From: a virus
Taxonomy: Duplodnaviria > Heunggongvirae > Uroviricota > Caudoviricetes
Length of the DNA stretch: 8,405 nucleotides
Reading direction: 5' to 3' (one strand)
Virus record (IMG/VR): IMGVR_UViG_3300015179_000040
Positions 1 to 8,405 of the stretch are shown piece after piece. Numbering within the stretch: position 1 is the stretch's first letter; every line of letters begins with the position of its first letter. The notes beneath the pieces were generated by a model, which saw nothing but the letters and a program-made list of their open reading frames with translations, was not told the origin of the DNA and made no database searches. The translations under genes and the position numbers were made by a program.

Positions 1-1131
1 TCAAATGACCAGTTTTTTCCACTCCTTACCGCGTACATCGTTGTAAATATCGGTCATTTTTTGATTCGAATGACCTAGCAAAATTTTGGTATCAACCCCC
101 TGCTCTCTGAACAATCGCTCTGATAAAGATCTCTGCTCATGGAAAGAGGGTGGGGTGCCATTAGCACGCCAGTTGTAATCCACAGAATCCCGGGCTTTTT
201 TAAATGCAACTGTTAATGTTGCTGGCTTAGCCATCCCGCCGCGCTTAGCTGTCCCTTTCGCGTGATGGTGGTGCAATAGCCACGGACTAAGAACACAATC
301 GCGGCAGGATGACACTACATCATCCAGGGTGAGATTTAATTTATCGCAACGCAGAGCCAGAGGGATGGCAATCCGGGTTCCTGTTTTTTGCTGTTCGACA
401 TGAAGATAACCATCCCGGATATCCGAAAATTGCATTTTGCAAATATCTGAAAGGCGCTGGCCTGTCATCAGTGCCAGCAGCATACCGCGCTGTAAAAAGT
501 AACCATCCTTTTCCGCTGCGTTATAAATCATCATCCACTCATCAAAAGTCAGTCGCTGTCTTGATATCCGCACCTGCGGTTTTTTTTCCTATTTTGCAGG
601 GTTAAAGCCTGGCGGGACATCGCCCGTTTGCTGAGCTTCCCGGAAAACATCGATCAGTACCTTCCTGAAAATTTGTCCCATTCTGTTATGTCCTCTGGCC
701 TTGTACTCTTCCAGTACTGATACCACATCTTTTACGGTTATGGCATCTAACGGTCTGGTGCCAAAACGTTCATCAAATACCCTGAGAGGGGCCGCTTTCT
801 GTTTCAGCGTGTTGAGTTTGATCTCGCCGTTTTCATATCTTTCCTGTTGAATTTTTCTGTAATTATTCAGAAAAATGGTAACGGTTGATGAACCGCCGGT
901 ATCACTAATAATTTTCTCCTGCAGACTGAGCATTTGTTCCATTTGCTGCCGGGCAAGACGGCTGTTCGCTTCTGCTGCAATAGTTTCTGCCAGTTTCTGG
1001 TCAATACTGCCGAGACCGTGATTTTTGCCTGTTATGGGATGCCTGTAACGCCAGTAAACTTTGTTATTTCTTTTGTCAAAATACGGAGATAATCCCGGAA
1101 CATTGGTTTTATATTTTCGCGGGCGCGCCAT
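1..1131 (-). pseudogene. int: Lambda-family tyrosine integrase, full-length reading frame (376 codons) interrupted by a single in-frame TAG at 589-591
   Basis: ORFs 589..1131 and 1..573 are in the same frame, separated only by TAG plus five sense codons (GAA AAA AAA CCG CAG) before a GTG. The N-terminal part resembles the lambda Int arm-binding/core-binding region (RNNKVYWRYRHPITGKNHGLG vs lambda RNNGYYCYRDPRTGKEFGLG). The C-terminal part carries the catalytic residues in lambda-like context (TGQRLSDI, VEQQKTG, FHEQRSL, LLGHSN, TDIYNDVRG, with Tyr nucleophile). Reading-frame stop TGA at 3..1. Identity from motif memory, no search run. Confidence 0.8.
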
Positions 1132-1357
1132 CTTCCAGTATCCTCTTCAAAGCAGGGTGATCTGTGGCGATCACCTCCGGCTTGTTTACCATTCCGACAA
1201 AGCGAGCTTGCGGATCCACTCGCCAGCGTCTTCCAACTTTTTTGGGGAGAGGAAATATCATTCCGGCTTTAGCGTATTTACTTAACGTACTCGGAGTTGG
1301 GACCGGTTCACTGAATTCCTCTTTTGCCCACTCAGTGAGCAGAATAAGTCTTGCCAT
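1109..1357 (-). CDS. xis: Excisionase (Xis-like DNA-binding protein)
   Basis: 82-aa ORF immediately upstream of int, overlapping the int start by 23 nt as in lambda xis-int. Sequence LTEWAKEEF...MIFPLPKKVGRRWRV resembles lambda Xis LTLQEWNA...RIFPPPVKDGREYLF. Weak Shine-Dalgarno. Confidence 0.7.
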   Translation of the reverse strand: MARLILLTEWAKEEFSEPVPTPSTLSKYAKAGMIFPLPKKVGRRWRVDPQARFVGMVNKPEVIATDHPALKRILEDGAPAKI

Positions 1358-1421
1358 GAGCGTCGTTCGCTAATCATGGTCGCCGCCACTATAGCTGGTG
1401 GGCAACGACCGGGGTTGAACA

Positions 1422-3896
1422 TTAAAAATCAGCCTGATTCGGGATCAGTTTTTGCCAGATAACTGAAACGTATTTTGCCTGGTAACGGGCGTCATCAAGT
1501 GCATTATGGCGCTCACCTTCGAATGGAATAGCCGTTCTGGCATCGAAGTCTATGGCTTTCCCCAGCTCAACGATTGTGCGTACATCGCGATCGTTGTAGT
1601 AACGCCACGGGCAGGGGATCCCCTGCCGTTCGTATGAACGGCGCAAAATCGTGTTGTCGAAGTTGGCTCCATTTCCCCAGACCTGAACAAAAAATTCACC
1701 GGAGTTTTCGTCGATAAATTCCCGCAATTGTAACAGTGCATCATCTAACGGGATTTCATCGGTCATAATGGCAGACTGCGCTTCACGTGATTGCTTCAGC
1801 CACCTTTTAATGACGTCACGATCAATGACTCCGCCAGCAGTTTCCAGATCGATAGTCTTACTAAATTCCGGTCCCATATCTCCGGTTTGCGGATCGAAAA
1901 ATATTGCACCTATTGAGATGATCGGGGCATCAGGATTTTTTCCCATGGTTTCAAGGTCGATCATTAGATGGTCACACGTCCTGCTGGTGGATGTGATTTC
2001 TTGATGACCGTTCACCTTAATTGAGTGATCTGCCGTCTCGCCAGTTTCATTATCGCTATCGTGATGCTGATTGCCGTCAGTGTTCTCCTTGTGTGGATGT
2101 TCAGCGCCTTCCATTTCCTCCGGATCATCTTCCTGAACTTCAACCTGATACTCTTCATCGAATGTTTCCTGGTATGTTGCGTCGCCCATCACCGCGCCAC
2201 AATCAGGGCAGTTGCCGCCGCCGGTCTGACCGCAGGCGGTGCAGACTTTTTCCACTTCCTGTTGCGCCACTGGTTCAGGCTGTTTCGTTTCTGGCTCGTT
2301 TTGTAACGCATTTGGGCTGTTTTGTTCCGCTTTCTGGCCGTTCTGTTCCGTTTCTTGCTGGTTCTGATTCACTGAATCGCGGGTTTCAATCCCCTTCACC
2401 CATTTCGGATCATTCGGGTCGCTAATCCCTGCAACAAATTCACCACGTGATACAGCAAGCAACTTATTGGCGTCAGGCTGGCTGATATTGGCTGCCTGCA
2501 TAATTTTGTTTACTTCGTCAGCGGTAACTTTTACCGGCTCTGGTTGTGCGATCGTGTCAGATGCACCAGTATTTTGTTGTGAACCTGAGTACGTGCCGTT
2601 TTTACGTGCGAAGTATTCCTCTTTTGTGATTTCCGTAGCTCCCAGGGCCAGTGCTTTTTCCAGACCAGAAAGTTTGTTTGCGCGACCGTATTTTTCGCCG
2701 TCCTTATCGGTGAAAAGGAAGTAGAACGGTCCCTCACGCTCTACAGATGGTTCGTCTTCCACTTCGCATTCGGTTTTTTCGTTGTCCGGCATTGCCGTTT
2801 CCACTGCATCAGTTTCTGGTACTGGTGACGGGAGAGTACCAGCTGTGCCCTGATTTGTTCCTTCGTCATCTTCAAACACGCCCTTGGTAGTCAGGTATTC
2901 AGTGATGTATTTGTTCAGTGCTACGGGATCTTTGTGAATGTCGATCGGACGCTCACGGACAAGGCCAAAAATAGTCTGACGGTCGTAGCGAACGGCATCG
3001 GGTTGTTTGCGCATTGATGCGGAAATGCGCTTCCAGTCTTCGCGATCTTTGTCGATAACTTCATTTTTTGCCCAGCGATGGATGCTGCCGTCAATGTTTC
3101 CGGTATCAATATCGCCAGGCCAGAGAGCGTAGGCCAGTTCTTCATCCAGCGTTTTCCATGTCTGCTTGTATTCGCGACAAATGGCGGCAGTGACTGGGTT
3201 GATTTTTCCTGCTGAGTTTTCAGTGTTCTGTTGATTGACTCTGGCGCTGGCGAGATCAACAACAGACGTGTATTTTCCAGTCTCTTTGCGCTCTGCGTCC
3301 TGCCGTTTTTTCCAGTTACGTAATTCAGCCTGAATTTCGGGCCATTTGGCACCCGGATTACATTTGTGTTTAACCCATCCGATAGCGAACAGTTTGCGTT
3401 CCGGATACATAGCGTTAATTTCAGGCGTTTTCATCAGTGCTTCAACGATATGCCCGTCAAAGGTAGCAACGTCTTCCTGCAGTAATTCCTGCGCGTCAAT
3501 CGCCATATCAACGGTGATGTTTTCACATGTACCGAACTTAACCAGGACCGCGTTCTGTACTTCAAGGGACAGCTTGTCAAAATTGACGTTCATCGGATCG
3601 GATTCTGGTTCGACCGGAATAAAGGAAGCGGATTCCTCATCCCAGCGGTTTTCCTGCATATATTCAGCATCCCAGGAATCGAGGGCAGGGCGGGGTATAC
3701 CGGGTTTATCCTCGCAGACAAGAAATTTATAAGCGCAGTCCTGAGCAGCCGGATAATGTTCCAGGAATTGCCAGTGAAATTTTGCGCGGGCGCGACGTTC
3801 ATCACCGGCTTCAATGGCAGTGGCTACAGCGACGGCACCTTCTTCCTTTATTGCCTGTTCGTCCGGAATGGCGGCGCAAATAAAGACTTTACTCAT
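1422..3896 (-). CDS. Large prophage exonuclease (824 aa): RecE-like N-terminal region, acidic linker with CxxC-x7-CxxC knuckle, C-terminal DnaQ-like DEDDh 3'-5' exonuclease domain
   Basis: Long uninterrupted ORF with SD (GAGGT) 9 nt upstream of the ATG. The C-terminus has the three DEDDh motifs (MIDLETMG; WGNGANFDN; HNALDDARYQAKY). The central motif LLAVSRGEFVAGISDPNDPKWVKGIETRD matches what I remember of the RecE (exonuclease VIII) N-terminal region. Position between ydfD-like and xis matches the ydfE slot of K-12 Qin. No search run. Confidence 0.8.
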   Translation of the reverse strand: MSKVFICAAIPDEQAIKEEGAVAVATAIEAGDERRARAKFHWQFLEHYPAAQDCAYKFLVCEDKPGIPRPALDSWDAEYMQENRWDEESASFIPVEPESDPMNVNFDKLSLEVQNAVLVKFGTCENITVDMAIDAQELLQEDVATFDGHIVEALMKTPEINAMYPERKLFAIGWVKHKCNPGAKWPEIQAELRNWKKRQDAERKETGKYTSVVDLASARVNQQNTENSAGKINPVTAAICREYKQTWKTLDEELAYALWPGDIDTGNIDGSIHRWAKNEVIDKDREDWKRISASMRKQPDAVRYDRQTIFGLVRERPIDIHKDPVALNKYITEYLTTKGVFEDDEGTNQGTAGTLPSPVPETDAVETAMPDNEKTECEVEDEPSVEREGPFYFLFTDKDGEKYGRANKLSGLEKALALGATEITKEEYFARKNGTYSGSQQNTGASDTIAQPEPVKVTADEVNKIMQAANISQPDANKLLAVSRGEFVAGISDPNDPKWVKGIETRDSVNQNQQETEQNGQKAEQNSPNALQNEPETKQPEPVAQQEVEKVCTACGQTGGGNCPDCGAVMGDATYQETFDEEYQVEVQEDDPEEMEGAEHPHKENTDGNQHHDSDNETGETADHSIKVNGHQEITSTSRTCDHLMIDLETMGKNPDAPIISIGAIFFDPQTGDMGPEFSKTIDLETAGGVIDRDVIKRWLKQSREAQSAIMTDEIPLDDALLQLREFIDENSGEFFVQVWGNGANFDNTILRRSYERQGIPCPWRYYNDRDVRTIVELGKAIDFDARTAIPFEGERHNALDDARYQAKYVSVIWQKLIPNQADF
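2277..2381 (-). repeat. Degenerate 21-bp (heptad) tandem repeats inside the exonuclease gene
   Basis: About 4-5 imperfect copies of a GTTYTGTTCCGYTTCTKGCYG-like unit. They encode Q/N/E-rich heptads NQQETEQ / NGQKAEQ / NSPNALQ / NEPETKQ / PEPVAQQ in the linker preceding the zinc knuckle. Confidence 0.45.
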
Positions 3897-3975
3897 TTTG
3901 TTTTACCTCATTACAGATTTAAGGGTGAACAAATCCCTGCCATTGCTGGCATATAAAAATGAAACTGGATATTAA

Positions 3976-4179
3976 TTACGGCGCTGTTTTTAATCCTGCC
4001 GGGATTTCGTTATTGTCCATGTGAATAACTTTATCGACCGGATAACAGTTGCCGGGAATTTTCTGTTCCGCTGCGGCAGCCATGCATTCTTTCATTGAGT
4101 TGTACATGCCGGTGATTGCATCAAGCGACTCACCAGTATTGAGATGTACAGTCAGAATGAGTACGAATAATGTGTTCAT
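3976..4179 (-). CDS. ydfD: YdfD-like small membrane protein (DUF1482-type; reported lysis protein in Qin)
   Basis: 67 aa from the ATG at 4179..4177 (MNTLFVLILTVHLNTGESLDAITGMYNSMKECMAAAAEQKIPGNCYPVDKV...). Hydrophobic N-terminus. Its ATG overlaps the dicB TGA stop (ATGA), indicating translational coupling. Sits in the same position relative to dicB as K-12 ydfD. The ORF track starts it at an upstream GTG (4185). Confidence 0.7.
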   Translation of the reverse strand: MNTLFVLILTVHLNTGESLDAITGMYNSMKECMAAAAEQKIPGNCYPVDKVIHMDNNEIPAGLKTAP

Positions 4180-4364
4180 CGCCACTCTCCGAAAATACCG
4201 AGTTTAAGAAGGGCAATTCTGGAGAGTATGGAATTGTCATTCAGCAGGTAGGGTTCATATTTTCTCATATTGATTGCATCCTCGGTGAAATCCCTGTTAC
4301 TGAGCAGAACACCAATATTAAAGCACCCGTCAGACGTATTAACGTTTGGTAGTGACGTTTCCAT
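4176..4364 (-). CDS. dicB: DicB-family cell division inhibitor (MinC-activating, FtsZ-ring inhibitor)
   Basis: 62-aa ORF METSLPNVNTSDGCFNIGVLLSNRDFTEDAINMRKYE... matches my memory of the E. coli DicB N-terminal signature (LPNVNTSEGCFEIGV...FTEDAIN.RK). SD GAGGA 8 nt upstream, overlapping the rha stop codon. Confidence 0.85.
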   Translation of the reverse strand: METSLPNVNTSDGCFNIGVLLSNRDFTEDAINMRKYEPYLLNDNSILSRIALLKLGIFGEWR

Positions 4365-4374
4365 TATCGCGTCC

Positions 4375-4932
4375 TCAACAATGAATTTTTAGCAATTGCT
4401 CCACAGTCATATTTTTAATTGCGCTCCGGTTTACAAGAGTCCATCCTTGTTTCTCCAGATAAAACCGGAAGGTATCCAGGGTGCAGACCATTGCGCCGTC
4501 AGGAACGGTTTCAGTGAATTTGATATTGCCGTGTTCGTCGAGACGGATAACCAGGGTGCGTCCGTCCCCGTGAATCATTTTGTCGGGAGACGGGGCGTTA
4601 TTCTGGCGCAGTTCTGCTTCCATGCGGTCGAACTCAGCAATGTATGCCTCTTTAAATGCAGCGGCTTTTTTGCCAGTGAAGCCCATCACCAGGAAAACGA
4701 AGCCGTTTTTGGTGATTTGGTACATTGGGAGTTTGCGCCCGGTTGAGTCGGTGTATTCGCTCGACACAAAATTGTGCTCAGTGAATTTTGCTGAACAGTC
4801 CAGATTGCGAATTTTATCCAACACTCGTTCGTGGCGTTTGCCAAAGAACTCGGCGATCGCAACAGACGTAGTGACAGCGCGACCATTTTCGATGGTTACG
4901 TCAGGGTGAGAAAGGGTAAGGATAGTAGCCAT
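4375..4932 (-). CDS. rha: Rha-family phage regulatory protein (Phage_pRha domain; antirepressor-like)
   Basis: Start chosen at the ATG 4932..4930 (MATILTLSHPDVTIENGRAVTTSVAIAEFFGKRHERVLDKIRNL...YQITKNGFVFLVMGFTGKKAAAFKEAYIAEFDRME), preceded by GGAGG at 8-nt spacing. These motifs are typical of the Rha family. The in-frame upstream extension to 5229 in the ORF track was rejected (see noticed_but_rejected). Confidence 0.75.
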   Translation of the reverse strand: MATILTLSHPDVTIENGRAVTTSVAIAEFFGKRHERVLDKIRNLDCSAKFTEHNFVSSEYTDSTGRKLPMYQITKNGFVFLVMGFTGKKAAAFKEAYIAEFDRMEAELRQNNAPSPDKMIHGDGRTLVIRLDEHGNIKFTETVPDGAMVCTLDTFRFYLEKQGWTLVNRSAIKNMTVEQLLKIHC

Positions 4933-5097
4933 GATGGCAGCCTCCGCGATGAATTTGATTAACTCACCACCGAGGTTTTCCACGACCATAAGGGTGGTGA
5001 GACGTACAGGGGTGGAAATACCGGTCATCACGGAACCCGGCCAGCCTTGCGGCTGCCCTGCACGCCCCACCATAATGCGAATGTGGCTGTGCTTAAC

Positions 5098-5128
5098 GCA
5101 TAAAAAAACCGCCTGAGCGCGGTTATGC
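5098..5128 (-). terminator. Rho-independent terminator upstream of rha, within the operon
   Basis: On the minus strand: GCAUAACCGC-GCUCAG-GCGGUUUUUUUAUGC. A short GC stem with 6-nt loop followed directly by a 7-U tract. The plus strand has no U tract after the stem. Confidence 0.5.
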
Positions 5129-5410
5129 GCCGTGAATGATTTCGGGTTTCCACGCCCGGCACCCGTTTTATGAGGTGCAGGTGCACTATAATTCCACCCG
5201 TTCTGGTTTTCAATAGCTACATTCAACATTTTCTCTACCTTTCATCACCGAAGTGAACTTTGTTGATGCGGTGCCTGGTGCCTCCAGGTGACGTTAACCA
5301 GTTAACAATTAACGTCGGATACAGAGCATTCCCGTTACGCCCGTAAAAGACCGCTTGTTTTAACTGTTCCGCGTGCGCTGAGCCGCATTCACCGCATCAC
5401 AAAATTCACT

Positions 5411-5472
5411 TTAAAAGGGGCGGGTATCATGGGAAAAACAAAACGGATACCCGCCAAAAGGTAATCAACATG
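5411..5472 (-). ncRNA. dicF: DicF-like small RNA (divergent homolog) ending in an intrinsic terminator
   Basis: Minus-strand sequence UGUUGAUUACCUUUUGGCGGGUAUCCGUUUUGUUUUUCCCAUGAUACCCGCCCCUUUUAA has a 10-bp stem GGCGGGUAUC/GAUACCCGCC followed by CCUUUU. It resembles, from memory, E. coli DicF (…UUUGGCGGUAUCAGUUUUACUCC…GCCGCCCUUUUU). Synteny fits: downstream of ydfC-like, upstream of dicB. Ends are approximate; not confirmed by a covariance model. Confidence 0.45.
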
Positions 5473-5795
5473 GGTTGTTGCAGCGGGGTTGTCACTCAGG
5501 CGTATGGTCAACCTGACAACCCGGTGGACATTTGCGAGGAACGGAGAACCCCCGCCATACTTACCGCCGCGCCATTTCGCGGAGTGCCACAACCGGAAGC
5601 GCACGGTCGACGAAAATTTAACGACAGGCTATCTATGAACCAGCAACCTCGCCGTGCGCTTTCGCGTTATGCTCTGACTTTTCAGAGAAATATCCTTTCA
5701 GTAAACTGTCAGTGCCGGATGCTCACCCGTGTCCGGCGCACACACTCCACCTCACCCGTGGAGAACTCCTTAATTACCAACCCTCAGGAGGGTGA

Positions 5796-6029
5796 ATGTT
5801 AAAATCAACGCTTATTGCTAAATGCCTTTATCAAAATCGCATGGTAAGCAGCATTTCAATAGGCGAGTCTGCAGTTAAAAGTATTTTCGAAGAGTACTTT
5901 CCCGGGCATGATTTTAATAAATGGAATACCAAATTACCGCCAGCAGTTTCAACGCGTATTCTGAAAGCAACTGAAAGAGCAAGTACAATTCGCGTTAACT
6001 ATTTCATTAAAGATTTGTGGGATCTTTGA
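5796..6029 (+). CDS. Hypothetical 77-aa protein, opposite strand to the operon, convergent with and overlapping the 3' end of the 135-aa ORF
   Basis: ORF with AGGAGG-type SD 4-5 nt before the ATG at 5796. Protein-like composition (MLKSTLIAKCLYQNRMVSSISIGESAVKSIFEEYFPGHDFNKWNTKLPP...). No homolog recognised. Could be a chance ORF in an AT-rich stretch. Confidence 0.3.
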   Translation: MLKSTLIAKCLYQNRMVSSISIGESAVKSIFEEYFPGHDFNKWNTKLPPAVSTRILKATERASTIRVNYFIKDLWDL

Positions 6030-6414
6030 TATCCACAGAGCCTAAAGTATGTGCATATGGATGTGCTGTTGTGCGCCCTCGCAGATTTGCATCATTTTCT
6101 AAATTCACTGAACGAAACAGGGCATCAACAAGGCTCTGTACAATGCAAAGGCAATCGAAGACTGTCGCCGTTTCTGTTTTGATTGATGAAAGAACATGGC
6201 CATTCACGCAAACAGAAATTACCCGTTTATTAACATCGCTTTCCTGCTTTTGATTATCAGAACCATATAGCCCTGAAAAAGCATTGCGCACATTACGAAC
6301 CATATTATCGATGGTTTCTTTTTTGGTGTATGCCGGGTCAATTTTCACCAGACTATCACCGAGTGTCGTTGCAGCAATTATCTGGATTTCTTTTGGTAAA
6401 TCTTTAAATTCCAT
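6007..6414 (-). CDS. Hypothetical 135-aa protein of unknown function, in operon orientation between ydfC-like and the dicF-like RNA
   Basis: ORF with SD GAGG 6 nt upstream of the ATG at 6414, starting 22 nt after the ydfC-like stop. AT-rich codon usage distinct from the neighbouring GC-rich stretch. No family recognised from memory. Confidence 0.65.
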   Translation of the reverse strand: MEFKDLPKEIQIIAATTLGDSLVKIDPAYTKKETIDNMVRNVRNAFSGLYGSDNQKQESDVNKRVISVCVNGHVLSSIKTETATVFDCLCIVQSLVDALFRSVNLENDANLRGRTTAHPYAHTLGSVDIKDPTNL

Positions 6415-6436
6415 TATTAGCCTCGTTGGTTAACCA

Positions 6437-6655
6437 TTAACGTGGGTATGTAATCATTCTGGCAATGCTTAATGCCGCTGCTTTTTCCAGATTGGTGATA
6501 TCCTGCTCCAGAGCGGACAGATTTTCAGCCTGCTTAGCCCTGGCTTCATTGGCCCATTTCAGGTCCTGCGCAGCCTTAATTTTCTGGTGCATCCACTCAT
6601 AAAGTTCATCATCGGTATAGTCTGGCGCGATGATGACGGGTTCTCGTTTCTGCAT
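6437..6655 (-). CDS. ydfC: YdfC-like small protein (DUF1317-type)
   Basis: 72-aa ORF MQKREPVIIAPDYTDDELYEWMHQKIKAAQDLKWANEARAKQAENLSALEQ... with SD GAGGAA 7 nt upstream. Matches my memory of Qin YdfC in length and sequence. Confidence 0.75.
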   Translation of the reverse strand: MQKREPVIIAPDYTDDELYEWMHQKIKAAQDLKWANEARAKQAENLSALEQDITNLEKAAALSIARMITYPR

Positions 6656-6684
6656 ACTGATTCCTCGCGGTGCTGCTTCGCTTA

Positions 6685-6813
6685 TCAGCCGTTAGATTTT
6701 GCCGGGCTGGAAAGCGCCTGTATAAACTCACTGAAGCTGAGAGTTTCTTCGCCTTTGGCAAGGCCTTCGAAGTATTCTTCGTAAGCCTTTTCCATGATTG
6801 TGTCGAAATCCAT
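6685..6813 (-). CDS. ydfB: YdfB-like small protein (42 aa)
   Basis: Hand translation (below the ORF-track length cut-off): MDFDTIMEKAYEEYFEGLAKGEETLSFSEFIQALSSPAKSNG. ATG 6813..6811 lies 1 nt after the ydfA-like TGA stop, SD AGGTG upstream. Length and position match Qin ydfB. Confidence 0.6.
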   Translation of the reverse strand: MDFDTIMEKAYEEYFEGLAKGEETLSFSEFIQALSSPAKSNG

Positions 6814-6814
6814 A

Positions 6815-6970
6815 TCACTCACCTGAGTTTCTTTCCAGCCAGCGACGGGCACCATTTTCGGTTTTAAACGTTTTGCTTTTGGTATACGTCATCGCGGTGA
6901 ACGTACCGTCCTGGTTGGGGAACACACCACATACCAGAGATTCGTTGTTGCCAAGATCGATAGTATCCAT
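6815..6970 (-). CDS. ydfA: YdfA-like small protein (51 aa, DUF1391-type)
   Basis: Hand translation (not in ORF track): MDTIDLGNNESLVCGVFPNQDGTFTAMTYTKSKTFKTENGARRWLERNSGE. SD GAGG about 6 nt upstream of the ATG at 6970..6968. First gene after the predicted operon promoter. Confidence 0.65.
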   Translation of the reverse strand: MDTIDLGNNESLVCGVFPNQDGTFTAMTYTKSKTFKTENGARRWLERNSGE

Positions 6971-7035
6971 GTTGACCTCATTTCCCCTTAACGCCGGGTG
7001 GCGGAACTAAAACCTACAGCGCCGTGCTGTTCTTG

Positions 7036-7075
7036 ATAGAAATATTAGTAACGCGGATATTTTAAGTCAATAGTA
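7036..7075 (-). promoter_or_regulatory. Sigma-70 promoter of the ydfA-dicB-type operon with embedded operator-like motif
   Basis: Minus strand reads TTGACT-(17 nt)-TAATAT (-35 at plus coords 7065-7070, -10 at 7042-7047), about 65 nt upstream of the ydfA-like ATG. Contains the 9-mer AAATATTAG, which recurs at 7128-7136 and inverted at 7756-7764. Confidence 0.55.
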
Positions 7076-7167
7076 TGGCGTATGATATTTTTGATTTGGT
7101 AACTATGTAAATGTTTTTTCAAGGGAAAAATATTAGTTATACAGCTGATTTGCAGAAGTTATGGCAC

Positions 7168-7197
7168 AAAAAAACCGACTAAGACGTCGGTTTTTTT
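7168..7197. terminator. Bidirectional rho-independent terminator downstream of the repressor gene
   Basis: A7-CCGAC-UAAGAC-GUCGG-U7: GC stem flanked by complementary A and U tracts, so it can terminate on either strand. Lies 27 nt after the repressor stop. Confidence 0.6.
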
Positions 7198-7223
7198 GTT
7201 GTGGATGGGGTAGTGAGCGGTGG

Positions 7224-7685
7224 CTACTGGTTACGTTTCTTTAGTGCCAGCATGTTCTCGAAGGCTTCCTCGTAGAGCTTGTTTAGTCCACGTAGCTGGT
7301 TAAGGAGTTTGGCTTTTTCTGACGCAGGTAGAATCTCGAAGAGGTTAAGTAACTCTGCCTGTTCTTCATTGACCAGCCTCCATCCTTTGCCTGAAAAGTT
7401 ATCATCATAAGTATCTGATGATCTTACATAATTCATTAAGTCTTTAAGGTCTTCTCGAATGTCCTCTGGTTTTACCTTTAACAGAGCCGCAAATTTTAGC
7501 GCAGCGTCGGTATTTACCGGTATCTTGCCGTTCAGATACTGGCTAACGGTGCCTTGAGATTCGAATCCCAACAACTCAGCCGCCAGCTCTTGAGTCAGCT
7601 TCAGCTCTTTTTTTCTTGCATTCCATGCGGCTTTTAAATTCTTGCTCGCTTCTGGAGTTGCAATCACTTCGCGTGTTTTTTTCAT
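7224..7685 (-). CDS. DicA-like HTH (XRE-family) prophage repressor, no LexA/S24 autocleavage domain
   Basis: 153-aa ORF with HTH LTQELAAELLGFESQGTVSQYLNG and C-terminal LNLFEILPASEKAKLLNQLRGLNKLYEEAFENMLALKK, resembling the DicA C-terminus (LELFNALPESEQ...FNKLFEELLKARQ) from memory. Divergent from the Cro-like gene. No recognisable SD before the ATG. Confidence 0.75.
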   Translation of the reverse strand: MKKTREVIATPEASKNLKAAWNARKKELKLTQELAAELLGFESQGTVSQYLNGKIPVNTDAALKFAALLKVKPEDIREDLKDLMNYVRSSDTYDDNFSGKGWRLVNEEQAELLNLFEILPASEKAKLLNQLRGLNKLYEEAFENMLALKKRNQ

Positions 7686-7691
7686 ACATAG

Positions 7692-7719
7692 AGTTTATTT
7701 GTTTTACCAATATTATCAA
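7692..7719 (-). promoter_or_regulatory. Candidate repressor promoter (PRM-like); possibly leaderless transcript
   Basis: Minus strand TTGATA-(16 nt)-TAAACT ending 6 nt before the ATG, which would place the transcription start at or next to the start codon. No SD present. Weak -10, inference only. Confidence 0.35.
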
Positions 7720-7733
7720 AGATAGTCTGGCTA

Positions 7734-7762
7734 TTGATCTTTAAAATTAGCGGGGCTAATAT
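7734..7762 (+). promoter_or_regulatory. Promoter of the ydaS/ydaT-like operon with palindromic operator in the spacer
   Basis: TTGATC-(17 nt)-TAATAT on the plus strand. The palindrome ATTAGC-GGG-GCTAAT (7746-7760) spans the spacer and -10. The whole module is near-identical to the operon promoter at 7036-7075 (TTGAYY-TWWAAAWW-CSCG-CTAATATTT). Confidence 0.55.
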
Positions 7763-7792
7763 TTGCTCGAGGCATAACGTAGAAGGTTGGCT

Positions 7793-8068
7793 ATGAACTT
7801 AAGAGACTATTTAAAAGAGAAACATATCACCCAGCTACAGTTTGGGAAGCTAACGGGTTTATCTCAGGTGCATGTAAGTCGAGTGCTGGGAGGCTATGAA
7901 AGATTCAGCCCTGAAAAAGCATTACGTGTTGCTGAAGTAACGAATTTCGAGGTTACACCTCATGAACTCCGGCCTGATATTTACCCGAATCCAACCGACG
8001 GCTTACCTGTTGGATTCAAGGCTAACACACCAAATGCATCGGAGTTGATTCATGAAAATCAGGCATGA
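7793..8068 (+). CDS. YdaS-family Cro-like HTH regulator
   Basis: 91 aa from the ATG at 7793 (SD GAAGG 6 nt upstream): MNLRDYLKEKHITQLQFGKLTGLSQVHVSRVLGGYERFSPEKALRVAEVTNFEVTPHELRPDIYP. HTH plus the HELRPD motif I associate with Cro-like YdaS proteins. Occupies the dicC/cro position. The ORF track starts at an upstream TTG (7787). Confidence 0.65.
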   Translation: MNLRDYLKEKHITQLQFGKLTGLSQVHVSRVLGGYERFSPEKALRVAEVTNFEVTPHELRPDIYPNPTDGLPVGFKANTPNASELIHENQA

Positions 8069-8405
8069 GCACATCCGCATGGCGATGAATGCCTGGGCGC
8101 ATCCGGACGGTGAAAAAGTTCCGGCAGCTGAAATAACCCGGGCTTATTTTGAGCTTGGTATGACGTTCCCGGAATTATATGACGACAGCCATCCGGAAGC
8201 CCTGGCTCGCAATACCCAGAAAATTTTCCGCTGGGTGGAGAAAGACACTCCTGATGCGGTTAAAAAAATTCAGGCGTTGTTACCAGCGATCGAAAAAGCA
8301 ATGCCGCCTCTGCTGGTGGCCCGAATGCGCAGCCACAGTTCAGCTTATTTTCGGGAGCTGGTGGAGACGCGGGAACGACTGGTGAGAGACGCTGATGATT
8401 TTGTC
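8052..8405 (+). CDS. YdaT-like protein, 5' partial (runs off the window end)
   Basis: Open frame from the ATG at 8052 with no stop to 8405 (MKIRHEHIRMAMNAWAHPDGEKVPAAEITRAYFELGMTFPELYDD...KIQALLPAIEKAMPP...). The start overlaps the end of the YdaS-like gene by 17 nt. MKI(K/R)HEHI is the N-terminus I recall for Rac YdaT. Missing from the ORF track because no stop is in the window. Confidence 0.6.
   Translation, partial: MKIRHEHIRMAMNAWAHPDGEKVPAAEITRAYFELGMTFPELYDDSHPEALARNTQKIFRWVEKDTPDAVKKIQALLPAIEKAMPPLLVARMRSHSSAYFRELVETRERLVRDADDFV

What the first reader, a model, noticed from the sequence alone, without database searches (positions are those of the whole stretch)
1422..3896. Large exonuclease pairs a RecE-like N-region with a DEDDh 3'-5' exonuclease domain and a zinc knuckle, with no recombinase partner
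The C-terminal roughly 190 aa carry clear DnaQ-like DEDDh motifs, whereas classical RecE ends in a PD-(D/E)XK 5'-3' exonuclease and is followed by recT. Here the nuclease domain is of a different fold class and no recT/bet/erf-like gene is adjacent (ydfD/dicB upstream, xis downstream). The acidic linker contains CTACGQTGGGNCPDCG (CxxC-x7-CxxC) and heptad Q/N repeats. The function may be in nucleic-acid degradation, defence or counter-defence rather than recombination.
Basis: partly seen in the sequence, partly recalled or inferred. Interest (0 to 1): 0.6.

Follow-up and report, generated by a model that had tools for sequence, protein, structure and literature searches.

The report
RecE-like prophage protein with swapped exonuclease
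This is an intact copy of a very common E. coli prophage gene (the full-length form of the K-12 pseudogene ydfE) that keeps RecE's large, unexplained N-terminal part but carries a T4 DexA-like 3'-5' exonuclease instead of RecE's own nuclease, and has no RecT partner; it is already catalogued but nobody has studied what it does.

Summary
Window 1422-3896 (-) is one 824-aa ORF. Its C-terminus is a Pfam Rv2179c-like DEDDh exonuclease domain (E 3e-63; catalytic residues D647, E649, D747, H797, D802). A CxxC-x7-CxxC knuckle lies at aa 552-566 and a 21-bp (heptad) repeat linker at 2280-2355. No recT/bet/erf gene is present here or in six related prophages.

The whole N-region is homologous to RecE residues 1-591. 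aa 262-626 match by BLASTP. aa 1-205 match only by profile comparison (Pfam YdfE_N type). Homology stops where RecE's PD-(D/E)XK domain begins.

The zinc knuckle and the linker also occur in authentic RecE, so they are not special to this protein.

The family is modular:
- PD-(D/E)XK forms are followed by recT.
- A third C-terminal type is followed by a Sipho_Gp157 gene.
- DEDDh forms have no partner.
- Some forms have no recognisable nuclease.

The DEDDh cassette occurs in 75% of complete E. coli genomes, against 32% for RecE's nuclease domain. Folded domains are under purifying selection.

The nearest studied relatives are T4 DexA and the E. coli protein "EcD", reported as anti-T4. Function is untested; I think a DNA 3'-5' exonuclease of the DicA-repressed dicB operon most likely. 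The family is catalogued (PHROG, Pfam, PGAP) but uncharacterised, so interest is moderate.

The parts
1422..3896 (-). Complete CDS, 824 aa: YdfE/RecE-family scaffold with a C-terminal DEDDh exonuclease. It is the last long gene of the dicB-type left operon.
   Evidence: (PHROG 2082 'exonuclease', full length 1-824)
3252..3896 (-). N1 domain, aa 1-215 (Pfam YdfE_N type). Predicted to be folded. A remote homologue of RecE's N-terminal Exonuc_VIII domain.
   Evidence: AF2 pLDDT about 90. 88% identical to K-12 ydfE. hhalign against RecE-type N1: probability 95.9%. dN/dS 0.12. No structural match in PDB or BFVD.
2868..3179 (-). N2 helical domain, aa 240-343. Shared at 33-56% identity with both YdfE-type and RecE-type proteins; likely the Pfam YdfE_C region.
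   Evidence: AF2 pLDDT about 89, module table, BLASTP to RecE 278-340, dN/dS 0.11, Pfam family names
2583..2738 (-). Small beta-hairpin/helix domain, aa 387-438 (GPFYFLF...). Conserved in YdfE-type relatives.
   Evidence: AF2 pLDDT about 88, module table
2367..2486 (-). Conserved short motif, aa 471-510 (SRGEFVxGISDPNDPKWVKG). Shared with authentic RecE.
   Evidence: AF2 confidence only low to moderate.
2280..2355 (-). 21-bp tandem repeat, 3.7 copies, encoding the Q/N/E-rich heptad linker. Predicted to be disordered.
   Evidence: K-12 RecE is 14 aa shorter here.
2199..2243 (-). CxxC-x7-CxxC putative zinc knuckle, aa 552-566.
   Evidence: dN 0-0.016 across alleles. AF2 pLDDT only about 55.
1977..2192 (-). 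Acidic, predicted-disordered linker, aa 569-640. Homology to RecE ends at about aa 626, at the boundary of RecE's nuclease domain.
   Evidence: dN/dS about 1.
1455..1970 (-). DEDDh (DnaQ-like) 3'-5' exonuclease domain of the Pfam Rv2179c-like / T4 DexA family, aa 643-814.
   Evidence: DexA 8kel, E 1.8e-18. AF2 pLDDT up to 91. dN/dS 0.21-0.27.
3976..4364 (-). Upstream operon partners: ydfD-like DUF1482 gene (3976-4185) and dicB-like gene (4176-4364).
   Evidence: Same order in all related loci.
1..1357 (-). Downstream excisionase (1109-1357) and lambda-type integrase (1-1131, with an in-frame stop at 589-591). No recT lies between them and the exonuclease.

Best explanation
The gene is an intact member of the YdfE/RecE family of lambdoid-prophage left-operon proteins.

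It keeps the family's N-terminal scaffold. That scaffold consists of two folded domains, a small beta/alpha domain, and a roughly 200-aa flexible linker carrying a conserved peptide motif and a Cys4 knuckle.

RecE's 'PD-(D/E)XK 5'-3' exonuclease plus recT' unit has been replaced by a single T4 DexA-like DEDDh cassette.

I infer the following. When the DicA-like repressor is lifted, the gene is transcribed as the distal gene of the ydfABC-dicB-ydfD operon. The product is a metal-dependent 3'-5' exonuclease. The scaffold places it on the same, still unknown, target as RecE, most likely DNA ends. There it removes 3' strands.

With no annealing protein, it is not a RecET/Red-type recombinase. Its likely role is end degradation or processing of linear DNA (host, its own replication intermediates, or incoming DNA).

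Shown: domain identities, catalytic residues, homology boundaries, gene order, prevalence, and selection.
Inferred: DNA as the substrate, the polarity in this protein, the timing of expression, and the biological role.
For: Domain and catalytic residues:
- Pfam PF16473, E 2.9e-63, with an intact D-E-D-D-h set.
- The best solved relative by profile search is T4 DexA, a 3'-5' DNA exonuclease (E 1.8e-18; PMC12153337).
- No entry named Rv2179c appeared in a profile search of the PDB at E up to 10 (I did not check that such an entry exists).

Homology to RecE:
- aa 262-626 match RecE 278-591 and the match stops at the nuclease boundary.
- N1 is a remote homologue of RecE's N1.
- The CFT073 allele is Exonuc_VIII + DEDDh and is 59% identical to RecE 50-591.

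Cassette behaviour:
- aa 549-824 are almost identical between alleles whose N-parts are saturated with differences.
- A YdfE_N/C + PDDEXK protein is followed by an overlapping recT.
- A YdfE_N/C protein with a third C-terminal type is followed by a Sipho_Gp157 gene.
- DEDDh forms are followed directly by xis-int in 7 of 7 loci (window).

Selection and prevalence:
- dN/dS is 0.11-0.27 in folded domains and about 1 in linkers.
- The cassette is present in 4093 of 5426 complete E. coli genomes.

Operon membership:
- The gene order matches the K-12 dicBF operon, which includes ydfE and is repressed by DicA (PMC10448788).
- No sigma-70-like promoter was found on the gene's strand between 1000 and 4500.

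Wider context:
- The window has four co-oriented Chi sites and no Rec module. This fits the Rec-less, Chi-rich lambdoid class. That paper also reports DnaQ-type nuclease genes near int, outside Rec modules (PMC12315714).
Against: - No biochemical or genetic data exist for this protein or for ydfE.
- Identity to DexA is only 23% and to the EcD-like protein 38%. The Pfam family is named after an exoribonuclease, so RNA cannot be excluded as substrate.
- The N-terminal scaffold has no informative structural match. The idea that it delivers the nuclease to DNA ends rests only on analogy with RecE.
- In K-12, a transcript extending into ydfE was not detected (PMC10448788).
- The promoter scan is a crude consensus search.
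- Two of the seven loci carry frameshifted copies, so the gene is dispensable in some prophages.
Confidence: 0.55

Rival explanations
1. Superinfection-exclusion or defence nuclease. The prophage-encoded DEDDh domain destroys incoming phage nucleic acid. The substrate could be modified DNA, as claimed for EcD/HREX, or phage RNA 3' ends, as for the TONDO exonucleases. The N-terminal region would act as the auxiliary or targeting domain.
For: - E. coli EcD, a DexA homologue, is reported to digest 5hmC DNA and to protect against T4 (PMC12153337).
- A 189-aa protein matching EcD's primers and its A78 is 38% identical to this domain.
- DEDDh exonucleases on mobile elements, carrying unrelated auxiliary domains, defend against MS2 and Qbeta (bioRxiv PMC13344964).
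- A paper title (PMC6832061; not read) reports that DicB protects against phage infection.
- The cassette is very common, with several copies per genome.
Against: - The residues that paper ties to the mechanism differ here. DexA W152 aligns with Y767 and varies among homologues (Y, C, W, R). DexA D90, which is A in EcD, is D719 here.
- There is no PADLOC hit.
- The gene is distal in a repressor-controlled lytic-type operon, with no promoter-like site of its own on its strand. Expression in a quiet lysogen is therefore doubtful.
- The EcD-like gene itself lies in an early operon of a P2-like prophage, downstream of cox. This looks like a phage function rather than a lysogen-expressed moron.
Confidence: 0.2
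2. A recombination or replication-restart function that needs no phage annealing protein. 3'-5' resection of double-strand ends would leave 5' overhangs that anneal spontaneously. Alternatively, the enzyme trims ends to cooperate with host RecBCD/Chi and RecA during recombination-dependent late replication.
For: - The gene sits in the left operon next to xis/int, as recE does in Rac.
- It keeps the complete RecE scaffold.
- The prophage has no Rec module but has four co-oriented Chi sites in 8.4 kb, like the RecBCD-dependent lambdoids of PMC12315714.
- From my own knowledge, not checked here: host ExoIII, a 3'-5' exonuclease, drives RecA-independent in vivo cloning in E. coli.
Against: - 3'-5' exonucleases usually remove the recombinogenic 3' tail and inhibit homologous recombination, as noted in PMC12315714.
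- That paper places such DnaQ-type genes near int outside recognisable Rec modules.
- Partner loss is complete in all seven DEDDh loci, whereas the PD-(D/E)XK form keeps recT.
Confidence: 0.15
3. An exoribonuclease, as the Pfam name suggests. It would trim or degrade RNA, such as host or phage transcripts, small RNAs of the same operon, or RNA primers.
For: - The Pfam family is PF16473 '3'-5' exoribonuclease Rv2179c-like'.
- PGAP names some copies '3'-5' exoribonuclease domain-containing protein'.
- DEDDh enzymes often accept both RNA and DNA. The TONDO enzymes act on RNA.
Against: - By profile search, the closest solved relative is the DNA exonuclease DexA (E 1.8e-18).
- No entry named Rv2179c appeared at E up to 10.
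- The scaffold is shared with a DNA exonuclease, RecE.
Confidence: 0.15
4. A decaying prophage remnant with no current function.
For: - K-12 carries only an IS2-truncated fragment, ydfE.
- Frameshifted copies exist.
- The integrase next to it in this window has an in-frame stop.
Against: - The ORF is intact.
- dN/dS is 0.11-0.27 in folded domains and about 1 in linkers.
- The catalytic residues are invariant down to 37-53% identity.
- 3511 genomes hold a place covering at least 80% of the gene.
Confidence: 0.03

Closest known systems
RecE (exonuclease VIII) of the Rac prophage, E. coli K-12
   Same: - Same operon position, upstream of xis-int.
- The homologous N-region runs from residue 1 to about 591. 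It includes the SRGEFVxGISDPNDPKWVKG motif, the CxxC-x7-CxxC knuckle and the acidic linker.
- The CFT073 allele of this gene is 59% identical to RecE 50-591.
   Different: - RecE's C-terminal PD-(D/E)XK 5'-3' nuclease domain is absent and replaced by a DEDDh domain.
- The downstream recT is absent.
- The NCBIfam RecE equivalog scores 277 bits against a cut-off of 1269.
- N1 in this allele is the diverged YdfE_N type, about 12% identical to RecE's N1.
YdfE (b1577), pseudogene of the Qin prophage, E. coli K-12
   Same: - 88% identical over aa 1-256.
- Same neighbours: dicB and ydfD upstream, int downstream.
- Pfam's YdfE_N and YdfE_C families are named after it.
   Different: K-12 ydfE is cut by IS2 after about 256 residues. 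It lacks the linker, the knuckle and the nuclease. The window holds the full-length form.
T4 DexA (PDB 8kel/8ken), 3'-5' exodeoxyribonuclease
   Same: - Same DEDDh subfamily.
- It is the best solved relative by profile search (E 1.8e-18).
- All five catalytic residues align.
   Different: - 23% identity.
- DexA is a stand-alone 227-aa protein with extra loops.
- DexA W152, implicated in 5hmC reading, is Y767 here.
EcD / 'HREX' (E. coli DexA homologue, GenBank HAK9828821.1; PMC12153337)
   Same: Same Pfam family. The domains are 38% identical. Both are encoded in E. coli prophages.
   Different: - The EcD-like protein is a stand-alone 189-aa protein in a P2-like early operon, next to a Dam-type methylase.
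- It has A78 where this protein has D719, and W where this protein has Y767.
DnaQ-type nucleases and 'RecE-2' proteins of lambdoid phages (Genome Res 2025, PMC12315714)
   Same: That survey reports DnaQ-like 3'-5' nuclease genes close to int, outside canonical Rec modules. It also reports RecE-related proteins without a nuclease domain. This matches this gene and relatives such as P0125.
   Different: In the passages I read, the paper does not describe the fusion of the RecE/YdfE scaffold to the DnaQ-type domain, nor the link between cassette and partner. It leaves the roles open.

Membership tests
RecE / exodeoxyribonuclease VIII | C-terminal PD-(D/E)XK (RecB-like) 5'-3' nuclease domain (Pfam PF12684/DUF3799 region; RecE residues about 592-866) | tested here: not met
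   No PF12684 hit. No BLAST match to RecE 592-866. Relatives with that domain do hit it.
RecE / exodeoxyribonuclease VIII | Reaches the NCBIfam equivalog cut-off (NF007259, 1269 bits) | tested here: not met
   277 bits; only aa 448-626 are aligned.
RecE / exodeoxyribonuclease VIII | Adjacent, co-transcribed recT (annealing partner) | tested here: not met
   64-bp spacer, then xis. The same holds in six related loci.
RecE / exodeoxyribonuclease VIII | Homologous N-terminal region (about 590 residues) | tested here: met
   BLASTP: aa 262-626 match RecE 278-591, E 7e-61. hhalign: N1 against RecE N1, probability 95.9%.
DEDDh (DnaQ-like) exonucleases, Pfam PF16473 Rv2179c-like / DexA subfamily | Domain model match above the curated threshold | tested here: met
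   213 bits against a cut-off of 27, full model 2-177 of 177. PF00929 RNase_T scores 23.1 bits, just under its cut-off of 24.
DEDDh (DnaQ-like) exonucleases, Pfam PF16473 Rv2179c-like / DexA subfamily | Catalytic D, E, D, D and H residues in the three Exo motifs | tested here: met
   D647, E649, D747, H797 and D802 align with the catalytic columns of DexA and the EcD-like protein, and are invariant in homologues.
DEDDh (DnaQ-like) exonucleases, Pfam PF16473 Rv2179c-like / DexA subfamily | RNase H-like alpha/beta fold | tested here: inconclusive
   The AF2 model of aa 639-824 is alpha/beta with pLDDT 57-91. A sequence profile hits DexA at E 1.8e-18.
DEDDh (DnaQ-like) exonucleases, Pfam PF16473 Rv2179c-like / DexA subfamily | 3'-5' exonuclease activity; DNA or RNA as substrate | not testable with these tools
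   Needs enzyme assays.
HREX / EcD-type defence exonuclease (PMC12153337) | Loss of the DexA D90 tetramer contact (Ala in EcD), with Trp (W152) and an acidic residue (D169) kept for 5hmC reading | tested here: not met
   D719 aligns with D90 and Y767 with W152. The D169 region aligns ambiguously. The alignment is at 23-38% identity, so this is only indicative.
HREX / EcD-type defence exonuclease (PMC12153337) | Protection against T4; selective digestion of 5hmC DNA | not testable with these tools
   Phenotypic and biochemical.
Two-component phage recombinase (Red Exo/Beta, RecET) | A 5'-3' exonuclease plus a single-strand annealing protein in one module | tested here: not met
   The nuclease is of a 3'-5' type. 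No RecT, Erf or Bet family hit on any ORF of the left operon.
TONDO (ISG20-like DEDDh defence exonucleases, bioRxiv PMC13344964) | ISG20-clade DEDDh domain plus an auxiliary domain; defence against RNA phages | not tested
   No TONDO sequences were available to compare. That study considered only proteins under 500 aa.

The most novel reading that the evidence does not exclude
The enigmatic N-terminal part of RecE/YdfE (about 600 residues) is an autonomous targeting platform, and lambdoid prophages equip it with interchangeable effector cassettes. The cassettes seen are PD-(D/E)XK + RecT, DEDDh alone, a third nuclease-like domain + Gp157, or none. The DEDDh version, which is the commonest in E. 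coli, would then be a scaffold-guided 3'-5' nuclease. It would either exclude competing phages and foreign DNA, or give annealing-protein-independent end joining. In that case, what RecE's N-terminus recognises would define a new class of prophage nuclease systems.
Probability: 0.2. Interest if true: 0.7.

Novelty: new variant of a known kind. Interest (0 to 1): 0.4.

Why it matters
Only RecE's C-terminal third has an assigned role; from my own knowledge, the function of its roughly 590-residue N-region is an old open question.

This gene shows that the region is a conserved, selected unit that exists independently of RecE's nuclease and of RecT. In E. coli it is most often joined to a DexA-like 3'-5' exonuclease: 75% of complete genomes carry that cassette, against 32% for RecE's own nuclease domain.

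This offers natural domain-swap variants for asking what the scaffold recognises. It also flags a very abundant, uncharacterised prophage nuclease in pathogenic E. coli, including Stx-phage lineages. That nuclease could affect recombination, prophage induction or resistance to other phages.

The sequence family is already in PHROGs, Pfam and PGAP, and no unusual mechanism has been demonstrated, so the find is moderate rather than striking.

Tried and rejected
- PADLOC: no hit for this protein or its neighbours.
- First homologue search with aa 1-344: only near-identical E. coli partial proteins were listed. Its one useful result was to reveal the newer Pfam families PF27430 and PF27432.
- My recollection that K-12 exoD (DLP12) is a fragment of this family was wrong. 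There is no similarity.
- Whether EcD is this protein: no. EcD's primers give MIDTET... at the start and a different end.
- Internal start at M645, which would yield a stand-alone DEDDh protein like EcD: the nearest AGGA is 14 nt upstream, so there is no convincing ribosome-binding site. Dropped.
- Own promoter or terminator around the gene: nothing on the minus strand beyond chance.
- Literature. Searches for 'PF16473' and 'Rv2179c' gave nothing on phages. 'ydfE' gave no functional study. One search was wasted because 'full-length RecE' matched 'receptor'.
- PDB sequence search with a relative carrying the third C-terminal type (P0132): no hit.
Full report
**What is at the coordinates**

Window 1422-3896 (minus strand) is a single 824-aa ORF with a GAGG ribosome-binding site 9 nt before the ATG. 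It lies in a lambdoid prophage left operon. Read in the direction of transcription, the order is:
- a DicA-like repressor (7224-7685);
- ydfA, ydfB and ydfC homologues;
- an unknown 135-aa gene;
- an Ash/Rha ORF;
- dicB (4176-4364) and a ydfD-like DUF1482 gene (3976-4185);
- this gene;
- excisionase (1109-1357) and integrase (1-1131).

This is the layout of the K-12 Qin dicBF operon. That operon is reported to run from ydfA to ydfE and to be repressed by DicA (PMC10448788). The K-12 pseudogene ydfE, cut by IS2, is 88% identical to aa 1-256 of this protein. The window therefore holds the full-length form of ydfE.

**Checking the observation**

- Pfam PF16473 (Rv2179c-like 3'-5' exonuclease) matches aa 643-814 at E 2.9e-63.
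- The DEDDh residues are D647, E649, D747, H797 and D802. They align with the catalytic residues of T4 DexA and stay invariant in homologues down to 37% identity.
- The knuckle CTACGQTGGGNCPDC is at aa 552-566.
- The heptad linker is a 21-bp tandem repeat of 3.7 copies at 2280-2355.
- No ORF of the operon belongs to a RecT, Erf or Bet family.

**Relation to RecE**

BLASTP against K-12 RecE aligns aa 262-626 with RecE 278-591 (E 7e-61). The segment from about aa 480 is far more similar than the 38% average. It includes the motif SRGEFVxGISDPNDPKWVKG, the zinc knuckle (RecE: CNACGQTGGDNCPDC) and the acidic tail.

The match ends at ...ETGE(T/V)AD, where RecE's nuclease domain begins. Nothing matches RecE 592-866. 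The NCBIfam RecE equivalog scores 277 bits against a cut-off of 1269.

The first 260 residues do not hit Pfam Exonuc_VIII. Precomputed Pfam hits on close homologues and relatives place the newer families YdfE_N and YdfE_C on this N-region. A profile-profile comparison of 13 YdfE-type and 12 RecE-type N-termini gives 95.9% probability (E 5.8e-9) over 191 columns. The whole N-region is therefore homologous to RecE's, with N1 highly diverged.

The knuckle and the linker are inherited family features. They are not peculiarities of this protein.

**Anatomy from structure prediction**

AlphaFold2 on aa 1-470 (40-sequence alignment) gives three confident units: aa 1-215, aa 240-343, and a small beta-hairpin/helix domain at aa 387-438. 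These have pLDDT of about 88-90 and are separated by disordered stretches.

AlphaFold2 on aa 441-824 shows a long, mostly disordered tether. Residues 501-549 and 571-638 have pLDDT below 50, and the knuckle is only weakly confident at about 55. The tether leads to a confident alpha/beta DEDDh domain.

**A modular family**

A search of 1.84 billion representative proteins with aa 1-640 found 254 relatives. Mapping modules onto them, together with Pfam and PHROG scans, shows free combination:
- RecE-type N-region + DEDDh. P0129 is 100% identical to K-12 RecE over residues 1-277. The CFT073 allele is 59% identical to RecE 50-591.
- YdfE-type N-region + PD-(D/E)XK (P0130, P0192, P0228).
- YdfE-type N-region + a third 'exonuclease' module known only as PHROG 7838 (P0128, P0132, P0133, P0184).
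- YdfE-type N-region + a C-terminus with no recognisable nuclease (P0125).

The partner gene follows the cassette:
- P0130 is followed by an overlapping recT.
- P0132 is followed by an overlapping Sipho_Gp157 gene.
- P0125 and all DEDDh forms are followed directly by xis-int.

Codon analysis shows the joint lies in the linker. Against the CFT073 allele the N-part is saturated with differences, whereas aa 549-824 are nearly identical (dS 0-0.03).

**Is it functional, and how common is it**

Against a 90-95% identical allele, dN/dS is 0.12 (N1), 0.11 (N2) and 0.21 (DEDDh), and about 1 in the two disordered linkers.

The gene matches 4800 of 5426 complete E. coli genomes, and 3511 of them hold a place covering at least 80% of it. 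The DEDDh cassette alone is in 4093 genomes at 8163 places, mostly 95-99% identical. RecE's PD-(D/E)XK domain is in 1736 genomes at 1827 places.

PGAP calls the gene 'exonuclease' or '3'-5' exonuclease'. PHROG 2082 covers it end to end. Some copies are frameshifted.

**What the nuclease resembles**

A profile of the C-domain hits T4 DexA (PDB 8kel) at E 1.8e-18. The next best hit reaches only 6e-4, and no entry named Rv2179c appears at E up to 10.

[quoted passage not shown] A 2025 paper reports that an E. coli homologue, EcD, digests only 5hmC DNA and protects against T4 (PMC12153337).

From that paper's primers I recovered an EcD-like 189-aa protein from viral contigs. It is 38% identical to this domain. 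It sits in a P2-like prophage early operon, downstream of cox and next to a Dam-type methylase.

The residues that paper links to its mechanism differ here. DexA W152 aligns with Y767, which varies among homologues. DexA D90 aligns with D719, where EcD has Ala.

A 2026 preprint shows that other DEDDh exonucleases on mobile elements, carrying auxiliary domains, defend against RNA phages (PMC13344964). I could not test whether they are related to this protein.

A 2025 survey of lambdoid phages notes DnaQ-type nuclease genes near int, outside Rec modules, and 'RecE-2' proteins without a nuclease. It leaves their roles open (PMC12315714). The window's four co-oriented Chi sites and its lack of a Rec module fit that paper's Rec-less, Chi-rich class.

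**Most likely mechanism**

I commit to the following. On derepression of the DicA-type repressor, the gene is expressed as the distal member of the dicB operon. Its product is a metal-dependent 3'-5' exonuclease, most probably acting on DNA. It is held on a flexible tether of roughly 200 residues by the RecE-family scaffold, which brings it to the same unknown target as RecE, plausibly DNA ends.

Without an annealing protein it is not a RecET/Red-type recombinase. Degradation or processing of ends is the likely outcome.

The domain identities, boundaries, gene order, selection and prevalence are shown. The substrate, the expression timing and the biological role are inferred (confidence about 0.55).

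The rivals are a defence or exclusion nuclease (0.2), partner-independent recombination or cooperation with RecBCD/Chi (0.15), an RNase (0.15, not exclusive of the others) and a dead remnant (0.03).

**Novelty and verdict**

The family and its domain architecture are already catalogued, and a recent survey mentions such nucleases in passing. I found no functional study of this protein or of ydfE.

I did not find the following explicit picture in the papers I searched and read. This protein is a RecE paralogue in which the nuclease and its partner were swapped as a unit. The N-region persists with four different C-terminal ends. The DEDDh form outnumbers canonical RecE in E. coli.

I rate it a new variant of a known kind, of moderate interest (0.4). 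Its interpretation is partly supported: 'not a RecET-type recombinase' holds, 'defence or counter-defence' is untested, and the knuckle and linker are not distinguishing features.

Noticed in passing
window 1-1131 (-), stop at 589-591: The lambda-type integrase has an in-frame stop at codon 181 ('PAK*EKK'; an intact close homologue reads 'PAESAKK'). The prophage may be unable to excise, or this is a sequencing error.
   Followed up: partly
window 4990-5077 (-) and 5102-5178 (-), inside ORF 4375-5229: Rfam finds a C4 antisense RNA (81.9 bits) and an isrK Hfq-binding RNA (67.7 bits). Both lie within the N-terminal 'Ash' part of a 284-aa Ash/Rha ORF. It looks like a P1/P7- or Gifsy-type c4/isrK-antirepressor module, placed roughly where Qin carries dicF. 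No DicF match was found in the window.
   Followed up: no
window 1394, 1983, 8312, 8357 (+ strand): There are four Chi sites (GCTGGTGG), all in one orientation, and none on the other strand, in 8.4 kb. This is about twice the E. coli average as I recall it. It fits the 'no Rec module, Chi-rich' lambdoid class described in PMC12315714.
   Followed up: partly
window 5229-6007: About 780 bp without any ORF of 40 aa or more on the operon strand and without an Rfam hit. It spans a G+C drop from about 0.52 to 0.40, between the Ash/Rha ORF and an unknown 135-aa gene (6007-6414, PHROG 1363). Content unexplained.
   Followed up: no
P0204 (protein library; 703 aa): A protein with the K-12 RecE N-region (100% over residues 1-277, 99% over 278-460) is fused directly to a RecT domain (Pfam RecT, E 1e-42). 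It lacks the RecE nuclease domain. It may be a deletion fusion.
   Followed up: no
L038/L039/L040 (gene 5001-7109 in L038); L041 4001-6717: Some relatives of the scaffold have no recognisable nuclease (P0125: KilR, then the gene, then xis-int). Others have a third C-terminal module (PHROG 7838, no Pfam or PDB match), followed by an overlapping Sipho_Gp157 gene (P0132).
   Followed up: partly
L030 6401-6991 (-) and neighbours; also L009, L014, L024, L025, L027: The protein matching the published anti-T4 'EcD' (189 aa, A78) is found on viral contigs. In L030 it lies in a P2-like prophage early operon: integrase, repressor, a weak Cox-like hit (below the Pfam cut-off), DUF4761, the EcD-like gene, then a Dam-type methyltransferase. 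The reported 'bacterial' defence gene therefore looks like a prophage early gene.
   Followed up: partly
NZ_CP031350.1 (L035), a 187-kb record labelled as a plasmid: A copy of the whole prophage left arm, with a frameshifted exonuclease, lies next to ompW, yciC, tonB and kch, which are chromosomal genes. The record is labelled a plasmid. This may be a misassembly or a large chromosomal segment carried on a plasmid.
   Followed up: no

What the first reader, a model, noticed from the sequence alone, without database searches (positions are those of the whole stretch)
4176..4932. Rha-family regulator between dicF and dicB, translationally coupled to dicB and ydfD
The rha stop (4375-4377) overlaps the SD of dicB, and the dicB stop overlaps the ydfD-like ATG (ATGA). 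The three genes therefore form a tightly coupled unit, with rha in a position where K-12 Qin, as I recall it, has only a short spacer. Rha proteins are linked to lysogeny/lytic decisions and host-factor dependence. DicB is known to inhibit division and to protect against some phages via ManYZ, so co-expression may be functionally meaningful.
Basis: partly seen in the sequence, partly recalled or inferred. Interest (0 to 1): 0.45.

Follow-up and report, generated by a model that had tools for sequence, protein, structure and literature searches.

The report
RNA-switched Rha cassette upstream of dicB

Summary
The sequence features hold. On the minus strand, rha (4375-4932, 185 aa, Pfam Phage_pRha E=5e-31) ends in a TGA inside the dicB Shine-Dalgarno sequence (TGAGGA), 10 nt before the dicB ATG. 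dicB and the ydfD-like gene overlap as ATGA. Both junction sequences are identical or equivalent in K-12 Qin, which has no rha, so they were inherited, not built for rha.

An ~865-nt block (5253-4390) is absent from K-12. It holds a sigma70-like promoter, an IsrK sRNA (5102-5178), a C4-type antisense RNA (4990-5077) and rha. This is the Gifsy-1 isrK-orf45-anrP / P1 immI design. Target heptamers b1, b' and b2 covary three ways across 11 loci with 7 specificities. The Rha C-terminal domain is homologous to the Gifsy-1 inducer AnrP (hhalign 94%).

Canonical DicF is not detected in this window. A divergent hairpin occupies its place, while E. coli 042 has true DicF there.

About 5-7% of complete E. 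coli genomes carry rha-dicB; 77% have the K-12 junction.

I read this as a known riboregulated antirepressor-type cassette sitting in the dicB operon. The cassette identification is secure. Rha's antirepressor activity and any real coupling to dicB are inferred. Interest is moderate.

The parts
5185..5213 (-). Predicted sigma70-type promoter of isrK (TTGAAA, 17 nt, TATAGT); the predicted start is near 5178
   Evidence: Promoter scan gives 10 of 12 matches. The -10 positions A2, A4 and T6 are invariant at the same columns in 11 homologous leaders, including Gifsy-1, where PisrK is experimentally defined (PMC4825925). This is a prediction only.
5102..5178 (-). IsrK-type sRNA with an intrinsic terminator (stem 5124-5107 plus a U7 tract). 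Loop 2 carries target site b1, GUGGAAA (5153-5147)
   Evidence: Rfam RF01394 scores 67.7 bits against a gathering score of 50. The terminator scan finds the stem. A sub-threshold c4-a1b1 hit covers 5139-5191.
4990..5077 (-). C4-type antisense RNA, the equivalent of Gifsy-1 STnc1160/orf45'. It carries b' UUUCCAC (5018-5012)
   Evidence: Rfam RF01695 scores 81.9 bits against a gathering score of 45. The fold is -47.3 kcal/mol with z=-4.4. The b1:b' helix is 98.7% paired, with 6 of 7 pairs showing compensatory changes and 0 of 500 shuffles as good.
4977..4983 (-). b2 target heptamer GUGGAAA, just 3' of C4 and 45 nt upstream of the rha ATG
   Evidence: An exact reverse complement of b' occurs once upstream and once 33-35 nt downstream in 10 of 11 loci, covering 7 specificities.
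5071..5073 (-). AUG at C4 position +4, equivalent to the Gifsy-1 orf45 start. Here it is in frame with rha, 47 codons upstream, with no intervening stop
   Evidence: The distance to the cargo ATG is 141, 138 or 135 nt in relatives, always a multiple of 3.
4375..4932 (-). rha: 185 aa, with an N-terminal Rha domain of KilA-N/Bro-N/APSES-like fold and a C-terminal AnrP-like domain. The Shine-Dalgarno sequence GGAGG lies at 4945-4941
4375..5229 (-). Long 284-aa ORF as annotated by NCBI PGAP (WP_000935597-like). Its N-terminal 99 codons are the translation of isrK plus C4 and match Pfam Phage_ASH
   Evidence: The cargo frame has 0 stops across isrK-C4 in 7 of 7 Rha/Ash loci, but dN/dS there is about 1 (0.63-2.07).
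4360..4385 (-). Hairpin UUCAUUGUUG-AGGACG-CGAUAAUGGA. It pairs the dicB AUG with the last rha codons (AUU CAU UGU UGA). The same hairpin is present in K-12
   Evidence: -8.2 kcal/mol, z=-1.3; weak.
4176..4364 (-). dicB: 62 aa, 60% identical to K-12 DicB
   Evidence: PF05358 E=1.3e-32; comparison with K-12.
3976..4179 (-). ydfD-like DUF1482 gene. Its ATG overlaps the dicB TGA as ATGA
   Evidence: PF07358 E=2e-19.
5410..5462 (-). Divergent dicF-like hairpin/terminator at the position syntenic with K-12 and 042 DicF
   Evidence: Alignments A1 and A2. No Rfam DicF hit. The fold is -17.2 kcal/mol with z=-3.5.

Best explanation
rha is the protein cargo of a P1-immI / Gifsy-1-isrK-type riboregulated cassette. 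The cassette sits inside the leftward (PL-like, dicB) operon of a Qin/Rac-like prophage of E. coli.

The cassette spans about 865 nt (5253-4390) and is absent from K-12 Qin. It consists of its own promoter, the terminated sRNA IsrK (bearing site b1), a C4-type antisense RNA (bearing b'), a downstream target site b2, and rha.

Proposed working, by analogy with Gifsy-1 and P1:
- The promoter fires independently of the prophage repressor.
- Most transcripts stop at the IsrK terminator. Read-through transcripts are translationally silent, because C4/b' pairing and local structure block entry to the in-frame upstream ORF and to the rha start.
- Free IsrK, as a b1 decoy for b', flips the RNA to the active form.
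- Rha has a KilA-N-like N-domain and an AnrP-like C-domain. It then acts as an antirepressor-type inducer of the short, non-cleavable DicA/Gifsy-class repressor encoded at 7224-7685.
- dicB starts 10 nt after the rha stop, its AUG is paired with the last rha codons, and ydfD overlaps dicB. Ribosomes and RNA polymerase that get through rha would therefore also deliver DicB (division block) and YdfD (lysis protein).

Shown by computation: the identity and integrity of the RNAs, the covarying sites, the Rha domains and the gene order.

Inferred: promoter activity, the direction of regulation, the antirepressor activity of Rha, and coupling to dicB.
For: - Rfam hits above gathering score for isrK (67.7 vs 50) and C4 (81.9 vs 45), immediately upstream of rha.
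- The same pair precedes Rha, Ant or antirepressor genes in 8 fetched phages and in Gifsy-1.
- b1, b' and b2 match three ways, with 7 different heptamer specificities across 11 loci. The b1:b' helix is 98.7% paired, 6 of 7 pairs show compensatory change, and 0 of 500 shuffles do as well.
- A promoter-like site lies at 5213-5185 and a terminator at 5124-5107.
- The block is a clean indel relative to K-12.
- The Rha C-domain is homologous to AnrP (hhalign 94.4%, E=9e-8). AnrP expression induces the antQ operon and Gifsy-1 (PMC4825925).
- PHROGs place both Rha domains in 'anti-repressor' families.
- The window repressor is 153 aa and HTH-only. It shares the DicA/GfoR C-terminal motif. Such repressors are controlled by antirepressors (PMC10448788).
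- Rha-DicB-DUF1482 at identical spacing was seen in 12 of 12 places examined for two further alleles, across at least 4 immunity regions.
- P1 immI likewise links the C4 RNA, the division inhibitor Icd and the antirepressor Ant (PMC8201110).
Against: - There are no expression data for this locus.
- The a-type sites of P1 were not identified, and c4-a1b1 scores below its Rfam threshold here (25.7 vs 46.7).
- b2 does not overlap the rha Shine-Dalgarno sequence.
- The strong rha-TIR structure seen in this sequence (z=-4.8) has no covariation support in relatives.
- The Rha N-domain differs from that of AnrP (Rha vs ORF6N). AnrP's own mechanism, antirepressor or activator, is unresolved.
- The cassette co-occurs with several different repressors, which argues against a strictly cognate antirepressor.
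- The dicB TIR hairpin is weak (z=-1.3) and is identical in K-12, where dicB is expressed without rha.
- The same Rha is followed by YdaE, not DicB, in L026.
Confidence: 0.6

Rival explanations
1. The cassette and dicB are neighbours by accident of modular recombination. The isrK-C4-rha unit is a self-contained mobile module that recombined into the conserved dicB leader. The IsrK terminator and C4 keep transcription away from dicB, and the TGA-in-SD junction has no regulatory role.
For: - The junction sequence GTTGAGGACGCGATAATG is identical in K-12 without rha.
- The last 3-4 rha codons (KIHC*) come from the dicB leader. A relative in a different context ends ...LLSLK.
- The same Rha precedes YdaE at the same 10-nt spacing in L026.
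- In lambdoid phages the cassette sits in the PR operon, before the replication genes.
- rha is a recombination mosaic: its N- and C-domains have different dS histories.
- The dicB hairpin is not significantly stable.
Against: - The arrangement is kept at identical spacing in three diverged alleles, three RNA specificities and several immunity types, in 12 of 12 places examined.
- A 10-nt gap leaves no room for a terminator or promoter, so any RNA polymerase finishing rha enters dicB.
Confidence: 0.3
2. One reading: rha is an ordinary cistron of the dicF-dicB polycistron. It is expressed only from the repressor-controlled dicBp-like promoter, and with dicB and ydfD it forms one translationally coupled trio.
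For: - All genes from the ydfA-like gene to ydfD are on the same strand, with a repressor-proximal promoter-like site at 7111-7082.
- The stop/SD and ATGA overlaps are real.
- An ATG with a Shine-Dalgarno-like sequence at 5229 opens a 284-aa frame that transcripts from upstream could translate straight through isrK and C4.
Against: - It ignores the promoter, the terminated sRNA and the antisense RNA between the dicF-like element and rha. The covarying sites show these are under selection.
- Canonical DicF is missing here.
- The region upstream of the rha ATG evolves without protein-level constraint (dN/dS about 1).
Confidence: 0.15
3. Rha is a DNA-binding transcription factor, activator or repressor, rather than a protein-binding antirepressor. 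It could, for example, act directly on prophage or host promoters.
For: - NCBI and PHROGs label relatives 'transcriptional regulator'.
- The Gifsy-1 paper leaves open that AnrP raises antQ-operon transcription by activation (PMC4825925).
- The cassette occurs with several different repressors.
Against: - The same N-domain superfamily is found in classical antirepressors (PHROG 'anti-repressor Ant' families hit at 1e-19 to 2e-31).
- The prophage repressor is of the class known to need an antirepressor (PMC10448788).
- In P1, and as inferred for Gifsy-1, the C4/IsrK leader controls antirepressor-type genes.
Confidence: 0.3

Closest known systems
Gifsy-1 isrK-orf45-anrP-isrJ locus of Salmonella (Hershko-Shalev et al. 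2016, PMC4825925)
   Same: - Promoter, IsrK sRNA with terminator, and C4-type RNA (STnc1160/orf45') occur in the same order and spacing (Rfam hits in both).
- The AUG at C4 position +4 is shared.
- The complementary IsrK-loop and C4 heptamers covary between the two loci.
- The cargo proteins are of similar size (185 vs 187 aa) with homologous C-terminal domains.
   Different: - The cargo N-domain is Rha (PF09669), not ORF6N (PF10543).
- The orf45 equivalent has no stop and is fused in frame to rha.
- No isrJ lies downstream; dicB-ydfD follow instead.
- The location is the PL-type operon next to the integration module, not downstream of antQ.
Phage P1/P7 immI operon (c4 antisense RNA, icd, ant; Citron and Schuster 1990, as summarised in PMC8201110)
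   Same: - A C4-family RNA is processed from the same transcript as its target.
- Complementary sites lie upstream and downstream of C4.
- The cargo is an antirepressor-type protein.
- A small cell-division inhibitor sits in the same operon.
   Different: - Here the division inhibitor (DicB, unrelated to Icd) lies downstream of the antirepressor-type gene rather than upstream.
- An IsrK-type terminated sRNA carries the upstream site.
- Only the b-type site was identified.
- Rha is not homologous to P1 Ant over its full length.
dicBF operon of the K-12 Qin cryptic prophage (Ragunathan et al. 2023, PMC10448788)
   Same: - The ydfA, ydfB, ydfC, dicB, ydfD and ydfE-like genes are in the same order. 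Flanks are 82-95% identical.
- The dicB leader/SD hairpin is identical and the dicB-ydfD ATGA overlap is the same.
- The repressor is of the short DicA type.
   Different: - K-12 has canonical DicF and goes straight from the spacer to dicB.
- The window has a variant dicF-like hairpin, an extra 634-nt segment with a 135-aa ORF, and the 865-nt isrK-C4-rha block.
- The known DicA antirepressor in K-12 is Rem, which is unrelated and encoded 3.6 kb upstream of the dicBF operon.
isrK-C4-Rha/Ant 'antirepressor' ORFs in the PR operons of Stx, cdtI and e14-like lambdoid phages
   Same: - The isrK-C4 leader is the same (66-81% identity).
- The cargo RBS GAGGCTGCCATCATGGCTAC is conserved.
- The Rha N-domain is 68-72% identical.
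   Different: - There the cassette lies between the cII/ymfL-like gene and the replication genes.
- It is fused upstream to a YmfM-like segment.
- It carries a different C-terminal domain, and no dicB follows.

Membership tests
Rha family (Pfam PF09669 Phage_pRha) | Match to the Phage_pRha domain above the curated cut-off | tested here: met
   107.6 bits against a cut-off of 29.9, E=5e-31, aa 21-105. 10,124 representative clusters are related.
Rha family (Pfam PF09669 Phage_pRha) | The phi80 rha phenotype: inhibition of phage growth in IHF-deficient hosts | not testable with these tools
   This needs genetics. The phenotype is recalled from the literature and was not checked here.
C4 antisense RNA system (P1/P7 immI; Rfam RF01695, clan CL00128) | C4 RNA sequence and structure | tested here: met
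   81.9 bits against a gathering score of 45, full-length model match 1-87. Fold z=-4.4.
C4 antisense RNA system (P1/P7 immI; Rfam RF01695, clan CL00128) | Complementary target sites both upstream (a1/b1) and downstream (a2/b2) of C4 on the same transcript | tested here: inconclusive
   b1, b' and b2 are present and covary. No a-type pair was identified. Rfam c4-a1b1 scores 25.7 against 46.7 here, although it passes in Gifsy-1 at 48.1.
C4 antisense RNA system (P1/P7 immI; Rfam RF01695, clan CL00128) | C4 represses synthesis of a downstream antirepressor | not testable with these tools
   This requires reporter fusions. Only the gene order and the nature of the cargo were shown.
Gifsy-1 isrK locus | IsrK sRNA with an intrinsic terminator, directly upstream of the C4/orf45 region | tested here: met
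   RF01394 at 67.7 bits against 50. Terminator with 6 pairs plus U7.
Gifsy-1 isrK locus | A separate small orf45 that terminates before the cargo and is translationally coupled to it | tested here: not met
   The AUG is at the same place (5073), but the frame runs into rha without a stop.
Gifsy-1 isrK locus | AnrP-type cargo | tested here: inconclusive
   The C-domain is homologous (hhalign probability 94.4%). The N-domain belongs to a different Pfam family.
Gifsy-1 isrK locus | isrJ downstream and antQ upstream | tested here: not met
   No isrJ hit in the window. dicB follows, and ydfC/orf135 and the dicF-like region precede.
dicBF operon (Qin type) | DicF sRNA (Rfam RF00039) upstream of dicB | tested here: not met
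   No hit at E<=10 in 4900-7200. K-12 scores 76.7 bits and 042 scores 71.5 bits with the same tool. The variant pairs poorly with the ftsZ TIR.
dicBF operon (Qin type) | dicB followed by an overlapping ydfD, with ydfA/B/C upstream and a DicA-type repressor | tested here: met

The most novel reading that the evidence does not exclude
The C4/IsrK RNA switch here gates a three-part output from one transcript: an antirepressor-type inducer (Rha), a division inhibitor that also blocks phage receptors (DicB), and a lysis protein (YdfD). This may be one instance of a recurrent phage design that ties antirepressor release to arrest of host division. Other instances would be P1 c4-icd-ant and the YmfM-like-isrK-C4-Rha fusion ORFs of Stx, cdtI and e14-type phages. 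In carriers, DicB would then have a repressor-independent, RNA-controlled route of expression that is absent from K-12. The resident C4 and IsrK could also cross-talk in trans with incoming phages of the same heptamer specificity, such as Stx2a_1447 and Salmonella phage 118970_sal3, which share GUGGAAA.
Probability: 0.25. Interest if true: 0.6.

Novelty: new variant of a known kind. Interest (0 to 1): 0.4.

Why it matters
DicB and DicF are the best-studied toxic products of cryptic prophages, and their control has been worked out only in K-12 (DicA, DicC, Rem, RNase processing). In roughly one in fifteen to twenty complete E. coli genomes, dicB instead lies 10 nt behind a riboregulated antirepressor-type gene with its own promoter. 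These genomes include reference strains 042 and NCTC86.

If read-through from that cassette reaches dicB, the rules for when DicB is made would differ in these strains. That affects filamentation, ManYZ-dependent phage resistance and YdfD lysis. It could be tested with simple fusions.

The locus also gives a natural E. coli model for the IsrK/C4 switch with several matched-specificity alleles. It further warns that the 284-aa 'Rha' and 'Ash family' annotations partly translate RNA genes.

Tried and rejected
- Canonical DicF in the window: rejected. There is no Rfam hit at E<=10, and blastn-short matches only the flanks.
- The 284-aa PGAP ORF as the functional protein: not favoured. The frame is open in 7 of 7 loci, but dN/dS is about 1 upstream of ATG 4932 against 0.05-0.30 downstream.
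- rha as a truncated gene: rejected. Relatives at 39-51% identity end at the same point. Only the last 3-4 codons derive from the dicB leader.
- A conserved hairpin hiding the rha Shine-Dalgarno sequence: the window's own fold is strong (z=-4.8), but RNAalifold on 8 relatives gives a weak helix with no covariation. I did not rely on it.
- A P1-like a-site pairing between the IsrK loop 1 and the C4 loop: no convincing complementarity.
- A LexA box near the cassette: none found; 3 matches elsewhere, at chance level.
- Sequence search of the PDB with Rha: nothing significant.
- isrK/C4 in K-12 e14 next to ymfM: none found.
- A direct repeat flanking the 865-nt block: the left junction resembles the dicB leader only loosely, so it is not used as evidence.
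- A weak terminator-like site inside rha (4479-4465): at chance level (7 found against 3.8 +/- 1.8 expected).
Full report
**1. What is in the sequence**

All relevant genes are on the minus strand.
- rha runs from ATG 4932 to TGA 4377-4375. It encodes 185 aa and matches Pfam Phage_pRha at E=5e-31.
- The minus strand then reads TGA-GGA-CGCGATA-ATG. The rha stop overlaps the GAGGA Shine-Dalgarno sequence of dicB, and the dicB ATG (4364) follows 10 nt later.
- dicB (4176-4364; PF05358, E=1e-32) ends in a TGA that overlaps the ATG (4179) of a DUF1482/YdfD-like gene as ATGA.
- The operon continues with an 824-aa YdfE-like/Rv2179c exonuclease gene, xis and int.
- Upstream lie ydfA/B/C-like genes and a 153-aa HTH repressor, divergent from a YdaS/Cro-like gene.

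The window is E. coli. Positions 3900-5300 are 100% identical to several complete genomes and 99.9% identical to E. coli 042 and NCTC86.

**2.

Rfam finds two RNA genes directly upstream of rha on the same strand. One is an IsrK sRNA (5102-5178, 67.7 bits against a gathering score of 50). The other is a C4 antisense RNA (4990-5077, 81.9 bits against 45). A sigma70-like promoter (TTGAAA, 17 nt, TATAGT; 5213-5185) precedes IsrK, and IsrK ends in an intrinsic terminator (5124-5107 plus U7).

Rfam finds no DicF in 4900-7200, even at E<=10. Alignment with K-12 Qin shows that window 5782-5254 is homologous to the K-12 ydfC-dicF-dicB spacer at 85% identity. The DicF core, however, is replaced by a different 10-bp hairpin, with a 9-nt deletion and a new loop. 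E. coli 042 carries the same isrK-C4-rha-dicB and does have bona fide DicF there at 71.5 bits. So does another allele, L020.

**3. Relation to K-12**

Homology to K-12 breaks at about window 5253 and resumes at 4389. The promoter, isrK, C4 and rha therefore form one ~865-nt indel.

The right-hand junction lies inside rha. Its last codons AAA-ATT-CAT-TGT-TGA, and the TGAGGA, belong to the dicB leader that K-12 also has (AAAATTCATTGTTGAGGACGCGATAATG). A relative of this Rha in another context ends ...LLSLK instead of ...LLKIHC. The ATGA overlap of dicB and ydfD is also present in K-12. The 'coupling' features are thus inherited dicB-operon sequence that rha has come to abut.

A 10-bp hairpin pairs the dicB AUG with what are here the last rha codons. 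It is conserved in K-12 but weak (-8.2 kcal/mol, z=-1.3).

**4. The cassette is a known kind**

The same isrK-C4 pair precedes genes annotated as Rha, Ant, antirepressor or Ash in 194 phage records. Rfam confirmed the pair in eight loci I fetched, and in Gifsy-1.

In Gifsy-1 this is the experimentally studied isrK-orf45-anrP-isrJ locus. Read-through of the IsrK terminator gives a translationally silent mRNA. IsrK in trans opens it, orf45 translation is coupled to anrP, and AnrP induces the antQ operon and the prophage (PMC4825925). In P1, C4 RNA controls icd, a division inhibitor, and ant, the antirepressor (PMC8201110).

Alignment of 11 leaders shows one heptamer present three times: in the IsrK loop (b1), as its complement in C4 (b'), and again 33-35 nt downstream of b' (b2).
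- There are 7 different specificities. The window has GUGGAAA / UUUCCAC / GUGGAAA at 5153-5147, 5018-5012 and 4983-4977.
- Two other rha-dicB alleles have UUGCUAC and UUGGCCU.
- The b1:b' helix is 98.7% paired, with compensatory changes in 6 of 7 pairs, and 0 of 500 shuffles do as well.

The switch is clearly under selection here.

**5. The protein**

Purifying selection starts at ATG 4932. dN/dS is 0.08-0.30 for the N-domain and 0.05-0.15 for the C-domain among same-type alleles. The upstream frame across isrK-C4 evolves at dN/dS 0.63-2.07.

That upstream frame is nevertheless free of stops in 7 of 7 Rha/Ash-type loci, against 2-5 stops in nearly every other frame. The AUG at C4 position +4, the orf45 start in Gifsy-1, is always a multiple of 3 from the cargo ATG. 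PGAP accordingly annotates a 284-aa protein whose first 99 residues hit Pfam Phage_ASH.

I read this as an ORF kept open for ribosome transit, not as a protein domain. That reading is an inference.

An AlphaFold2 model (pLDDT 84) gives the following picture.
- The C-domain (aa ~100-185) is homologous to the C-terminal part of AnrP (hhalign 94.4%, E=9e-8). It also matches PHROG 'anti-repressor' families.
- The AnrP N-domain is ORF6N rather than Rha.

The prophage repressor is short and lacks a peptidase domain. It shares the ELLxLFxxLPxSEK motif with DicA and the Gifsy-1 repressor. That class is inactivated by antirepressors, for example Rem acting on DicA (PMC10448788).

**6. Distribution**

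Counts are out of 5426 complete E. coli genomes.

| Feature | Genomes |
|---|---|
| K-12-type spacer-dicB junction | 4192 |
| rha-dicB junction (megablast) | 259 |
| Whole rha plus junction (sensitive mode) | 398 |

Two diverged alleles (88% and 91% identical protein, with different RNA specificities) were followed by DicB and DUF1482 at the same spacing in 12 of 12 places. These places carried at least four different immunity regions.

In L026 the same Rha is followed at 10 nt by YdaE. It is preceded there by a different RNA, Rfam sRNA-Xcc1.

Rha before dicB is therefore a recurrent minority arrangement. It is neither universal nor obligatory.

**7. Mechanism, and what is shown versus inferred**

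Shown by computation:
- the RNA genes and their covarying sites;
- the promoter-like and terminator-like elements;
- the intact, selected rha gene;
- the gene order and junctions.

Inferred by homology with Gifsy-1 and P1:
- repressor-independent transcription from PisrK;
- silencing of read-through mRNA, with activation by IsrK acting as a b1 decoy;
- Rha acting as an antirepressor-type inducer.

Inferred from anatomy only: polymerases and ribosomes that complete rha go on to express dicB and ydfD.

Open points:
- The sign of C4 action is unknown.
- The a-sites were not found.
- The rha-TIR structure seen in this sequence has no covariation support in relatives.

**8. Literature**

I found no paper that links Rha, IsrK or C4 with dicB. 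Rha, dicB and dicF are co-mentioned in two unrelated papers, and isrK with dicF only in reviews or lists.

**9. Verdict**

The element is best filed as a new variant of the known C4/IsrK-controlled antirepressor cassette, placed in the dicB operon. Interest is moderate (0.4).

Noticed in passing
window 5410-5462 (-): The DicF core is replaced by a different terminator-like hairpin (GGCGGGUAUC...GAUACCCGCC). Rfam DicF does not match it. Its predicted duplex with the ftsZ TIR (-24.6 kcal/mol) is no better than shuffles, whereas K-12 DicF gives -38.5. Similar alleles occur in about 200 of 5426 genomes and are unannotated.
   Followed up: partly
window 589-591 (-), within int 1-1131: The integrase gene carries an in-frame stop (PAK*EKKPQ, against PAESAKKPQ in the intact 376-aa integrase of E. 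coli 042). The prophage is probably unable to excise.
   Followed up: yes
window 4933-5229 (-); also L003-L008: The reading frame of the cargo stays free of stops across both RNA genes in 7 of 7 Rha/Ash-type loci, and this stretch defines Pfam PF10554 'Phage_ASH'. Yet it evolves at dN/dS of about 1. The Pfam family and the 284/383-aa 'Rha/antirepressor/Ash' annotations may largely be translations of the IsrK and C4 RNAs, or of a transit ORF.
   Followed up: partly
L004 2144-2500, L005, L007; K-12 e14 ymfM (L024 4823-5161): In Stx2a_1447, PhiR63_1 and cdtI, the long 'antirepressor' ORF starts with about 90 residues homologous to the e14 cell-division inhibitor YmfM (32% identity, E=4e-8). This segment is fused in frame to isrK-C4-Rha. 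e14 itself has no isrK or C4. It is another case of a division inhibitor next to this cassette.
   Followed up: partly
window 5783-6416 (-), ORF 6007-6414: A 634-nt segment absent from K-12 Qin lies between ydfC and the dicF-like region. It encodes a 135-aa protein (phrog_1363, unknown function, no Pfam hit).
   Followed up: no
L026 3367-3456 and 3501-4353: A 90%-identical Rha in another PL-type operon is preceded by Rfam sRNA-Xcc1 (67.4 bits) instead of isrK/C4. It is followed at the same 10-nt spacing by a YdaE-family gene instead of dicB.
   Followed up: partly
window 1422-3896 (-): A full-length 824-aa YdfE-like protein with a C-terminal Rv2179c-like 3'-5' exoribonuclease domain. In K-12 the ydfE counterpart is a pseudogene cut by IS2.
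   Followed up: no
window 5259-5406 (-): A sub-threshold Rfam STnc100 match (35.6 bits against a gathering score of 47) lies in the conserved spacer between the dicF-like element and the cassette. This spacer is also present in K-12.
   Followed up: no
window 4375-4932 compared with L011 and L020: rha is a recombination mosaic. Against one allele the C-domain is nearly identical (dS 0.11) while the N-domain is diverged (dS 0.54). Against another allele the pattern is reversed.
   Followed up: partly

What the first reader, a model, noticed from the sequence alone, without database searches (positions are those of the whole stretch)
5098..5412. About 300-nt untranslated, highly structured interval between two terminators, containing a GTTAAC-centred palindrome
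Between the DicF-like terminator and a second intrinsic terminator (5098-5128) there is no convincing ORF. The element GACGTTAA-CCAGTTAACAA-TTAACGTC (5290-5316) has perfect 8-bp inverted arms and three GTTAAC-like hexamers at 8-bp spacing, and is followed by a CCTGG/CCAGG hairpin. It could be a protein-binding site or a second small RNA; expression of rha-dicB-ydfD would require readthrough of two terminators.
Basis: seen in the sequence. Interest (0 to 1): 0.4.

Follow-up and report, generated by a model that had tools for sequence, protein, structure and literature searches.

The report
Prophage RNA leader: STnc100-like fold plus IsrK
The interval holds two RNA elements read from the minus strand of an E. 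coli prophage, a conserved pseudoknotted RNA fold whose fourth hairpin is the GTTAAC palindrome and a copy of the known small RNA IsrK; it is mostly ordinary, but the fold is unannotated in most E. coli genomes.

Summary
The sequence features are real, but the palindrome is an RNA hairpin, not a DNA site. On the minus strand, 5412-5251 is the dicF-dicB intergenic region of the K-12 Qin prophage.

It folds into a pseudoknotted five-helix domain. This is a divergent, sub-threshold relative of the prophage sRNA family STnc100/PasD (35.6 bits against a cut-off of 47).
- The palindrome is helix P4.
- Its loop pairs with 5366-5360.
- CCTGG/CCAGG is helix P5.
- All helices covary across about 90 phage variants.

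A 21-23 bp closing helix, specific to the dicF type, contains the position where papers citing Faubladier 1990 place an RNase III-made 3' end of DicF in K-12. The most likely role is processing that separates the upstream hairpin RNA from the downstream message.

The rest of the interval, 5213-5102, is a promoter plus an IsrK homologue (67.7 bits against 50). The "second terminator" belongs to IsrK. It is followed by a C4 antisense RNA (81.9 against 45) whose loops cover the Rha ribosome-binding site, as in the phage P1 immI and Gifsy-1 isrK systems.

A DNA-binding site is not supported. Novelty is modest: the fold's link to STnc100, its pseudoknot, and its unannotated presence in 4403 of 5426 complete E. 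coli genomes.

The parts
5413..5455 (-). Hairpin in the position of DicF: stem 5455-5446 / 5428-5419, then CCUUUU (5418-5413). It is a terminator-like 3' module of the upstream small RNA and a variant of K-12 DicF.
   Evidence: The alignment to K-12 ydfC-dicF-dicB shows a 9-nt deletion and a different loop. There is no Rfam DicF match at E <= 10. The U tract has only 4 U.
5251..5412 (-). STnc100/PasD-like pseudoknotted RNA domain; it is the dicF-dicB intergenic element of K-12 Qin.
   Evidence: Rfam STnc100 scores 35.6 bits (cut-off 47), E = 5.6e-5, model positions 22-154. The palindrome and P5 stretch is identical to K-12. Folding gives -68.5 kcal/mol, z = -5.98. Covariation score is 0.394 against 0.159 shuffled and 0.10-0.16 for slid controls. 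RNAalifold on 58 dicF-type variants recovers P1, P2, P4 and P5.
5390..5412 (-). 5' strand of the extended closing helix P1 (AAAGUGAAUUUUGUGAUGCGGUG). It pairs with 5273-5251. The RNase III-dependent 3' end is predicted near 5399/5398.
   Evidence: The duplex is 21-23 bp and is kept in all dicF-type variants, with compensatory double changes in L082, L072 and L219. A 72-nt DicF made by RNase III in K-12 (PMC5069750 and PMC9438474, both citing Faubladier 1990) maps to L002 about 3954-3959, inside this strand. The cut position in the window is inferred.
5371..5386 (-). P2 hairpin: 5 bp, a one-base bulge, and a U-N-N-G-C loop.
   Evidence: 98.9% of cells are paired, and 3 of 5 pairs change on both sides (CCCCC/GGGGG against GCGGC/GCCGC against CUUUC/GAAAG). 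The loop and the preceding GGUGAAU were not part of the search pattern, yet they are invariant or nearly so (one GGUUAAU).
5360..5366 (-). 5' strand of the pseudoknot (CAGUUAA). It pairs with the P4 loop at 5305-5299.
   Evidence: A complementary strand sits just after P2 in nearly all variants, although its sequence differs. Cognate pairing averages 5.64 Watson-Crick bp against 3.47 when permuted, with 0 of 20000 permutations as high, over 28 distinct loops.
5317..5357 (-). P3 region: hypervariable hairpin(s), replaced wholesale between relatives.
   Evidence: Alignments.
5290..5316 (-). The loop strand UUAACUG (5305-5299) forms the pseudoknot.
   Evidence: Inverted repeat I20. There are 28 distinct P4 hairpins of 7-10 bp at the same place, always ending on the C of CACC. 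The majority form is GGCG...CGTC with a G-U pair (86 against 17 instances).
5274..5288 (-). P5 hairpin CCUGG-AGGCA-CCAGG, followed directly by the 3' strand of P1.
   Evidence: The pattern CACCNGGAGGCACCNGGCAC left both N free. All 139 instances have G..C (98) or T..A (41). 100% of cells are paired.
5251..5273 (-). 3' strand of extended P1 (CACCGCAUCAACAAAGUUCACUU). The RNase III cut is predicted near 5261/5260.
   Evidence: The cut position is inferred from the K-12 geometry.
5185..5213 (-). Promoter-like site for isrK: TTGAAA (5213-5208), 17 nt, TATAGT (5190-5185). The transcription start is expected at about 5178.
   Evidence: 10 of 12 matches to the consensus. Both hexamers are invariant in 31 unique relatives. 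The Rfam isrK model starts at 5178.
5102..5178 (-). IsrK homologue carrying the a1 (5153-5147) and b1 (5139-5130) sites. Its terminator stem is 5124-5107, followed by a U tract.
   Evidence: Rfam isrK scores 67.7 bits against a cut-off of 50, over the full model. c4-a1b1 scores 25.7 bits over 5191-5139. Terminator scan.
4990..5077 (-). C4-type antisense RNA with loops b' (5035-5025) and a' (5018-5012).
   Evidence: Rfam C4 scores 81.9 bits against a cut-off of 45, over the full model.
4930..4989 (-). Rha leader: a2 (4983-4977), b2 (4952-4942) overlapping the Shine-Dalgarno GGAGG (4945-4941), and the ATG at 4932.
   Evidence: b' pairs with b2 over 11 bp and a' with a2 over 7 bp. There are 11 specificity classes; cognate b'-b2 pairing averages 11.6 bp against 6.1 non-cognate.
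4375..4932 (-). Rha-family regulatory protein, the gene controlled by the module. It is followed by dicB (4176-4364) and a DUF1482 gene (3976-4185).
   Evidence: Pfam Phage_pRha E = 1e-30, DicB E = 1e-32, DUF1482 E = 2e-19.

Best explanation
The interval is non-coding leader RNA of a Qin/Rac-type prophage early-left operon, transcribed leftwards on the minus strand. It consists of two adjacent RNA modules.

Module 1 (5412-5251)
- It is the same element that separates dicF from dicB in E. coli K-12.
- Transcripts that read through the DicF-position hairpin fold into a five-helix, pseudoknotted domain. This domain shares its core with the prophage sRNAs STnc100 and PasD.
Its central UUAACUG pairs with CAGUUAA 55 nt upstream. 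CCUGG/CCAGG is helix P5.
- In the dicF type the closing helix is lengthened to 21-23 bp.
- Most likely (inferred by homology with K-12, not shown here) RNase III cuts this helix. That would create the long 3' end of the upstream small RNA, free the downstream message with a short leader, and perhaps release the roughly 135-nt core as a discrete RNA.
- What the conserved core itself does is unknown.

Module 2 (5213-4930)
- It is a phage P1 immI-like control unit for the Rha regulator.
- A constitutive-looking promoter makes IsrK (5178-5102), which ends at the 'second terminator'.
- Read-through RNA contains a C4 antisense RNA. Its two loops pair with sites a2 and b2 over the Rha ribosome-binding site and block translation.
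- IsrK carries decoy copies (a1 and b1) of the same sites. As in Gifsy-1, it should counteract the block in trans.
For: Identity and conservation
- The region is homologous to K-12 ydfC-dicF-dicB. The palindrome and P5 are identical, and the isrK-C4-rha block is an insertion relative to K-12.
- The dicF-type element is present over at least 80% of its length in 4403 of 5426 complete E. coli genomes, and most listed records annotate nothing under it.
- Rfam matches: isrK 67.7 against 50, C4 81.9 against 45, STnc100 35.6 against 47. Canonical copies score 57-132 bits.

Structure
- z = -5.98.
- P1 is 88% paired, P2 99% and P5 100%. The covariation score is 0.394 against 0.159 shuffled and 0.10-0.16 for slid controls.
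- All 139 instances have complementary bases at the free P5 positions.
- There are 28 different P4 hairpins at the same place.
- The pseudoknot is supported by 0 of 20000 permutations reaching the observed value.
- RNAalifold run independently recovers P1, P2, P4 and P5.

Strand
- The G-U pairs in P4 and P1 work only for the minus-strand RNA.

RNase III
- The 21-23 bp helix is conserved with compensatory changes.
- PMC5069750 and PMC9438474, both citing Faubladier 1990, report an RNase III-made 72-nt DicF. Its 3' end maps inside this helix in K-12.

IsrK/C4 module
- There are 11 co-varying specificity classes.
- The promoter hexamers are invariant.
- The downstream gene encodes a Rha-family protein.
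- The mechanism is taken from PMC4825925 (Gifsy-1). The P1 immI model rests on my own knowledge of that literature.
Against: - No transcript data exist for this window.
- The RNase III cut is known only second-hand, and only for K-12. Faubladier 1990 is not held. A 2023 study of the operon describes only the RNase III site upstream of dicF.
- The upstream hairpin here is not DicF by Rfam, and its U tract is short. Termination and read-through ratios are therefore unknown.
- The STnc100 match is below Rfam's threshold. My set of homologues was collected with an exact 3' core pattern, so the invariance of that core is partly an ascertainment effect.
- RNase III processing explains only the dicF-type extension. 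It does not explain why the pseudoknotted core is conserved in sRNA genes with short P1 helices.
- For IsrK, the Gifsy-1 model (activation) and the P1 model (C4 repression) have not been reconciled experimentally.
Confidence: 0.7

Rival explanations
1. The palindrome is a DNA operator bound by a dimeric phage protein (Rha, the cI-like repressor or a DicA-like protein) that regulates transcription through the region.
For: The window has a perfect 8-bp inverted repeat with repeated GTTAAC. A second ACGTTAATNGTTAAC lies at 6429-6443, where 0.07 matches are expected by chance. That pattern was chosen after seeing both sites.
Against: - The commonest form in relatives, GGCG...CGTC, breaks the DNA symmetry but keeps an RNA G-U pair.
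- The arms change by compensatory substitutions, and other lineages carry unrelated stems at the same place.
- The central hexamer covaries with an upstream strand.
- The second site reads ...ATAGCTAAC / ...GTAGCTAAT in NCTC86 and K-12.
- An 8-nt inverted repeat is common in this window (28 found).
Confidence: 0.04
2. 5251-5412 is an independent small-RNA gene of the STnc100/PasD kind. It would have its own promoter and act in trans through Hfq.
For: Canonical family members are discrete units of promoter, fold and terminator. Up to four sit in tandem between Q and the lysis genes. PasD is an Hfq-dependent sRNA confirmed by Northern blot (PMC8550237).
Against: - No promoter-like site is found upstream. 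The space is filled by the DicF-position hairpin, which abuts P1.
- No terminator follows any of the 41 T..A-type (mostly dicF-type) copies counted.
- The Rfam match lacks model positions 1-21 and 155-206, which include the terminator and Hfq module.
- In most copies dicB or kilR starts 33-38 nt after the core.
Confidence: 0.08
3. The conserved pseudoknotted core is a cis-acting sensor or effector. Examples are a ligand- or protein-binding aptamer, or an RNA that modifies RNA polymerase as HK022 put does. It would set read-through or translation of the toxic genes that follow (dicB, kilR, rha).
For: - The architecture is complex: a closing helix, a pseudoknot, and junctions and loops that are invariant or nearly so (GGUGAAU, the P2 loop). 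This resembles aptamers.
- It always sits in long operons that must pass terminators.
- The dicF type precedes division-inhibitor genes.
- This prophage type has no obvious N-like gene in the window.
Against: - HK022 has no copy of the core within 3 mismatches and no STnc100-like Rfam match.
- Canonical copies are followed by terminators, and the one experimentally studied relative, PasD, is a discrete sRNA on Northern blots (PMC8550237). This argues against antitermination by the fold.
- I saw no conserved alternative pairing with the terminators, but that was inspected by eye only.
- No ligand or partner is indicated.
Confidence: 0.12
4. 5098-5229 is protein-coding: the N-terminal Ash-like extension of a 284-aa Rha protein, as RefSeq annotates the equivalent ORF in strain NCTC86.
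For: The ORF from ATG 5229 is open into rha. PGAP annotates the same-length ORF in strain NCTC86 as the Rha CDS. Residues 14-109 hit Pfam Phage_ASH at 60.8 bits against a cut-off of 26. The frame stays open in most of the 80 relatives. In Gifsy-1 a short ORF (orf45) over the C4-like region is translated (PMC4825925).
Against: - Variable sites show no third-position excess: 10/9/8 in isrK and 11/10/10 in C4.
- Variation is concentrated in the RNA recognition loops and covaries three ways.
- 2 of 80 loci stop after 32 codons.
- ATG 5229 lies upstream of the isrK start.
- The Rha domain starts at residue 120, 20 residues after the internal ATG at 4932, which has a GGAGG Shine-Dalgarno.
Confidence: 0.08

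Closest known systems
dicF-dicB intergenic region of the E. coli K-12 Qin prophage, with the RNase III site that gives the 72-nt DicF
   Same: It is homologous DNA. The P1 strands, P2, pseudoknot strands, P4 and P5 are the same or nearly so. It occupies the same position after the DicF-type hairpin, with the same 21-22 bp helix at the reported cleavage position.
   Different: - In K-12, dicB starts 33 nt after the core. Here a 0.87-kb isrK-C4-rha block is inserted first.
- The P3 region differs.
- The upstream small RNA is not DicF by Rfam.
- I found no description of the fold itself in the papers held.
Rfam RF02076 STnc100 and the PasD sRNAs of pathogenic E. coli
   Same: It has the same helices, which correspond to the stems of the Rfam consensus structure, and the same conserved GGUGAAU and CACCNGGAGGCACCNGGCACC motifs.
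   Different: - It scores below the gathering threshold and matches only model positions 22-154.
- It has no promoter or terminator of its own.
- Its closing helix is extended.
- It lies in the early-left operon rather than between Q and the lysis genes.
- The pseudoknot is not in Rfam's structure line, and the word 'pseudoknot' does not occur in the 2026 PasD/STnc100 preprint.
isrK-orf45-anrP locus of the Salmonella Gifsy-1 prophage (PMC4825925)
   Same: There is a full-length IsrK match with promoter and terminator, followed by a C4-like RNA (STnc1160 in Salmonella) and a regulator gene. Read-through of the IsrK terminator is needed to reach the gene.
   Different: - In Gifsy-1 the locus lies downstream of a Q-like antiterminator gene. 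Here it lies between a DicF-position hairpin and dicB.
- The ORF over C4 is fused in frame to rha instead of ending before it.
- Whether AnrP and this Rha protein are homologous was not tested.
Phage P1/P7 immI region (c4 antisense RNA, icd, ant); Rfam RF01695 and RF03163
   Same: The order is a1/b1, then C4 with loops a'/b', then a2/b2 over the ribosome-binding site of the controlled gene. Many immunity specificities arise from covarying loops.
   Different: - The controlled gene encodes a Rha-family protein rather than P1 Ant.
- a1/b1 are carried on a separately terminated sRNA.
- RNase P processing and Rho-dependent polarity were not testable here.
HK022 put antiterminator RNAs (PMC9378689)
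   Same: Both are cis-encoded structured RNAs in a lambdoid early operon that lacks an N-type protein. Both have two adjacent stem-loops separated by one base (P4 and P5).
   Different: There is no sequence or Rfam-model similarity in HK022. put is about 70 nt, sits just downstream of promoters and suppresses termination. STnc100-type copies are followed by terminators, and their relative PasD accumulates as a discrete sRNA (PMC8550237).

Membership tests
IsrK (Rfam RF01394) | Covariance-model score at or above the gathering threshold over the full model | tested here: met
   67.7 bits against 50, model positions 1-77 of 77, window 5178-5102 minus strand
IsrK (Rfam RF01394) | Own promoter and Rho-independent terminator, giving a short RNA, with read-through into a downstream regulator gene | tested here: inconclusive
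   Consensus-like promoter TTGAAA-17-TATAGT, invariant in 31 relatives. Terminator hairpin plus U7. Rha gene downstream. No transcript data.
IsrK (Rfam RF01394) | Hfq binding and trans-activation of translation of the read-through mRNA | not testable with these tools
   Known only for Gifsy-1 (PMC4825925)
C4 antisense RNA / P1 immI-type control (RF01695, RF03163) | Covariance-model score at or above the gathering threshold | tested here: met
   C4 scores 81.9 against 45 over the full model. The c4-a1b1 model scores only 25.7 against 46.7, but the same stretch is matched by isrK.
C4 antisense RNA / P1 immI-type control (RF01695, RF03163) | Loops a' and b' complementary to a2/b2 at the ribosome-binding site of the controlled gene, and to upstream a1/b1 | tested here: met
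   b'-b2 pairs over 11 bp and covers GGAGG. a'-a2 and a'-a1 each pair over 7 bp. In 11 specificity classes, cognate pairing exceeds non-cognate.
C4 antisense RNA / P1 immI-type control (RF01695, RF03163) | Maturation by RNase P, and translational block with polarity on the downstream gene | not testable with these tools
   Requires experiments
STnc100 (Rfam RF02076) / PasD | Covariance-model score at or above the gathering threshold | tested here: not met
   35.6 bits against 47, E = 5.6e-5, model positions 22-154 of 206. The K-12 copy is also below threshold, whereas canonical copies score 57-132 bits.
STnc100 (Rfam RF02076) / PasD | Core helices P1, P2, P4 and P5 and the conserved junction motifs | tested here: met
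   I therefore file it as a divergent relative of the fold, not as a member of the Rfam family.
STnc100 (Rfam RF02076) / PasD | Stand-alone sRNA gene with its own promoter and intrinsic terminator | tested here: not met
   No promoter-like site upstream. No terminator after any of the 41 T..A-type (mostly dicF-type) copies counted.
DicF (Rfam RF00039) | Covariance-model match for the hairpin RNA at 5413-5470 | tested here: not met
   No match at E <= 1 in the window, or at E <= 10 in 5380-5520. K-12 DicF scores 76.7. Only position and flanks are shared.
RNase III processing site | Roughly 20 bp or more of continuous double helix, conserved | tested here: met
   21-23 bp, -26 to -36 kcal/mol, in all intact dicF-type variants, with compensatory changes
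RNase III processing site | RNase III-dependent ends within the helix | not testable with these tools
   Reported for K-12 as a 72-nt DicF (PMC5069750 and PMC9438474, citing Faubladier 1990). The mapping to the helix is my inference.
DNA operator / protein-binding palindrome | Half-site sequence and dyad symmetry conserved as DNA, and repeated at regulatory sites | tested here: not met
   The majority form is asymmetric as DNA. The arms covary. The second site is not conserved.
HK022 put antiterminator RNA | Similarity to putL or putR | tested here: not met
   HK022 has no core motif within 3 mismatches and no STnc100-like match at E <= 1.

The most novel reading that the evidence does not exclude
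The pseudoknotted core is a discrete functional RNA module of unknown activity. It consists of GGUGAAU, the P2 hairpin with a U-N-N-G-C loop, the J2/3-L4 pseudoknot, and the P5 hairpin with GGAGGCACC. It could be a binding site for a protein or small molecule, or a nuclease-resistant fold. Lambdoid prophages would reuse it in two settings. One is as the 5' body of the sRNAs STnc100 and PasD next to the lysis genes. The other is as the leader in front of the division inhibitors dicB and kilR, where it would gate their expression.
Probability: 0.15. Interest if true: 0.65.

Novelty: new member of a known kind. Interest (0 to 1): 0.35.

Why it matters
- The dicBF operon is a much-studied model of prophage-encoded toxicity. 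Yet the roughly 160 nt between dicF and dicB carry no annotation in most E. coli records listed.
- Recognising this stretch as a conserved pseudoknotted fold gives a structural basis for the old RNase III observation.
- It links DicF biogenesis to the STnc100/PasD sRNAs of pathogenic E. coli.
- It points to a testable control step in front of the division inhibitors DicB and KilR.
- The adjacent IsrK-C4-Rha unit shows that P1-type RNA immunity modules, with at least 11 specificities, are inserted into this operon.
- The same unit shows that a Pfam family and RefSeq CDS starts may be reading conserved RNA as protein.
- None of this overturns current understanding.

Tried and rejected
- HK022 put homology. 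I fetched the genome and found no core motif within 3 mismatches and no Rfam STnc100-like match. Rejected as a relative and kept only as a loose analogy.
- tRNA-like element. The helix order resembles a class II tRNA, but ARAGORN finds nothing and Rfam gives no tRNA match at E <= 1. Not pursued.
- DicF identity of the upstream hairpin. No match even at E <= 10.
- A repeated GTTAAC DNA site. A second exact ACGTTAATNGTTAAC lies at 6429-6443, but it is not conserved in K-12 or NCTC86. GTTAAC itself is not enriched: 4 found against 1.6 expected, with 17 of 200 shuffles as high.
- Protein coding of 5098-5229. Judged unlikely.
- MAFFT-based pair counts for P4 and the pseudoknot were poor (57% and 64% paired), because loop lengths differ. 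I replaced them with anchored folding and a permutation test.
- Primary sources. Faubladier 1990 is not held. The RNase III cleavage-map supplements are not held. A 2026 preprint on CsrA that mentions PasD is not held.
- A riboswitch-like swap between P2 and the terminator. It appears in some canonical copies (L004, L013) but not in others (L101). This was checked by eye only, and I gave it no weight.
Full report
**Setting**

The window is the early-left arm of a lambdoid prophage of E. coli, with its genes on the minus strand:
- a split integrase and an excisionase;
- an 824-aa exonuclease;
- a DUF1482 gene, dicB and a Rha-family gene;
- further right, ydfA/B/C-like small genes, a cI-like repressor (7224-7685) and a divergent cro-like gene.

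The same gene order is annotated in E. coli NCTC86. The 168-nt core of the finding is 100% identical to the chromosome of strain 266917_2.

**Checking the observation**

The terminator-like hairpin at 5124-5107 with its T run is present. So are the 8-nt perfect inverted repeat at 5290-5297 / 5309-5316 and the CCTGG/CCAGG hairpin at 5274-5288. Both halves of the interval fold much better than shuffled sequence, with z about -6 and -5.

- Only two exact GTTAAC hexamers exist, at 5293 and 5301. The third is TTAAC, 7 bp on.
- An 8-nt inverted repeat alone is unremarkable, since the window has 28.
- The upstream hairpin is in DicF's place but is not DicF by Rfam.
- A 284-aa ORF covers 5098-5229, and the same-length ORF is the annotated Rha CDS in RefSeq strain NCTC86.

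**Left half: IsrK and C4**

An Rfam scan gave full-length matches above the curated thresholds:
- isrK at 5178-5102, 67.7 bits against 50;
- C4 antisense RNA at 5077-4990, 81.9 bits against 45.

The a1/b1-target model overlaps isrK. A promoter-like site, TTGAAA-17-TATAGT, ends 7 nt before the isrK start. It is invariant in 31 distinct relatives.

The C4 loops pair as follows:
- UUCCGUGAUGA pairs over 11 bp with the leader sequence that includes the GGAGG Shine-Dalgarno, 8 nt before the ATG at 4932.
- UUUCCAC pairs with GUGGAAA in both the leader and IsrK.

Across 80 IMG/VR relatives, variation is concentrated in these loops and their targets. It covaries three ways. There are 11 specificity classes, and cognate b'-b2 pairing averages 11.6 bp against 6.1 bp for non-cognate pairs. 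This is the logic of the phage P1/P7 immI region as I know it from the literature. It also matches the Gifsy-1 isrK-orf45-anrP locus, where short IsrK acts in trans on the read-through mRNA (PMC4825925).

**Is 5098-5229 coding?**

Residues 14-109 of the long ORF match Pfam Phage_ASH. Several results argue against translation:
- The stretch shows no third-position excess of variable sites.
- Two of 80 relatives stop after 32 codons.
- The ATG lies upstream of the isrK start.
- The Rha domain begins 20 residues after the internal ATG.

I read this stretch as RNA. Translation of a short ORF over C4, as shown in Gifsy-1, remains possible.

**Right half: the palindrome region**

Aligned with K-12, the minus strand from 5800 to about 5250 is the ydfC-dicF-dicB intergenic DNA of the Qin prophage. 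The palindrome and the CCTGG hairpin are identical there and lie just before the dicB ribosome-binding site. The isrK-C4-rha block is an insertion relative to K-12.

Rfam gives a sub-threshold match to STnc100: 35.6 bits against 47, E = 5.6e-5, model positions 22-154. STnc100 is a prophage sRNA of unknown function, recently linked to the Hfq-dependent PasD sRNAs (preprint 10.64898/2026.05.13.724894; PMC8550237).

**The fold**

I searched IMG/VR with the pattern CACCNGGAGGCACCNGGCAC. It returned at least 120 loci and 139 instances, 88 of them unique. They share one architecture:
- a closing helix P1 (NNNGGUG / CACCNNN), followed by AAU;
- hairpin P2, with 5 bp, one bulged base and a U-N-N-G-C loop;
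- a strand that pairs with the loop of P4;
- a hypervariable P3;
- hairpin P4, 7-10 bp, always ending on the C of CACC;
- one unpaired base, then hairpin P5 (CCNGG-AGGCA-CCNGG);
- the 3' strand of P1 directly after P5.

The evidence for each part:
- The two free positions in the search pattern are G..C (98 instances) or T..A (41), and never another combination.
- On a MAFFT alignment of 38 variants, P1 is 88% paired, P2 99% and P5 100%, with changes on both sides. The covariation score is 0.394, against 0.159 for shuffles and 0.10-0.16 for slid controls.
- 28 different P4 hairpins occupy the same place.
- The P4-loop pairing averages 5.64 Watson-Crick bp in cognate pairs and 3.47 after permutation, with 0 of 20000 permutations as high.
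- RNAalifold on 58 dicF-type variants independently recovers P1, P2, P4 and P5.

Its loop UUAACUG (5305-5299) pairs with CAGUUAA (5366-5360). The repeated 'GTTAAC' is thus a by-product of a stem plus a pseudoknot.

The commonest dicF-type stem is GGCG...CGTC. It holds a G-U pair that exists only in minus-strand RNA and spoils the DNA symmetry. The window's perfect form is the minority, 17 instances against 86.

One caveat applies. The invariance of the 3' core partly reflects my search pattern. The 5' GGUGAAU and the P2 loop were not in the pattern.

**Two contexts**

Copies that pass Rfam's STnc100 threshold (57-132 bits) lie between the Q antiterminator gene and the lysis genes, often beside tRNA genes. 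Each has a promoter-like AT-rich stretch, and many have their own terminator. Up to four occur in tandem.

The dicF type is different:
- It is present over at least 80% of its length in 4403 of 5426 complete E. coli genomes, at a median of 2 copies, and most listed records annotate nothing under it.
- It also occurs in other Escherichia species, Shigella and Citrobacter.
- It has no promoter or terminator of its own and follows the DicF-type hairpin directly.
- It is followed 33 nt later by dicB, 38 nt later by a KilR-like 73-aa gene, or, as here, by isrK-C4-rha.

**Mechanism**

Only the dicF type extends P1 to 21-23 bp. The extension is kept through compensatory double changes. [quoted passage not shown] In K-12 that end falls at about 3954-3959 of locus L002, in the middle of the 5' strand of extended P1 (3941-3963).

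I therefore propose that extended P1 is that RNase III site. By the usual two-strand cut it would also leave a short unstructured leader on the downstream message and release the core. In window coordinates the cuts would be near 5399/5398 and 5261/5260. This step is inferred. The primary paper is not held, and a 2023 study describes only the RNase III site upstream of dicF. The role of the conserved core remains unexplained.

**Alternatives**

- A DNA operator is not supported.
- An independent sRNA gene is unlikely, because promoter and terminator are missing.
- A put-like or aptamer-like function cannot be excluded, but nothing positive supports it. HK022 lacks the motif, canonical copies are followed by terminators, and their relative PasD is seen as a discrete sRNA (PMC8550237).

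**Verdict**

The finding resolves into known kinds of element. The IsrK/C4 unit is a plain member of its families. The palindrome region is a known piece of K-12 DNA.

What appears to be new is threefold. The region is a divergent relative of the STnc100/PasD fold. That fold carries a well-supported pseudoknot, which is absent from Rfam's structure line, and the word does not occur in the 2026 preprint. Its extended closing helix coincides with the reported RNase III end. Interest is moderate to low.

Noticed in passing
window 4933-5229 (minus strand): The equivalent 284-aa ORF in RefSeq strain NCTC86 is annotated as Rha from its first ATG. In the window, ORF residues 14-109, which overlie the isrK and C4 RNAs, match Pfam Phage_ASH (PF10554, 60.8 bits). 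There is no codon-position bias, and 2 of 80 relatives stop after 32 codons. The Pfam family may partly be a translation of conserved RNA, or the region may be dual-coding.
   Followed up: partly
window 5413-5470 (minus strand): The small RNA in DicF's position has a 9-nt deletion and a different loop compared with K-12 DicF. It gets no Rfam DicF match even at E <= 10, and its U tract is only 4 U. Other variants of this hairpin occur in IMG/VR and genome loci (L011, L204, L206, L219). These may be DicF-like sRNAs with other targets.
   Followed up: partly
window 4990-5178 and loci L124-L203: At least 11 specificity classes of the IsrK/C4/leader recognition loops exist among E. coli prophages. 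They combine 3 a-type and about 9 b-type loop variants. This suggests a set of mutually non-cross-reacting RNA immunity modules.
   Followed up: partly
loci L013 (about 2265-3380) and L101 (4349-5513, 8357-8555): Up to four or five STnc100 copies lie in tandem between the Q gene and the lysis genes, next to tRNA genes. Several have a promoter-like stretch and a terminator of their own. Their P4 and pseudoknot sequences differ from copy to copy.
   Followed up: partly
window 5470-5800 (minus strand): A roughly 330-nt non-coding leader upstream of the DicF-position hairpin is nearly identical to K-12. It should contain the RNase III site that gives the 190-nt DicF precursor (10.1101/2023.04.14.536235). 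An ORF on the opposite strand at 5470-5802 looks spurious.
   Followed up: no
window 1-1131 (minus strand): The integrase reading frame is split into two ORFs (589-1131 and 1-573) around a T run near 575-590. NCTC86 has a single 1131-nt gene. This could be a frameshifted integrase, which would make the prophage defective.
   Followed up: no
window 7166-7199: A perfect 14-bp inverted repeat flanked by A and T runs forms a bidirectional terminator. It lies between the cI-like repressor gene and the start of the early-left operon. It matches Rfam STnc370 weakly (30.5 bits against 54).
   Followed up: no
window 6429-6443: A second exact copy of ACGTTAATNGTTAAC lies at the end of the ydfC-like gene. 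It is not conserved in K-12 or NCTC86, so it is probably coincidental or a recombination scar.
   Followed up: yes
window 1422-3896 (minus strand): The 824-aa 'exonuclease' in the place of RecE carries a C-terminal Rv2179c-like 3'-5' exoribonuclease domain (Pfam E = 3e-63). No family matched the long N-terminal part at E <= 0.001.
   Followed up: no
loci L011, L022, L052, L068, L208, L216: In Rac-type prophages the same fold sits 38 nt upstream of a KilR-like 73-aa division inhibitor, after a DicF-like hairpin. The hairpin-fold-toxin arrangement is thus shared by the two K-12 division-inhibitor loci.
   Followed up: partly

What the first reader, a model, noticed from the sequence alone, without database searches (positions are those of the whole stretch)
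5411..5522. DicF-like sRNA variant with a diverged 5' half and an upstream 9-bp processing-type hairpin
The terminator stem-loop and U-rich core resemble DicF, but the 5' part and the stem sequence differ from the K-12 sequence as I remember it. That could change target pairing (ftsZ, manX, xylR, pykA in K-12). Just upstream on the same strand a hairpin (5486-5494 pairing with 5514-5522) could be the RNase III/RNase E processing site that releases the sRNA from the operon transcript.
Basis: partly seen in the sequence, partly recalled or inferred. Interest (0 to 1): 0.55.

Follow-up and report, generated by a model that had tools for sequence, protein, structure and literature searches.

The report
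Diverged allele of the DicF locus
At the place where Qin-like E. coli prophages encode the cell-division-blocking small RNA DicF, this window carries a rarer replacement hairpin that keeps the terminator shape but has lost the sequences DicF uses to bind ftsZ, xylR and pykA, so it is a relative of DicF that probably does not do DicF's known job.

Summary
The locus is the dicF slot of a Qin/PPompW-type prophage early operon: ydfA-ydfB-ydfC-orf135-[slot]-STnc100-like element-isrK-C4-ash/rha-dicB-DUF1482-exonuclease-xis-int. The flanks are almost identical to K-12, but the roughly 60-nt core is replaced. It shares 38 of 63 aligned columns with K-12 DicF.

The Rfam DicF model scores K-12 at 76.7 bits and NCTC86 at 72.5 bits, but finds nothing here even at E<=10.

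A flank-anchored harvest shows the slot is mosaic: two 5' modules combined with at least five hairpin types. The B-type core family occurs in about 152-190 of 5426 complete E. coli genomes, and 21 records match this 65-nt core at 99% or better.

Canonical DicF is significantly complementary to ftsZ, xylR and pykA. The window allele is at chance for all of these.

The upstream hairpin is conserved. However, the RNase III end mapped in K-12 projects into a different stem at 5594-5664.

Best reading: a terminator plus a probably processed small RNA with DicF's seeds lost. This is a new variant of a known kind. Expression and targets are untested.

The parts
5419..5455 (-). Slot hairpin, allele 'B1': perfect 10-bp stem (GGCGGGUAUC / GAUACCCGCC) with the 17-nt loop CGUUUUGUUUUUCCCAU
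   Evidence: I5. The same hairpin is identical in 17 of 21 B1 loci whose flanking DNA differs.
5413..5418 (-). CC spacer plus U4 tract after the stem, the intrinsic-terminator tail. K-12 has C plus U5.
   Evidence: Read from the sequence and alignment A1.
5456..5476 (-). 'B-type' 5' module AACCCATGTTGATTACCTTTT. It replaces the K-12 module GCCCTCTGTTATCAATTTTCTGGTGACGTTT and so lacks DicF's 5' seed UUUCUGGUGACG.
5486..5522 (-). In alignment A1 its arms are identical in K-12, NCTC86 and TD225-C4; two loop positions differ.
   Evidence: I7.
5594..5664 (-). Longer conserved stem (13-nt arms, extendable to about 25 bp with bulges). The projected position of the K-12 RNase III-generated 5' end of the 190-nt precursor falls in its 3' arm.
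   Evidence: (I4). The projection uses lengths in PMC10448788, the K-12 dicF coordinates and alignment A1. This is an inference.
5240..5411 (-). Strongly structured element immediately 3' of the slot, closed by a stem of about 23 bp (5251-5273 with 5390-5411). It is a sub-threshold match to Rfam STnc100.
   Evidence: 35.6 bits, below the gathering score of 47; I1, I3; z = -5.8.
4176..4364 (-). dicB (cell-division inhibitor), the downstream gene of the operon
   Evidence: PF05358, 111.7 bits.
6437..6970 (-). ydfA (6815-6970), ydfB (6685-6813) and ydfC (6437-6655), the upstream genes of the operon. Candidate promoters lie at 7111-7082 and 7070-7042.

Best explanation
This is a diverged allele of the dicF slot in the early-left (dicBF-type) operon of a Qin/PPompW-like lambdoid prophage.

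Shown here:
- It is homologous to dicF by position.
- It is linked to canonical dicF by a graded series of intermediate alleles.
- It keeps a stable hairpin plus U-tract in the operon's direction.
- It has lost DicF's 5' seed and DicF's extended complementarity to ftsZ, xylR and pykA.

Inferred mechanism:
- As in K-12, the operon transcript starting upstream of ydfA partly terminates at this hairpin, which limits read-through into isrK/C4, ash/rha and the toxic dicB.
- RNase III probably cuts in the 5594-5664 stem.
- RNase E probably cuts in the A/U-rich stretch GAUUACCUUUU just 5' of the hairpin.
- Together these would release a small RNA of about 47-52 nt. It would consist of little more than the terminator hairpin, with a U-rich/CCC loop and the U4-hairpin-U4 layout typical of Hfq binding.

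That RNA is not a functional equivalent of DicF. If it acts in trans, it uses its loop on targets that are still unknown.
For: Synteny and flanks.

Controls for the Rfam result: the DicF model hits K-12 (76.7 bits) and NCTC86 (72.5 bits), but not this window or TD225-C4, which has the same allele.

Graded series: allele D scores 43.5 bits, alleles F and C score 34.7 and 34.1 bits, and alleles B1, B2 and E give no hit.

Mosaic structure: two 5' modules are combined with several hairpins, joined at the shared TTTGGCGG.

Hairpin stability.

Selection on the stem: the basal GGCGG/CCGCC is invariant, there is one compensatory pair (U-A versus C-G) between B and C/D alleles, and the commonest stem variant is GC to GU.

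B1 core: identical in 17 of 21 loci whose DNA 300-600 nt upstream and 60-300 nt downstream is only 77-83% identical in many cases.

Position relative to division inhibitors: every allele class sits directly upstream of DicB or Kil.

Loss of DicF pairing:
- ftsZ, loop plus 3' arm: -15.3 kcal/mol for the window (53% of shuffles as good) against -27.9 for K-12 (0.1%).
- ftsZ, loop only: rank 12 of 40 translation-initiation regions for the window against 5 of 40 for K-12.
- xylR and pykA: K-12 reaches 0 of 1000 shuffles, the window allele is at chance.

Processing model: taken from PMC10448788. No promoter-like site lies between orf135 and the slot on this strand.
Against: - There are no expression data. 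Termination, processing and stability of a small RNA are all inferred from K-12.
- The U-tract is short (4 U after a CC spacer) and the loop is long (17 nt). The simple terminator scan did not call the full hairpin.
- With a leader of only 6-10 nt there is no obvious single-stranded seed.
- Covariation support is thin: one compensatory pair.
- Identity of the core across loci could reflect recent spread rather than selection.
- The loop can still form a 9-bp, wobble-containing duplex with the ftsZ Shine-Dalgarno region (-9.7 kcal/mol). Weak ftsZ repression is therefore not excluded.
Confidence: 0.6

Rival explanations
1. It is only a cis-acting intrinsic terminator or attenuator of the early-left operon that gates expression of dicB/kil. 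The released fragment has no trans-acting role, and allele diversity is drift constrained only by the need to keep a hairpin.
For: - What is common to all alleles is the GGCGG/CCGCC stem base, the T-run and the position just upstream of DicB or Kil.
- Loops and 3' arms vary freely.
- The window allele lacks any long single-stranded seed and shows no better-than-chance pairing to the tested targets.
- No allele-specific complementary site was found in the prophage loci.
Against: - Within the B family the loop core CGUUUU..GUUUU(U)CCC is retained in B1, B2 and B3 although the loop ends differ.
- The B1 core is identical across loci with different flanks.
- The canonical allele of the same slot is a proven trans-acting Hfq sRNA (PMC5069750).
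- A tandem duplicate of the cassette exists in a sequenced phage.
Confidence: 0.3
2. It is a functional DicF orthologue that still represses ftsZ (and perhaps other DicF targets) through a shorter loop-to-Shine-Dalgarno interaction.
For: - Same slot and same operon, with dicB downstream.
- The loop segment GUUUUUCCC can pair with ftsZ -11..-2, covering the GGAG (hybrid -9.7 kcal/mol; total -7.1, rank 5 of 40 in an accessibility-weighted heuristic).
- The GUUUU start of the loop is shared with K-12 DicF.
Against: - That heuristic did not recover the validated K-12 DicF-ftsZ pair (rank 19 of 40), so it has no discriminating power.
- In tests where K-12 DicF is significant, the window allele is at chance: 53% of shuffles as good; 42% of shuffles, rank 12 of 40.
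- The upstream ftsZ pairing block, shown to matter by the DicF23/ftsZcomp23 mutants (PMC5069750), has no counterpart.
- The Rfam model gives no hit.
Confidence: 0.05
3. It is a decaying remnant of dicF in a defective prophage, with no selected function.
For: - The window's integrase carries an in-frame stop, so this prophage is probably cryptic.
- Some slot alleles are clearly broken. L158 and L169 have lost the 5' arm, and there are singleton stem-disrupting substitutions.
Against: - The window allele has a perfect 10-bp stem that is more stable than K-12's (-17.2 against -15.9 kcal/mol).
- It is identical in many independent loci.
- B-type cores occur in about 150-190 complete E. coli genomes.
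- A B-type cassette is present, duplicated, in a complete phage genome record.
Confidence: 0.05

Closest known systems
DicF sRNA of the Qin prophage dicBF operon (Rfam RF00039)
   Same: - Same slot between the ydfABC-type genes and dicB.
- Near-identical flanks, including the upstream hairpin, the candidate RNase III stem and the downstream STnc100-like element.
- Shared GGCGG..CCGCC stem base, the GGUAUC-N-GUUUU segment and the U-tail.
- Same strand and operon logic.
   Different: - Only 38 of 63 aligned columns are identical.
- The 12-nt 5' seed is absent.
- The distal loop and 3' arm are replaced.
- The stem is perfect (10 bp) instead of bulged.
- There is no Rfam hit.
- Complementarity to ftsZ, xylR and pykA is lost.
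Other non-canonical alleles of the same slot found here (B2, B3, C, D, E, F)
   Same: - B2 and B3 share the 5' module, the stem and the loop core CGUUUU..GUUUU(U)CCC.
- C and F share the 5' module and a related stem.
- D combines the canonical 5' module with a C-like hairpin.
- All lie upstream of DicB or Kil.
   Different: - Loop sequences differ.
- C, D and F still give weak DicF model scores (34-43.5 bits), whereas B1, B2 and E give none.
- None of them has been described in the papers I could search.
Small RNAs made as by-products of phage or operon terminators and RNase E processing (for example StxS from the terminated pR' transcript of Stx phages, PMC7547250; 3'-end-derived Hfq sRNAs, PMC9438474)
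   Same: The RNA is not made from its own promoter. It comes from a longer transcript whose terminator hairpin doubles as the sRNA body and Hfq-binding module.
   Different: For this allele, neither the transcript ends nor any target is known.
Rfam STnc100 (RF02076)
   Same: The structured element immediately 3' of the slot (5259-5406) matches the central part of the model. In loci with other alleles the match extends over model positions 1-206 and overlaps the slot hairpin's 3' end.
   Different: The score is below gathering (35.6 against 47 bits). The first 21 model positions, which overlap the hairpin, do not align in this allele.

Membership tests
DicF (RF00039) | Scores at or above the family's gathering score (48 bits) with the Rfam covariance model | tested here: not met
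   No hit at gathering or at E<=10 on 5250-5700, where the weakest listed chance hits score about 14.7 bits. Positive controls: K-12 76.7 bits and NCTC86 72.5 bits.
DicF (RF00039) | Encoded in the dicBF-type operon, between the ydfABC-type genes and dicB, on the operon strand | tested here: met
   In the harvested loci, 16 of 16 B1 alleles have DicB downstream.
DicF (RF00039) | 3' terminator hairpin with a GGCGG/CCGCC base followed by a U-run | tested here: met
   The U-run is shorter (4 against 5) and is preceded by CC.
DicF (RF00039) | Extended complementarity of the loop and 3' arm to the ftsZ translation-initiation region (the basis of division inhibition) | tested here: not met
   K-12 -27.9 kcal/mol (1 of 1000 shuffles as good); window -15.3 (533 of 1000)., loop only: K-12 rank 5 of 40, window rank 12 of 40.
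DicF (RF00039) | 5' single-stranded seed (UUUCUGGUGACG) that pairs with xylR | tested here: not met
   The seed is absent from the B-type 5' module. xylR pairing: K-12 -19.7 kcal/mol (0 of 1000 shuffles); window -6.0 (935 of 1000).
DicF (RF00039) | [quoted passage not shown] | not testable with these tools
   These features are known for K-12 only (PMC10448788, PMC5069750). Here, the upstream stems and an A/U-rich stretch are conserved.
Rho-independent terminator | G+C-rich stem directly followed by a U-tract on the transcribed strand | tested here: inconclusive
   Stable stem (-17.2 kcal/mol) plus CCUUUU. The 17-nt loop and 4-U tract fall outside the simple scan's rules, and that scan called only an inner 5-pair hairpin at 5455-5442. 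The canonical allele also has a long loop and is reported to end the ydfABC-dicF transcript (PMC10448788).

The most novel reading that the evidence does not exclude
The dicF slot of lambdoid prophages is a swappable seed cassette. The conserved flanks supply transcription, processing and termination, while discrete alleles (canonical, B1/B2/B3, C, D and others) encode different small RNAs with different regulons. Under this reading the window's B1 RNA is an undescribed Hfq-type or loop-acting sRNA that controls host or competing-phage genes other than ftsZ. The well-known DicF would then be only one member of a polymorphic prophage sRNA locus.
Probability: 0.3. Interest if true: 0.7.

Novelty: new variant of a known kind. 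Interest (0 to 1): 0.45.

Why it matters
DicF is a textbook prophage sRNA, and surveys of its conservation have used near-identical copies (more than 99% identity, PMC5069750). This work shows that the same slot holds several discrete alleles that homology- and Rfam-based annotation miss. At least this one has lost every tested DicF target site while keeping the terminator architecture and the link to dicB.

Two consequences follow. First, the presence of a dicBF operon cannot be taken to mean the presence of DicF-mediated ftsZ, xylR or pykA control. This matters for the roughly 3% of complete E. coli genomes, including several named ETEC isolates, that carry B-type alleles. Second, the locus offers a natural series for asking how an sRNA changes or loses its seed while its biogenesis signals stay fixed.

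Tried and rejected
1. Accessibility-weighted target ranking against 40 K-12 translation-initiation regions. I rejected it as uninformative because the validated DicF-ftsZ pair ranked only 19 of 40.

2. Full-length duplex energies. These give unrealistic end-to-end duplexes and z-scores near -1 even for K-12, so I replaced them with segment tests.

3. A search for an allele-specific, co-varying target inside the prophage loci using complementary 10-mers. It returned only matches expected by chance that are not allele-specific, for example CATGGGAAAAA in the exonuclease gene, which is also present in canonical loci.

4. Coding explanations.
   - ORFs 5389-5604 (-) and 5470-5802 (+) have no Pfam hit, and no CDS is annotated there in the RefSeq homologues.
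   - A plus-strand mini-ORF (5430-5465, MGKTKRIPAKR) loses its ATG in TD225-C4 and in the B2 alleles.

5. Other described RNA families. No hit overlaps the hairpin at E<=10. The listed hits in that stretch are the sub-threshold STnc100 match just downstream and two chance-level hits upstream.

6. RefSeq annotation as evidence. No feature lies under the match, but the same is true for canonical dicF in NCTC86, so this is uninformative.

7. An apparent good pairing of the B loops with ilvH and ftsA. A 9-mer match among 40 regions is expected by chance, so I did not pursue it.

8. Literature search for described variants. None was found. Melson and Kendall 2019 is not held in the library.

Full report
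**Observation**

On the minus strand the window reads ...CAACAACCCATGTTGATTACCTTTT GGCGGGTATC CGTTTTGTTTTTCCCAT GATACCCGCC CC TTTT AAAGTG....

- The two 10-nt arms (5455-5446 and 5428-5419) are perfectly complementary, with 17 nt between them (repeat I5).
- As RNA the 71-nt stretch folds into this hairpin at -17.2 kcal/mol, z = -3.1.
It is part of the minimum-free-energy fold.
- On the plus strand the hairpin is followed by AAAAGG, so it is terminator-like only for the minus strand.

**What the locus is**

Rfam at gathering thresholds finds C4 (4990-5077, minus) and isrK (5102-5178, minus) but no DicF. A permissive scan of 5250-5700 (E<=10) also finds no DicF. It finds only a sub-threshold STnc100 match at 5259-5406.

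The surroundings nevertheless identify the dicF slot.

- The 341 nt around it match 4566 of 5426 complete E. coli genomes.
- In annotated relatives the matching place lies between ydfA/ydfB/ydfC and dicB.
- In the window, dicB is 4176-4364 (Pfam DicB 111.7 bits).
- A DUF1482 gene, an 824-aa exonuclease, excisionase and integrase follow.
- Upstream lie ydfA (DUF1391), ydfB, ydfC (97% identical to K-12) and a DicA-like HTH repressor.
- Promoter-like sites precede ydfA. None precedes the slot on this strand.

Aligned with the K-12 dicF region (dicF = L001 2883-2935), the flanks are almost invariant. A core of about 60 nt is replaced; 38 of 63 aligned columns are identical. The Rfam result is a real negative, because the same model scores K-12 at 76.7 bits and NCTC86 at 72.5 bits and gives nothing for TD225-C4, which carries the window-type allele.

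**Allele diversity**

I anchored on the conserved flanks (CCCCGCTGCAAC N50-80 TTTAAAGTGAATTTTG) and recovered 134 slots with 26 distinct cores from viral and genome collections. Anchoring on the window's 5' module gave 84 loci.

The slot is mosaic.

- There are two 5' modules. The canonical one contains DicF's 5' seed UUUCUGGUGACG. The 'B' module, AACCCATGTTGATTACCTTTT, lacks it.
- These are combined with several hairpins: canonical; B1 (this window, 21 loci); B2 (28 loci); B3 (one phage); C (35 loci); D (canonical 5' module with a C-like hairpin); and a short E form in E. albertii.
- Rfam scores form a gradient: canonical 72-77 bits, D 43.5, F 34.7, C 34.1, and B1, B2 and E no hit. All non-canonical alleles fall below the gathering score.
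- Among complete E. coli genomes, the 65-nt B1 core matches 190 genomes. Of these, 152 cover at least 80% of the query. By record, 21 match at 99% or better, and several of those listed are named ETEC isolates.
- All classes sit immediately upstream of DicB or, less often, Kil.

**Is the hairpin selected?**

- The basal GGCGG/CCGCC is invariant.
- Between B and C/D alleles one pair changes on both sides (U-A to C-G).
- The commonest stem variant (CCGCC to CCGTC, more than 10 loci) keeps pairing as G-U. Disruptive substitutions are singletons or doubletons.
- Formal covariation is therefore thin but consistent.
- The B1 core is identical in 17 of 21 loci, although DNA 300-600 nt upstream and 60-300 nt downstream is often only 77-83% identical.
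- Within the B family the loop core CGUUUU..GUUUU(U)CCC is retained while the loop ends vary.

**Does it keep DicF's targets?**

Published work shows that DicF pairs with the ftsZ ribosome-binding region through its 3' part and with xylR through its 5' end (PMC5069750). I used hybridisation energies with shuffles as the null.

| Test | K-12 DicF | Window allele |
|---|---|---|
| Loop plus 3' arm vs ftsZ | -27.9 kcal/mol, 0.1% of shuffles as good | -15.3, 53% |
| Loop only vs ftsZ Shine-Dalgarno region | -12.8, 2.6% of shuffles, rank 5/40 | -9.7, 42% of shuffles, rank 12/40 |
| 5' seed vs xylR | -19.7, 0/1000 | fraction 0.94 |
| 3' part vs pykA | -26.4, 0/1000 | fraction 0.16 |

- For ftsZ, alleles B2, C and D are also at chance.
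- Across all segment-target tests of ftsZ, xylR, pykA and manX, the window allele's fractions range from 0.16 to 0.96.
- manX is not informative, because K-12 itself is not significant in this test.
- An accessibility-weighted heuristic failed its positive control and was discarded.
- On complementarity, then, this allele is not a DicF. A weak 9-bp loop-to-Shine-Dalgarno contact with ftsZ remains possible but is not distinguishable from generic anti-Shine-Dalgarno pairing.

**Processing**

In K-12, DicF comes from the transcript that starts upstream of ydfA. RNase III creates the 5' end of a 190-nt species and RNase E the 5' end of the 53-nt species (PMC10448788, citing Faubladier 1990).

- Counting 190 nt back from the terminator and transferring through alignment A1 puts the RNase III end at about window 5595. 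That is inside the 3' arm of a conserved longer stem (5594-5606 with 5652-5664). This is an inference from lengths.
Its arms are identical in the four aligned loci, but it is short (9 bp). It is more likely a structural element of the precursor than a cleavage site.
- In the B module, the stretch homologous to the K-12 RNase E site is GAUUACCUUUU. Cleavage there would leave a leader of only 6-10 nt (inference).

**Mechanism and verdict**

The best-supported reading has three parts.

- The element is a diverged allele of dicF.
- It acts in cis as the terminator that gates read-through into isrK/C4-ash/rha-dicB.
- It probably yields a small hairpin RNA of about 50 nt whose DicF seeds are gone. 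Any trans function would rest on the U-rich/CCC loop and unknown targets.

Rivals are a terminator-only role, residual DicF function, and decay. Decay is disfavoured by the perfect stem, by recurrence across loci and by presence in a complete phage genome.

No paper describing these alleles was found in the searchable library. The published conservation survey considered only copies more than 99% identical (PMC5069750).

I rate it a new variant of a known kind, of moderate interest. Expression and target data are needed to decide between an undescribed sRNA and a bare terminator.

Noticed in passing
window 4990-5229 (minus strand): The Rfam isrK (5102-5178) and C4 (4990-5077) RNAs lie inside the 5' third of the 284-aa ORF 4375-5229. 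That part of the ORF matches Pfam Phage_ASH (aa 14-109), ahead of a Phage_pRha domain. A promoter-like site TTGAAA-17-TATAGT (5213-5185) ends 7 nt before the isrK start. This suggests a P1/P7-type or Gifsy-type antisense-RNA-controlled antirepressor module inserted between the dicF slot and dicB. The annotated Rha start may also be too far upstream.
   Followed up: partly
window 1-1131 (minus strand): The lambda-type integrase (Arm-binding, central and catalytic domains) is interrupted by an in-frame stop (...FNPAK*EKKPQ...) near 589-591. This prophage copy is therefore probably unable to excise, unless the stop is a sequencing error.
   Followed up: partly
L211 (PP818812.1, 'Actinobacillus phage vB_Apl-pPE4') 3395-3575: This is the only deposited phage genome with a B-type core. 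It carries the cassette as a perfect tandem duplicate (5' module, hairpin with loop CGTTTTGTTTTCCCTGC, T-run and 17 nt). It lies directly after a DicA-like repressor leader with no ydfABC genes, and is followed by Kil instead of DicB. An E. coli-type lambdoid early region in a phage assigned to Actinobacillus is odd in itself.
   Followed up: partly
window 5240-5411 (minus strand): This 170-nt element immediately 3' of the slot is very strongly structured (-91.3 kcal/mol for the 236-nt stretch 5240-5475, which also includes the slot hairpin; z = -5.8). It is closed by a stem of about 23 bp (5251-5273 with 5390-5411). It matches Rfam STnc100 below threshold (35.6 against 47 bits) and is conserved in K-12 and all slot alleles.
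   Followed up: partly
window 5796-6029 (plus strand) and 6007-6414 (minus strand): Two ORFs without Pfam matches sit between ydfC and the slot. One is a 135-aa ORF on the operon strand, present upstream of 17 of 17 B1 loci but only 34 of 97 canonical loci. The other is a convergent 77-aa ORF that RefSeq annotates as hypothetical in homologous prophages. Their 3' ends overlap.
   Followed up: no
L158 and L169 (IMG/VR loci): These slot alleles have lost the 5' arm of the C-type hairpin (…GATTACCTTTTCATTGCTGGCTGATGTCCGTCC…). This shows that some copies of the slot are decaying.
   Followed up: no
B1-type loci, about 200 nt downstream of the core (not checked in the window itself): A 10-mer, CCAAACGTCA, complementary to the 5' seed region of canonical DicF occurs on the operon strand in 17 of 21 B1 loci and 9 of 28 B2 loci. 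It did not reach the listing threshold in canonical loci. A match of this length is expected by chance, but it would allow cross-talk from a co-resident canonical DicF.
   Followed up: no

What the first reader, a model, noticed from the sequence alone, without database searches (positions are those of the whole stretch)
5523..5795. GC-rich, hairpin-dense stretch with no ORF on the operon strand, abutting the AT-rich insertion
This segment is visibly more GC-rich than the adjacent 5800-6420 region and contains several perfect short inverted repeats (e.g. GCCGGA...TCCGGC near 5713-5736; CTCCAC...GTGGAG near 5745-5765). The ORF-track frames here give arginine-rich, non-protein-like translations. 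It may be a structured RNA leader or processing platform for the sRNA, or a remnant of a different mobile segment.
Basis: seen in the sequence. Interest (0 to 1): 0.4.

Follow-up and report, generated by a model that had tools for sequence, protein, structure and literature searches.

The report
Structured leader of DicF small RNA
This GC-rich stretch is the untranslated, heavily folded leader from which a prophage small RNA (a relative of the cell-division regulator DicF) is cut out; the arrangement is already known in E. coli K-12, but it contains a very common, conserved pseudoknotted RNA domain whose job I found described nowhere.

Summary
The region is 55% GC against 39% next door. The inverted repeats are exact, and no ORF is conserved on either strand.

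On the operon (minus) strand the stretch is about 95% identical to the untranslated ydfC-dicF spacer of the K-12 Qin prophage dicBF operon. That spacer is the leader from which the sRNA DicF is processed.

It has three modules:
- **A (5783-5665):** invariant hairpins, two of them carrying the same 10-nt loop sequence. Role unknown.
- **B (5664-5594):** a 13+3-bp stem. In K-12, the size of the 190-nt DicF precursor places its RNase III-made 5' end here.
- **C (5593-5477, running past the finding's edge):** six helices plus a pseudoknot, with strong covariation (98% paired, 13 of 34 pairs compensatory). It is absent from Rfam, present in 79% of complete E. coli genomes and in P1 downstream of Pban, and nearly always followed by a variable DicF-like sRNA with terminator (here about 5461-5413).

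What domain C does is open. In N-encoding phages it is replaced by a loop-capped P0 hairpin, so cis-acting antitermination is a testable idea. It is not a put-RNA homologue.

The parts
5665..5783 (-). Module A of the leader. Contains an orphan SD-like UUAAGGAG (5773-5766), hairpin A1 (5763-5758 / 5750-5745), hairpin A2 (5737-5732 / 5719-5714), the same 10 nt CACGGGUGAG in both loops (5760-5751 and 5731-5722), and a small hairpin A3 (5687-5682 / 5677-5672). Function unknown.
   Evidence: Homologous to K-12 Qin from about 5783 downstream. Repeats. A1 and A2 are invariant in 23 distinct homologues, so covariation says nothing either way. The first 95 nt occur alone in other phages (H82; L273 and L013).
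5594..5664 (-). Module B: a long stem (5' arm 5664-5652, 3' arm 5606-5594; 12 of 13 pairs, then a bulged A and 3 more pairs 5651-5649 / 5610-5608) with a 38-nt loop. It is the homologue of the K-12 stem where, by size, RNase III makes the 5' end of the 190-nt DicF species.
   Evidence: Inverted repeat I1 and fold. In K-12, 190 nt back from the DicF 3' end falls in the 3' arm (coordinates; experiment in PMC10448788). 92.7% of cells paired, one compensatory pair and four wobble-only changes.
5477..5593 (-). Module C: conserved multi-helix pseudoknotted domain. P0 5593-5588 / 5482-5477; P1 5582-5578 / 5571-5567; P2a 5566-5563 / 5525-5522; pseudoknot 5560-5555 (GUAUGG) with 5507-5502 (CCAUAC, in the P3 loop); P2b 5554-5550 / 5539-5535; P3 5520-5514 / 5494-5488; P3b 5513-5511 / 5501-5499. 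Only its 5' 60% lies inside the finding.
   Evidence: RNAalifold predicts it independently. Pair counts on 34 distinct sequences: 98.4% paired, 13 of 34 pairs with changes on both sides, 0 of 500 shuffles reach any measure, slid controls 32-56%. The single-sequence MFE gives the same helices. P2b: 25 distinct stems all fold. No Rfam family matches.
5413..5461 (-). DicF-like variant sRNA with intrinsic terminator (stem 5455-5446 / 5428-5419, then CCUUUU ending at 5413). The 5' end is inferred only by alignment with K-12 DicF.
   Evidence: Aligned with K-12 dicF (b1574) and the Tritos 'DicF' feature. Fold -17.2 kcal/mol, z = -3.3. The Rfam DicF model gave no match at E up to 10 in 5200-5900.
5259..5406 (-). 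Next structured module of the same untranslated region (STnc100-like; the homologue of the K-12 dicF-dicB spacer), with a long closing stem.
   Evidence: Rfam RF02076, 35.6 bits, below the gathering score of 47, E = 5e-6. Conserved with K-12. A role as the 3' RNase III site is inferred from the published 72-nt DicF (PMC5069750).

Best explanation
On the minus (operon) strand, 5523-5795 is most of the long untranslated leader that precedes a DicF-type small RNA in a Qin/dicBF-like early-left prophage operon. The order here is cI/DicA-like repressor, YdfA-like and YdfC-like genes, an inserted gene pair, the leader, a DicF-like sRNA, then IsrK-C4-ant in place of dicB.

Proposed mechanism:
1. The operon transcript folds into three modules (A, B, C).
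2. RNase III cuts the long stem of module B. This releases a pre-sRNA of about 190 nt, made of the pseudoknotted domain C plus the sRNA. Shown experimentally for the K-12 homologue; inferred here from about 95% identity.
3. RNase E then cuts in the single-stranded stretch just 3' of helix P0 and frees the mature sRNA, whose 3' end is its own terminator. Shown in K-12. A positioning role for P0 is my inference; P0 is the one helix kept in every variant.
4. The inner part of domain C is an optional, independently mobile RNA module under strong structural selection. I think it most likely acts in cis on the fate of the transcript at the sRNA's terminator, either promoting read-through or protecting the pre-sRNA. 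That last step is inference only.
For: Identity and context:
- Near-identity to the K-12 ydfC-dicF spacer and to phage Tritos, where the DicF feature is annotated.
- Flanking YdfA (DUF1391) and YdfC-like genes on the same strand.
- Published processing scheme: 190-nt species by RNase III, 53-nt by RNase E, no internal promoter (PMC10448788). [quoted passage not shown]
- 190 nt measured back from the K-12 DicF 3' end lands in the 3' arm of stem B.

Structure and strand:
- Covariation supports domain C.
- About 85 of 1149 cells are G-U or U-G pairs, which would be A-C mismatches on the other strand. The RNA is therefore read on the operon strand.

Association with an sRNA:
- 61 of 63 distinct 3' flanks of domain C carry a hairpin plus U-tract 45-85 nt downstream. 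The sRNA body varies while the domain stays constant.
- The same unit lies about 30 nt downstream of the P1 Pban start and about 280 nt downstream of a near-consensus PL in phage cdtI. Promoter to terminator in P1 is again about 190-200 nt.
- A natural variant keeps P0 as a simple hairpin (GGUUGUG-AAUA-ACAAC) and still carries the sRNA.
Against: - No experiment exists for this window. The RNase III and RNase E sites are transferred from K-12.
- The exact cleaved nucleotide is not readable from the text of the paper's figure. I placed it by size only.
- Modules A and B hardly vary, so their folds have no comparative support. Their thermodynamic z-scores are unremarkable.
- The sRNA here is a variant that the Rfam DicF model did not match, and dicB is absent.
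- Processing alone does not explain why a 117-nt pseudoknotted domain is so conserved, since the deletion variant shows the sRNA can exist without it.
Confidence: 0.82

Rival explanations
1. Domain C (5593-5477) is a cis-acting antitermination or anti-polarity RNA. Once transcribed, it would let unmodified RNA polymerase pass the sRNA's intrinsic terminator, later terminators and Rho, so that downstream early genes are expressed in phages that lack an N protein. This would make it a functional analogue of HK022 put or Bacillus EAR. It is compatible with the processing role and would add to it.
For: - Position: always upstream of the first strong terminator of an early operon. In P1 it sits between Pban and the tRNAs and ban. 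In cdtI it sits between PL and the genes leading to xis, and no N is annotated in the whole phage. In Qin-type operons it sits before dicB.
- In this window a second strong terminator (IsrK) follows, ahead of ant, exo, xis and int.
- The domain is constant while the terminators vary. This fits an action on polymerase rather than an antiterminator pairing.
- tblastn with three N proteins found N in 0 of 140 loci that carry domain C and have at least 2.5 kb upstream. It found N in 6 of 7 loci with the variant lacking the inner domain, and those N proteins are of three different types.
- In K-12 both terminated and read-through transcripts are seen (PMC10448788).
Against: - It is not a put homologue. 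A covariance model built from 7 put RNAs finds nothing at the element (filters off, E up to 10), and the domain model finds nothing in HK022.
- cdtI has only one copy, and none downstream of PR.
- The N anticorrelation is confounded by descent. There are only about 5-8 distinct contexts.
- No functional data exist.
Confidence: 0.22
2. Domain C is a sensor, either a riboswitch-like aptamer or a binding site for a host or phage protein, that sets how much transcription stops at the sRNA terminator or how fast RNase E releases the sRNA.
For: - The architecture resembles an aptamer plus terminator: a multi-helix junction closed by P0, a loop-to-junction pseudoknot, and many invariant unpaired nucleotides (the P1 loop AAAUGG, junction AAG, P3 loop UGACCAUAC..CCUGAG). 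An intrinsic terminator follows.
- The P2b loop is always pyrimidine-rich while its stem covaries.
- DicF accumulates in stationary phase (PMC10448788).
Against: - There is no conserved alternative pairing between the constant domain and the variable terminators.
- The distance to the terminator varies from 45 to 85 nt.
- No ligand or partner is suggested by gene context, which differs between P1, cdtI and Qin.
- No Rfam riboswitch matches.
Confidence: 0.08
3. The stretch encodes a protein on the plus strand (ORF 5470-5802, 110 aa), and its conservation reflects coding.
For: - The ORF spans the whole region.
- In 58 distinct homologues the plus-strand frame stays open for 88-108 codons in 54 of them, which is longer than I would expect by chance.
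- Some phage records call 'hypothetical proteins' here.
Against: - Minimal substitutions by codon position are 48, 50 and 56, so there is no third-position excess.
- Indels are 1, 2 and 4 nt, with only one run of 3.
- The window and K-12 are in different frames upstream of the P2b indel and use different start codons.
- The translation is Arg-rich and low in complexity.
- RefSeq/PGAP and the curated K-12 record annotate nothing here.
- The compensatory changes preserve RNA helices.
Confidence: 0.03
4. The plus strand is the functional one: the region is the promoter or 5' UTR of the inserted plus-strand gene 5796-6029.
For: - The plus strand folds with a better z-score (-3.9).
- In several prophages different plus-strand genes start at exactly this junction behind the same SD sequence.
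Against: - The leader is present unchanged in K-12, Tritos and most prophages that have no such gene.
- No sigma-70-like promoter was found on the plus strand in 5200-5800.
- The many G-U pairs in covarying helices exist only on the minus strand.
- In K-12 the minus-strand RNA is the detected species.
Confidence: 0.04
5. The stretch is a functionless relic conserved only because these prophages spread recently.
For: Modules A and B are nearly invariant, with no compensatory changes. That is what recent common descent would also give. Their folding energies are ordinary.
Against: - Domain C shows many independent compensatory changes and sits in at least five unrelated contexts.
- Stem B has a mapped nuclease site in K-12.
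- The adjacent sRNA body diverges strongly while the leader does not.
Confidence: 0.05

Closest known systems
ydfC-dicF untranslated region of the E. coli K-12 Qin prophage dicBF operon (190-nt and 53-nt DicF species; Faubladier 1990 as cited, Balasubramanian 2016, Ragunathan 2023)
   Same: About 95% identical over modules A-C. It sits in the same position after ydfA/ydfC homologues on the same strand and is followed by an sRNA hairpin with terminator and the STnc100-like spacer.
   Different: - The sRNA body is a variant: a 9-nt deletion, a different loop, and no match to the Rfam DicF model.
- An AT-rich two-gene insertion separates ydfC from the leader.
- dicB and ydfD are replaced by IsrK-C4-Rha/Ant.
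'dicF-like region' in the leader of the bacteriophage P1 ban operon (annotation in NC_005856)
   Same: P1 carries domain C with compensatory changes in P0, P2a, P2b, P3 and the pseudoknot. It is followed by a hairpin terminator, all just downstream of the C1-controlled Pban.
   Different: P1 has no modules A or B and no upstream genes. There the unit starts about 30 nt from the transcription start, so no RNase III step is needed to make a roughly 190-nt RNA.
HK022 put (polymerase-utilisation) antiterminator RNAs
   Same: A cis RNA downstream of early promoters and upstream of terminators in lambdoid phages without an N protein. A few short shared strings exist (ACCAUGCG, GCGCGGCGG), seen by eye.
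   Different: - There is no detectable homology. The put covariance model does not hit the element, nor does the domain model hit HK022.
- put is about 70 nt with two stems; domain C is 117 nt with six helices and a pseudoknot.
- The shared strings are in the opposite order.
- Only one copy per phage was found here.
Stem-loop-guided RNase E processing of 3'UTR-derived or intra-operonic sRNAs (e.g. MicL, CpxQ, SroC; review PMC9438474)
   Same: An sRNA that ends at an intrinsic terminator is released from a longer mRNA by RNase E, which cuts next to a stable helix.
   Different: Here an RNase III step comes first, and a large conserved pseudoknotted domain sits between the two cuts. No equivalent is described for the other sRNAs.

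Membership tests
dicBF-type DicF leader / pre-DicF | Sequence homology to the K-12 ydfC-dicF spacer | tested here: met
   Four-way alignment, almost every column of modules A-C identical. Model R1 scores 157 bits in the window and 160 in K-12.
dicBF-type DicF leader / pre-DicF | Lies in the early-left operon of a DicA/DicC-type immunity region, downstream of ydfA/ydfC homologues, on the same strand | tested here: met
   ORFs 6970-6815 (DUF1391/YdfA) and 6655-6437 (phrog_1744; named ydfC in the near-identical RefSeq locus), repressor-like 7685-7224, all on the minus strand.
dicBF-type DicF leader / pre-DicF | Followed by DicF sRNA ending in a Rho-independent terminator | tested here: inconclusive
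   A hairpin with U-tract is present and aligned with dicF. However, the Rfam DicF model gave no match and the body differs from DicF.
dicBF-type DicF leader / pre-DicF | RNase III cleavage upstream gives a species of about 190 nt; RNase E gives the mature 5' end | not testable with these tools
   Shown only for K-12 (PMC10448788). The stem and P0 are conserved here.
dicBF-type DicF leader / pre-DicF | dicB and ydfD downstream | tested here: not met
   IsrK, C4 and a Rha/Ant-like gene follow instead. The closest RefSeq relatives (H1) do have dicB.
HK022 put antiterminator RNA | Match to put sequence and structure (two stems, conserved GAACGGC...GGCGGG..CAGGAUGA..CGGCAAU) | tested here: not met
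   Covariance model R2, built from 7 put RNAs, scores 96-100 bits on HK639 and CobraSix. It finds nothing at the element in the window, K-12, P1 or cdtI (filters off, E up to 10).
HK022 put antiterminator RNA | Located downstream of an early promoter, upstream of terminators, in a phage without N | tested here: met
   P1 Pban. cdtI PL, with no N in the whole annotated phage. 0 of 140 loci had an N match (limited query set).
HK022 put antiterminator RNA | Suppresses termination by binding the beta' zinc-binding domain of the transcribing polymerase | not testable with these tools
   Needs transcription assays and rpoC mutants.
Any curated RNA family (Rfam 15) | Covariance-model match over 5477-5795 | tested here: not met
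   No match at E up to 10 apart from two chance-level hits, mascRNA (E = 5.2) and sn3071 (E = 6.6).
tRNA-like / tmRNA-like element | Recognised as a cloverleaf by ARAGORN or the Rfam tRNA/tmRNA models | tested here: not met
   ARAGORN finds 0 genes in the window. No Rfam tRNA-clan hit.
Protein-coding gene | Conserved frame, third-position bias, indels in multiples of three | tested here: not met
   Substitutions 48/50/56 by codon position. Indels of 1, 2 and 4 nt. The frame is not shared with K-12 upstream of P2b.

The most novel reading that the evidence does not exclude
The inner part of domain C (P1-P2-P3 plus pseudoknot, 5582-5488) would be a new class of cis-acting RNA. It would make ordinary E. 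coli RNA polymerase read through the DicF-type terminator and later terminators or Rho in N-less prophage and P1 early operons. In function it would be a third example beside put and EAR, unrelated to either in sequence and fold. It would sit in about four of five E. coli genomes and be physically fused to an Hfq-type sRNA, so that one RNA unit decides between 'make sRNA and stop' and 'go on to the lytic/early genes'.
Probability: 0.2. Interest if true: 0.8.

Novelty: new member of a known kind. Interest (0 to 1): 0.5.

Why it matters
DicF is one of the oldest known bacterial sRNAs. It affects cell division, metabolism and EHEC virulence, yet its leader has been treated as a plain 'long untranslated region'.

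This analysis shows that the 137 nt that make up the extra part of the 190-nt 'long DicF' are not a spacer. They consist mostly of a pseudoknotted domain under clear structural selection. The domain is shared by Qin-like prophages, cdtI/Stx2c-type phages and P1-type phage-plasmids. It occurs in 4268 of 5426 complete E. coli genomes, up to 8 copies each, and is unannotated.

That gives a concrete handle on two open points:
- What the 190-nt species is for.
- How early operons without an N protein get past the strong terminator that forms the sRNA.

For annotation, it also warns that the long open frame on the opposite strand, sometimes called as a hypothetical protein, is not a gene.

Tried and rejected
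- **Rfam on the window and on 5200-5900 at E up to 10.** Nothing covers 5477-5795, and the DicF model did not match the local sRNA.
- **put homology.** By eye I saw short shared strings (ACCAUGCG, GCGCGGCGG). A put covariance model and the reciprocal search were both negative, so I dropped membership.
- **tRNA-like idea.** It was prompted by the four-arm shape and a chance mascRNA hit. ARAGORN was negative.
- **Coding on either strand.** Rejected on substitution and indel pattern, despite a surprisingly long open frame on the plus strand.
- **Plus-strand promoter for the inserted gene.** None found.
- **Second copy near PR, as for putL/putR.** None in the window or in whole phage cdtI.
- **Complementary partner for the repeated loop sequence CACGGGUGAG.** None in the window.
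- **Covariation in modules A and B.** Uninformative, because they hardly vary.
- **The single genome-contig scan was wasted.** My GC-rich pattern hit random high-GC genomes, and only E. albertii was a true match. The taxonomic range therefore rests on the phage, plasmid and E. coli collections.
- **Older papers could not be read.** Faubladier 1990 and 1994, Lobocka 2004 and King 2011 are not held. An earlier drawing of this fold cannot be excluded.

Full report
**What is in the window.**
The window is the early region of a lambdoid prophage whose early-left operon runs on the minus strand.
- Minus-strand genes, in order: a repressor-like gene (7685-7224), YdfA-like (6970-6815, DUF1391), two more small ORFs including a YdfC-like one (6655-6437), then a long stretch without genes (about 5800-5230), a Rha/Ant-like gene (4932-4375), an 824-aa exonuclease, xis and int.
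- Rfam places IsrK at 5178-5102 and C4 antisense RNA at 5077-4990, both above their gathering scores. A sub-threshold STnc100 match lies at 5406-5259. All three are on the minus strand. Nothing matches 5477-5795.

**The observation.**
- 5523-5795 is 55.3% GC, against 38.8% for 5800-6420.
- There is also a 13-nt repeat (5594-5606 / 5652-5664).
- A perfect 10-nt direct repeat puts the same sequence, CACGGGUGAG on the minus strand, into both hairpin loops.
- No ORF of 40 aa or more lies on the operon strand within 5605-5795.
- Folding energy alone is only moderately unusual: z = -2.1 on the minus strand and -3.9 on the plus strand.
- The boundary at 5523 has no biological meaning.

**What it is.**
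- Megablast finds the block 5254-5783 in 4754 of 5426 complete E. coli genomes and in many phages. Phage Tritos annotates DicF inside it.
- I aligned the minus strand with the E. coli K-12 Qin prophage. Window 5783-5477 is almost identical to the spacer between ydfC and dicF, 5461-5413 aligns with dicF itself, and 5406-5259 aligns with the dicF-dicB spacer.
- The AT-rich 5796-6420 is an insertion relative to K-12 and Tritos.
- The finding is therefore the leader of a DicF-type sRNA in a dicBF-like operon.
- In K-12, RNase III makes the 5' end of a 190-nt DicF species and RNase E makes the 53-nt sRNA, with no internal promoter (PMC10448788).

**Anatomy: three modules that also travel separately.**
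A distant BLAST of the leader against phages shows three kinds of partial hit:
- only the first 95 or 208 nt;
- only the last 200 nt;
- only the last 100 nt or so. This group includes P1, P7, cdtI, Stx2c phages and a Salmonella phage.

*Module A (5783-5665).*
- It holds an orphan SD-like UUAAGGAG, the two hairpins with identical loop sequence, and a small third hairpin.
- In 23 distinct homologues the first two hairpins never vary, so covariation says nothing about them.
- I could not assign a role.

*Module B (5664-5594).*
- It is a stem of 13 pairs (one mismatch) plus a bulge and 3 more pairs.
- Counting 190 nt back from the annotated K-12 DicF 3' end lands in its 3' arm. This stem is therefore the RNase III site described in K-12. 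The exact nucleotide is not recoverable from the text of the figure.
- Variation is scarce but compatible: one compensatory pair and four U-G or G-U changes.

*Module C (5593-5477).* This is the interesting part.
- I collected instances from IMG/VR with a pattern in its most conserved loop and aligned 34 distinct sequences.
- RNAalifold on its own predicts P0, P1, P2a, P2b, P3 and P3b.
- I added a pseudoknot between GUAUGG in the P1/P2b junction and CCAUAC in the P3 loop.
- On this structure 98.4% of 1149 cells are standard pairs and 13 of 34 pairs show changes on both sides. None of 500 shuffles reaches the observed value on any of the five measures. Sliding the partners by 1-3 columns drops pairing to 32-56% (first version).
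- P2b aligns poorly because its sequence is so variable. Even so, all 25 distinct versions fold into a hairpin of at least 4 bp at the same place, always with a pyrimidine-rich loop.
- About 7% of cells are G-U pairs, including an invariant U-G. The structure therefore exists only on the operon strand.
- The window's own sequence folds into the same helices, although the energy is not exceptional (z = -0.9).
- Caveats:
  - The collection pattern fixed the 3' arm of the pseudoknot except for one position. That position does covary with its partner (U-A 28, C-G 3, U-G 3).
  - The sequences are related, so shuffle counts are not probabilities.

**Context of module C.**
- In 61 of 63 distinct 3' flanks, a hairpin followed by a U-tract lies 45-85 nt downstream. 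These sRNA-like hairpins differ widely while the domain stays the same.
- In P1 the domain starts about 30 nt after the start of the C1-controlled Pban promoter, next to the feature annotated 'dicF-like region', and precedes tRNA genes and ban.
- In phage cdtI and its many relatives it lies about 280 nt downstream of a near-consensus PL and precedes the genes leading to xis.
- In Qin-type prophages it follows ydfABC and modules A and B.
- I count at least five to eight distinct contexts.
- The domain alone is found in 4268 of 5426 complete E. coli genomes (8593 places, up to 8 per genome). Among the records listed for that search, no feature is annotated under the match. It is also on 510 plasmids, mostly P1-like, of Escherichia, Salmonella, Klebsiella and Shigella.
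- In all cases the unit 'domain C plus sRNA' is about 190 nt. It is made either directly from a promoter (P1) or by the RNase III cut (Qin type).

**A natural deletion variant.**
- Some prophages keep modules A and B and the sRNA but replace everything inside P0 by a short loop (GGUUGUG-AAUA-ACAAC).
- This confirms P0 as a helix. It also shows that the inner domain is dispensable for having the sRNA.
- These prophages encode N antiterminators. tblastn with three N proteins hits 6 of 7 such loci (933W-type, lambda-like and a 36%-identical one). It hits none of 140 domain-C loci that have at least 2.5 kb of upstream sequence.
- No N is annotated in the whole cdtI genome or near the element in the window.
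- The pattern is suggestive of a role that N makes unnecessary, namely read-through of terminators.

**Comparison with put.**
- HK022 put RNAs are the known RNA-only antiterminators of N-less lambdoid phages (PMC9378689).
- I extracted putL and putR and five relatives. I aligned and folded them and built a covariance model.
- That model recovers HK639 and CobraSix at 96-100 bits. It finds nothing at the element in the window, K-12, P1 or cdtI, even with filters off.
- The domain-C model finds nothing in HK022.
- cdtI has a single copy.
- So it is not a member of the put family. Whether it works like put is untested.

**Coding.**
- The plus-strand ORF 5470-5802 (110 aa) spans the region, and the frame stays open for 88-108 codons in most homologues.
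- Several observations argue against coding:
  - Substitutions are spread 48/50/56 over the three codon positions, and indels are 1, 2 and 4 nt.
  - K-12 and the window are in different frames upstream of P2b.
  - Curated annotations have no gene here.
- I regard it as non-coding on both strands.

**Verdict.**
- As a locus it is another member of a known kind, in a new mosaic: a DicF variant, an inserted gene pair upstream, and IsrK-C4-ant downstream.
- What I did not find described in the papers I could read, or in Rfam, is that most of the '190-nt DicF' extension is a covariation-supported pseudoknotted domain. It is shared with P1 and many other phages.
- Its function is unknown. I rank the possibilities as follows:
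  - a cis role in terminator read-through: about 0.2;
  - a sensor or protein-binding role: below 0.1;
  - the remainder: a structural role in processing or stability of the pre-sRNA.

Noticed in passing
window 5178-4990 (-), with 4932-4375 (-): IsrK (67.7 bits) and C4 antisense RNA (81.9 bits), plus a sub-threshold c4-a1b1 target-like match at 5191-5139, sit directly upstream of a Rha/Ant-like gene. A P1 immI-type antirepressor control module thus takes the place that dicB has in K-12 Qin. Phage cdtI has the same IsrK-C4 pair elsewhere (L007 40-228).
   Followed up: partly
window 5461-5413 (-): The sRNA after the leader is a DicF variant. It has a 9-nt deletion relative to K-12 DicF, a different loop and only four U's after the stem, and the Rfam DicF model gave no match to it. 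Its targets may differ from those of DicF. At least a dozen different sRNA bodies follow the same domain in other phages.
   Followed up: partly
window 5796-6029 (+) and 6414-6007 (-): An AT-rich inserted pair of convergent genes overlaps by 23 nt (77 aa phrog_10348; 135 aa phrog_1363). Neither has a Pfam match or a known function, and both are absent from K-12 Qin and Tritos. In other prophages, different plus-strand genes begin at exactly the same junction behind the same SD (CCCTCAGGAGGGTGAAATG), as if this were a preferred slot for cargo genes antisense to the operon. No plus-strand promoter was found.
   Followed up: partly
L085 4750-5560 and L063 about 5000-5300 (IMG/VR contigs): In two contigs, domain C is not followed by a terminator. 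It is embedded in an ORF-poor, GC-rich, apparently structured region of 800 nt or more, with a longer closing helix around P0. This may be a larger non-coding RNA that contains the domain.
   Followed up: no
window 5549-5540 (P2b loop) and 5773-5766: The P2b loop is pyrimidine-rich in all 25 variants (CUCC/UCCU/CUCUU, resembling the anti-SD). It is complementary to the invariant, ORF-less SD-like UUAAGGAG at the start of module A. P1 and cdtI have the loop but not module A, so the partner, if there is one, may be something else.
   Followed up: no
window 5470-5802 (+) and homologues: The opposite-strand reading frame stays open for 88-108 codons in 54 of 58 distinct homologues, although substitution and indel patterns are non-coding. 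Gene callers in several phage records annotate hypothetical proteins here. The reason for the stop-codon avoidance is unexplained.
   Followed up: partly
window 5406-5259 (-): This STnc100-like module scores 35.6 bits, below the gathering score of 47. It has a closing stem of about 20 bp (5411-5392 with 5280-5262). It is the homologue of the K-12 dicF-dicB spacer and is probably the RNase III site that gives the 72-nt DicF. cdtI-type phages have a different 17-bp stem at the same place (L007 2677-2775).
   Followed up: no
window 7126-7202: A hairpin flanked by an A-run and a T-run (AAAAAAACCGAC...GTCGGTTTTTTT) lies just downstream of the repressor-like gene. It looks like a bidirectional terminator. 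It gives only weak Rfam matches (STnc370, IS128).
   Followed up: no

What the first reader, a model, noticed from the sequence alone, without database searches (positions are those of the whole stretch)
5796..6414. AT-rich insertion with an unknown 135-aa gene and a convergent overlapping 77-aa ORF inside a dicB-type operon
In the K-12 Qin layout as I recall it, ydfC is followed closely by dicF. Here about 950 bp intervene. This block holds a well-translated-looking unknown ORF (6007..6414, minus) and a plus-strand ORF (5796..6029) with a strong SD whose 3' end overlaps the first by 23 bp. A convergent overlapping pair in a prophage early operon is the kind of place where morons such as superinfection-exclusion, abortive-infection or toxin/antisense modules sit. 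I recognise neither protein, so this is my best candidate for an undescribed function.
Basis: partly seen in the sequence, partly recalled or inferred. Interest (0 to 1): 0.65.

Follow-up and report, generated by a model that had tools for sequence, protein, structure and literature searches.

The report
Conserved tail-to-tail prophage gene pair
Two real but uncharacterised phage genes face each other and share their last 23 bases, forming a cassette in the early operon of many enterobacterial prophages (12% of complete E. coli genomes, including O157:H7). What it does is unknown, so it is a good but unproven candidate for a new prophage accessory function.

Summary
Compared with K-12 Qin, window 5783-6416 is a clean 634-bp, AT-rich (39% GC) indel 20 bp after ydfC. 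It holds a 135-aa gene (minus strand, in the DicA-repressed dicB-type operon) and a 77-aa gene (plus strand). The two converge and overlap by 23 bp.

Both genes are real. orf77 keeps its 77-aa length at 55-72% identity from E. coli to Serratia, Dickeya, Klebsiella, Proteus and Xenorhabdus, under purifying selection. AlphaFold gives a five-helix model at pLDDT 96.8 with no match in PDB or BFVD. orf135 has two modules: an exchangeable N-terminal helical hairpin, and a roughly 75-aa C-domain that stands alone in other genera.

In 79 of 79 usable IMG/VR loci, orf77 converges on a C-domain gene; 76 show the same 23-bp overlap.

Census of 5,426 complete E. coli genomes:
- Site empty: 2,697
- This pair: 650
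- Two other convergent pairs: 125 and 8

There are no hits in Pfam, NCBIfam, PADLOC, PDB or the literature. The function is unknown. My best guess, at low confidence, is a prophage-state protein paired with an early-operon partner, expressed in opposite regulatory states. No promoter for orf77 is evident in E. coli.

The parts
6007..6414 (-). orf135: early-operon gene directly downstream of ydfC. It has two modules joined by a disordered linker (residues 53-62).
   Evidence: ORF. phrog_1363 at 7.5e-47. AF2 pLDDT 76.6 with two domains. Annotated WP_000394517.1.
6250..6414 (-). N-module of orf135 (residues 1-55, 'MEFKDLPKEIQ...NVRNAFSGLY'): a helical hairpin shared with proteins that carry unrelated C-termini. 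Two helix-1 alleles exist.
   Evidence: Alignment A1. PHROG hits 9419/2151/6937/33007 on residues 1-55..72 only. Homologues in Stx phages at 40% identity. Mosaic alleles, pN/pS 0.72.
6010..6243 (-). C-domain of orf135 (residues 58-135; beta-hairpin plus helices). Homologous to stand-alone 75-80-aa proteins of other Enterobacterales.
   Evidence: phrog_23433. Alignments. Profile search finds 113 clusters in more than 12 genera. pN 0.25-0.5 against saturated pS.
5796..6029 (+). orf77: a compact five-helix protein gene antisense to the operon, with no known structural relative.
5786..5791 (+). Shine-Dalgarno AGGAGG of orf77. It lies within 'CCTCAGGAGGGTGAA', which all three occupied cassette types share and K-12 lacks.
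   Evidence: Sequence. Junction alignment A8.
6007..6029 (.). 23-bp tail-to-tail overlap encoding both C-termini (orf77 ...IKDLWDL*, orf135 ...IKDPTNL*).
   Evidence: The same 23-bp overlap occurs in Serratia, Dickeya, Proteus, Photorhabdus and Klebsiella and in 76 of 79 IMG/VR loci.
5783..6416 (.). Whole cassette as an indel relative to K-12 Qin. It runs from just before the orf135 ATG to the orf77 SD.
   Evidence: blastn. Junction alignments A8 and A9. GC 39.3%.
5797..6263 (.). Exchangeable core. E. coli S1-ZIM-01-A has a different convergent pair here (133 aa / 92 aa). In the 201-aa variant only 5797-6030 (the orf77 CDS) is swapped.
6421..6424 (-). GAGG ribosome-binding site, 6 nt before the orf135 ATG. 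K-12 has CAAAG at this position.
   Evidence: Sequence. Alignment A9.
5745..5763 (.). Hairpin CTCCAC-N7-GTGGAG, 33 nt upstream of the orf77 ATG. It is kept in K-12, and a CCAC...GTGG hairpin sits at the same place in other genera.
6437..6655 (-). ydfC, the upstream neighbour in the operon. In one IMG/VR locus a YdfC-like segment is fused to the C-domain.

Best explanation
The block is a mobile two-gene accessory cassette of lambdoid prophages, not housekeeping phage genes. Shown: orf135 lies on the strand of the repressor-controlled early-left (dicB-type, pL-like) operon. Its conserved business end is a roughly 75-aa C-domain, and different lineages attach different N-terminal modules to it (a helical hairpin in E. 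coli, a ClpX-type zinc finger, or a YdfC-like segment elsewhere). Shown: orf77 lies on the opposite strand with its own ribosome-binding site, encodes a compact five-helix protein, and is inherited together with the C-domain gene with a fixed 23-bp tail overlap. Inferred: because operon transcription must run antisense through all of orf77, the two genes are expressed in opposite states. orf77 would be made from its own promoter while the repressor (DicA/cI) keeps the operon off. The C-domain protein would be made when the operon fires, at which point convergent transcription and RNA duplex formation would shut orf77 down. Inferred, and least certain: orf77 is a resident, prophage-state effector that works by binding a conserved host or phage component, and the early C-domain protein is its partner or antagonist. 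This would let the phage's own lytic programme escape or switch the activity, following the logic of sieB/esc in lambda and P22. The biological role would then be phage-phage conflict or control of the host at the lysogeny-to-lysis transition.
For: Both genes are real: conserved length and sequence across genera, purifying selection (orf77 pN 0.11-0.30 against pS 0.6-0.88; pN=0 with pS 0.06-0.09 within Proteus and within Serratia), and a confident fold. The two genes are linked: orf77 faces a C-domain gene in 79 of 79 usable IMG/VR loci, 76 with a 23-bp overlap. The same holds in Serratia, Dickeya, Proteus, Photorhabdus, Klebsiella and Citrobacter despite different neighbours, and even at 34% identity. 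The cassette is accessory and variable: four site states in E. coli, low GC, and all three occupied states share the small ORF's SD. Its position fits: it is the first or an early gene after the cI-like repressor, with a promoter-like site in front of the C-domain gene in Serratia and in front of the ydfC-like gene that precedes it in Proteus. The operon is DicA-repressed with CI/Cro-like logic (bioRxiv 10.1101/2023.04.14.536235). Own promoter: a TTcACC-16-TGgTATCyT extended -10-like motif lies 30-33 nt upstream of orf77 in five genera. In Klebsiella, orf77 follows a two-TM membrane-protein gene and a terminator on the same anti-operon strand. The sieB precedent for an anti-operon gene in the pL region comes from my own knowledge of lambda, P22 and Rac.
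Against: There is no expression data. In E. coli itself no sigma-70-like promoter precedes orf77; the best candidate is a weak match to the -35/-10 consensus (4 of 6 in each hexamer, TAAACT as the -10) 88 nt upstream, and the motif conserved in other genera is replaced. No defence or exclusion homology exists (PADLOC), and orf77 is soluble, unlike most exclusion proteins. Linkage alone could explain the co-occurrence. The C-domain occurs without orf77 when it carries a C-terminal extension (E. coli 201 aa with a different 63-aa partner, Serratia 208 aa). An orf77 relative stands alone in Psychrosphaera. Net charges of the two proteins show no complementary pattern. I could not run a complex prediction.
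Confidence: 0.35

Rival explanations
1. Antidote/toxin logic, as in pore-forming colicin and immunity genes. The operon-strand protein would be harmful to the host when made, like other early-left products. The opposite-strand small ORF would be a constitutively made cognate antidote that protects the lysogen from leaky or neighbouring expression. Different C-terminal modules would come with different cognate small ORFs.
For: The architecture is a conserved N-module, a variable C-terminal module and a variable adjacent small ORF, in three allelic forms that share flanks. The opposite orientation gives constitutive-versus-induced expression. Spontaneous derepression of dicBp in subpopulations is documented. 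Neighbouring operon products DicB and DicF are toxic.
Against: The 201-aa and 208-aa forms keep the C-domain without orf77. Photorhabdus has a frameshifted orf77 next to an intact C-domain gene. There is no similarity to any toxin, antitoxin or immunity family. orf77 is the more conserved partner, the opposite of typical fast-evolving immunity proteins.
Confidence: 0.17
2. Two functionally independent small accessory genes are packed tail to tail. The 23-bp overlap and the co-occurrence would reflect common descent and tight linkage, not joint function.
For: The overlap sequence is simply inherited (alignment A5). Either gene can be replaced or lost separately: orf77 alone is swapped in the 201-aa variant, and orf77 stands alone in Psychrosphaera. 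Phage early regions are mosaics of small genes of unknown function (PHROG annotations).
Against: The pair persists down to about 35% identity in both partners, across different neighbourhoods and with different N-terminal fusions. Unrelated cassettes at the same site repeat the convergent overlapping layout (23, 41 and 51 bp). That repetition is hard to explain by descent alone.
Confidence: 0.22
3. The main function is at the RNA or transcription level. Convergent transcription from orf77 would act as a brake on read-through from dicBp into the downstream toxic DicF-like RNA and dicB, by collision or by an RNase III-sensitive duplex. The encoded proteins would be secondary.
For: Every operon transcript that reaches the DicF-position RNA and dicB must cross orf77 antisense. 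No terminator separates the two genes. The known parallels, OOP/cII in lambda and 3'-overlapping type I TA pairs in B. subtilis prophages, come from my own knowledge.
Against: Both proteins are under clear purifying selection and orf77 has a well-defined fold, so the proteins matter. In other genera the pair is not followed by dicF or dicB. No promoter is evident in E. coli.
Confidence: 0.1
4. orf77 is a chance ORF on the antisense strand and only orf135 is a gene.
For: It is short, and no promoter is recognised in E. coli.
Against: Its exact 77-aa length is conserved in 8 or more genera. pN is far below pS. It is never disrupted in 67 E. coli-type loci. Its SD is conserved. AF2 gives pLDDT 96.8. 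Only 23 of its 234 bases overlap another gene.
Confidence: 0.01

Closest known systems
sieB (with esc) of phage lambda, P22 and the Rac prophage
   Same: A small accessory gene sits inside the pL/early-left region on the strand opposite the early operon, close to the first early genes, and is thought to be expressed from the prophage. The phage carries its own countermeasure. This comparison rests on my own knowledge of these phages; only the orientation and position were checked here.
   Different: SieB is a membrane protein of about 190 aa, and Esc is an in-frame internal product of the same gene. Here there are two separate soluble proteins on opposite strands with no sequence similarity to SieB (no Pfam hit). 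No exclusion phenotype is known.
Pore-forming colicin operons with an opposite-strand immunity gene
   Same: An induced effector gene and a small cognate gene are encoded tail to tail on opposite strands, so the small gene is made constitutively while the large one is repressed. The large proteins are modular, with exchangeable C-terminal parts paired with matching small genes (for the layout here).
   Different: There is no homology. The colicin system is plasmid-borne and LexA-controlled, and its immunity proteins are membrane proteins. Here the C-domain can occur without orf77.
3'-overlapping convergent type I toxin-antitoxin pairs of prophages (txpA/RatA, bsrG/SR4) and lambda cII/OOP
   Same: Convergent transcription units overlap at their 3' ends, which would create an RNA duplex (23 bp at least).
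   Different: In those systems one partner is a non-coding RNA and the toxin is a tiny hydrophobic peptide. Here both partners are conserved, folded, soluble proteins.
Morons of lambdoid phages (extra genes present in some relatives and absent in others)
   Same: Presence/absence polymorphism at a fixed site. Lower GC than the flanks. A promoter-like motif of its own in several genera, and a terminator upstream in Klebsiella.
   Different: This is a pair in which one gene belongs to the host operon's strand. No promoter or terminator is recognisable in the E. coli version. The cassette is exchanged by recombination within conserved flanks.
PHROG families phrog_1363, phrog_23433 (orf135) and phrog_10348 (orf77)
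   Same: Full-length, highly significant matches, so the proteins are already catalogued as phage protein families.
   Different: All are 'unknown function'. PHROGs do not record the pairing, the overlap or the modular structure.

Membership tests
Type II toxin-antitoxin module | Two genes co-transcribed on one strand as a bicistronic, autoregulated operon | tested here: not met
   The genes are convergent on opposite strands in every locus examined.
Type II toxin-antitoxin module | Similarity of either protein to a known toxin or antitoxin family | tested here: not met
Type II toxin-antitoxin module | Toxicity of one partner, neutralised by direct binding of the other | not testable with these tools
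   Needs expression experiments or a complex prediction.
Type I toxin-antitoxin (3'-overlapping antisense RNA) | Convergent transcription units overlapping at their 3' ends | tested here: met
   23-bp overlap of the coding regions at 6007-6029, conserved in 76 of 79 loci.
Type I toxin-antitoxin (3'-overlapping antisense RNA) | Toxin is a short hydrophobic membrane peptide and the antitoxin is a non-coding RNA | tested here: not met
   Both partners are conserved proteins under purifying selection. GRAVY is -0.13 and -0.22, with no hydrophobic segment, and both have folded soluble models.
SieB-type superinfection exclusion / abortive infection | Gene in the pL region on the anti-operon strand near the first early genes | tested here: met
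   orf77 is antisense to the dicB-type operon after ydfC. In other genera it lies just after the first gene behind the cI-like repressor.
SieB-type superinfection exclusion / abortive infection | Membrane protein homologous to SieB | tested here: not met
   No Pfam hit of any kind for orf77 or for its 30 relatives. The protein is a soluble helical bundle.
SieB-type superinfection exclusion / abortive infection | Expression from the repressed prophage and exclusion of superinfecting phages | not testable with these tools
   Needs RNA-seq of lysogens and plaque assays.
Known anti-phage defence systems (PADLOC-DB v2) | Match to a model of a known or candidate defence protein | tested here: not met
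   0 families at E<=0.1 for orf135, orf77, YdfC and YdfB.
Moron (accessory transcription unit of lambdoid phages) | Present in some and absent from other closely related prophages at the same site | tested here: met
   Among 5,426 E. coli genomes the site is empty in 2,697, holds this pair in 650, and holds other pairs in 125 and 8.
Moron (accessory transcription unit of lambdoid phages) | Base composition distinct from the flanks | tested here: met
   39.3% GC against 52.4% and 48.5%.
Moron (accessory transcription unit of lambdoid phages) | Own promoter and terminator | tested here: inconclusive
   An extended -10-like motif is conserved in five other genera. No convincing promoter or terminator is found in the E. 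coli version.
   No DicF hit at the gathering threshold or at E<=5. The homologous position (about 5413-5462, minus strand) holds a divergent terminator hairpin.
PHROG phrog_10348 / phrog_1363 | Full-length significant profile match | tested here: met
   1.1e-47 over 1-77 of 77, and 7.5e-47 over 1-130 of 135.

The most novel reading that the evidence does not exclude
The orf77/C-domain pair is a previously unrecognised two-protein system of enterobacterial lambdoid prophages. Its two proteins have no detectable structural or sequence relatives (a confident five-helix model for orf77, a moderate-confidence C-domain model for orf135). A prophage-state protein and an early-operon partner would be hard-wired by a fixed 23-bp tail overlap into mutually exclusive expression. 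Together they would control superinfection, induction or host takeover. Alternative convergent pairs at the same slot would then represent a family of exchangeable specificities.
Probability: 0.25. Interest if true: 0.75.

Novelty: new variant of a known kind. Interest (0 to 1): 0.55.

Why it matters
The pair is common. It occurs in 650 of 5,426 complete E. coli genomes, including O157:H7 and O111:H8, in the sequenced phage Evi (a GenBank phage record), and in prophages of at least a dozen enterobacterial genera. Yet neither protein is in Pfam, neither has a solved or predicted structural relative, and I found no paper that mentions them.

The pair sits in the prophage region that has repeatedly yielded exclusion, anti-restriction and host-control functions.

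A conserved tail-to-tail overlap between a repressor-controlled early gene and an opposite-strand gene is a simple, testable design for state-dependent expression. If the two proteins act on each other, that would add a new kind of lysogen/lytic switch module or a new defence/escape pair.

It would also bear on how much of the toxic DicF-like RNA and DicB is made in pathogenic E. coli, because operon transcripts must cross the cassette to reach them.

Tried and rejected
- **Exhaustive HMMER search.** Two repeat proteins surfaced (P0087, P0103) and look like low-complexity artefacts.
- **Possible upstream ORF.** A 110-aa plus-strand ORF (5470-5802) ends 2 nt after the orf77 ATG, which suggested translational coupling. 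I rejected it: the region is the K-12 ydfC-dicF spacer, indels between alleles break the frame, and the translation looks non-coding.
- **Positive selection on orf135.** A crude codon count suggested it, but proper Nei-Gojobori estimates give pN/pS of 0.72 (N-module) and 0.4 (C-domain). The pattern is allele mosaicism.
- **Charge complementarity.** None was found between the two proteins.
- **boxA-like motif.** An rrn-boxA-like GCTCTTTAACAA lies near orf77 in other genera, but it is absent from the window, so I did not use it.
- **Second 77-aa ORF in Serratia L007.** It is unrelated and looks non-coding.
- **Literature.** Searches by accession, PHROG id and gene names found no study of these proteins.
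- **GTDB species-representative genomes.** The scan gave only four loci; IMG/VR was far richer.

Full report
**Setting.** The window is the left arm of a Qin/dicB-type lambdoid prophage, with the early operon on the minus strand.
- A cI/DicA-like repressor (7224-7685, -) faces a Cro-like gene (7787-8068, +).
- Downstream on the minus strand come ydfA (DUF1391), ydfB, ydfC (6437-6655), and then the block in question.
- After the block come a conserved spacer and an RNA hairpin at the dicF position.
- An inserted isrK/C4/Rha module follows, and then dicB (4176-4364), a DUF1482 gene, an 824-aa exonuclease, xis and int.
- In K-12 this operon is repressed by DicA, with DicA and DicC acting like CI and Cro (bioRxiv 10.1101/2023.04.14.536235).

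- orf135 (6007-6414, -) and orf77 (5796-6029, +) exist as described and overlap by 23 bp. orf77 has an AGGAGG 4 nt before its ATG.
- Against K-12 Qin, window 6417-7008 aligns to ydfA-ydfC and 5254-5782 aligns to the ydfC-dicB spacer. The 634 bp at 5783-6416 have no counterpart.
- The indel runs from just before the orf135 ATG to the orf77 SD. It is 39.3% GC, against 52.4% and 48.5% in the flanks.

**Both ORFs are genes.**
- PGAP annotates them as hypothetical proteins WP_000394517.1 and WP_000920491.1. They match phrog_1363 and phrog_10348 over their full lengths.
- orf77 has homologues of exactly 77 aa at 55-72% identity in Klebsiella, Raoultella, Dickeya, Xenorhabdus, Salmonella, Morganella, Yersinia, Serratia and Proteus.
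- Non-synonymous differences (0.11-0.30) lie far below saturated synonymous differences (0.6-0.88). Close pairs within Proteus and within Serratia differ only synonymously.
- In 67 E. coli-type loci orf77 shows 13 nucleotide haplotypes with at most 4 differences and is never disrupted.
- AlphaFold2 on a 30-sequence alignment gives a five-helix bundle with pLDDT 96.8 and pTM 0.86.

**orf135 is modular.**
- Residues 1-55 form a helical hairpin, residues 53-62 are disordered, and residues about 63-135 form a beta-hairpin-plus-helices domain (AF2 pLDDT 76.6).
- The N-module recurs on proteins with unrelated C-termini, including 147-aa proteins of Stx phages.
- The C-domain (phrog_23433) is homologous to stand-alone 75-80-aa proteins of Serratia, Dickeya, Citrobacter, Klebsiella, Erwinia, Hafnia, Pectobacterium, Yersinia and others. 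The profile search finds 113 clusters.
- Other lineages fuse the C-domain to a ClpX-type zinc finger or to a YdfC-like segment.
- Within E. coli the gene is a mosaic of two helix-1 alleles and two C-domain alleles. pN/pS is 0.72 and 0.4, so selection is not positive.

**The pair is a unit.**
- In Serratia and Dickeya prophages, the 77-aa gene and a 77-79-aa C-domain gene converge with the same 23-bp overlap, just behind the cI-like repressor.
- The same holds in Proteus (after a ydfC-like gene), Photorhabdus (where orf77 is frameshifted) and Klebsiella.
- In Citrobacter both partners have diverged to about 35% identity and still converge, with a 51-bp overlap.
- Of 80 IMG/VR loci with an orf77 relative, 79 have enough sequence. 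All 79 have a convergent C-domain gene, and 76 have a 23-bp overlap.
- There are exceptions in the other direction. A C-domain that carries a C-terminal extension lacks orf77 (E. coli 201 aa, Serratia 208 aa). A distant orf77 relative stands alone in a Psychrosphaera genome.

**The site is a cassette slot.** Census among 5,426 complete E. coli genomes:

| Site state | Genomes | Call |
|---|---|---|
| K-12-type empty junction | 2,697 | 64 |
| This pair (includes O157:H7 and O111:H8) | 650 | 62 (also 88) |
| A different 133-aa/92-aa convergent pair, 41-bp overlap | 125 | 63 |
| A 201-aa/63-aa pair, again 23-bp overlap | 8 | 110 |

- In the 201-aa form, only the orf77 coding sequence (5797-6030) is replaced.
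- All occupied forms share the 5' end of the large gene and the sequence CCTCAGGAGGGTGAA in front of the small ORF. K-12 lacks both.
- The small ORFs of the other forms are also PHROG families of unknown function.
- Phage Evi, a 40-kb sequenced coliphage, carries this pair at 98%. PPompW prophages carry orf77 unchanged with an 84%-identical orf135.

**How it may work.**
- What is shown is the geometry. The large gene is read with the repressed early operon. The small one is read against it, and operon transcripts must cross all of orf77 to reach the downstream RNA and dicB. No terminator lies between the two genes.
- In five other genera a conserved TTcACC-16-TGgTATCyT motif lies 30-33 nt upstream of orf77.
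- In Klebsiella, orf77 follows a two-TM protein gene and a terminator on the same anti-operon strand. This suggests an independently transcribed, prophage-state gene.
- In E. coli that motif is replaced, and I found no convincing promoter. This is the weakest link.
- I therefore infer opposite expression states and a functional link between the two proteins, on the model of sieB/esc. Confidence is about 0.35.
- The rivals are an antidote/toxin arrangement, two independent genes, and a mainly RNA-level brake on the operon.
- No homology supports any specific biochemical activity, and no paper on these proteins was found.

**Verdict.** The finding is real and its description accurate. The block is a widespread, conserved and uncharacterised convergent gene pair in a variable slot of the early operon. 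It is already annotated as hypothetical and catalogued in PHROGs. What is new is the pairing, the invariant overlap, the modular build, the cassette exchange and the unmatched fold. The function is open. The system is experimentally easy to test and occurs in important pathogens, so interest is moderate to good.

Noticed in passing
window 5413-5462 (-): The dicF position holds a divergent allele: a 10-bp terminator hairpin with a 17-nt loop (-17.2 kcal/mol) and a 5' part different from K-12 DicF. Rfam does not call DicF even at E<=5. The same allele (at least 80% coverage) is present and unannotated in 227 of 5,426 E. coli genomes. It may be an sRNA with other targets.
   Followed up: partly
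window 4390-5253: An 864-bp module carrying isrK (5102-5178, -), a C4 antisense RNA (4990-5077, -) and a Rha-family gene is inserted at the 5' end of dicB. It is absent from K-12 and from E. coli 120899. A relative's annotation shows a duplicated dicB 5' fragment beside it. The layout resembles the Gifsy-1 isrK-anrP arrangement (that comparison is from my own knowledge).
   Followed up: partly
window 4375-5229 (-): The 284-aa 'Rha family' ORF reads straight through the isrK and C4 RNA genes. Its Pfam Phage_ASH match (residues 14-109) lies on those RNAs, while the Rha domain starts at residue 120. The real protein probably starts near Met109, and the N-terminal part may be a translated RNA gene.
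   Followed up: no
window 1-1131 (-): The integrase has an in-frame stop at codon 181 (NPAK*EKKPQV, against NPAESAKKPQV in the 98.9%-identical intact copy of E. coli S1-ZIM-01-A). The prophage is probably unable to excise.
   Followed up: yes
window 5470-5782: The spacer between the cassette and the DicF-position RNA is almost invariant among K-12, two other E. coli prophages and the window. It is more conserved than the neighbouring genes and rich in hairpins (for example GCCGGA-N12-TCCGGC and CTCCAC-N7-GTGGAG). It may be a structured precursor or processing region.
   Followed up: no
L020 about 3612-3650; also L009, L012, L023 upstream of orf77: In Klebsiella, Citrobacter and Dickeya prophages an rrn-boxA-like GCTCTTTAACAA lies on the operon strand. 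In Klebsiella it sits next to a GC hairpin that looks like a terminator for the opposite strand. This could be an antitermination site just after the pair. It is absent from the window.
   Followed up: partly
L104 3212-3793 (-) and L097 3212-3685 (-): IMG/VR prophages fuse the C-domain to a YdfC-like segment (193 aa) or to a ClpX-type zinc finger (157 aa). This hints that YdfC and the C-domain protein work together, and that the N-terminal modules are oligomerisation or adaptor parts.
   Followed up: partly
L020 3728-4201 (-): In a Klebsiella prophage a 157-aa protein with two predicted membrane helices is encoded upstream of orf77 on the same anti-operon strand, separated from it by a terminator. 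It may be an exclusion-type moron next to the pair.
   Followed up: no
L011 1694-2172: One E. coli prophage with the 201-aa variant carries a PaaA2/ParE toxin-antitoxin pair between the repressor and ydfA. This shows that the stretch behind the repressor collects accessory modules.
   Followed up: no

What the first reader, a model, noticed from the sequence alone, without database searches (positions are those of the whole stretch)
7036..7770. The same roughly 40-bp promoter/operator module appears twice in inverted orientation, on both sides of the repressor gene
The operon promoter (minus strand, TACTATTGACTTAAAATATCCGCGTTACTAATATTTC) and the ydaS-like promoter (plus strand, GCTATTGATCTTTAAAATTAGCGGGGCTAATATTTG) share the -35, a palindromic spacer and an identical CTAATATTT around the -10. 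A third AAATATTAG copy lies at 7128-7136. This suggests one repressor, presumably the DicA-like protein, controls both the dicB-type operon and the YdaS/YdaT-like pair through operators in the promoter spacers, possibly with looping to the auxiliary site.
Basis: seen in the sequence. Interest (0 to 1): 0.55.

Follow-up and report, generated by a model that had tools for sequence, protein, structure and literature searches.

The report
Prophage left and right operator-promoter pair
The two look-alike promoter modules are the left and right promoter/operator sites of a lambda-type immunity region in an E. coli prophage. This layout is already described for the related Qin, Rac and CP-933P prophages, so the finding is real but ordinary.

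Summary
Two sigma-70-type promoters face away from the 153-aa repressor gene (7224-7685, minus strand). They share 24 of 34 aligned bases, including CTATTGA at the -35 and CTAATATTT at the -10. A third CTAATATTT lies at 7128-7136. The similarity exceeds chance and extends beyond the promoter hexamers.

The window is a Qin/Rac-type lambdoid prophage of E. coli. The left module is the PL-type promoter of the ydfA...dicB operon. The right module is the PR-type promoter of ydaS/ydaT.

The left module travels with the repressor, not with the operon it drives. It occurs in 178 genomes and the repressor in 180, whereas the ydfA leader occurs in 3,872. Homology to other immunity types stops 13-27 bp downstream of the predicted start site. 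Across five diverged lineages the left and right sites co-vary.

I infer 15-21 bp pseudo-palindromic operators (ATTAGY-N3-RCTAAT), about three on the right and two or more on the left. The same layout is published, with binding or reporter evidence, for DicA/dicBp, RacR and PaaR2/PL933P. No binding data exist for this immunity type. This is a new member of a known kind. Looping through the third site remains untested.

The parts
7042..7070 (-). PL-type promoter of the ydfA...dicB operon: -35 TTGACT (7070->7065), 17-nt spacer, -10 TAATAT (7047->7042). Predicted start about 7034-7036.
   Evidence: The same design (TTGACC-17-TAATCT with an operator in the spacer) is seen at K-12 dicBp. The start site is inferred, not mapped.
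7041..7061 (.). OL1, inferred 21-bp operator AAT ATCCGC GTT ACTAAT ATT (minus strand), centre 7051. It overlaps the spacer and the -10 of PL.
   Evidence: Strain variants change only half-site positions 3, 4 and 6 and the centre.
7066..7086 (.). OL2, tentative operator ATC ATACGC CAT ACTATT GAC, centre 7076. It overlaps the -35 of PL and would account for the shared CTATTGA.
   Evidence: It lies 25 bp from OL1. The assignment is weak in this single genome (4 of 12 mismatches to the ideal palindrome).
7128..7137 (-). Third copy ACTAATATTT, an isolated half-site 88 bp upstream of OL1.
   Evidence: It is conserved in E. coli strains and Enterobacter, and as ACTAAAATTTT in Salmonella. The partner half is not conserved. 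Function unknown.
7166..7199 (.). Perfect 14-bp hairpin flanked by A and T runs. Likely a bidirectional terminator ending the repressor transcript.
   Evidence: I3, 100% complementary. An equivalent hairpin is present in all relatives.
7224..7685 (-). Immunity repressor, 153 aa: lambda CI-like HTH N-domain plus DicA-like C-terminal helices. It has no S24 peptidase domain and no Ala-Gly bond.
7692..7719 (-). PRM-like promoter TTGATA-16-TAAACT. The predicted +1 is the A of the ATG at 7685, giving a leaderless repressor mRNA.
   Evidence: A -10-like hexamer lies exactly 6 nt before the ATG in Hafnia and Salmonella too. Leaderless paaR2 and lambda cI are precedents. Inferred.
7694..7714 (.). OR3, inferred operator TTT ATTTGT TTT ACCAAT ATT, centre 7704. 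It overlaps the PRM-like promoter.
   Evidence: A dyad recurs at this position in four of the seven loci scanned.
7718..7738 (.). OR2, tentative operator AAA GATAGT CTG GCTATT GAT, centre 7728. It overlaps the -35 of PR.
   Evidence: RacR O2 overlaps the ydaS -35 in the same way (GCCTATTGACA).
7743..7763 (.). OR1, operator AAA ATTAGC GGG GCTAAT ATT, centre 7753, a perfect 6-3-6 palindrome. It overlaps the spacer and the -10 of PR.
   Evidence: (0 mismatches). Within E. coli only the central bases and position 6 of the left half vary.
7734..7762 (+). PR-type promoter of ydaS/ydaT: -35 TTGATC (7734-7739), 17-nt spacer, -10 TAATAT (7757-7762). Predicted start about 7769.
   Evidence: The Rac ydaS promoter TTGACA-18-TAATAT is the experimentally studied counterpart.
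7793..8068 (+). YdaS-like (Cro analogue) HTH protein. It co-inherits with the repressor and the operators.
6815..6970 (-). ydfA (DUF1391), first gene of the dicB-type operon driven by the left module.

Best explanation
The two modules are the PL/OL and PR/OR promoter-operator regions of a lambda-type immunity cassette in a Qin/Rac-like E. coli prophage. The cassette spans window positions about 7016/7034 to at least 8068.

Proposed mechanism (inferred): dimers of the 153-aa repressor bind pseudo-palindromic operators with core ATTAGY-N3-RCTAAT, about 21 bp with A/T flanks.
- One operator on each side sits across the spacer and -10. These are OL1, centre 7051, and OR1, centre 7753.
- A second operator lies about 25 bp upstream across the -35. 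These are OL2, centre 7076, and OR2, centre 7728.
- A third operator on the right, OR3 (centre 7704), covers the repressor's own leaderless-type promoter.

Occupancy excludes RNA polymerase. This silences the leftward ydfA...dicB...exonuclease-xis-int operon and the rightward ydaS-ydaT-replication operon. The Cro-like YdaS probably reads the same sites. Because the repressor has no S24 peptidase domain and no Ala-Gly bond, release is more likely through an antirepressor than through RecA-stimulated self-cleavage.

Shown here: the sequences, their above-chance similarity, their genetic linkage to the repressor, their covariation and the homologies. Inferred: binding, the operator boundaries, the start sites and the mode of induction.
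For: 1. The repeat is real and above chance.

2. Context. The window is a prophage at the Qin attachment site with int, xis, exonuclease, ydfD, dicB, ydfC, ydfA | repressor | ydaS, ydaT, replication genes.

3. Linkage.
- The left intergenic region (7031-7223) occurs in 178 E. coli genomes and the repressor plus right region in 180.
- ydfA plus its leader occurs in 3,872 genomes. In those, homology ends at window 7008-7022, occasionally 7033, just downstream of the predicted +1.
- The same cassette sits upstream of other left operons: kilR, sieB, ydaF/ydaG or RecE types.

4. Covariation. In five diverged lineages (repressor 58-71% identical to the window's), a dyad sits at the same offset from the -10 of both promoters. 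Left-right pairing within a genome scores highest among all 120 permutations: 1 of 120 reach it for the full 21-mers, 3 of 120 for the promoter-distal 12 nt. Hafnia is the clearest case, AATATGAATATAA(G/A)TAATAT on both sides.

5. Population variation. Among E. coli and Enterobacter carriers, changes fall at the operator centre and at half-site positions 3, 4 and 6. Positions A1, T2 and G5 and the RCTAAT half stay fixed.

6. Repressor. The HTH N-domain is closest to lambda CI in sequence (E 3e-4) and in fold (TM 0.71-0.83 relative to the lambda CI N-domain chains). The C-terminus is homologous to DicA.

7. Precedents.
- K-12 dicBp carries a DicA-type operator in its spacer and -10, and operators at both dicA-dicC and dicBp are described.
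- DicA binding to its operator Oc was shown in vivo.
- RacR operators (T/A)TAGGC-N3-GCCTA(T/A), with the same 6-3-6 geometry, were footprinted. Matching sites flank the Rac left promoter.
- In CP-933P, PL has -35 and -10 elements identical to PR, carries OL1-3, and is repressed about 100-fold by PaaR2 or YdaS.
Against: - There are no binding, footprint or transcription-start data for this immunity type.
- Within the window alone only OR1 is a convincing palindrome. OL1, OL2, OR2 and OR3 have 3-4 mismatches out of 12 to it, no better than several background hits.
- The degenerate consensus scan is circular, because the pattern was derived from these same sites.
- In the window, the distal halves of OL1 and OR1 match at only 7 of 12 positions. 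The window's OR1 matches the Serratia OL1 slightly better, at 8 of 12.
- The registration of sites in the diverged lineages involved manual shifts of 1 nt.
- YdaS co-inherits with the cassette, so the genetics cannot separate repressor binding from YdaS binding.
Confidence: 0.85

Rival explanations
1. The resemblance is only what two strong sigma-70 promoters in A+T-rich DNA share. No common operator exists.
For: 10 of the 24 matching positions lie in the -35 and -10 hexamers. The CTAATATTT core contains the -10 TAATAT. The single-genome palindrome scan is not distinctive apart from OR1.
Against: - 14 of 22 positions outside the hexamers match, P about 3.5e-4.
- OR1 is a perfect 6-3-6 dyad.
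- The left module is inherited with the repressor, not with the operon it drives.
- Spacer sequences co-vary left and right across lineages.
- Related prophages have experimentally bound operators in the same places.
Confidence: 0.04
2. The repeated motif is read mainly by the Cro-like YdaS or another cassette protein, not by the 153-aa repressor.
For: YdaS is inherited with the same cassette: 96-98% identical in the E. coli carriers, 73% in Enterobacter and 44-50% in the diverged lineages. In CP-933P, YdaS footprints the same region as PaaR2 and represses PL. TTAG/CTAA cores recur in operators of unrelated repressors, DicA, RacR and PaaR2.
Against: In lambda-type switches both proteins share the operators, so this supplements rather than replaces the main reading. 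The repressor's N-domain is lambda CI-like. The conserved operator positions A1, T2 and G5 correspond, from memory of the lambda CI-operator complex, to lambda operator positions 2, 3 and 6. The window's YdaS shows no detectable similarity to K-12 DicC.
Confidence: 0.07
3. The sites are decayed relics in a cryptic prophage with no present regulatory role.
For: The integrase reading frame appears split in the window. The distal half of OL1 varies among strains.
Against: The repressor and right intergenic region are at least 95% identical in all 181 records. All genes of the cassette are intact. Variation avoids the inferred contact positions. The cassette also occurs in the complete phage genome record Rac-SA53.
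Confidence: 0.04

Closest known systems
dicA-dicC immunity locus and dicBp of prophage Qin, E. coli K-12 (Bejar et al. 1988, as cited in PMC10448788; Yun et al. 2012, PMC3441716)
   Same: - Same chromosomal site, next to rspB.
- Same gene order: Cro-like gene, then repressor, then the ydfA-ydfC-dicB-ydfD operon.
- The dicBp promoter carries a repressor operator across its spacer and -10, and a related operator lies between the divergent genes.
- The repressor C-terminus is homologous.
- Neither repressor has a cleavage domain.
   Different: - The DNA-binding domain is not detectably similar to DicA's. Only residues 111-152 align.
- The operators differ: ATTAGY-N3-RCTAAT here, TTGTTAGTCATAACTAACAA for DicA.
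- The Cro-like protein is unrelated to DicC.
- ydaT is present here.
- No DicF match was found in the window.
PaaR2 / YdaS / YdaT switch with PR933P, PRM933P and PL933P in prophage CP-933P (PMC8630535)
   Same: - Divergent PR and PRM with several operators.
- A PL whose -35 and -10 are identical to those of PR, with OL1-3 resembling the OR sites.
- Both PaaR2 and YdaS repress PL.
- The repressor mRNA is leaderless.
- YdaS and YdaT stand in for Cro and CII.
- A YdaT box lies at the ydaS/ydaT junction, as in the window at 8045-8062.
   Different: - The half-site consensus differs (GTTTAGTAA, 18-bp palindromes).
- A toxin-antitoxin pair follows paaR2.
RacR-ydaS-ydaT region of prophage Rac, E. coli K-12 (PMC9638921, PMC11879457)
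   Same: - Same 6-3-6 operator geometry, (T/A)TAGGC-N3-GCCTA(T/A).
- O1 lies in the ydaS promoter and overlaps a TAATAT -10. O2 overlaps the -35.
- Matching sites lie at the leftward promoter beyond racR.
- YdaS is 32% identical over 50 aa.
   Different: RacR shows no significant similarity to this repressor. The half-site sequence and the promoter spacer length (18 against 17) differ.
Bacteriophage lambda OL/PL and OR/PR/PRM with CI and Cro
   Same: - The repressor N-domain is the closest solved relative.
- Operators are duplicated on both sides of the repressor gene.
- Inferred operator spacing is about 24-25 bp.
- The PR and PRM starts are about 84 bp apart.
- The repressor start is leaderless.
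(The lambda values are from established knowledge and were not computed here.)
   Different: There is no S24 self-cleavage or oligomerisation domain. The operator sequence differs. OL and OR are about 0.7 kb apart rather than about 2.3 kb. Cooperativity and looping are unknown.

Membership tests
Lambdoid immunity region (repressor flanked by OL/PL and OR/PR) | Repressor gene lies between two outward-facing early promoters, with a divergent Cro-type gene on one side. | tested here: met
Lambdoid immunity region (repressor flanked by OL/PL and OR/PR) | The same operator motif is present at both promoters and overlaps RNA polymerase contacts. | tested here: met
   OL1 and OR1 both sit 4 nt upstream of the -10 start.
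Lambdoid immunity region (repressor flanked by OL/PL and OR/PR) | Operators are inherited with the repressor as one exchangeable immunity cassette. | tested here: met
   (178, 180 and 3,872 genomes). Different left operons are seen.
Lambdoid immunity region (repressor flanked by OL/PL and OR/PR) | Multiple (typically three) adjacent operators on each side. | tested here: inconclusive
   OR1 is clear and OR3 recurs across lineages. OR2 and OL2 are weak. OL3 is degenerate in the window.
Lambdoid immunity region (repressor flanked by OL/PL and OR/PR) | The repressor binds the operators and represses both promoters. | not testable with these tools
   Needs EMSA or footprinting and reporter assays.
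DicA-type repressor | XRE/HTH_3 N-domain plus a short helical C-domain homologous to DicA, with no peptidase S24 domain and no Ala-Gly site. | tested here: met
   HTH_3 is the only Pfam domain type. The C-terminal 42 aa are 38% identical to DicA. There is no AG dipeptide in the sequence.
DicA-type repressor | DicA DNA-binding specificity (operator TTGTTAGTCATAACTAACAA). | tested here: not met
   The N-domains do not align. The operators differ. This is a heteroimmune relative, not DicA itself.
Lambda CI / LexA-type cleavable repressor | Lambda CI-like N-terminal HTH domain. | tested here: met
   E 3e-4 to 1e-3; TM 0.71-0.83 relative to the lambda CI N-domain chains, 29-32% identity.
Lambda CI / LexA-type cleavable repressor | C-terminal S24 peptidase domain for RecA-stimulated self-cleavage. 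| tested here: not met
   No PF00717 match. Only more distant homologues of the N-domain carry it (P0023-P0030).

The most novel reading that the evidence does not exclude
The repressor is a natural chimera of a lambda CI-type DNA-binding domain and a DicA-type C-terminal domain. It might assemble a higher-order OL-OR loop of about 0.7 kb. The conserved isolated half-site at 7128-7137, 88 bp upstream of OL1, would serve as an extra anchor. That would be looping without the lambda CI C-terminal domain. A related possibility is that the recurring TTAG...CTAA core in operators of unrelated repressors (DicA, RacR, PaaR2 and this one) reflects a shared constraint, such as a common Cro-type partner or promoter scaffold, rather than coincidence.
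Probability: 0.1. Interest if true: 0.35.

Novelty: new member of a known kind. Interest (0 to 1): 0.15.

Why it matters
The finding defines the likely operators and promoters of one more immunity type among Qin/Rac-like prophages. This type is carried by about 3% of complete E. coli genomes (180 of 5,426). Here it controls the cell-division inhibitor dicB, prophage excision genes and the toxic-when-expressed ydaS/ydaT pair. It gives concrete sites for annotation and for mutational or binding tests. It also shows a lambda CI-type DNA-binding domain joined to a DicA-type tail. It does not reveal a new regulatory principle.

Tried and rejected
- A single-genome scan for ATTAGC-N3-GCTAAT, and for all 6-3-6 palindromes, did not single out the regulatory regions apart from OR1. 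Operator calls therefore rest on comparative data.
- The degenerate consensus scan gave 6 hits against 0.3 expected. It is circular, so I do not count it as independent evidence.
- The promoter-like hit TTTACA-18-TATCAT at 7111->7082 is not conserved in Enterobacter or in some E. coli strains. I rejected it as a second promoter.
- Third copy at 7128-7137: I found no acceptable -35 for a promoter using its TAATAT. Its partner half is not conserved in Enterobacter. I kept it only as a conserved half-site.
- The sub-threshold Rfam matches over 7082-7204 (STnc370, IS128 and others) all fall below their gathering scores and are driven by the terminator hairpin. Rejected.
- The leader RNA 6968-7036 does not fold better than shuffled sequence (z = 0.79), so I make no RNA-element claim.
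- The genome-contig scan returned only three loci. Relatives were obtained with the look-up of encoding contigs instead.
- RacR homology was tested and rejected. DicC homology of YdaS was tested and rejected.
- The AlphaFold model is confident only for residues about 10-90, so nothing can be said about the oligomeric state.
- A literature search for this specific immunity type (Rac-SA53) found nothing relevant.

Full report
OBSERVATION. Both quoted strings are in the window. On the minus strand, CTATTGACTTAAAATATCCGCGTTACTAATATTT runs 7073->7040. On the plus strand, CTATTGATCTTTAAAATTAGCGGGGCTAATATTT runs 7731-7764. The repeat finder reports them as a 34-nt inverted repeat, 71% complementary, with 657 nt between the arms. 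CTAATATTT occurs exactly three times in the window, at 7040-48 (-), 7128-36 (-) and 7756-64 (+).

The best 34-nt match between the two intergenic regions is 24/34. Dinucleotide-preserving shuffles gave a mean of 18.9 and a maximum of 22, and 0 of 300 reached 24. Outside the -35 and -10 hexamers, 14 of 22 positions still match (P about 3.5e-4). Each module is a good sigma-70 promoter: TTGACT-17-TAATAT on the left and TTGATC-17-TAATAT on the right. The right spacer holds a perfect dyad, ATTAGC-GGG-GCTAAT. The left one, ATCCGC-GTT-ACTAAT, is only pseudo-symmetric.

WHAT THE LOCUS IS. The 6900-7900 stretch is 100% identical to E. coli strain E400634. There it lies in a prophage next to rspB/rspA/ynfA, the genes that also flank the Qin prophage of K-12 (from established knowledge). 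In that strain the gene order is integrase, excisionase, an 826-aa exonuclease (824 aa in the window), ydfD-like (DUF1482), dicB, ydfC, ydfA | HTH repressor | YdaS, YdaT, DnaT-like and P-like replication genes, RusA and an antiterminator. Pfam confirms DicB, DUF1482, DUF1391 (YdfA), YdaS and HTH_3. The left module therefore sits where dicBp (the PL analogue) sits in Qin. The right module sits where the dicC/ydaS promoter (the PR analogue) sits.

THE REPRESSOR. The protein has 153 aa, and HTH domains are its only Pfam matches. Its N-domain is closest to the lambda CI N-terminal domain in sequence (E 3e-4) and in predicted fold (TM 0.71-0.83 relative to the lambda CI N-domain chains, 29-32% identity). 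Its last 42 residues are 38% identical to the C-terminus of K-12 DicA. It has no S24 peptidase domain and no Ala-Gly dipeptide, and it is unrelated to RacR. More distant relatives of the N-domain do carry S24 domains. It is thus a non-cleavable, DicA-style repressor with a lambda CI-style reading head and a specificity different from DicA's.

LINKAGE (strongest evidence). The left intergenic DNA (7031-7223) is found in 178 of 5,426 complete E. coli genomes. The repressor plus right intergenic DNA is found in 180. By contrast, ydfA with its 5' leader is found in 3,872 genomes. In those, homology stops at window 7008-7022, occasionally 7033, which is 13-27 bp downstream of the predicted PL start. 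Phage records break at the same place.

Conversely, the same repressor-plus-modules cassette is joined to quite different left operons:
- rac11/kilR in phage Rac-SA53.
- ydaG/ydaF, sieB or kilR types in other E. coli strains.
- sieB/kilR in Enterobacter.
- RecE-type operons in Hafnia and Serratia.

The left module therefore belongs to the immunity cassette, not to the dicB operon. YdaS also travels with the cassette.

OPERATORS (inferred). I compared carriers of near-identical repressors (E. coli strains, E. albertii, Enterobacter ludwigii at 92%) with diverged ones (Salmonella 70%, a metagenome-assembled genome (MAG) 68%, Hafnia 71%, an unnamed lineage 63%, Serratia 58%). The comparison reveals a dyad centred 4 nt upstream of the -10 start in both promoters of every lineage. 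A second recurrent dyad lies about 49 bp further left on the right side.

In the window the candidates are as follows.

| Site | Coordinates | Sequence |
|---|---|---|
| OR1 | 7743-7763 | AAA ATTAGC GGG GCTAAT ATT |
| OR2 | 7718-7738 | AAA GATAGT CTG GCTATT GAT |
| OR3 | 7694-7714 | TTT ATTTGT TTT ACCAAT ATT |
| OL1 | 7061->7041 | AAT ATCCGC GTT ACTAAT ATT |
| OL2 | 7086->7066 | ATC ATACGC CAT ACTATT GAC |

OR2 and OL2 overlap the -35, which would explain the shared CTATTGA. Centre-to-centre spacing is 24-25 bp.

Among strains, substitutions fall in the central three bases and at half-site positions 3, 4 and 6. A1, T2, G5 and the RCTAAT half are kept. This gives the working consensus ATnnGY-N3-RCYAWT. 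Across five independent lineages, pairing each genome's OL1 with its own OR1 gives the highest total identity of all 120 permutations. One of 120 reach it for the 21-mers, and 3 of 120 for the promoter-distal 12 nt.

Four caveats apply:
- Within the window only OR1 is an outstanding palindrome.
- The consensus scan is circular.
- Some registrations were set by eye.
- In the window itself the distal halves of OL1 and OR1 match at only 7 of 12 positions.

OTHER ANATOMY. A promoter-like TTGATA-16-TAAACT (7719->7692) would start transcription at the A of the repressor ATG (7685), giving a leaderless mRNA. A -10-like hexamer sits exactly 6 nt before the ATG in Hafnia and Salmonella too. A perfect 14-bp hairpin (7166-7199) ends the repressor transcript.

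The third CTAATATTT (7128-7137) is conserved in E. coli and Enterobacter, and as ACTAAAATTTT in Salmonella. Its partner half is not conserved, and no promoter can be built on it. It remains a conserved half-site of unknown role.

COMPARISON WITH WHAT IS KNOWN.
- K-12 dicBp reads TTGACC-GATATGTTAGTCATGGC-TAATCT. It carries a copy of the DicA operator (Oc = TTGTTAGTCATAACTAACAA) across its spacer and -10. The literature already states that both the dicA-dicC and the dicA-dicBp intergenic regions carry operators like those at lambda PR and PL.
- RacR operators (T/A)TAGGC-N3-GCCTA(T/A) were footprinted. O1 lies in the ydaS promoter. I find matching sites at the Rac left promoter and the same -35/-10 overlaps.
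[quoted passage not shown] It carries OL1-3 similar to the OR sites and is repressed about 100-fold by PaaR2 or YdaS. They also report a leaderless repressor mRNA.

The finding is therefore a heteroimmune member of a described architecture. I found no paper on this particular immunity type.

VERDICT. Looping via the third site is untested. I rate it a new member of a known kind, of low general interest but useful for annotation.

Noticed in passing
window 4990-5077 (-), 5102-5178 (-), 4375-5229 (-): Rfam gathering-level hits to C4 antisense RNA (81.9 bits) and isrK (67.7 bits) lie immediately upstream of a Rha-family gene (Pfam Phage_pRha on 4375-4926). The long 284-aa ORF overlaps both RNAs. 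RefSeq annotates equivalents as roughly 283-aa 'Rha family phage regulatory protein'. Its first ~100 codons are therefore probably not coding. This P1 immI-like / isrK-type module sits inside the PL-driven operon next to dicB. From the gene coordinates (about 870 bp less between the exonuclease gene and ydfA) it appears to be absent from strain E400634, which is otherwise identical over 6900-7900. This was not confirmed by alignment.
   Followed up: partly
window 4365-5800: dicB is present (4176-4364), but no DicF sRNA match reached Rfam's gathering score anywhere in the window. In K-12, dicF lies just upstream of dicB.
   Followed up: no
window 8045-8062: The inverted repeat TTGATT-CATGAA-AATCAG has the ydaT start codon (8052) in its spacer. 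It matches the published YdaT box TTGATT-N6-AATCAA of CP-933P and Rac, the CII-like site at the PRE analogue.
   Followed up: partly
window 6975-7030 (minus-strand leader of ydfA): The 5' leader from about 7030 to the ydfA start is conserved across immunity types and genera (E. coli, Enterobacter, Salmonella, a MAG, K-12 Qin and Rac). It includes the hairpin ACAGC-ACGGC-GCTGT (7016-7030), flagged as terminator-like, and a CGCC-ACCC-GGCG stem. In K-12 the first stem reads ACACC...GGTGT, a compensatory change. Its folding energy is not unusual (z = 0.79) and it has no Rfam match. Its role is unknown; it could be an attenuator or a nut/put-like element.
   Followed up: partly
window 7685-7719: The predicted repressor promoter places +1 on the A of the ATG, with no Shine-Dalgarno sequence. 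This implies a leaderless mRNA, as for lambda cI and paaR2. The geometry is conserved in the Hafnia and Salmonella relatives.
   Followed up: partly
window 7091-7111; L018 (Enterobacter) equivalent: At the OL3 position, Enterobacter and several E. coli strains carry a TTAG-N3-CTAA palindrome (for example TTCGTTTAGTAACTAATCGAA). It resembles the CP-933P half-site consensus GTTTAGTAA. The window has a degenerate version, and the spacing differs from OL1 and OR1.
   Followed up: no
window 1-1131 (-): The integrase reading frame is split into two ORFs (1-573 and 589-1131). The equivalent gene in strain E400634 is a single 431-aa ORF. This could be a nonsense or frameshift mutation.
   Followed up: no
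window 3867-3881 (-): There is one further exact match to the derived operator consensus (ATTTGCGCCGCCATT), near the start of the exonuclease gene. It is probably chance.
   Followed up: no

Follow-up and report, generated by a model that had tools for sequence, protein, structure and literature searches.

A canonical CI/Cro/CII-type immunity switch in a probable lambdoid Escherichia coli prophage of the Rac/Qin/CP-933P group

The window analysed here is an 8,405-nucleotide stretch of viral DNA, and its positions 6985-8405 very probably make up the lysis/lysogeny switch (immunity region) of a lambdoid Escherichia coli prophage of the Rac/Qin/CP-933P group, integrated beside ompW. This layout, the canonical CI/Cro/CII-type switch of these prophages, is already known; it is judged ordinary because annotated records of the cassette exist and close relatives have been studied experimentally. 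The gene content is established in the window, where the three genes described in an earlier note on this DNA, encoding a repressor, a Cro-like protein and an overlapping YdaT, proved to be real. The genes concerned are as follows.

4176-4364, minus strand: dicB (profile matches)
7224-7685, minus strand: CI-equivalent repressor, 153 aa (Pfam, hhalign, structure model and match to phage Rac-SA53)
7793-8068, plus strand: Cro-equivalent helix-turn-helix (HTH) protein of the YdaS family, 91 aa (Pfam, PHROG and structure match)
8052-8405, plus strand: YdaT, CII-equivalent activator, first 118 of 141 codons, cut by the window end (Pfam, PHROG and PDB)

At the corresponding locus of E. coli 042, the gene order is integrase, excisionase, exonuclease, dicB, ydfABC, repressor, ydaS, ydaT and O-/P-like replication genes. 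The earlier note had supposed that the repressor silences DicB and DicF; the dicB gene is indeed present, but an Rfam search of the window for DicF gave no match, either at gathering scores or with E<=1 allowed.

The repressor

The repressor is of the DicA type suggested previously, with distant similarity. The only Pfam domains found in the 153-aa protein were HTH_3 (38.6 bits) and HTH_31, and the S24 peptidase domain (PF00717) is absent. Unlike lambda CI, the protein therefore lacks the autocleavage domain, and RecA-stimulated self-cleavage cannot remove it. The N-terminal domain aligns with that of lambda CI (E 2.6e-4), and structure matches were to lambda CI N-terminal domains only. The whole protein aligns end to end with DicA by hhalign (probability 94.9%, E 4.7e-8) and is also matched to PaaR2 (probability 89.6%, E 1.9e-6). 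The NCBIfam DicA model (NF007257) is aligned over profile positions 7-132 of 135, scoring 35.1 bits against a cut-off of 101 (E 9.9e-9); on sequence grounds, the repressor is DicA-like by distant resemblance and is not a DicA orthologue. Kinship with RacR was ruled out, with an hhalign probability of 1% and no BLASTP match to K-12 RacR.

The C-terminal domain carries a DicA/PaaR2-like ELLxLFxxLPxxE(Q) motif, in which columns L112, L113, F116, P120 and E123 are invariant in an alignment that includes both DicA and PaaR2. AlphaFold2 predicts the HTH with confidence (pLDDT 80-91 for residues 10-80) and, in the monomer, a helical C-terminus with low confidence. No solved full-length structure of the repressor or of PaaR2 was found, the PaaR2 deposits being N-terminal domains only. 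In addition to its XRE/Cro-C1-type HTH and its short helical C-terminal domain in a protein without S24, the repressor occupies the cI position, divergent from the cro-like gene and upstream of the PL-type operon (ydfABC ... dicB), as is characteristic of the DicA/PaaR2 type. The modelled helical domain would replace the S24 peptidase and may serve oligomerisation. A scan for the LexA box CTGT-N8-ACAG returned chance-level one-mismatch matches only, none of them close to the switch or to the Rha gene of the left operon, and SOS control via LexA is consequently unsupported.

Promoters, operators and the start of the repressor transcript

The control elements of the switch lie on either side of the repressor gene.

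7041-7137, minus strand: OL region, in which the candidate operator core ACTAATATT occurs twice without mismatch, at 7041-7049 and 7129-7137
7042-7070, minus strand: PL-like promoter, TTGACT-17-TAATAT (promoter scan), reading leftward into ydfA/ydfB/ydfC ... dicB
7166-7199, no strand assigned: intrinsic terminator, a perfect 14-bp inverted repeat between A and T runs (repeat and RNA fold)
7692-7719, minus strand: PRM-like promoter candidate, TTGATA-16-TAAACT (promoter scan)
7706-7763, plus strand: OR region, with candidate cores ACCAATATT at 7706-7714 and GCTAATATT at 7755-7763
7734-7762, plus strand: PR-like promoter, TTGATC-17-TAATAT (read from the sequence), for the ydaS-ydaT-replication operon

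PL and PR are homologous inverted copies, both with a TAATAT -10, and their regions align in inverted orientation, as do OL/PL and OR/PR of lambda. The TTGATC of PR is kept in the Hafnia homologue and in homologue L012. The OL cores form a direct repeat with a spacing of 88 bp, compared with 49 bp between the copies in OR, where the core ACCAATATT falls inside PRM and the core GCTAATATT covers the PR -10; diverged homologues keep the first OR core in the same place. The choice of operator motif was made post hoc, and these cores are candidates. By itself the sequence is compatible with either a palindrome, AAATAT-N10/11-ATATTT, or a 9-mer, ACYAATATT, and only the 9-mer core is reported, as a candidate. 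By homology with related switches, the repressor would bind these AATATT-centred candidate operators at OR and OL, and its binding would shut off both PR (ydaS-ydaT-replication genes) and PL (ydfABC ... dicB). The terminator, with an RNA fold of -20.7 kcal/mol (z = -6.8), is probably bidirectional, and its position and fold place the end of the repressor transcript ahead of PL.

A weak PRM-type promoter would drive the repressor gene, with a transcript predicted to begin with the A of the repressor AUG. The TAAACT -10-like hexamer ends exactly 6 nt ahead of the repressor ATG, of which the A is at 7685, and it is this spacing that predicts a leaderless mRNA. Moreover, no Shine-Dalgarno (SD) pairing was found in the 20 nt preceding the ATG, as the earlier note had observed. 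Both the TAnAnT hexamer and its spacing to the ATG are kept in the Hafnia, Serratia and L012 homologues, at 58-71% protein identity; TAAAAT and TAGAAT occupy the equivalent -10 place, again with no SD duplex, and TAnAnT is invariant across the four lineages, with variation in the flanking bases. The cI mRNA of lambda is likewise leaderless when transcribed from PRM. The leaderless status of PaaR2 was established by 5' RACE, N-terminal sequencing and mass spectrometry (PMC8630535). The earlier suggestion of a leaderless transcript is thus well supported by sequence comparison and by the PaaR2 precedent.

It is unlikely that the repressor mRNA instead carries a leader, transcribed from an upstream promoter with, for example, GATAAT (7717-7712) as its -10, and the same low likelihood applies to translation from a SD-less leader of about 20 nt or from a PRE-type transcript only. 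A GATAAT hexamer does occur 26 nt upstream of the ATG, and the leaderless promoter candidate has a -35 that is poorly conserved among the homologues. This GATAAT is not conserved, however, whereas the TAnAnT located 6 nt before the ATG shows no exception in the four lineages, and the related PaaR2 has the same geometry, GATAAT-6 nt-ATG, and has been shown experimentally to be leaderless (PMC8630535).

The Cro and CII equivalents

The first gene of the rightward operon adjoins the repressor and begins with an ATG at 7793, preceded by the SD sequence AAGG. Its product passes the Pfam YdaS_toxin threshold marginally (PF15943, 30.9 bits against a cut-off of 30) and also passes HTH_3 (29.3 bits), and RefSeq labels the gene as a 'YdaS family helix-turn-helix protein'. 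Identity to K-12 YdaS is 32% over 50 aa. The protein additionally matches PHROG 35 (E 2e-25) and PDB 8c7k, 'antirepressor Cro' (E 0.005), the aligned sequence of which matches the Sp12/CP-933P YdaS translation. A relationship with DicC, the label used in Rac-SA53, was rejected, as no similarity to DicC was detectable. By analogy, this plus-strand YdaS-family protein would act as the Cro equivalent.

The ydaT gene overlaps the Cro-like gene by 17 nt (8052-8068), in agreement with RefSeq, and the complete 141-aa protein was read from the identical gene in E. coli 042 (locus L001, 10053-10478). Pfam YdaT_toxin (PF06254) is matched at 39.1 bits against a cut-off of 21, so that the profile searches uphold both family assignments made previously, and PHROG 163, 'CII-like transcriptional activator', is matched with E 2.5e-45. 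The protein is approximately 97% identical to PDB 3C4R from end to end, including the C-terminal tetramerisation helix, and approximately 85% identical to 8BT1, CP-933P YdaT, in an end-to-end alignment. The structure of the homologue at 85-97% identity is that of a DNA-binding POU/HTH tetramer (PMC9986795). A binding site for such a protein is present at the start of the gene.

8045-8062, plus strand: YdaT-box TTGATTCATGAAAATCAG, with 11 of 12 matches to TTGATT-N6-AATCAA and the ydaT ATG in the spacer

The chance expectation for this box is 0.09, and it agrees in position and sequence with the DNase-footprinted boxes of CP-933P (PMC9986795) and Rac (PMC11879457). YdaT is the activator of a reverse, PRE-like promoter in both prophages (PMC8630535, PMC11879457). 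By analogy, YdaT of the window would correspond to CII: as a tetrameric activator with a POU-type HTH, it would bind the YdaT-box spanning the start codon of its own gene and stimulate leftward transcription from a PRE-like promoter that serves to establish repressor synthesis. The promoter scan gave no convincing PRE-type -10 hexamer to the left of the YdaT-box, although weakness is to be expected of a promoter that depends on an activator.

Relatives of the switch and exchange of the immunity cassette

The closest relative is phage Rac-SA53 (KU052037), reportedly an LT-II prophage described by Jobling, in which the genes are labelled dicA, dicC and ydaT. The boundaries of the shared cassette are established by pairwise alignment.

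6985-8078, no strand assigned: immunity cassette of about 1.1 kb, approximately 98-99% identical to phage Rac-SA53

The repressors are 99.3% identical, and OL, terminator, OR, Cro-like gene and YdaT-box are shared at approximately 98-99%, so that the repressor gene and the Cro-like gene move together as a unit. Outside these limits, both flanks are unrelated or strongly diverged. The left arm is Rac-type (kilR, recET) in Rac-SA53 and Qin-type (ydfABC, dicB) in the window, whereas YdaT is of K-12 Rac type in the former and of CP-933P type in the latter. The Cro-like gene of Rac-SA53 stops at TAG after 82 aa; the corresponding codon in the window is TCG, which results in the 91-aa protein and the 17-nt overlap with ydaT. 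The block running from OL through the terminator, repressor and OR to the cro-like gene is an exchangeable immunity module, with its right-hand recombination joint just past the conserved YdaT-box. The cassette is found in 180 of 5426 complete E. coli genomes and is at least 99% identical in 142 of these, in two different phage backbones. In addition, the Hafnia and Serratia homologues of the repressor (58-71% identity), and also metagenomic ones, keep the repressor/Cro-like/YdaT triad.

CP-933P/Sp12 of O157:H7, with PaaR2-YdaS-YdaT, has the same divergent arrangement of repressor and ydaS-ydaT, followed by replication genes (PMC8630535, PMC9986795), and also has dicB in its left operon. PaaR2, like the window repressor, is without S24 and shares the C-terminal ELLxxFxxxPxxEQ domain; the leaderless geometry of -10, 6 nt and ATG is the same, and YdaT is approximately 85% identical, with a YdaT-box alike in sequence and position. 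The repressor and Cro-like proteins of the two systems are only distantly related, at approximately 19% and 30% identity, and immunity specificity and operators accordingly differ, the operators being GTTTAGTAA repeats in CP-933P and AATATT-centred (candidate) in the window. Further differences are the paaA2-parE2 toxin-antitoxin pair that follows the repressor in CP-933P, in place of the terminator, and an overlap of ydaS and ydaT of 4 nt rather than 17 nt.

In Qin of K-12, as in the window, a DicA-type repressor is transcribed towards ydfA-ydfB-ydfC ... dicB and diverges from a Cro-like gene, and dicC overlaps the YdaT-homologous ydfX by the same 17 nt. Qin DicA is only approximately 25-28% identical to the window repressor, however, and DicC belongs to the P22_Cro family, whereas the window Cro-like protein belongs to YdaS. 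Between ydfC and dicB, Qin has dicF and the window has an isrK/C4/Rha module. The racR-ydaS-ydaT region of K-12 Rac has the same switch architecture, with a YdaT-box that spans the ydaT ATG (PMC11879457); its YdaS and YdaT are of the same families as those of the window but each is only approximately 32% identical, and RacR is unrelated to the window repressor. The functional logic is also that of lambda cI-cro-cII with PRM, PR, PL and PRE, although the Cro and CII equivalents belong to other sequence families and YdaT recognises an inverted repeat, unlike the direct repeat of lambda CII (PMC9986795).

Many E. coli prophages of this group, including Rac, Qin and CP-933P, are defective, and the completeness of the present prophage cannot be shown from the window alone, but it is very improbable that the cassette is a decaying cryptic-prophage relic with no working switch and hitch-hiking genes. 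All three open reading frames are intact, near-identity is maintained across the 142 genomes and both backbones, and promoter and operator elements are conserved in homologues at only 58-71% protein identity. Moreover, the 042 prophage keeps its integrase, excisionase and replication genes, and the switches of CP-933P and Rac work even though these prophages are cryptic (PMC8630535, PMC11879457).

Less probable still is the proposal of the earlier note that a Qin-type repressor has been joined in a novel hybrid to a Rac-type toxic ydaS-ydaT pair, as an essential transcriptional 'antidote' to DicB/DicF and YdaS/YdaT: it is reported that K-12 cannot dispense with the repressors RacR and DicA and that YdaS/YdaT are toxic when expressed ectopically (PMC5700373, PMC5700377), dicB lies downstream of the repressor and the Pfam names of both families still say 'toxin', but the hybrid is already contradicted by synteny, the same layout being present in Rac, Qin, CP-933P/Sp12, Sp11 and diverged Hafnia/Serratia prophages, the repressor and Cro-like gene move as a single cassette, and DicF is missing from the window. 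In Qin itself, DicA stands opposite DicC and YdfX, a truncated YdaT homologue (PMC11879457), and CP-933P/Sp12 already pairs the DicA-like PaaR2 with ydaS-ydaT, with dicB in the left operon (PMC8630535). The toxic pair likewise gives way to Cro and CII equivalents, which are transcription factors (PMC5917428, PMC8630535, PMC9986795, PMC11879457; PHROG 163); a type II toxin-antitoxin role has been rejected for homologues (PMC5917428, PMC8630535, PMC11879457), and CP-933P YdaT showed no toxicity (PMC8630535). The 'toxin' names in Pfam and RefSeq are not to be taken as function. Essentiality would be expected of any prophage repressor within its lysogen. 'DicA/DicC' and 'RacR/YdaS/YdaT' are positions in one common architecture, and not two architectures able to hybridise.

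Beyond this canonical switch, a further layer of control is a speculative and rather doubtful prospect, and involves one more gene.

About 4375-4936, minus strand: Rha-family protein gene, in the same left operon as dicB

The non-cleavable repressor may be inactivated by this Rha-family protein of its own left operon, the expression of which may be controlled by a module of IsrK and a P1-immI-like C4 antisense RNA in the place of Qin dicF. Separately, and with equal reserve, the conserved YdaT-box linker may also serve as the recombination joint at which immunity cassettes are exchanged among Rac-, Qin- and CP-933P-type backbones. If true, the Rha/C4 reading would mean a two-tier immunity circuit, lambda-type plus P1-type, in a lambdoid prophage. 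As a discovery the region carries little weight, since the cassette is deposited (Rac-SA53) and carries RefSeq annotation, YdaT crystal structures exist at 85-97% identity and the regulatory logic, leaderless translation of the repressor included, has been shown in a sister system. The cassette adds a further immunity specificity, for which the predicted promoters and operators are clean, and could be used as a reference in studies of PaaR2 and DicA.

Gene content and setting of the switch

The three genes that the earlier note placed at the switch are present, with the ORF list, the RefSeq labels and the 17-nt overlap of the second and third genes (8052-8068) in agreement. These three, from the ORF list and sequence, and dicB, from family profile matches, lie at:

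7224-7685, minus strand: repressor ORF, 153 aa
7793-8068, plus strand: Cro-like ORF from the ATG at 7793, 91 aa
8052 to beyond the window end, plus strand: ydaT ORF from the ATG at 8052
4176-4364: dicB

The repressor and Cro-like ORFs are separated by 107 bp. Complete E. coli genomes match the window at 99.9-100% identity, and there RefSeq labels the three genes ‘helix-turn-helix domain-containing protein’, ‘YdaS family helix-turn-helix protein’ and ‘toxin YdaT family protein’. E. coli 042 carries this region within a lambdoid prophage adjoining ompW, with integrase, excisionase, exonuclease, DUF1482, dicB, a Rha-family gene, ydfC, ydfB, a ydfA-like gene and the repressor to the left, and ydaS, ydaT, a DnaT-like O gene, a P gene and onward to the right of the switch.

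The proposal of a hybrid between the Rac and Qin arrangements is contradicted by Qin dicC-ydfX, by CP-933P/Sp12, by homologues from Hafnia, Serratia and metagenomes, and by phage Rac-SA53. A Qin layout in which DicA faces DicC only is ruled out, as dicC is followed by ydfX with a 17-nt overlap (dicC-ydfX at 4347-4851 of the K-12 Qin locus, L003). [quoted passage not shown] DicC (Rac prophage YdaS homolog)’ (PMC11879457). CP-933P/Sp12, like the window, has a DicA-like repressor lacking S24 (PaaR2) opposite ydaS-ydaT, with dicB in the left operon, and experiments have resolved its switch into equivalents of CI, Cro and CII (PMC8630535). In Sp11 of strain Sakai the Cro-like and YdaT genes also overlap by 17 nt, and a repressor-gene remnant lies beside them. 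Its ‘phage repressor protein’ ECs_2209 (L005, 1600-1938; 112 aa, without an HTH domain) resembles the S24-like C-terminal half of a CI repressor, and appears to be a truncated repressor adjoining an intact Cro-like/YdaT pair.

In Hafnia alvei, in Serratia and in contigs from metagenomes, repressor homologues with 58-71% identity each lie at a distance of 106 bp from a Cro-like gene of 82 aa, with YdaT and replication genes after it. The arrangement of the triad is thus ancient and syntenic, and no recent chimera. In Rac-SA53 (KU052037) the same repressor, 99.3% identical, goes under the name dicA and faces the same Cro-like gene, there called dicC, and a ydaT gene.

The repressor and its expression

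The repressor has an HTH_3 match (38.6 bits) and no S24 peptidase domain by Pfam search, and its N-terminal domain aligns with that of lambda CI. Alignment to the NCBIfam DicA model is nearly full-length, yet the score is 35 bits where the cut-off is 101. With a profile built from nine family members, hhalign matched DicA (94.9%, E 4.7e-8) and PaaR2 of CP-933P (89.6%, E 1.9e-6); there was no match to RacR (1%). The part common to the repressor, DicA and PaaR2 is a C-terminal helical segment with the motif ELLxLFxxLPxxE, in which L112, L113, F116, P120 and E123 are invariant. These profile matches, the lack of S24 and the shared motif make ‘DicA-type, no S24’ right at the level of architecture, but not as an assignment of DicA orthology. 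AlphaFold2 modelled the HTH domain confidently and the C-terminus as helical with low confidence, an outcome to be expected when an oligomerisation domain is modelled in monomeric form. For residues 14-89, the nearest DNA-binding-domain relatives outside the family (50-60% identical) are CI repressors with S24, among them cI of Stx2a-converting phages and the proteins P0023 and P0025-P0028; the repressor thus looks like a domain shuffle of a CI-type HTH and a DicA/PaaR2-type C-terminal domain.

Read on the repressor strand, the start region is TTGATA-16-TAAACT-CTATGT-ATG. With a -10 hexamer whose end lies 6 nt ahead of the ATG, transcription is predicted to begin at the start codon. An equivalent hexamer lies at the identical distance in Hafnia (TAAAAT), Serratia (TAGAAT) and L012 (TAGAAT), a further locus with a diverged homologue; T1, A2, A4 and T6 are invariant and the flanking bases variable. 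As had been noted, the repressor lacks an SD: no SD:anti-SD duplex was found upstream of the ATG in four of five sequences, the window included, while one is present at every Cro-like gene compared. In Serratia, GAGGT directly abuts the ATG. PaaR2 has the same geometry (GATAAT-6 nt-ATG), and its leaderless expression has been demonstrated with 5' RACE, N-terminal sequencing and mass spectrometry (PMC8630535). The suggestion of leaderless expression is therefore well supported for this cassette by conserved spacing, SD absence and the PaaR2 precedent, although we infer it here, and it is not new in kind.

Toxicity, induction and the left operon

YdaS and YdaT were named toxins (PMC5700373, PMC5700377), which drew a reply from Jobling (PMC5917428), and later work found both to be transcription factors (PMC8630535, PMC9986795, PMC11879457); the view of the pair as toxic is not supported by this work on homologues. 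The YdaT family assignment is unambiguous (Pfam 39.1 against 21; PHROG 163 ‘CII-like transcriptional activator’, E 2.5e-45; approximately 97% identity to PDB 3C4R and 85% to 8BT1, the CP-933P YdaT). The Cro-like protein narrowly passes the Pfam YdaS_toxin cut-off (30.9 against 30) and also that of HTH_3, and falls in PHROG 35; profile searches thereby bear out both proposed families. It shares 32% identity with K-12 YdaS across 50 residues, matches the solved CP-933P ‘Cro’ weakly, and showed no similarity to DicC in protein comparison.

DicF, proposed as a partner silenced with DicB, was not found in the window by Rfam, even at E<=1. Prophage repressors in general are conditionally essential in their own lysogen, and nothing in the analysis sets this one apart. 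RecA-mediated cleavage would not be expected because S24 is absent; no LexA box was found in the window, and PaaR2 has been reported without response to mitomycin C. A candidate way to inactivate the repressor is the Rha-family gene of the left operon, which has IsrK and C4 antisense-RNA matches ahead of it. Where Qin places dicF, between ydfC and dicB, the interval here (4365-6436) carries this module, approximately 600 bp without a convincing ORF and a 135-aa ORF:

4375-5229, minus strand: RefSeq ‘Rha family phage regulatory protein’ ORF, 284 aa
4990-5077, minus strand: C4 antisense RNA (Rfam, 81.9 bits), overlapping the Rha ORF
5102-5178, minus strand: IsrK (Rfam, 67.7 bits), overlapping the Rha ORF
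5139-5191: c4-a1b1 target, weak Rfam match
5259-5406, minus strand: weak STnc100-like match, within the 600 bp
6007-6414, minus strand: ORF without a family match, 135 aa

The N-terminal 100 or so codons of the Rha ORF are the source of a Pfam ‘Phage_ASH’ match; given the strong same-strand C4 and IsrK matches they are probably RNA genes, not protein, and the true start is probably an internal Met near 4936 (MATILTL...). The module looks like those of P1 immI and Gifsy-1 IsrK, a candidate antirepressor system.

Control sites and the exchangeable cassette

The control sites resemble lambda in that the PR and PL regions are inverted homologous copies:

7734-7762, plus strand: PR, TTGATC-17-TAATAT
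7070-7042, minus strand: PL, TTGACT-17-TAATAT
7041, 7129, 7706 and 7755: candidate operator core ACYAATATT in OL and OR, three exact copies and one with a single mismatch
7166-7199: terminator hairpin, perfect 14 bp with flanking A and T runs (-20.7 kcal/mol, z = -6.8)
7016-7030, minus strand: small terminator-like hairpin ACAGCACGGCGCTGT with a T-rich tail, in the predicted leader of the PL mRNA
8045-8062: YdaT-box TTGATTCATGAAAATCAG in the linker, one mismatch to TTGATT-N6-AATCAA

The operator motif was picked post hoc and is a candidate only; one further exact copy lies in the window, inside dicB (4311-4319), and the position of the copy within PRM is conserved in diverged homologues. The 7166-7199 hairpin is predicted to end the repressor transcript. 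The smaller hairpin, inside the conserved cassette and between PL, with its TSS near 7035, and the start of the ydfA-like gene at 6970, could be an attenuator or antitermination target. The YdaT-box, with the ydaT ATG inside its spacer, has a chance expectation of 0.09 per window at <=1 mismatch. Its counterparts in CP-933P (OM; PMC9986795) and Rac (PMC11879457) have been DNase-footprinted, and either YdaT stimulates a reverse, PRE-like promoter, with cross-activation between the two. A degenerate box, TTGAACAATGAAAATCAC, is retained at the K-12 Qin dicC-ydfX junction.

In pairwise alignment, identity of approximately 98-99% between the window and Rac-SA53 is restricted to window positions ~6985-8078, a block that takes in PL/OL and the terminator, then the repressor, OR and the Cro-like gene, and reaches 26 nt into ydaT. 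To its left the window continues into Qin-type ydfA/B/C ... dicB and Rac-SA53 into rac11 ... kilR-recET; to its right the window has a CP-933P-type and Rac-SA53 a K-12 Rac-type YdaT. Among 5426 complete E. coli genomes, 180 carry the cassette, and 138 of these have the window's continuation. The right joint falls directly after the linker GGAGTTGATTCATGAAAATCA(A/G)GCATGA(A/G)CACATC, almost entirely common to the window, Rac-SA53 and Sp12; in K-12 Rac and Sp11 the box and what follows it are retained, from GATTCATG on, while the sequence upstream of that point differs.

The 17-nt ydaS/ydaT overlap is incidental. Comparison of 8035-8068 with Rac-SA53 (L007) shows TCG in the window where Rac-SA53 has a TAG stop, and the Cro-like ORF therefore reads through the conserved YdaT-box linker, gaining nine residues (SELIHENQA); the protein is 82 aa in Hafnia, Serratia, L012 and Rac-SA53. 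The unrelated Cro-like protein of Sp11 also ends in IHENQA, because the same linker is read in the same frame.

The pattern is that of a classical lambdoid exchangeable immunity cassette. What the earlier note saw is thus confirmed, and its interpretation is supported in part. The feature is an ordinary lambdoid immunity region, already known, deposited and annotated, with close homologues that have been characterised.
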